Source of the DNA: Vulcanimicrobiota bacterium
Lineage (GTDB): Bacteria > Vulcanimicrobiota > Vulcanimicrobiia > Vulcanimicrobiales > Vulcanimicrobiaceae
Assembly (NCBI GenBank): GCA_003133025.1
Contig: PKZK01000062.1
Span: 201-21,227 of the forward strand
Direction: 5' to 3'
Length of the DNA stretch: 21,027 nucleotides
Part shown: positions 1 through 21,027 of the stretch, one piece after another
How positions within the stretch are numbered: the first letter of the stretch is position 1
Layout: each line of letters opens with the position of its first letter
Program-made: the position numbers and the translations under genes
The notes under the pieces: model-generated
Told to the model about the DNA's origin: nothing
Databases searched by the model: none
Seen by the model: only the letters and a program-made list of their open reading frames with translations

Positions 1-705
1 AAGAAGCGGGTCGCATCGATCGGCGTCGCCACGGGCCTCGCCTACACGCCGGTCGGCGGCGACATCTTGTTCATCGAAACGACCGCGATGCCGGGCAAGG
101 GCAAGCTCGTGCTCACCGGGCAACTCGGCGACGTGATGAAGGAAAGCGCGCAAGCCGCAGTCTCGTTCCTGCGCTCGCGCTCGGTCGAACTCGGCCTGCC
201 CGACGACTACTTCTCCAAACACGACCTGCACATCCACGTGCCGGCGGGAGCGGTGCCGAAGGACGGCCCATCGGCGGGCATCTCGCTCGCAACCTCGATC
301 GTTTCGCTCCTGACCAATCGCAAGGTCGATTCGAACCTCGCGATGACCGGCGAGATCACGCTGACCGGGCAAGTCTTGCCCATCGGCGGACTCAAAGAAA
401 AGGTCTTGGGCGCCAAGCGCGCGGGCATCTCGAAGATCGTGCTGCCCAAGCGCAACGAGATCGACCTCGACGACGTGCCCAAGGAAGTTCGGGATACGAT
501 GACCTTCACGCCGGTCGAAGAAATCTCCGAGGTCTTCGTGGCGGCGTTCGGCGTGCCGATCGTCACCCCGGCGACGCTCGGCAGCGACGGACCGAAGTCG
601 CGCGGCAACGTCGTGCCGATGCGCGGTTCCGTCACCAACGGCGAGCGTAAACGGACGCCCGCCGGACGCGGCCGCACGGCGGTCTCATCGTCCCGTAAGC
701 GCTAA
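1..705 (+). CDS. lon: ATP-dependent Lon protease, C-terminal proteolytic domain (5'-truncated by window edge)
   Basis: Frame is open from base 1 (KKRVASIGVATGLAYTPVGGDILFIE...). It carries LTGQLGDVMKESA, HIHVPAGAVPKDGPSAG (catalytic Ser), AMTGEITLTGQVLPIGGLKEK (catalytic Lys), then a basic C-terminal tail. Confidence 0.97.
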   Translation, partial: KKRVASIGVATGLAYTPVGGDILFIETTAMPGKGKLVLTGQLGDVMKESAQAAVSFLRSRSVELGLPDDYFSKHDLHIHVPAGAVPKDGPSAGISLATSIVSLLTNRKVDSNLAMTGEITLTGQVLPIGGLKEKVLGAKRAGISKIVLPKRNEIDLDDVPKEVRDTMTFTPVEEISEVFVAAFGVPIVTPATLGSDGPKSRGNVVPMRGSVTNGERKRTPAGRGRTAVSSSRKR

Positions 706-715
706 GGCGCACCTG

Positions 716-1642
716 GTGGCTCCCGAGCGCCGCAACGCGATAACCCTCGTTGCGGCGCTCGCAGCCGTCTACGTGCTCTGGGGTTCGACGTCGCCCGCGA
801 TGAAGGTCGTGGTGGCGACGGTGCCGCCATGGTATATGGCGGCCTTTCGCTTTCTGGGCGCGGGCTCGCTCTTATTTCTCTACGCCCGTTTGCGCGGCGC
901 ACCGTCGCCCAGCGTGCGCGAGTGGCGTGGTGCGGCCATCTCGGGGGCGCTGCTCCTCGTCGGCGGCAACGGCCTCTTCGCGTGGTGTCTGCAATACATC
1001 CCGGCGGGCGTCGGCGCGCTCTTCTTCGCCTTGTCGCCGCTGTGGAACGCGCTGATCGGCGCGATCTTTTATCGCGAGCGGCTCGCACCCACGGCGATTG
1101 CCGGCATCGTGCTCGGTTTTGCGGGCATGCTGTACATCGTCTCACCGAGCGGCAACGAACACATGCCGCCGCTCGCTACGGCGCTGGGCATCGTCTCCTC
1201 GATTGCGTGGTCGGCGGGTTCGATGATCCAGCGCCGTTATCGTTCCAACGACGTCGCGCAGATGAGCGGCATGCAGATGCTCGTCGCCTGCGCGATCTTG
1301 CTGGTGATGGCAGTCGTCGGCGGCGAGCGGCTGCACGTCGACCAATTCACGCCGGCCGCGATCGGGGGCATCGTCTTTCTCGTGATCGGCGGCAGTCTGA
1401 TCGCGTTCAGCGCCTTCGTGTGGCTGGCGCGCCACGCATCGACCGTCCTCGCCTCGACCTACTCGTACGTTAACCCCGTCGTGGCCATCGCGATTTCGGT
1501 CGCGCTCTTGCACGAGCCGCTGACGTGGCAGACGATGCTCGGCGCGGGAATCGTGATCGCGGGCGTCGCGTTGATGTTGCTCTCGCCGTCACCCTCGCCC
1601 GCAGCCGCGCGTCTCCGCGCGTTGGAACCCGTCGAGCCTTAG
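716..1642 (+). CDS. EamA/DMT family transporter
   Basis: 308 aa with about 10 hydrophobic segments. Motifs VYVLWGST, MAAFRF and STYSYVNPVVA are typical of EamA (YedA-like) proteins. Starts 10 nt after the lon stop. Confidence 0.92.
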   Translation: MAPERRNAITLVAALAAVYVLWGSTSPAMKVVVATVPPWYMAAFRFLGAGSLLFLYARLRGAPSPSVREWRGAAISGALLLVGGNGLFAWCLQYIPAGVGALFFALSPLWNALIGAIFYRERLAPTAIAGIVLGFAGMLYIVSPSGNEHMPPLATALGIVSSIAWSAGSMIQRRYRSNDVAQMSGMQMLVACAILLVMAVVGGERLHVDQFTPAAIGGIVFLVIGGSLIAFSAFVWLARHASTVLASTYSYVNPVVAIAISVALLHEPLTWQTMLGAGIVIAGVALMLLSPSPSPAAARLRALEPVEP

Positions 1643-4600
1643 GCGCCGATCAAGACGAAGCCGGCCCAGAGCCACGGAACGTCGGAACCGAAGTCGTGAA
1701 TCACGTCGGCGCGAACGTCGGCTTGCGCGAGTTTGAGCGCCTCGTGCTTCTCTTTGCCCGAGAGCAGATAACCGTAGAAGTCGCGCATTAGCTCCTCGGT
1801 ATACGAGTCGTCGACTTTCCAAAGCGAGACGAGCATCGAGCGCGCGCCGGCCTCGTGGAAGGCGCGCGTCAAGCCGAAGACGCCTTCGCCGAAGCGCACG
1901 TCGCCGAGCCCCGTGCCGCACGCGCTGAGCACCACGAGGTCGGTGCCGAAGAGGTCGAGACCGGTCGCTTCGAGGCCGGTGAAGACGCCGTTCTCGACGC
2001 TCGTCGAGGCCTTGCCGTCGGCCCACAGCCGGTCGGCTCCGGCGAAGAGTAAACCCGACCGGGTCAACGCGTCGCGCGGATCCGCGCTCCACGTTTCGTC
2101 CGAGGCCGGCACGTAGAAGCCGTGCGTCGCGATATGCAGGATCGAGGGATGGTGAATGTTCTTGAGTTGTTCTTCCAGCGCGAGCGGCCCGACGTATTTG
2201 CGCACGTCGGAGAAACCATGCCGGCTCAGGAGCGCGGCGACATCGTCCGCTTCCGCGCGCGTATAACCGAGCGACGGGACGAAGGTGCCGCGCGGACCCG
2301 CGCTGCGTAGCGTCTCGCTCGACCCAACGGCTTGGTCTCCCTCCGCGAGGGCTCTGCCGCTGAGTGCCGCGCGTTGAGCAGACTCGCTGAGGTCGAAGCG
2401 CGGGTCGCCGATGACCACGGCGTCGCGCGCGCTCGGCGCGTGCATCGAACCACGCTGGACCAGGTCCTTCGTGCTCCAGAGGACGCGCACGTCGTAGGTG
2501 TCGCCGAGCAGCGTGCCGTCCGGGCGTGGAATCGCGTTGAAAGCGACGCGGTTCAGCGAGCCGTCGGGCACGATATAGATGCGTGTCGCATTGCCGAGCT
2601 TGCTCGCGATGGGCAGCCAAACGTCGGCATAGAGGGAGTCCTGGAAATGGTGCCGGTCCGAGTCGATGCCGATGAAGGCGTCGTAGCCCGTCTGCGCCTG
2701 GTCCTCGATCCGCTCCGCATCGCCGAGGTCGACGACGGCGGGCCCGACGGAGTCCGGCGTCAGCACGAGCGCCGCGTAGCGCGGTTTGGTCCACGTCAGC
2801 TCGTTCCACTGATCGAAGCGCACGATCTCGACGGCGGCCTCTCCGCGCCGCAGCGCACGGCGAACGTCTTGCCAACGTGCCGGCCGTTCGCGTTGCGTCG
2901 CGATCGCACCGAGCGCGGCGACGCGTCCGACCAAATCCGTTTCGAGGTCGCCGGCTTGGTGCGATAGCGCTGCGTACTCGGCGTCCAGATGCGGAGCGCC
3001 GCCTTCCGGTTCCGATAACTGCGTGGCCGCGAGTTCCGTGTCGAGCGAGCGCAAGCGCGCGAGTTCGGCCTTGGCCCGCGCGTCGCCCGAGGAAAGCACC
3101 TTCGCACGAACCGACTCCATGCTCTCGGCGACGAGGCCGCGGGTGCGTAGCACGACATCGTACATGTCGCCGCCGAGTTGTGGTTCGCGCGCGGCGTTCG
3201 CCAAGACGGCGCTGTAGAAGCGTTCGTAAACGGGCTCGAGCGCCTCGAGGTGGGCTAGGCGTTCGGACTCGTTGGAGAAGGGCAGCGAAGCTTCGATTTG
3301 GGATTGCACGGTCCCGAGCGCGCTCTGATAGTCGGCCCGCGCGGCCCGAACCTTGCCGTTGCGAAACTCTTCCCAGGCCGCAACTTCCACGATGAACTCA
3401 CCGTACAGCGAGTTCGTTCCCAAGAGCGTGTCGGCGACGTGCCGCGCTGCGACCGTCTCGGCTTCGGCCTGATCGAGTTTCTGCTCGAGAAGCAAGACCC
3501 GTCCGAGCACCAGATGTAACGACGACGAGTCGTACGCGGGTTGCTTGCGGGTCGCGTCGAGCGCTGCCCGCGCGTCGGTTTCGGCGGCGGCGTAATCCTT
3601 ATTCCGTTCATCGATGCTTTCCAGCCGGAGCCAGATGAGTGCGAGCGTGCCGACGTCGTCGCTGTTCTGGTCGGCGATTGCGAGGGCCGTGCGGTACACG
3701 GCCTTCGCGGTGGCAAGCGAATCGTCGGTGCGTTCGCTCGCGTAGAGCTTGCCGATGTCGGAAAGAAGCGAGACCAGCGACATGTCCGCGCGATGGTAGC
3801 GCTTGATGGTGATGCGCCAGCCGCCGTCCGGCTTGTCGGTCACGGCGAGGTCGTTCCGGCCGTAGAGCGCGATGGATATGTCGAGTGCCTTGCGGATGTA
3901 CTTGTAGGCGCGCAAGCGGCCGTCGGAATCGCCTTGCATCTCGGCGCGGGCGAGGTGGCGATACGAGTCGGCGACCAGGGCGTCGTTCGGGCCAAACATT
4001 TTCAAGCGCATGTCCAGCGCCGTCTGATAGTTCTCGATGGCTTTGTCCGGGCGGTCCTCATCGAGATACGCCAAGCCCAGCCGGTCGTAGGGTGCGGAGA
4101 GGAAGATCAAGTCGCCGGGAAAAGCGGCTTGCCGCAGCGCGAGAGCGCGACCGTACTCGCGCTCCGCAGCGGCCGCGTTGCCCAGTTCGTCGTCGACGTC
4201 GGCGACGTCGATCAGCGCGGCCGAGACGCGTCCCGGGTGGAAGGGCTTGAGCCCGCTTGCGATCGACAGTTCCAAATTGTAATAGAAGCGCGCTTGGGGA
4301 TAGGCGGTTTCCGTCTCGTACAGGTAGCCCAACGCCGCATACGCCGAGGCAACGGAAAGGCTGTGCTCGCCGAAGGTCGCGCGGTTCACGCGCAGGACGT
4401 CGCGTATCGAGCGTTCGGCTTCGGCATACTCGTGCACGTCGACTTGAGCCCAGAAGAGATTCTGCATGCTATTGGCCCACTCGTGCGCGTTGCGCCCGTA
4501 GAACGGCGTGTCGATGTCCACCGCCGCCTGCGCGGTTACCAGCGCCAAACGGTAGTCGTGAAAGCGTTCGAAAACGTCGGTGAGCGTGTTCAGGTCGTCG

Positions 4601-5448
4601 GTGACGCCTTCGTGGTCGCGCCCGAAACGCACCAACTCGGCCAGCCCCGCGCGGGCGCGGGCCAACGCGGCCTCGGAGTGATCGGTGTGATACGCTTGCG
4701 CGGCGCCTTCGAGTTCCTGGGCCAAAGCCGCGAGGCCGGGCGCGTTGCCGATCTCCTGGCGGATTGCGGTGAACGCGGTCGCGATCGCGCGCTCGTCGTC
4801 GCGCTGGTATTCGTACTCGCCCGTTAAGCGCTGCAGGATGCGCACGATCAAAGCGTTGCCGGGCGGATACACCGCTTGCGCTTCGACGAGCGCGAGGTTC
4901 ATCGCGCGGCGCGCGGCGGCGTAGTCGCCCAGCGCGTCGAGGTCTGAGCCCAGTTCCAAATCGATTCGGGCCAAGTCGCCGCGATACCGCGCGCCGCCGG
5001 CCGCTGCAACGTTCCGCGCACTTTCGAACTCGTGCCGCGCCTGCGCATAATGCATGCCGGTCTCGTCGGCGATCGCTTCGCCGTCGAGGTAGCGTGCCAA
5101 GCGCGGATCGCCCGCCGGATAGGCGCGACGGGCGCGCGCGAGCGCCGTTCGGTAATCGACCGCAGCGCCGTCCTCGTCGCCGTGGAGGTAGCGTTCGTCG
5201 GCGATTTGCTCGAGCAGCCGGGCCTGCGTCGCGACGTCGCTCGCGGGAGTCAGGGCCAAGGCCTTGCGAAAATAGTTCATCGCTTCGAGCGCGCGACGCG
5301 CGAGCGCCTCGCAGGAGCCCGCCCGCTCGAAAGCAGTCGTGCTCGCGACCGCAGGAGCACAAGCATCCACGGCTGCGGCTACCGCTATAGGCGCTAGGCT
5401 CATCGGTATTGCAAATGCGCAGCCGAGCAGGAAGCGATGTACGTGCAC
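1639..5448 (-). CDS. TPR-repeat CHAT-domain (caspase-like/separase-related) protease with predicted N-terminal signal peptide
   Basis: C-terminal CHAT motifs IYIVPDGSLNRVAF, LHIATHGF (His codon 2122-2124), LVVLSACGTG (Cys codon 1918-1920), GLTRAFHEAGA, SLWKVDD and WAGFVLIG. Many kinesin-light-chain-like TPRs. Start chosen at GTG 5448 (GGAG 9 nt upstream, followed by hydrophobic FLLGCAFAIPMSLAPIAVAAA) rather than 5586. Confidence 0.9.
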   Translation of the reverse strand: MHVHRFLLGCAFAIPMSLAPIAVAAAVDACAPAVASTTAFERAGSCEALARRALEAMNYFRKALALTPASDVATQARLLEQIADERYLHGDEDGAAVDYRTALARARRAYPAGDPRLARYLDGEAIADETGMHYAQARHEFESARNVAAAGGARYRGDLARIDLELGSDLDALGDYAAARRAMNLALVEAQAVYPPGNALIVRILQRLTGEYEYQRDDERAIATAFTAIRQEIGNAPGLAALAQELEGAAQAYHTDHSEAALARARAGLAELVRFGRDHEGVTDDLNTLTDVFERFHDYRLALVTAQAAVDIDTPFYGRNAHEWANSMQNLFWAQVDVHEYAEAERSIRDVLRVNRATFGEHSLSVASAYAALGYLYETETAYPQARFYYNLELSIASGLKPFHPGRVSAALIDVADVDDELGNAAAAEREYGRALALRQAAFPGDLIFLSAPYDRLGLAYLDEDRPDKAIENYQTALDMRLKMFGPNDALVADSYRHLARAEMQGDSDGRLRAYKYIRKALDISIALYGRNDLAVTDKPDGGWRITIKRYHRADMSLVSLLSDIGKLYASERTDDSLATAKAVYRTALAIADQNSDDVGTLALIWLRLESIDERNKDYAAAETDARAALDATRKQPAYDSSSLHLVLGRVLLLEQKLDQAEAETVAARHVADTLLGTNSLYGEFIVEVAAWEEFRNGKVRAARADYQSALGTVQSQIEASLPFSNESERLAHLEALEPVYERFYSAVLANAAREPQLGGDMYDVVLRTRGLVAESMESVRAKVLSSGDARAKAELARLRSLDTELAATQLSEPEGGAPHLDAEYAALSHQAGDLETDLVGRVAALGAIATQRERPARWQDVRRALRRGEAAVEIVRFDQWNELTWTKPRYAALVLTPDSVGPAVVDLGDAERIEDQAQTGYDAFIGIDSDRHHFQDSLYADVWLPIASKLGNATRIYIVPDGSLNRVAFNAIPRPDGTLLGDTYDVRVLWSTKDLVQRGSMHAPSARDAVVIGDPRFDLSESAQRAALSGRALAEGDQAVGSSETLRSAGPRGTFVPSLGYTRAEADDVAALLSRHGFSDVRKYVGPLALEEQLKNIHHPSILHIATHGFYVPASDETWSADPRDALTRSGLLFAGADRLWADGKASTSVENGVFTGLEATGLDLFGTDLVVLSACGTGLGDVRFGEGVFGLTRAFHEAGARSMLVSLWKVDDSYTEELMRDFYGYLLSGKEKHEALKLAQADVRADVIHDFGSDVPWLWAGFVLIGA

Positions 5449-5578
5449 GGGGGAAGTCTCCGGTCTGCCGGGGCGCTTCGGCTTCCACCCGCTCGCAGCT
5501 CGCTCCTCGACGTTTTCCGAAGGGCACCATTCCGGACGGAGGGAAGTTGGCGGCCCGGCTATTCTGGGAGGCTCGTCC

Positions 5579-6442
5579 GTGAACATCGCGCGTGCGCTTT
5601 CTTTGGTCGCTCTCGCTGCCGCTGCGGCCGCCGGCGTCGGCGCCGCGGTGGTGGTGGAAGCGCGCGCCGATACGCCCGTCGTCGCGAACGTGCTCGCCGT
5701 GCACGGTCATTGGACGCTCAACGGTGGCGGCGAGATCACCGGCAGCACGGATTTGCCCGGCGGGGCCGTGATCCAGCCACAAGCCGGCGCGAAGCCGGAT
5801 AGCTCGTGGAAGATCATCCTGATGTTGCGCGGCACCGGCCAGTTGATCGGCTGCAAGAAGTACGACGGCACGTGCCGGCTGCCCATTCACCTGCCGCAGA
5901 GCGCAGGTGGAGACCCGACGATGAATCTCGCCGATAACATCGCTCACGCCATTTCGATCTCGAGCGACCACCGCCGCTTCTTGCCCAACCACGTGCGTTC
6001 TGCGCTCCGCGGCGGCGCAGTTCTCACCGAGCGCGTGGTCACGCTCGACGGTACGAAACTCGATCCGAACGCGTTCGTTGCCGGCGCTCCCGCCGGAACG
6101 TACAAGTTACGCTTGCGCGACATCGATCCGGCGCATGCGCCTACCGACGACATTTTCGTGAAGTTCGTCTGGGATCAGAACCACACCGCACCCGTCGAGG
6201 TCGGCGAGTTGAAGCCGGGCGTCTACGAAGTCCAACTCTTCGACGGCTCGGGTTCCTATCCGCGGACCGATCCGGCGTGGCTCGGCATCGTCGCACACGG
6301 CGACTACGCCGCAGCCGATGCTCGCTTCACCTCGGTTCGCACGCTGGTCGCTTCATGGGGACCCGATGCCGACCCGTTCGTCGTCGAACGCTTTCTGAGG
6401 GCTGGGCTCGAATACGTGGTCGACGGGGACGTAACTCGTTGA
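5579..6442 (+). CDS. Hypothetical secreted protein, 287 aa (beta-rich; partner of the CHAT/CHASE2 module)
   Basis: GTG at 5579 is preceded by GGAGG at 7 nt spacing. Signal-like N-terminus (NIARALSLVALAAAAAAGVGAAVVVEARA-D), a Cys pair (GCKKYDGTC), and a TTGA overlap with the downstream gene. Confidence 0.8.
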   Translation: MNIARALSLVALAAAAAAGVGAAVVVEARADTPVVANVLAVHGHWTLNGGGEITGSTDLPGGAVIQPQAGAKPDSSWKIILMLRGTGQLIGCKKYDGTCRLPIHLPQSAGGDPTMNLADNIAHAISISSDHRRFLPNHVRSALRGGAVLTERVVTLDGTKLDPNAFVAGAPAGTYKLRLRDIDPAHAPTDDIFVKFVWDQNHTAPVEVGELKPGVYEVQLFDGSGSYPRTDPAWLGIVAHGDYAAADARFTSVRTLVASWGPDADPFVVERFLRAGLEYVVDGDVTR

Positions 6443-7842
6443 ATGGCGGATTGCTCCCCCGCCTCATTCGCGGCATTCCCTACATCTTGGCTGCGATCGT
6501 CACCACGATCGTGCTCGAACGTTTTGGTCTATTCGCCATCGTCGACACGCGCATGCTCGATGCATTTCTGCTCACCGCGAGCGCGCGCCATGGCGATCCC
6601 TTCGCGGGACAGGTGTTTCCGCACGTCACGATCGTCGGCATCGATAACGAACTCTACAACGACAAGAACCGATTCGATAGTAAGAGTCCGCTCGACCCAA
6701 AGATCGTCGCCGAGCTGATTGCCGACGTCGAGTCGGAGGGGCCGCGCGTCGTCGGCGTCGACATCGATACCACGAGCGAGCTCTACGCAACCAGGGACGC
6801 CAAGACCAAGCAGCTTCCGTTCGTGCCCCATGCCGACTGGGCGCCGATCGTGTGGACCGCGTCCGGCACCTTCGACGACGACCTCTGCCTGACCGGGCGG
6901 GATCCGGTGCTCGGCGGCGTACGCGATCTCTTACGCCCGAAGGACAGCGTGGGAATCGACGATCTCCCGAGCGACGACGACGGCCAACTCCGGCATTATC
7001 AGCGCGCCTTCGCGTCCGCCGGCAGCGCACATTGCAGCGAGACGGCCGTCGCCGCGCCCACCGCCTGGTCGTTCGTCAGCGCGGTCGTGCACGCGTACTG
7101 CAGCGCCGGTAGCAACGATTGTACGCCCGAGATACGGTCGGCGCCCGCGACGGCGGAACGCCTGTTGATCGATTTTCGCGGCGAGTGCGTCGCCGCAACG
7201 TCTTCGGATTGCATCGCTCGCGCCGCACCAAAGAACGACAATACCCTCAGCAAGCCGCACGTCTACGTTCCCGCGAGCCTCGTGCTCGATGCGGGCAAAG
7301 GAGCAAAACTCGGTTTGGCCGACCGCGTCGTTTTGATCGGCGGCTTCTACGATGCGGGACGCGATGCCAAAACGACGTCGTTCGGCGAACGCCAAGGCGT
7401 GGAGCTTCTTGCGCGCGCGATCGAGACCGAACTCGGCGGCGGCGGTGTGCGCGACACGCCCCTGTGGGCAGCAGTGCTCTTCGATGTGGTCGTCGGCATT
7501 TTGCTGATCTACGTCGGCTATCGCTTCACGCTGTGGCCTGCGCTCGGCATCACCGTCGCGCTCTTTCCGGTCACCATCCTGCTCAGCAGCGTCCTGGCCT
7601 TCATGAAGCTCGGACACTGGGTCAGCATCGCCCCGATTTTCTTCGGGATGGCGTTACACACGGCGTTCGAAGATGCCATCGAGAGCGCCGAACTCCGTCG
7701 CGAACGCGAATCCGAAGCGCGGCACCCGGTCGAAACTGCGCCTGACGCTGCCGAAGAAGCAGCCGTTGCACCGACTCCAGCGCAACTGGCCGCAACGCCG
7801 CAGGCTGCGCCGACCCCGTCGCCCCCGCCGTCAGCGCCTTGA
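6439..7842 (+). CDS. CHASE2 sensor domain membrane protein lacking a recognisable cytoplasmic effector domain
   Basis: N-terminal TM; CHASE2 motifs VTIVGID, GPRVVGVDID, DDDGQLRH, LADRVVLIG, GERQGVELLARAIET; three C-terminal TM helices; only about 55 aa of Glu/Ala/Pro-rich tail. TTG start overlaps the upstream TGA. Confidence 0.85.
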   Translation: MNGGLLPRLIRGIPYILAAIVTTIVLERFGLFAIVDTRMLDAFLLTASARHGDPFAGQVFPHVTIVGIDNELYNDKNRFDSKSPLDPKIVAELIADVESEGPRVVGVDIDTTSELYATRDAKTKQLPFVPHADWAPIVWTASGTFDDDLCLTGRDPVLGGVRDLLRPKDSVGIDDLPSDDDGQLRHYQRAFASAGSAHCSETAVAAPTAWSFVSAVVHAYCSAGSNDCTPEIRSAPATAERLLIDFRGECVAATSSDCIARAAPKNDNTLSKPHVYVPASLVLDAGKGAKLGLADRVVLIGGFYDAGRDAKTTSFGERQGVELLARAIETELGGGGVRDTPLWAAVLFDVVVGILLIYVGYRFTLWPALGITVALFPVTILLSSVLAFMKLGHWVSIAPIFFGMALHTAFEDAIESAELRRERESEARHPVETAPDAAEEAAVAPTPAQLAATPQAAPTPSPPPSAP

Positions 7843-7927
7843 CTCGAATCTCAGCGGCTACGGTTGCCTCCGGCCGATGCGCTGTTCGCGGCAACGGCGG
7901 CGGCCGGGTCGTCAAGGCTCAATCCGT

Positions 7928-8242
7928 TTACGTCTCGCGTGGGGGTTGTGAGCCGGCGAGGCGCATCGGCGACACGTCGTAGGTGTTCATGCCGGCCAGC
8001 ACCGATGGATCGTTCGACATAAAGTCGTGGACCTCGGTTACATCGTCGACGTCCATGATGGCCACGCCGTAGGTGCCGGTTTCGGCGAATACCGGGCCGA
8101 ACGCGAGGACGCGCCCCGCGTCGAATTGCCGCTGCGAGTAGGCGAAGTGCTCTTGCATGAGCGCGATCTCTTCCGGCGAGGCGTCGTGCGGAAACGTCGG
8201 ACGCGGCGGAATCAGCCGGGCGAGAAATTTGTGCTTAGCCAT
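7928..8242 (-). CDS. YciI/YCII-related family protein
   Basis: 104 aa with PPRPTF..EE..MQEHFAY, LAFGPV and NDPSV. GAGGAG RBS; lies 22 nt downstream of the selD stop on the same strand. Confidence 0.85.
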   Translation of the reverse strand: MAKHKFLARLIPPRPTFPHDASPEEIALMQEHFAYSQRQFDAGRVLAFGPVFAETGTYGVAIMDVDDVTEVHDFMSNDPSVLAGMNTYDVSPMRLAGSQPPRET

Positions 8243-8264
8243 GAACTCCTCGATGCGCTGGGTG

Positions 8265-9308
8265 CTATTCGTCGACGACGATGCCGGTGCCGGATTCGAC
8301 GCGGCCGATCTCGGCTGCGAGCGAGCCGCACGCGAGTAGCGCAGCGCGTAACGCCGGGACGTCTTCCGGCGAGAGTGCGATGAGCAGGCCGCCCGAGGTC
8401 TGGGCGTCGCTGAGGATTACGCGGGTGTCGTCGTCGAGACCCGCCGCGAATTCGGTGAATGCGGCGTGTTGCCGGGCGTTCTCGCGCGTTCCGCCGGGCG
8501 CGATGCCCGCGGCGAGCATTTCGTGCACGTTCGCCATGACCGGAATTGCGCTCGCGTACAGGCGCAGGCGCACGCCGCTCGCGCGCATCATCTCGCCGCC
8601 GTGGCCGAGCAGGCCGTAGCCCGTCACGTCGGTTGCCGCGTGCGCGCCCGCGGCCAGCATCGCGCTCGCTGCGTTCGCGTTGAGCGCGGTCATCCACCCG
8701 ATGGCCTCGGCCAGGTCGCCGGCGTCGAGCCGGCCCTTTTTGAGCGCTGAGCCGAGGATGCCCGTGCCCAGCGGCTTGGTCAGCACGAGCGCGTCGCCCG
8801 GGCGCGCGCCGGCGTTGCTCACGATGCGTCGCGGATCGACCGTTCCGGTTACGGCCATGCCGTATTTGGGCTCGTCGTCTTCGATCGTGTGGCCGCCGAG
8901 AATTGCGACGCCGGCCTCGCGGGCGGTCGCCGCGCCGCCTTCGAGGATGCGCGCCAGGATCTCCGTGCCCAGCCGCTCGACCGGGAAGGCCGCGATGTTG
9001 AGGGCGGTCAACGGCGTGCCGCCCATGGCGTAGACGTCGGAGAGGGCGTTGGCCGCCGCAATGCGTCCGAAATCGTACGGATCGTCGACGATGGGCGTGA
9101 AGAAGTCGACGGTCTGGACCAGGGCCAGATCGTCCCGTATGAGATAGACTCCGGCGTCGTCGTTGGTTCCGAAACCGACGAGCACGTTGGGGTCGGAAGA
9201 TGGCGGCAAGCGGCGCAAGACCTGCGCCAGGTCGGCGGAGCCGACTTTACTCGCTCAACCGCCTCCCGAACACAGTGCCGTCAGCCGAACCGTTTCCTCT
9301 GGCTGCAT
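8265..9308 (-). CDS. selD: Selenide, water dikinase (selenophosphate synthetase), selenocysteine-containing, 347 aa
   Basis: Reading upstream of the tracked ORF gives ATG 9308 MQPEETVRLTALCSGGG-(TGA 9257-9255)-ASKVGSADLAQVLRRLP..., placing U18-x-x-K21 at the SelD C/U-x-x-K catalytic motif. The body has DDAGVY, QTVDFFTPIVDDP, ANALSDVYAMGG, GGHT, ATDVTGYGLLGH and DAQTSGGLL. Confidence 0.96.
9219..9233 (-). promoter_or_regulatory. Candidate bacterial SECIS hairpin for the selD UGA
   Basis: Minus strand GACCUG-GCG-CAGGUC forms a perfect 6-bp stem with a G-initiated apical loop starting 28 nt after the UGA. It is extendable by CGC/GCG pairing. Confidence 0.65.
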
Positions 9309-9345
9309 GCTGCGGCATACGACGCGACGAATCAGACGCCCCATC

Positions 9346-10512
9346 ATGGATCGCAACCTGCTCTTCATACCAGGCCCGGTCACCGTGGCCCAGCCCGTGC
9401 TCTCGGCGATGGCCCGCCCGATGATCGACCACCGCAGCGCCCAATTCGCCAAGCTCCTCGAACGCTTGGAGAGCGGACTCCAGCCCATCTTCGGGACGAA
9501 GGCGGATATCGAGATTCTGGGCTGTTCGGGAACCGGCGGCCTGGAAGCCGCAATCTCGAGTTCGTTCTCGCCGGGCGAACGCGTGTTGGCCTGCCCGATC
9601 GGCGTTTTCGGAAAGCGCTTGATCAACATCGCCAAAACGTACGGTCTCGAAGTCGAGGTGCTCGAAACGCCGGCAGGTTCGTGCGTCGATACGGCGGCCC
9701 TCGCCGAGATCGTGCGCAACGATACCGGGCACCGCTTCGCCGGCATCTTGTTGACGCATAACGAAACCTCGACGGGCTCGCAGAACGACATGGCTGCAAT
9801 TGCCGCCGCGCTCGGGGATCATCCCGCGCTGCGCATCGTGGATTCGGTCAGCGGCTTGGCCGCCTCGGAGTTCAAGATGGACGAGTGGGGCTACGACATC
9901 GTCGTGACGGCCTCGCAGAAGGCGCTCGCGGTGCCGCCGGGTCTCGCGATGGTAGCGATCTCCGCGAAGGCCTGGGAGCGCATCGAGAAGGCCAAAGCGC
10001 CGACGTTCTACTTCGATCTGCGCAAGGCGCGCGAGTTCGAGAAGCTAGGTCAGACGCCGTGGACGCCGCCCGTCTCGATCGTGTACGCGCTCGACGTCGC
10101 GCTCGAACGCTACGTGCACGAAGGCGCGGCCAACGTGTGGGCCCGCCACGAACGCTACGCCCGGGCGATTCGTGCCGGCGCCGAGGCGCTCGGGCTCGAG
10201 ATCTTCTCGCGTCCGAACGCGCACTCCAACACCGTCGTCGCGATCAAGGTGCCCGAGGGCTTATCGGCCGACGATATCCGGCGGGAGATGCGCGAGATCG
10301 GCGTCGTGATCGGTGGCGGTCAGCAAGAACTCAAGGGGAAGATCGTGCGCATCGGCACGATGGGCGCGCTCGCGCAAACCGACATCCTCGGCGCGATCGG
10401 CGCGCTCGAAATCGTGCTACTGCAACTCGGCCACCATCTGCAGGTGGGTGCCGGCGTGCGCGCCGCGCTCGAGATCTTCCTCGACCGGCAACCCGCGACC
10501 GCAGGCGTCTAG
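9346..10512 (+). CDS. Class-V PLP-dependent aminotransferase (alanine-glyoxylate/serine-pyruvate family)
   Basis: Starts MDRNLLFIPGPV; motifs MIDHRS, SGTGGLEAA, HNETSTG, IVDSVS, ASQKAL (PLP lysine), TPWTPP and RIGTMG. Confidence 0.93.
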   Translation: MDRNLLFIPGPVTVAQPVLSAMARPMIDHRSAQFAKLLERLESGLQPIFGTKADIEILGCSGTGGLEAAISSSFSPGERVLACPIGVFGKRLINIAKTYGLEVEVLETPAGSCVDTAALAEIVRNDTGHRFAGILLTHNETSTGSQNDMAAIAAALGDHPALRIVDSVSGLAASEFKMDEWGYDIVVTASQKALAVPPGLAMVAISAKAWERIEKAKAPTFYFDLRKAREFEKLGQTPWTPPVSIVYALDVALERYVHEGAANVWARHERYARAIRAGAEALGLEIFSRPNAHSNTVVAIKVPEGLSADDIRREMREIGVVIGGGQQELKGKIVRIGTMGALAQTDILGAIGALEIVLLQLGHHLQVGAGVRAALEIFLDRQPATAGV

Positions 10513-11624
10513 AGTTCCATCACCGCGCGGTAGTGATCGTCGTAGGCGGCGAGCATGCTTTCGTAGCCGGAATATGGCCCGGGCTTATAAGCGCGAGAGG
10601 CGATGCCGCTTTGCGACAGTTCGCAGACGTGCCAGTCTTGCCGGTTCGTAAGCTCCCAAAACGCTACGACGTCGCTCGGATCGAAGCCGGGCGCCGCGAT
10701 CGCTTCGGGTGCGAACAGCCATTCGCAGTGCACGATCGAGTTCGCGACGCCCAGCGGCACGATGCGATGCAGCATCACGTAATCCGGGTGCAGGCTCAGC
10801 AAGAGGGTGGGAAACAGCGAATAGTAATAGACGCGGCGCAGGTCGTCGGCGTCGACCGTGCCCAGCGGTGCGCGGCCGCCCGCGCCGCTGGTGCTCATCG
10901 TCTCGTGCGCGTCGCGCAGCCGCATCGGACCTCCGAGGATCGCGCCGTGCTCGAGATCGTTCGAGCCGCTGTCCCAGGCCGAGAGTTCGTCGAGCTGCGG
11001 GTGCACCACCGGACAGTGATAGCACTCGGAGTAATTCTGCGCGATCAACTTCCAGTTGGCGGCCACCGCATAGCTCGCGCGCCGCGCGCGGCGCAGGCCG
11101 GCGAGATTCCAGCGCTCGAACTTGCGTGCGAGCGGCGCGAGGTAGTCCGTAACGCGCGGCGCGACGCGTGCGCTCGCCTCCGCCGCGAAATTGAGGAAGA
11201 TGCAGCCGCCGTATTCCTCGACCGCGAGTGCCTCCAGCGGATAATCGTCCTTGGAGAACCCCGGCACGCCGGCCATGTTGCGGGCCGCCGCGAGCGAGCC
11301 GTCGAGCGCAAAGGTCCACGCATGATACGGACAGACGATGGCGCCCGCGAAATGCCCCGTCTCGCGTTCGCAGAGTCGCGCGCCGCGGTGCCGGCACACG
11401 TTGTAGAAGGCGCGCGCCGCGCCGTCGTCGCCGCGCAGCACGATGATGCTCTCTCCGAACGAGTCGAGCAGCACGAACGCGCCCGCGTCGGCGATGTCTT
11501 CGCTCCGCGCCACGTAGAGCCAAGAGCGGTCGAATATGCGCTCGCGTTCGCGCGCGTAGGTTGCTTCCGAGGTGTAGCAGTGCCCCGGCAGCGTCGACGC
11601 GGCGGCTGCGAGCGCGCGGTTCAC
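10509..11624 (-). CDS. Rieske non-heme iron oxygenase alpha subunit (GbcA/choline monooxygenase-like group)
   Basis: Rieske CRHRG...CPYHAW; mononuclear iron motif NYSECYHCPVVHP and QDWHVCE. GTGA overlap with the cvpA stop. Confidence 0.92.
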   Translation of the reverse strand: MNRALAAAASTLPGHCYTSEATYARERERIFDRSWLYVARSEDIADAGAFVLLDSFGESIIVLRGDDGAARAFYNVCRHRGARLCERETGHFAGAIVCPYHAWTFALDGSLAAARNMAGVPGFSKDDYPLEALAVEEYGGCIFLNFAAEASARVAPRVTDYLAPLARKFERWNLAGLRRARRASYAVAANWKLIAQNYSECYHCPVVHPQLDELSAWDSGSNDLEHGAILGGPMRLRDAHETMSTSGAGGRAPLGTVDADDLRRVYYYSLFPTLLLSLHPDYVMLHRIVPLGVANSIVHCEWLFAPEAIAAPGFDPSDVVAFWELTNRQDWHVCELSQSGIASRAYKPGPYSGYESMLAAYDDHYRAVMEL

Positions 11625-12151
11625 ACCCGGTGGCGTCCGATGATGCCGTTTGAGAACGGCCTGGCGAACCAGGGCAGCGACCGCTTGAGCGCCGTGTCGA
11701 TGTCCCCGTTGGGCTTTTCGAGCCAGCCGACGATGTACGAGCGGCTCAGATCCTCACGCAAATCCTTGCTGAGCGGGAAATAGAGCGCGACGAAGATCAC
11801 GAGCCAGAGGAGAATCGCGCCCTTCACCACGCCGACGGCGGCGCCGAGCGCGGCGTTGAGCACGTTGACGATCGGCAATTTCGCAATGGTACCCAGAGCC
11901 GAACCCAGCAGAATCACCACGATGTAGGCCAAGAGCGCGAAGGCGGCCATCGCGACGACGTGTGCCGAGCCGGGACCCAGATGCGTCCAACCCGCAACGG
12001 CGTCGTCCCACATGCCGGGATAGACGAAGGCCGCGCCGATCGCCACGGCGAGCGCGATCAACCCGGTCAATTCCGACACGAAGCCGCGCATGAAGCCTTT
12101 GACCCCGCCGATGACGAGCACCAGCGTCGCCAGCGCGTCGGGCCAGCTCAT
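11621..12151 (-). CDS. cvpA: CvpA (colicin V production) family membrane protein, 176 aa
   Basis: ATG 12151 overlaps the pheT TGA (ATGA). Sequence MSWPD...GGVKGFMRGFVSEL...LNAALGAAVGVVKG with four hydrophobic helices. Confidence 0.88.
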   Translation of the reverse strand: MSWPDALATLVLVIGGVKGFMRGFVSELTGLIALAVAIGAAFVYPGMWDDAVAGWTHLGPGSAHVVAMAAFALLAYIVVILLGSALGTIAKLPIVNVLNAALGAAVGVVKGAILLWLVIFVALYFPLSKDLREDLSRSYIVGWLEKPNGDIDTALKRSLPWFARPFSNGIIGRHRV

Positions 12152-14514
12152 CCGCGAATCTTCGCCCCGCAGGTCTGTTCGAGCGCGCTGAGGATTGCGC
12201 CGACCTGCGTCTCGGCCTGCGCGTCGGTCAGGGTCGCCTCGCGGCTCTGCAATACCACGCGCACCGCAACGCTCTTCTTGCCCGCCTCGACTTGCGGACC
12301 GCGATACTCGTCGAAGACGCGCACCTCGGCCAGCAGGCCGTTGGCCGCCGAGCGCACGGCGCGCTCGATGTCGCCCGCGCGCACTTCCGGGGCCACGACC
12401 AGTGCGAGGTCGCGTTCGAGCGCCGGGAAACGCGACGGCGCGACGAAGCGCGGCGTGCGATGAGCCGGCACCGCGTCGACGTCGAGCACCGCGAAATAGA
12501 CGTCGCTCTCTATGTCGTATTCGGCCAAGAGCCGCGGGTCGACCGCGCCGAGCGTAACGGCGTCGCGACCCTCGATCTGCAACGTGGCGGCCTTGCCGGG
12601 GTGCAGTTCGGCGCGCTGCGTCACGACGGTTTCCGCGTCGCTTCCCGCAAGCGCGCGCACCACGGCCTCGGCCTCGCCTTTGAACGTGACGAAGCCCGCG
12701 TCGCGCCATTCCGGTTCGCCGGAGCGTTTGGGCACCGCGAGCAGCCAGCCGGCTCGCGCCGTTTCGACCGGTTCGTCGCCGCCCCAGAAGACGTGGCCGA
12801 TTTCGAAATAGCGCAACGGCTCGTCGCTTGCGAAACGCTTCACCAGCGCGAGGAAGCCGGGCAACAGCGAGAAGCGCATGAAACGCTGATCTTCCGACAG
12901 CGGGTTGACGATCTCGACCGGCTCGCCGGGCAACGCCACACCCGCGCGGTCGTAGCCTTCGCGAACGGTTGCCGGTTGCAGTGCGAAGGAGAGGGCCTCG
13001 CGATATCCCTGCGCCGCGAGCGCGTGCGCGATGCGCCGCTCGTCGTGATAGGTCTTCCCGGAAATCGCCTGCTCGACGATTGCGGGCAGTTCGCTCGGAA
13101 CGCGGTCGTAGCCGACGACGCGGCCGACTTCTTCGATCACGTCTTCCCGCAGATGCACGTCGCCGCGCCACGGCGGCGGCGTCGCGAGCAGCCCGTCGCC
13201 GTCGGCCTCAATCGTGAAGCCGAGCCCGCGCAGCGCACGTTCGATCTCGCTTGCGTCCAGCGCAATGCCCAGCAGGCGGCGCACGTCGTGCGGCGTTACG
13301 CGCACGGCCGCCGCGGGCGTGATCTCCGCGCCCACCGCGAAGGGACGGTGCACGGCCGCGCCTTCGGCTTGCAGCAGATGTGCGGCGCGCGCGGCGCCGA
13401 GCGAGGAGAGCGAAAGCGGCAGACCCTTTTCGTGCCGGGTCGAGGCGTCGGTGCGTAAACCGAGCGCGATCGACATGCGCCGGATGCGCGGGCCCGCGAA
13501 CGTCGCGGCCTCGAGCAAGAGTTCGCGCGTGGAGGCCGTTACCTCGCTGCTGGCTGCGCCGCGTAGGCCGGCCAGACACTGCACCTGGCGTTCGTCGGCA
13601 ATGACCAGCGCCACGGGCGTGAGTTCGCGTTCTTCGCCGTCGAGCGTGATCGAGCGTTCGCCGGGCGTCGCATCGCGCACGATGAGTCGCTTGCCCGCCA
13701 ATTTGTCGAAGTCGTAGAAGTGCAGCGGCTGTCCCGTTTCGAGCATGACGAAGTTCGAGACGTCGACGAGGCTGTCGATGGGCCGCTGCCCCGCAAGCGC
13801 GAGTCGCGCGCGAATCCAGAACGGCGCCGTGCGCACCGACAGCGCCGAGAAGCGCTGCGCGACGAAGCGCTTACAGTCGGGCGTTTCGAGCGTGACCGAT
13901 GCGTCGGCCGCGCTCTCCGGTTCGGTATAGGTAACCTCGAGCGAGGGTTCGCGCACCGGCAAGCCGAGCGCGGCGCCCAACTCGCGGGCGAGTCCCAAGA
14001 TCGACATGGCATCGACGCGGTTGGCCGTAATTTCGACGTCGAGCACGTCGTCGCTCAAGCGGTGAAGCGCGATGAAGTCGGCGCCGATGGGTGAATCGGC
14101 TTCGAGTTGCAGGATGCCGTCTTCGAAGCCGTCTTCGGCCAAACCCAACTCGCCAGCGGAAACGAGCATGCCTTCGGAATCGAGTCCGCGCATCTTGCGC
14201 GGCGCGATCGTCATCGCGGCCAATTGCGCGCCGATTTTGGCGACGGGCACGATCTGGCCGGCGGCGACGTTGGTGGCCGCGGTCGCGATCGTCAGCGGCT
14301 TCGCCTCGCCGACGTCGACCGTGCAAACCTGCAGCCGATCGGCGTTGGGGTGCTTCTCGACCGCGGCTAACCGGCCCACGACCACGCCCGAGAGCGCCGG
14401 CCGGCGCTCCACGGCGTCGACCGGAAAGCCCAGGCTCGCGAACTTTTCCGCAATTTCGTCGGTGCCCAGGGTCAGATCGATGTAGTCGCGGAGCCAAGCG
14501 ATCGGAACTTTCAT
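12148..14514 (-). CDS. pheT: Phenylalanine--tRNA ligase beta subunit
   Basis: MKVPIAWLRDY, KHPNADRL, EITANRVDAMS, VDVSNFVMLETGQPLHFYD, WRGDVHLREDVIEEVGR, NPLSEDQRFMR, and the C-terminal anticodon-binding motif RFPALERDLA...FDEYRG. Confidence 0.98.
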   Translation of the reverse strand: MKVPIAWLRDYIDLTLGTDEIAEKFASLGFPVDAVERRPALSGVVVGRLAAVEKHPNADRLQVCTVDVGEAKPLTIATAATNVAAGQIVPVAKIGAQLAAMTIAPRKMRGLDSEGMLVSAGELGLAEDGFEDGILQLEADSPIGADFIALHRLSDDVLDVEITANRVDAMSILGLARELGAALGLPVREPSLEVTYTEPESAADASVTLETPDCKRFVAQRFSALSVRTAPFWIRARLALAGQRPIDSLVDVSNFVMLETGQPLHFYDFDKLAGKRLIVRDATPGERSITLDGEERELTPVALVIADERQVQCLAGLRGAASSEVTASTRELLLEAATFAGPRIRRMSIALGLRTDASTRHEKGLPLSLSSLGAARAAHLLQAEGAAVHRPFAVGAEITPAAAVRVTPHDVRRLLGIALDASEIERALRGLGFTIEADGDGLLATPPPWRGDVHLREDVIEEVGRVVGYDRVPSELPAIVEQAISGKTYHDERRIAHALAAQGYREALSFALQPATVREGYDRAGVALPGEPVEIVNPLSEDQRFMRFSLLPGFLALVKRFASDEPLRYFEIGHVFWGGDEPVETARAGWLLAVPKRSGEPEWRDAGFVTFKGEAEAVVRALAGSDAETVVTQRAELHPGKAATLQIEGRDAVTLGAVDPRLLAEYDIESDVYFAVLDVDAVPAHRTPRFVAPSRFPALERDLALVVAPEVRAGDIERAVRSAANGLLAEVRVFDEYRGPQVEAGKKSVAVRVVLQSREATLTDAQAETQVGAILSALEQTCGAKIRG

Positions 14515-14640
14515 ACCGGAGACCTACTACGCCGACGCGCGGACGGTGCCCCTTTCGCCGCACGCTCGGGCGATCGATCGGGCCCGGCGGGGTTTATCCA
14601 CCGCTCCGGGAATGAGCAATTCGCACTTCACTCGTCCCCG

Positions 14641-16002
14641 GTGGAGGAGAGTTTCGTTCGTCCCCTACGCATCGTGCCGGCTTTCGTGTTGTCGTTGGCC
14701 GGTTGCGCGGTACAGCAACCGGTGCAGCATTCGATTCCGGTCGAGTCGGCGCACGTCCCGTTCGTGTTGCCCGCTTCGTTCGACCATCATGCCGCGACCG
14801 GCAAGATCCAGCACGTGGTGATCATCGTGCAAGAGAACCGGAGCTTCGACAACCTCTTTCACGGTTATCCGGGCGCCGATACCGTTTCGAGCGGGCTCGA
14901 CTCGAACAATCAAGTCATCCGGCTCCAGCCGGTCGGCCTCGAAGATCGGTACGTCCTCGATCATTCCGCCGCTGCGATGTTCTCGGCGTGCAACGGCACG
15001 CCGCCCGGTCAGAATTGCACGATGAACGGATTCAACAACGACATTTCGAACGGCGGTCCGGCGAACCCGCAATACGTCTACGTTCCGCACGCGGAGTCGA
15101 AACCGTATTTTGCGCTGGCGAACGAATTCGTGCTGGCCGATCGCATGTTCCAGTCGCACCTCGACGAGAGCTTCGTGTCGCACCAGTACCTCATCGCCGC
15201 GCAGGCCGATTCGGCCGTCGACCTTCCCAAAGCGCTGTGGGGCTGCGACGGCGGGAGCGACGACACCGTCGAGACGATCACGCAAAACAGGACGTACGGA
15301 CCTCAGCTGCAAGCGTGTTTCGACTATATGACCCTGGGCGACGAGCTCGACCACGCAAGGCTCACCTGGCGCTTCTACACGAGTACGATCAACAGCAACG
15401 GCGGCGAATGGTCGGGCTATCAGGCCGTCAGACACATCCGCTACGGTCCCGATTGGGGCACCGACGTCATCACGCCGCAGACCCAGTTCTTCACCGACCT
15501 CGCCGGCGGGAATCTGGCCAACGTCACCTGGATAACGCCGACCTGCGAGACCTCCGACCACGTCAATTGCGGCGGCAAGCTCGGCCCGCAGTGGGTGTCG
15601 ACGCTGGTCAACGCGATCGGCGAGAGCCAGTTTTGGAATACGACGGCGATCTTCGTCATGTGGGACGATTGGGGCGGCCTCTACGATCACGTGCCGCCGC
15701 CCTACGAAGATTACGACGGTCTCGGCTTCCGCGTGCCGCTGCTGATGATTTCACCCTATGCCCGGCAAGGCTCCGTCACGCACGTGCAGTACGAGACGGG
15801 CAGCATCTTGCGCTTCATCGAGGATCGGTACGGATTGAGCCAACTCTCGGCGAGCGACGCGCGCGCCAACGATCCGGCAAACGATCCCGCGGCCTTTGAT
15901 TTCGCGCAGAGTCCGCGCGCGTACCACCGGGTGCACACGCTGTACGCGCCGCAATTTTTCGAGTCGCGGCCGTACGACGGGCGGCCGCCCGACGACGACT
16001 AG
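14641..16002 (+). CDS. Phosphoesterase (phospholipase C/acid phosphatase, PlcH/AcpA-like) lipoprotein
   Basis: KIQHVVIIVQENRSFDNLF, WDDWGGLYDHVPPP, GFRVPLLMISPYA, SILRFIE; lipobox LAGC (Cys22). Exact start uncertain. Confidence 0.9.
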   Translation: MEESFVRPLRIVPAFVLSLAGCAVQQPVQHSIPVESAHVPFVLPASFDHHAATGKIQHVVIIVQENRSFDNLFHGYPGADTVSSGLDSNNQVIRLQPVGLEDRYVLDHSAAAMFSACNGTPPGQNCTMNGFNNDISNGGPANPQYVYVPHAESKPYFALANEFVLADRMFQSHLDESFVSHQYLIAAQADSAVDLPKALWGCDGGSDDTVETITQNRTYGPQLQACFDYMTLGDELDHARLTWRFYTSTINSNGGEWSGYQAVRHIRYGPDWGTDVITPQTQFFTDLAGGNLANVTWITPTCETSDHVNCGGKLGPQWVSTLVNAIGESQFWNTTAIFVMWDDWGGLYDHVPPPYEDYDGLGFRVPLLMISPYARQGSVTHVQYETGSILRFIEDRYGLSQLSASDARANDPANDPAAFDFAQSPRAYHRVHTLYAPQFFESRPYDGRPPDDD

Positions 16003-17045
16003 GCGAGCTGCGCGAGCACGCGCGGATCGTTTTCGAAGAGCACGCGGATGTCGTCGATCCCGTGGCGCACCATCGCCAGACGCTCGATGCCCATGCCGAA
16101 GGCCCAGCCCGACACCGCATCGGGATCGTAACCGCTTTCGCGCAACACGCCCGGGTGCACCATGCCCGCGCCGCCCATCTCGATCCAGCCCGATCCGCCG
16201 CAGGTGCGACACGCATTGCCGTCCGCGAGCGAACCGCTGCCGGCGCAGCCCGGACACGTCGTGTCGATCTCCGCGCTCGGTTCGGTGAACGGAAAGAACG
16301 ACGGACGGAAGCGCACGGTCTGCGCGGGTCCGAAGAGTTCGCGGAAAAGCCCGGTCAGCATGCCCTTGAGATGCCCGAGGTGGATGCCCGGAGCGACCAA
16401 CAGACCTTCGAGCTGATGGAACATGTAGCTGTGCCGCGCGTCGACCGCATCGCGGCGGTATGCCTTGCCGGGCGTGACGATAGCGATCGGCGGTGGATTC
16501 GCTTGCATCGTGCGCACTTGCATGGGCGAGGTGTGCGTGCGCAACAGCGCACCCGAACGGAGATAGAACGAATCGAGCCCCTCGCGTGCCGGATGATCGG
16601 GCGGGATGTTCAGCGCATCGAAGTTATAATACTCGGTTTCGATCTCGTTGCCGAGCACGACGGCGAAGCCGCGGCGCTCGAAATAGCCGCATGCGTCTTC
16701 GAGCGTCCGGCGCAGCGGATGGAGCGAGCCCGCGCGCGAGGGCGCGCCCGGAAACGTAACGTCGATGCTGGTCGCCAAGGCCGCGTCGAGCGCGCGCCGG
16801 CCCAATTCCCGCGACTTCTCGGTGAGCATCGCTTCGAGCGACTCGACGGCCGCATTGATGACTTTGCCCGCATCCGGCCGTTCGGCGGGGGGCAGCGCTC
16901 CGATGCCGCGTCGCAGGGTCGTGATCTCGCCGCTGCGGCCGAGGAAGCGGACGCGGACGGCCTCGAGGCCCGCCTCGTCGTCGACGCCGGCCAATTCGTC
17001 GCGCAGCCGCGCGCTGAGGTCGGCGATTTGCTGGGTGAGGCTGAT
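15999..17045 (-). CDS. pheS: Phenylalanine--tRNA ligase alpha subunit (apparent ATC start)
   Basis: GSLHPL, NFDALNIPPDHPAR, LLRTHTSPMQVR, FHQLEG, FRPSFFPFTEPS, GWAFGMGIERL. The N-terminal helix (x)SLTQQIADLSARLRDELA extends to ATC at 17045, which is preceded by AAAGGA at 6 nt spacing. Confidence 0.97.
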   Translation of the reverse strand: MSLTQQIADLSARLRDELAGVDDEAGLEAVRVRFLGRSGEITTLRRGIGALPPAERPDAGKVINAAVESLEAMLTEKSRELGRRALDAALATSIDVTFPGAPSRAGSLHPLRRTLEDACGYFERRGFAVVLGNEIETEYYNFDALNIPPDHPAREGLDSFYLRSGALLRTHTSPMQVRTMQANPPPIAIVTPGKAYRRDAVDARHSYMFHQLEGLLVAPGIHLGHLKGMLTGLFRELFGPAQTVRFRPSFFPFTEPSAEIDTTCPGCAGSGSLADGNACRTCGGSGWIEMGGAGMVHPGVLRESGYDPDAVSGWAFGMGIERLAMVRHGIDDIRVLFENDPRVLAQLA

Positions 17046-17088
17046 GGCTCGTCCTTTCGGGGAGATGCCCGGTCTGCGCCGGGAAACG

Positions 17089-17119
17089 CGAACGCCTGAC
17101 GGCGTGCGTCAGGCGTTCG
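17089..17119 (-). terminator. Strong hairpin between the small ORF and pheS (terminator/attenuator-like)
   Basis: 13-bp perfect stem CGAACGCCUGACG / CGUCAGGCGUUCG with a 5-nt loop, followed by only a weak U tract (CGUUUCCC). Confidence 0.55.
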
Positions 17120-17132
17120 AGAACCTTGGTTG

Positions 17133-17150
17133 TAAGAAGACGTCTTCTTA
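17133..17150. repeat. Perfect 18-bp palindrome TAAGAAGACGTCTTCTTA
   Basis: Self-reverse-complementary; includes the TAA stop of the YqzL-like ORF. Confidence 0.9.
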
Positions 17151-17249
17151 GCTACTCGCCGGCGCCTGGTTAACCTGCCGGTACATGAGGTATGCGTAGA
17201 TCGAACCCGTGCTCGTGAACAGTTTCCAGAAGCGGTCGTTAGTGCGCAT
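17148..17249 (-). CDS. YqzL-like small protein, 33 aa (below ORF-track cutoff)
   Basis: MRTNDRFWKLFTSTGSIYAYLMYRQVNQAPASS*. The FWxxFxxTGxIxxYLxY pattern matches my recollection of the YqzL family. It lies just downstream of a strong promoter. Confidence 0.8.
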   Translation of the reverse strand: MRTNDRFWKLFTSTGSIYAYLMYRQVNQAPASS

Positions 17250-17311
17250 CGAGGAGCGTAACCCTTCTTTCTCATGTTGTAGCGGCCGTCAGCCGTCGTG
17301 AGACAAAAGGG

Positions 17312-17340
17312 AGTATAGCATTCTCGCCGGTGCCCGCCAA
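17312..17340 (-). promoter_or_regulatory. Sigma70-type promoter with extended -10, driving yqzL-like ORF and pheS
   Basis: Minus strand TTGGCG (17340-17335), 17 bp spacer, TG-n-TATACT (-10 at 17317-17312), with AT-rich sequence upstream. Confidence 0.75.
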
Positions 17341-17369
17341 GTCTTGACAAATATGCGTTTTTCGCATTT

Positions 17370-18164
17370 TTAGGCGTTTGGCTCGAGTCGCTCCAATTGG
17401 CTAGACGCGGCGTAGGCCACGATGCTGCCCGCAACCGCCGCATTGAGGCTTTCACCGGCTCCCCGCTGCGGTATCGTAACGGTTCGGTCCCAGGCCGCTA
17501 GCCAGTTCTTGACGCCCCGCCGTTCGTTGCCGATTGCGATGATCGAGCGCCGGACGAAGCGGAATTCCGGCAGGGGCGTGCCGCCGTCACCGGCCGCAAC
17601 CAGCTCGTAGCCCCGTTCCCGGGCAGCGGACTCCACCTCTGCGGCGGCCGCAACGCCAAACGGGACGCGGAAAATTGCGCCCATCGACGCGCGCACGACC
17701 TTGGGATTATACGGTTCCACCGCTTCGGCGCCGAACAAAACTCCCGCGAATCCGAAGATTTCTGCCGAACGCAGCAGCGTGCCGGCGTTGCCCGGATCGG
17801 CCACGCCGGCGAGTAGGAGCAGGGGCCCCGGGCCGTCCAGCAGGGCGGCAAGCGGGCGGCTGCGGGTCTCCAAGACGGCGAGCAGTCCGGGCGGCGTCTC
17901 GAGGTCCGAGAGTTTGGCCATCGCTCGCTCCTGGACCAGGAAGACGGGCACCGCCGGATCCAGCCCTGCGAGGGTCGCGGCGGCGGCTGCATGGGCCGGC
18001 TCGGTCGCATAGATCGCCTCGGGCACGGCGCCGCTGCGCAGCGCTTCCTCGAGCATGGTCGGGCCCTCGACGGCAAAACGCGACCGTTCGCGCCGGCCGG
18101 CCTTCGTCTTTAGGGCGCGCACGGCGTCCAACGCGGGTGAATGAACACCGAGAGTCGTGGGCAT
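17370..18164 (-). CDS. TrmH/SpoU family RNA 2'-O-methyltransferase
   Basis: FAVEG, DPGNAGTLLRSA, YNPKVVRASMGAIF, IGNERRGV, ESLNAAVAGSI (SPOUT motifs). Start placed at ATG 18164 (MPTTLG). Confidence 0.94.
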   Translation of the reverse strand: MPTTLGVHSPALDAVRALKTKAGRRERSRFAVEGPTMLEEALRSGAVPEAIYATEPAHAAAAATLAGLDPAVPVFLVQERAMAKLSDLETPPGLLAVLETRSRPLAALLDGPGPLLLLAGVADPGNAGTLLRSAEIFGFAGVLFGAEAVEPYNPKVVRASMGAIFRVPFGVAAAAEVESAARERGYELVAAGDGGTPLPEFRFVRRSIIAIGNERRGVKNWLAAWDRTVTIPQRGAGESLNAAVAGSIVAYAASSQLERLEPNA

Positions 18165-18220
18165 GCTCGGCGCTTCGACGCCGGTAGGGATTCGCCGCCG
18201 CCGCGACCGAGAGAGTCCCG

Positions 18221-18586
18221 GTGACATCCCGTGGCGCCGAAGTTCTCTTCCTGGCGGTGATCGCTCTCGCGATTCTGGTGGGCGGGGGCAGCCTTCTGCA
18301 ACAGATCGCCCGCTCGCCGTTCCACGTGCTCGTGCTCGTGGTGCTGGCGGTCATCGGGGTGTCGGTCGTGCTCAACCTGCGCCGGGGCATCGCGTCCGGT
18401 GGTCAACTCGCGCGCCTCTACGCTTCGCGCGACGTCGCCTTTCTCGCGTCGATCGCCGGGGCAATCGCTTTCATGCTCTCGCCTGCCCGCTGGGCCTTCG
18501 GTGCCTGCATCGCCGCCTTGGAGTTCGGACTGATCTTGGAAATCATCGCGCGCCTCGCCCCCGGACGGGCGGGCAGCCGTACGTGA
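18221..18586 (+). CDS. Hypothetical integral membrane protein (about 4 TM, 121 aa)
   Basis: Strongly hydrophobic segments; its stop overlaps the next GTG start (GTGA), consistent with translational coupling. Confidence 0.72.
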   Translation: MTSRGAEVLFLAVIALAILVGGGSLLQQIARSPFHVLVLVVLAVIGVSVVLNLRRGIASGGQLARLYASRDVAFLASIAGAIAFMLSPARWAFGACIAALEFGLILEIIARLAPGRAGSRT

Positions 18587-19254
18587 GCCCGCGCACATTT
18601 GCCGGGGCGACCTTGGGCGCCCGGTTCGACGCGGCGCTCGCCTACGCGGTCGACGCGCACCGGCTCGACGTCCGGAAGGTCTCCAACGTGCCCTACGTGG
18701 GCCATCTGCTCGGCGTCTGCTCGCTCGTGCTCGAAAACGGCGGCGACGAGGTCGAAGCCTCGGCGGCGCTCTTGCACGACGTGGCGGAAGATCACGGCGG
18801 CACGGAGACCCTGGCCGAAGTCGAACGCCGCTGCGGCCCCGAGGTGCGGGCGATCGTCGAGAATTGCAGCGACTCGTTCGAACCCGAAGGCGCTGAGAAG
18901 AAGCCCTGGCTCGAACGCAAGCAGCGCTACATCGCGCACCTGGCCGCGCTGGCCGGCGCGCCCGAGGGCAACGAGTCGACGCTGCTGGTCAGCGCCGCCG
19001 ACAAGCTGTACAACCTGCGCACGATCCGCGACGACCGCGTCCGCTTGATGCCCGACGGCGACAGCGTCTACGAACGCTTCTCGGCCAAGAAGTGGGGCAC
19101 GCTCTGGTATTATCGCGCCCTGGCCGACGTGTACGGCCGCTTCCCGGGACGGCACCGGGCCATCCTCGCGCGCGAGTTGGACGTGCTCGTCGACGAACTC
19201 AGCGGAGGTCGAAGCGCCGGCGAACTGTTGCACCGGTACGAGCACAACGCGTGA
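18583..19254 (+). CDS. HD-domain hydrolase, Mesh1/small alarmone hydrolase-like
   Basis: AHRLDVRK, PYVGH, AALLHDVAED, KKPWLERK and SAADKLYN match the RelA/SpoT hydrolase-type HD motifs. GTG start at 18583. Confidence 0.88.
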   Translation: MSPRTFAGATLGARFDAALAYAVDAHRLDVRKVSNVPYVGHLLGVCSLVLENGGDEVEASAALLHDVAEDHGGTETLAEVERRCGPEVRAIVENCSDSFEPEGAEKKPWLERKQRYIAHLAALAGAPEGNESTLLVSAADKLYNLRTIRDDRVRLMPDGDSVYERFSAKKWGTLWYYRALADVYGRFPGRHRAILARELDVLVDELSGGRSAGELLHRYEHNA

Positions 19255-19784
19255 ACCGGTATTCCAGCAAGCGCGTCTTCACGGGAAACGTCGTCAACGT
19301 CAGGGTCGACCGGATCGACGCGCCCCGCGGGCGGCAGCGCGAAGTGGAAGTCATCGAACATTCGGGCGGCGTGGCCATCATCGCCCAGCCCACGTCGGAG
19401 ACGATCGTGCTGGTGAAACAGTATCGTCACGCCGTCGGCGAAGATCTGTGGGAAGTGCCGGCCGGCATGATCGATACCGGCGAAGAGCCGCTCGATGCCG
19501 CGCGGCGAGAACTGATCGAAGAGACCGGTTATCGCGCCGAGCGCATCAACTATCTCTGGAGCATCTTCACCACGCCGGGCTTCTGCGAAGAGCGTATCTT
19601 TTTCTACGTCGCCGAAGGCCTCACGCAGGGCGAGTCCTCGCCGGACATCGACGAAGAGTTCGAGTTGCGCGTCTGGAGCGTCGCCGAGGCCTGCAAGCTC
19701 GTCGAGCGCGACGAGCTGCGCGATTCGAAGACGCAGATCGCGCTGGCCTGGGCGGCCGGAAGCGCGGCGCGCTCGCGCATCTAG
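19251..19784 (+). CDS. NUDIX hydrolase, ADP-ribose pyrophosphatase-like
   Basis: Complete Nudix box GMIDTGEEPLDAARRELIEETGY; REVEVIEHSGGV, VKQYRH, TTPG and DSKT are typical of NudF-like enzymes. GTGA overlap with the HD gene. Confidence 0.92.
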   Translation: MNRYSSKRVFTGNVVNVRVDRIDAPRGRQREVEVIEHSGGVAIIAQPTSETIVLVKQYRHAVGEDLWEVPAGMIDTGEEPLDAARRELIEETGYRAERINYLWSIFTTPGFCEERIFFYVAEGLTQGESSPDIDEEFELRVWSVAEACKLVERDELRDSKTQIALAWAAGSAARSRI

Positions 19785-19788
19785 CGCG

Positions 19789-20658
19789 TTACTCGGTGGT
19801 CGTCTTCAAACTGAGGCGGGCCATCATCTCGCGCGTGGGGATGCGTACGTTGCGCGCCAAACGGAGCGCGCGCAGGAGCCGAATCGTCAGCCAGGTCGCA
19901 TCGAACTCGAACCAGCGCAAGCCGTGACGCGCCGAGAACGGAAAGGCGTGATGGTTGTTGTGCCAGCCTTCGCCGAGGGCTAAGATGCCGACCCACCAAT
20001 TGTTGGTCGAGCGGTCGCCGGTTTTGAACGTGCGGTAGCCGACGGCGTGCGAGGCGCTATTGACCAGCCACGTGCAGTGGTAGGTGAAGACCAAGCGCGC
20101 GAAGATGCCCCACACCACCCAAGACCAGCCGCCGATCAGGAAGAGCACGACGGCCAGCGCGAGTTGCGCGAAGACGTTGTACTGTTCGAGCGCGCGATAG
20201 AAGGGGGATTTGATCAAATCGGGCGCCCAGCGCGGCCGCTCCGAGGGTGCCACACGATAGGCGTTGGTGCGGAACATCCACTCCAGATGCGCCCAGGGCA
20301 TGCCGCGGTGCGCGTCGTGCGGGTCGCCGTCCTTGTCGGAATGGGCGTGATGCGCGCGGTGCGTGGCGACCCAGTCGATCGGGCCACCTTGCAGCGCCAG
20401 CGCGCCCACGATGGCGATCGCGTATTCGAGCGGTTTCCAAACCTCGAAGCTGCGATGGGTCAGGAGTCGATGGTAACCGAGGGTGATGCCCATACCCGTG
20501 GCCAGGTACAGGCCCACGGCAACGGCCACGGCGCTCCATGAAAAGAGCGCCGGCACAAAAATGCCCAGCGCTCCTATATGGATGACCGCGATGACCGTTC
20601 CGGCGACGTAGTCTCGCTTACCGATGCGGGTAGGGGGGTCGATGGGCTGTGCGCTCAT
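19789..20658 (-). CDS. Membrane fatty acid (delta-9 type acyl-lipid/acyl-CoA) desaturase
   Basis: Three His boxes HRLLTH, HRAHH and HNNHH; GEGWHNNHH; hydrophobic helices. Confidence 0.94.
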   Translation of the reverse strand: MSAQPIDPPTRIGKRDYVAGTVIAVIHIGALGIFVPALFSWSAVAVAVGLYLATGMGITLGYHRLLTHRSFEVWKPLEYAIAIVGALALQGGPIDWVATHRAHHAHSDKDGDPHDAHRGMPWAHLEWMFRTNAYRVAPSERPRWAPDLIKSPFYRALEQYNVFAQLALAVVLFLIGGWSWVVWGIFARLVFTYHCTWLVNSASHAVGYRTFKTGDRSTNNWWVGILALGEGWHNNHHAFPFSARHGLRWFEFDATWLTIRLLRALRLARNVRIPTREMMARLSLKTTTE

Positions 20659-20697
20659 ATGTCTCTTCGACGGTTTCGACCCCGATCCGGATTCTTC

Positions 20698-21027
20698 TTA
20701 GGAGGCGACCCGCGAGGACGACGACTGGGCCTCGAGCTGCGCCTTGGCGACGGCCAGCAGCGAGTCGAAGGCCGCCTGATCGGAGACGGCGAGGTCGGCG
20801 AGCACCTTGCGGTTCAGGCTGACGCCGCTCTTCTTCAGGCCGTCGATGAGCCGTGAGTAGGAGAGACCTTCGCGCCGGGCGGCCGCGTTGATGCGGGAGA
20901 TCCAGAGCGAGCGGAAGTCGCGCTTGCGCACGCGACGGTCGCGATAGGCGTAATGCAGCGAGTGCAGCAGCGCCTCGTTCGCGACGCGGTAATTACGACG
21001 CCGTGCGGCGCGGAAGCCCTTGACGAG
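20698..21027 (-). CDS. rplT: 50S ribosomal protein L20 (5'-truncated by window edge)
   Basis: Frame is open to the window end: [61 protein letters not shown]...[10 protein letters not shown]. Confidence 0.97.

Follow-up and report, generated by a model that had tools for sequence, protein, structure and literature searches.

A caspase-like TPR-CHAT protease, a small protein with a predicted signal peptide and a CHASE2 membrane protein without an output domain are encoded side by side in the window studied here (the whole stretch of DNA that was analyzed, 21,027 nucleotides from a Vulcanimicrobiota bacterium), which raises the question of what the three products could do together outside the cytoplasm. 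A 2016 paper described the signal sensed by CHASE2 domains as unknown (PMC5192318, text available in part), and DdvA of Myxococcus xanthus, the sole studied periplasmic TPR-CHAT protein found in the literature searched, has neither a known trigger nor a proven substrate according to the available part of PMC11506125. The three genes constitute a module that is real, recurrent, unnamed, and predicted to be located in the envelope. It offers a candidate substrate and a single residue within it, Arg144 of the small protein (hereafter protein X), and thereby makes both the CHASE2-ligand and the TPR-CHAT-substrate questions testable.

Organization of the locus

The three reading frames were recovered at the positions given in the first-pass annotation, with the protease on the minus strand and X and the CHASE2 protein on the plus strand. 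The protease gene (1639..5448, minus strand) encodes 1,269 aa with a signal-like N-terminus, a TPR array, and a C-terminal CHAT domain, and begins with a GTG codon at 5448 that has GGAG 9 bases upstream. The gene for X (5579..6442, plus strand; 287 aa, an unnamed family with predicted signal peptides) also begins with GTG, at 5579 and preceded by GGGAGG, and is followed by the CHASE2 gene (6439..7842, plus strand; 467 aa, TTG start). As first described, protease and X share a divergent intergenic region of exactly 130 bp (5449..5578), with Shine-Dalgarno-like words for both genes, while the X stop codon and the CHASE2 start codon overlap in the sequence TTGA (6439-6442). In a Pfam scan, the module was flanked by EamA, YCII, and AIRS-family genes; its GC content (0.63-0.68) is not anomalous against that of the window (0.62-0.70), and an Rfam search gave no match.

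An intact protease with a predicted signal peptide

The CHAT domain occupies residues 939-1269 (1642..2634, minus strand; Pfam E 7e-57) and scores 193.5 bits against the Pfam model PF12770, whose curated cut-off is 24; TPR matches lie at residues 332-509. The His/Cys dyad, described at first pass as intact, is present as His1109 (2122-2124, minus strand) and Cys1177 (1918-1920, minus strand), and both residues are invariant, together with Glu1066, in all 26 CHAT rows aligned. Glu1066 was aligned to the helix Asp of C14 caspases (hhalign probability 36, E 4e-4), a residue that lines the specificity pocket of those enzymes. A second Asp, before the catalytic Cys, is present in the C14 enzymes that neighbor X in other genomes and absent from the CHAT neighbors, and several of the C14 neighbors have an Arg-Gly or Arg-Asp word directly behind the catalytic Cys. 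A PDB sequence search with the CHAT domain found nothing.

Export was judged by a hydropathy test and not by a dedicated signal-peptide predictor. A first, laxer heuristic did not discriminate (23/28 proteases versus 113/163 control open reading frames), and the figures below come from the later test. The protease of the window passes it, with a predicted signal peptide of about 26 residues that ends in three alanines (5371..5448, minus strand), as do 23 of the 26 full-length neighboring proteases compared with 4 of 171 internal windows. This favors the signal-like N-terminus claimed at first pass, on which the extracytoplasmic placement of the protease had been made to depend. The hydrophobic stretch of the window's protease is moderate and holds two prolines. 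An anti-sigma factor of the DdvA type was considered for this protein and rejected, as it begins with a hydrophobic stretch, has no zinc anti-sigma domain, and is flanked by EamA, YCII, and AIRS genes.

Protein X has a near-invariant arginine in a linker between two predicted domains

An exhaustive search for relatives of X returned 301 clusters at E<=0.001, and a word-based search returned a single relative with 66% identity. The alignment used here has 144 rows (the query, the 66% relative, and 142 of the 149 other relatives listed, the remaining 7 being fragments or long), and apart from the one close relative its rows are 21-34% identical to the query. X itself matches no Pfam family at E<=1 and no NCBIfam family at E<=0.1, its 144 members have no Pfam or NCBIfam family in common, and a PDB sequence search gave nothing significant (best E 0.14). 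Fusions of X sought among proteins of 626-2000 aa yielded 2 unrelated short matches, which is weak evidence. An uncharged hydrophobic stretch lies within the first 70 residues of 110 of the 149 listed relatives, compared with 5 of 149 internal windows, and the predicted signal peptides of the family are based on this hydropathy result. Cys92 and Cys99, each kept in 133/144 rows, are likely to form a disulfide, consistent with export.

A structural model of X built with the alignment reached a mean pLDDT of 88.6 and a pTM of 0.84, whereas the single-sequence model reached a pLDDT of only 37.6. It predicts, in this order, a small beta domain (residues 32-114; 5672..5920, plus strand) that contains the Cys92/Cys99 pair, a helix, a low-confidence linker to Arg144, and, also on the basis of structure comparison, an Ig/FnIII-like domain with two C-terminal helices (6026..6424, plus strand). 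Arg144, the proposed cleavage site (6008..6010, plus strand; motif S-R-G), lies where the model is least confident, with a mean pLDDT of 54 for the block of mature residues 101-110 and of 78 for 111-120. The position is Arg in 138 of the 144 rows (Lys in 2, Gln in 3, and Gly in 1), preceded by Ser in 90 and followed by Gly in 104.

The best structural match of the N-terminal domain was the adhesin retention domain 5IX9 (VIA Z 7.6, rmsd 2.8, 71/76 residues), a Z which, being under 8, may reflect a common arrangement. This structure is cited by a Marinomonas adhesin paper (PMC5550230, text available in part) and was used as a template for the retention module of LapA, behind which lies a flexible region with the LapG site (10.1101/198937, likewise in part). 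Resemblance to FecR proteins was also found: when the X profile was run against 201 genomes, 4 of 5 weak matches were FecR proteins (3 encoded next to a CHASE2 cyclase), and the X N-terminus compared with FecR by hhalign without signal peptides gave a probability of 79 over 45 columns with a 5-row template, against 0.45 for the best of 30 shuffles. Atlas structure neighbors of X compare with FecR at TM 0.62-0.67 and a feature score of 0.79, which is a lead-level result, and the Pfam FecR model (PF04773) matches none of the 144 members. A Foldseek search with the X model gave no match at E<=0.001; MtxA came third in it (E 4e-3, TM 0.18-0.24) and has an Atlas feature score of 0.83, both of which are weak. 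None of the 144 members matches the Pfam MtxA models (PF24045, PF22433, and PF22121), and the MtxA family had 0 matches in the 201 genomes, where its control was equally silent.

X and CHASE2 form the conserved core, with an exchangeable protease

X occurs in 4 of 401 genomes of the window's phylum, and in the three besides G000 it has an output-less CHASE2 gene directly downstream and an adjoining TPR-CHAT gene. Other loci were sought with a degenerate DNA pattern, which yielded 23 genome and 49 metagenome loci; because the pattern matches 51 of 151 known X members, the sample is biased. Among 76 loci, two (L080 and L108) were dropped as they had no X match, and the 74 with X fall into 42 lineages at 60% identity. 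The loci are labeled Acidobacteriota, Gemmatimonadota, Myxococcota, and others, spanning at least four phyla, and one (L057) carries the taxon label Vulcanimicrobiaceae.

A CHASE2 gene adjoins X in 36 of the 42 lineages (35 directly downstream and 1 convergent), and 4 of the other 6 have less than 200 bp of downstream DNA. A clan CD protease is encoded within 1.7 kb of X in 31 lineages, with CHAT in 25 and caspase C14, in some cases carrying WD40 repeats, in 6. Of the 11 lineages without a nearby protease, 10 have a flank shorter than 1.9 kb, while at L049 X stands alone despite long flanks. All three genes were also found together in each of five further lineages from a profile search (G192, G217, G239, G781, and G864), three of which belong to the 42; in G781 and G864, from the search of 301 genomes, the protease gene is of the C14 type. 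The genomes counted (4.8-8.1 Mb) have 3-17 CHAT genes each, so that adjacency by chance would be expected at a few percent. The divergent layout of the window is not conserved: upstream, downstream, convergent, and divergent positions of the protease all occur in other loci. No recurrent cytoplasmic partner or sigma factor was found among 64 neighbors scanned.

In the Pyrinomonadaceae-rich lineage 4, no protease adjoins the X-CHASE2 pair in 16 of 17 loci, 7 of which have more than 6 kb on both sides; several of these pairs stand behind an RND efflux operon, and the members inspected keep the Arg of the X linker. One protease-less genome of this lineage was checked and has 16 CHAT matches elsewhere. 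Co-localization in other genomes, on which the first-pass annotation had staked its proposal, was therefore found, and the three-gene unit that it claimed does recur; the conserved core, however, is X with CHASE2, beside which the protease, whose repeat arrays differ, is exchangeable between CHAT and C14 or, in most loci of lineage 4, missing from the place next to the pair. Across 18 lineages whose kin are non-independent, identities of X and CHASE2 co-vary with a rho of 0.70, compared with 0.31 for X and CHAT and 0.34 for CHASE2 and CHAT, which argues for X and CHASE2 as a pair.

The pair could be a self-contained sensor like those formed by FecR or MtxA proteins with CHASE2, in which Arg144 would be a contact residue, the short CHASE2 tail would signal to a cytoplasmic partner, and the protease would be loosely coupled and act on other substrates. 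That one large lineage keeps the pair with no protease next to it fits such a sensor, as do secreted FecR proteins beside CHASE2 cyclases with no protease match in 14-15 kb (L143, L144, and L146) and the order of genes in which MtxA precedes a CHASE2 cyclase (PMC4439547, text available in part). We nevertheless consider a sensor of this kind unlikely, since a clan CD protease of one of two families accompanies X in 31/42 lineages, none of the 64 neighbors is a conserved cytoplasmic partner gene, and the CHASE2 tail, which is short, shows little conservation past its first helix.

The CHASE2 proteins beside X carry no output domain

The CHASE2 domain of the window lies at residues 21-347 (E 3e-20), and no other family was matched in the 467-aa protein, which bears out the earlier description of it as output-less. 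The protein has one N-terminal hydrophobic segment, the CHASE2 domain, C-terminal hydrophobic segments, and a short Pro/Ala-rich tail. All 32 complete CHASE2 proteins beside X likewise lack an output domain, having only 65-162 residues behind the CHASE2 domain; the remaining X-adjacent genes are one that is split (L046) and three that end at a contig edge. A quick tree was built from 80 CHASE2 domains. The 34 that adjoin X make up one side of a branch with an SH-aLRT of 94, just below the starred level, apart from 9 DUF928-adjacent domains (SH-aLRT 99) and from the long output-bearing ones. The four CHASE2 copies from the window's family show no supported grouping, which together with the patchy spread of the module suggests mobility; a search of plasmids with the CHASE2 protein gave no match.

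A heterodimer with an output-bearing CHASE2 protein was considered and is disfavored. G217 (97% complete) and G239 (90%) have one output-less match each and no second CHASE2 match through which an output-bearing paralogue could signal, and both matches in G000 (80% complete) are output-less, although G192 and G402 do hold a long CHASE2.

A different role for the pair requires no cytoplasmic output at all: X and CHASE2 would act as a membrane-anchored restraint in which the Arg loop, as a bait or pseudo-substrate, keeps the exported protease inactive; the true targets of the protease would be envelope proteins of the host or proteins of an invader. A restraint would account both for the missing output domain in 32/32 proteins and for the single CHASE2 matches of G217 and G239, and protease-less pairs could guard against proteases encoded elsewhere. 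It also has a precedent in LapD-LapG, where a membrane receptor holds a periplasmic protease. A tight inhibitor, though, would be expected to track its enzyme, and X tracks CHASE2 more than CHAT, while the enzymes beside this one X family include CHAT, divergent CHAT, and C14; we regard a restraint as fairly unlikely.

Far less probable is that the protease is cytoplasmic, or that the genes stand together by chance with the CHASE2 gene as a truncated remnant. The simple hydropathy test on which the signal peptides rest, the moderate, proline-containing stretch of the window's protease, and the split CHASE2 gene of L046 could be read in this way. Such a reading has to contend with the recurrence in at least four phyla, the N-terminal hydrophobic stretch of 23/26 proteases (against 4/171 internal windows), and the quick tree, in which one branch (SH-aLRT 94) sets the 34 X-adjacent CHASE2 domains apart.

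A parallel arrangement around DUF928

Neighborhoods of CHAT, CHASE2, and DUF928 genes in cyanobacteria had been mentioned at first pass, and CHASE2-DUF928 adjacency is mentioned in PMC5587647 (text available in part). In the 10 of 18 plasmid matches to DUF928 (PF06051) whose neighborhoods were inspected, CHASE2 lies beside DUF928 in 7 and CHAT is near in 8 (6 annotated and 2 more found by profile), which confirms that statement. X is not itself DUF928: the Pfam model matches 0/144 members at E<=0.05, and hhalign against a 12-row DUF928 alignment gave a probability of 0.2, below shuffles. One Atlas structure row similar to X consists to 22% of DUF928 members (TM 0.40), which may point to a shared fold of the Ig and helical part.

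The two arrangements are alike in several respects. In the DUF928 loci, a small signal-bearing protein has an Arg in a Gly/Ala-rich linker directly before its DUF928 domain (12/12 aligned rows), CHASE2 is a neighbor and CHAT is near, and some of the CHASE2 partners are short. In contrast to X, DUF928 proteins have no N-terminal FecR-like domain, and their CHASE2 partners, on their separate branch, include several with a long N-terminal extension or a cyclase. The linker-Arg prediction made for X extends to DUF928.

Proposed mechanism

The reading that we prefer is that X pairs with CHASE2, tethered to the membrane, and is cleaved behind Arg144 by the exported protease; we give it a little less than an even chance. 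X and the output-less CHASE2 protein would form this pair outside the cytoplasm, with X probably binding CHASE2 through its FecR-N-like domain, and the neighboring caspase-like protease, predicted to be exported, would be Arg-specific. Once its TPR array is triggered (we would guess, by analogy with DdvA, by envelope stress or an invader protein), the protease would cut X after Arg144 and part the N-terminal domain from the Ig-helix half. This cleavage may (i) alter the state of the CHASE2 membrane bundle or (ii) free the Ig-helix half as a signal.

The simplest way to read an almost invariant Arg that lies in a flexible linker, after a domain of retention-like type, is as a cut site, and several observations point the same way. 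The residue persists at 21-34% identity (66% in one relative) where confidence in the model is lowest, and the domain before it matches 5IX9, as in LapA, where LapG cuts in the flexible linker that comes after the module. The one protease slot is occupied by two different clan CD families, Glu1066 aligns with the C14 helix Asp, several C14 neighbors have an Arg-Gly or Arg-Asp word after the Cys, and DUF928 has a linker Arg as well. Characterized non-metazoan C14 proteases favor Arg or Lys at P1 (PMC5756287; 10.1101/2024.10.24.620036, both available in part); no cleavage site of SAVED-CHAT is given in the available part of 10.1101/2023.06.23.546230.

Other observations count against cleavage at Arg144. 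The Arg is kept in the inspected members of lineage 4 although 16/17 loci have no adjacent protease, X stands alone at L049, the CHAT enzymes lack the Asp before the catalytic Cys, and Gln in 3 rows and Gly in 1 replace the residue. Conservation of the Arg could just as well reflect a role in binding, and FecR-type partners of CHASE2 cyclases keep an Arg as well (G-x-R-G-T, 5/5 rows). The CHAT activity of DdvA, according to the available part of PMC11506125, has never been triggered experimentally. Against the relay of protease, substrate, and receptor envisaged at first pass, there is no output step in the locus.

A broader scheme, which we regard as distinctly improbable, would be an envelope caspase pathway: exported sensor-proteases of interchangeable types (TPR-CHAT, WD40-caspase, and others) would respond to an invader or to damage of the envelope by cutting a single secreted substrate, the same in every case, at its conserved Arg, unlocking the CHASE2 bundle as an effector, e.g., for membrane permeabilization or dormancy. 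If true, this would be a defense system wholly outside the cytoplasm, processed proteins would be the first defined class of ligands for CHASE2 domains, and DUF928 loci would work likewise.

Comparison with known systems

The literature searched contained no description of the trio of X, CHASE2, and protease, although supplements (e.g., that of PMC8195603) could list such neighborhoods. The available parts of PMC3501461 and PMC8195603 note fusions of a caspase to CHASE2, with the caspase in the cytoplasm, as well as caspases that likely have signal peptides. LapA resembles X in that a domain with the 5IX9 fold stands at the N-terminus and a flexible linker comes next, in which a conserved site is cut by a periplasmic protease in LapA and a site is proposed in X (10.1101/198937, text available in part). 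According to the same text, in contrast, LapA is a giant adhesin secreted by a type I system, and c-di-GMP controls its cleavage at a dialanine motif, while X has 287 aa, a signal-like N-terminus, and an Arg motif. Membership of X in a LapA-LapG system was rejected, as there is no large RTX adhesin with a dialanine site and the fold of the first domain is all that the two have in common.

Similar in gene order are operons such as BiofilmReg of Burkholderia, in which a secreted FecR-family protein accompanies a CHASE2 kinase or cyclase (PMC5192318), and those in which mtxA, for a secreted protein, pairs with the gene for an output-bearing CHASE2 cyclase (PMC4439547), both sources being available in part. 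As in the X module, the gene for a secreted protein immediately precedes that for a CHASE2 membrane protein; the first domain of X resembles the front end of FecR proteins, and MtxA, like X, has an Ig-like and helical C-terminal half, in its case behind a trypsin-sensitive linker (PMC4439547, in the same part). The difference is that their CHASE2 proteins bear a kinase or cyclase, and a caspase or CHAT is unmentioned for BiofilmReg in the available part of PMC5192318.

For the protease, a known counterpart is DdvA, a periplasmic TPR-CHAT protein with a His-Cys dyad that is proposed to cut a flexible linker on signal (PMC11506125, available in part). The first-pass annotation placed the best-studied CHAT proteins in the cytoplasm, and DdvA qualifies this, as a periplasmic TPR-CHAT was already known. 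In DdvA-DdvS, as the same source has it, DdvA is a single membrane-spanning anti-sigma factor with a defined output, the release of sigma, unlike the protease of the module, which is a protein of its own, has a signal-like N-terminus, can be replaced by C14 enzymes, and has no recurrent sigma factor among the neighbors scanned. The module of X, CHASE2, and protease is an unnamed one that is related both to the known FecR- and MtxA-CHASE2 operons and to the periplasmic TPR-CHAT protein DdvA.

A further CHAT and CHASE2 cluster in the same genome

The genome that holds the window (G000) carries a further cluster on contig C67 (G000:C67:2-12946; loci L001, L005, and L008). Within it lie two CHAT genes, one of which is a frame of 1636 aa that combines TPR-like repeats with a signal-like N-terminus, together with an 863-aa frame (G000:C67:7709-10300) that also begins with a signal-like N-terminus, a gene judged by eye to be trypsin-like, and the second output-less CHASE2 gene of this genome. 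No gene for X, the 287-aa protein of the window, was found in G000:C67:2-12946, and in a quick tree of 80 CHASE2 domains, the CHASE2 from this cluster falls outside the group of domains that lie beside X. The 863-aa frame shares 58.5% identity over 856 residues with a gene of locus L114 (L114:5262-8015), which has no Pfam match and adjoins the X-CHASE2 pair there. This match links the C67 cluster type to the X-CHASE2 cluster type.

Surroundings of the X-CHASE2 pair

In a Pyrinomonadales lineage (L047, L052, L062, L063, and L077), an RND efflux operon is followed directly by the X-CHASE2 pair, mostly without an adjacent protease, and in L077, CHASE2 is flanked by X on either side. At L112:4030-8525, the region downstream of a CHAT-X-CHASE2 trio contains a trypsin-like gene and a subtilase gene. 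In genome G192 (L043:102-12456), an integrase-like gene, recognized by eye, lies ~6 kb from the trio, which suggests a mobile element.

Within the window, the EamA gene (+ strand) and the CHAT gene (- strand) share overlapping stop codons at 1639-1642, leaving no space for a terminator between them. Elsewhere, the pheS-like and pheT-like frames are separated by a frame of 453 aa on the opposite strand (14641-16002), which is probably phosphoesterase-like and whose N-terminus resembles that of a lipoprotein.

Parallel loci on cyanobacterial plasmids

The DUF928 protein of a Planktothrix plasmid (L151:5926-6771) ends in a second copy of the linker motif, whose Arg is the exact last residue. On a Calothrix plasmid (L157:3420-10963), DUF928 and a convergent CHAT gene accompany a short CHASE2 with a TIR-domain gene directly upstream, the latter hinting at a link to defence.
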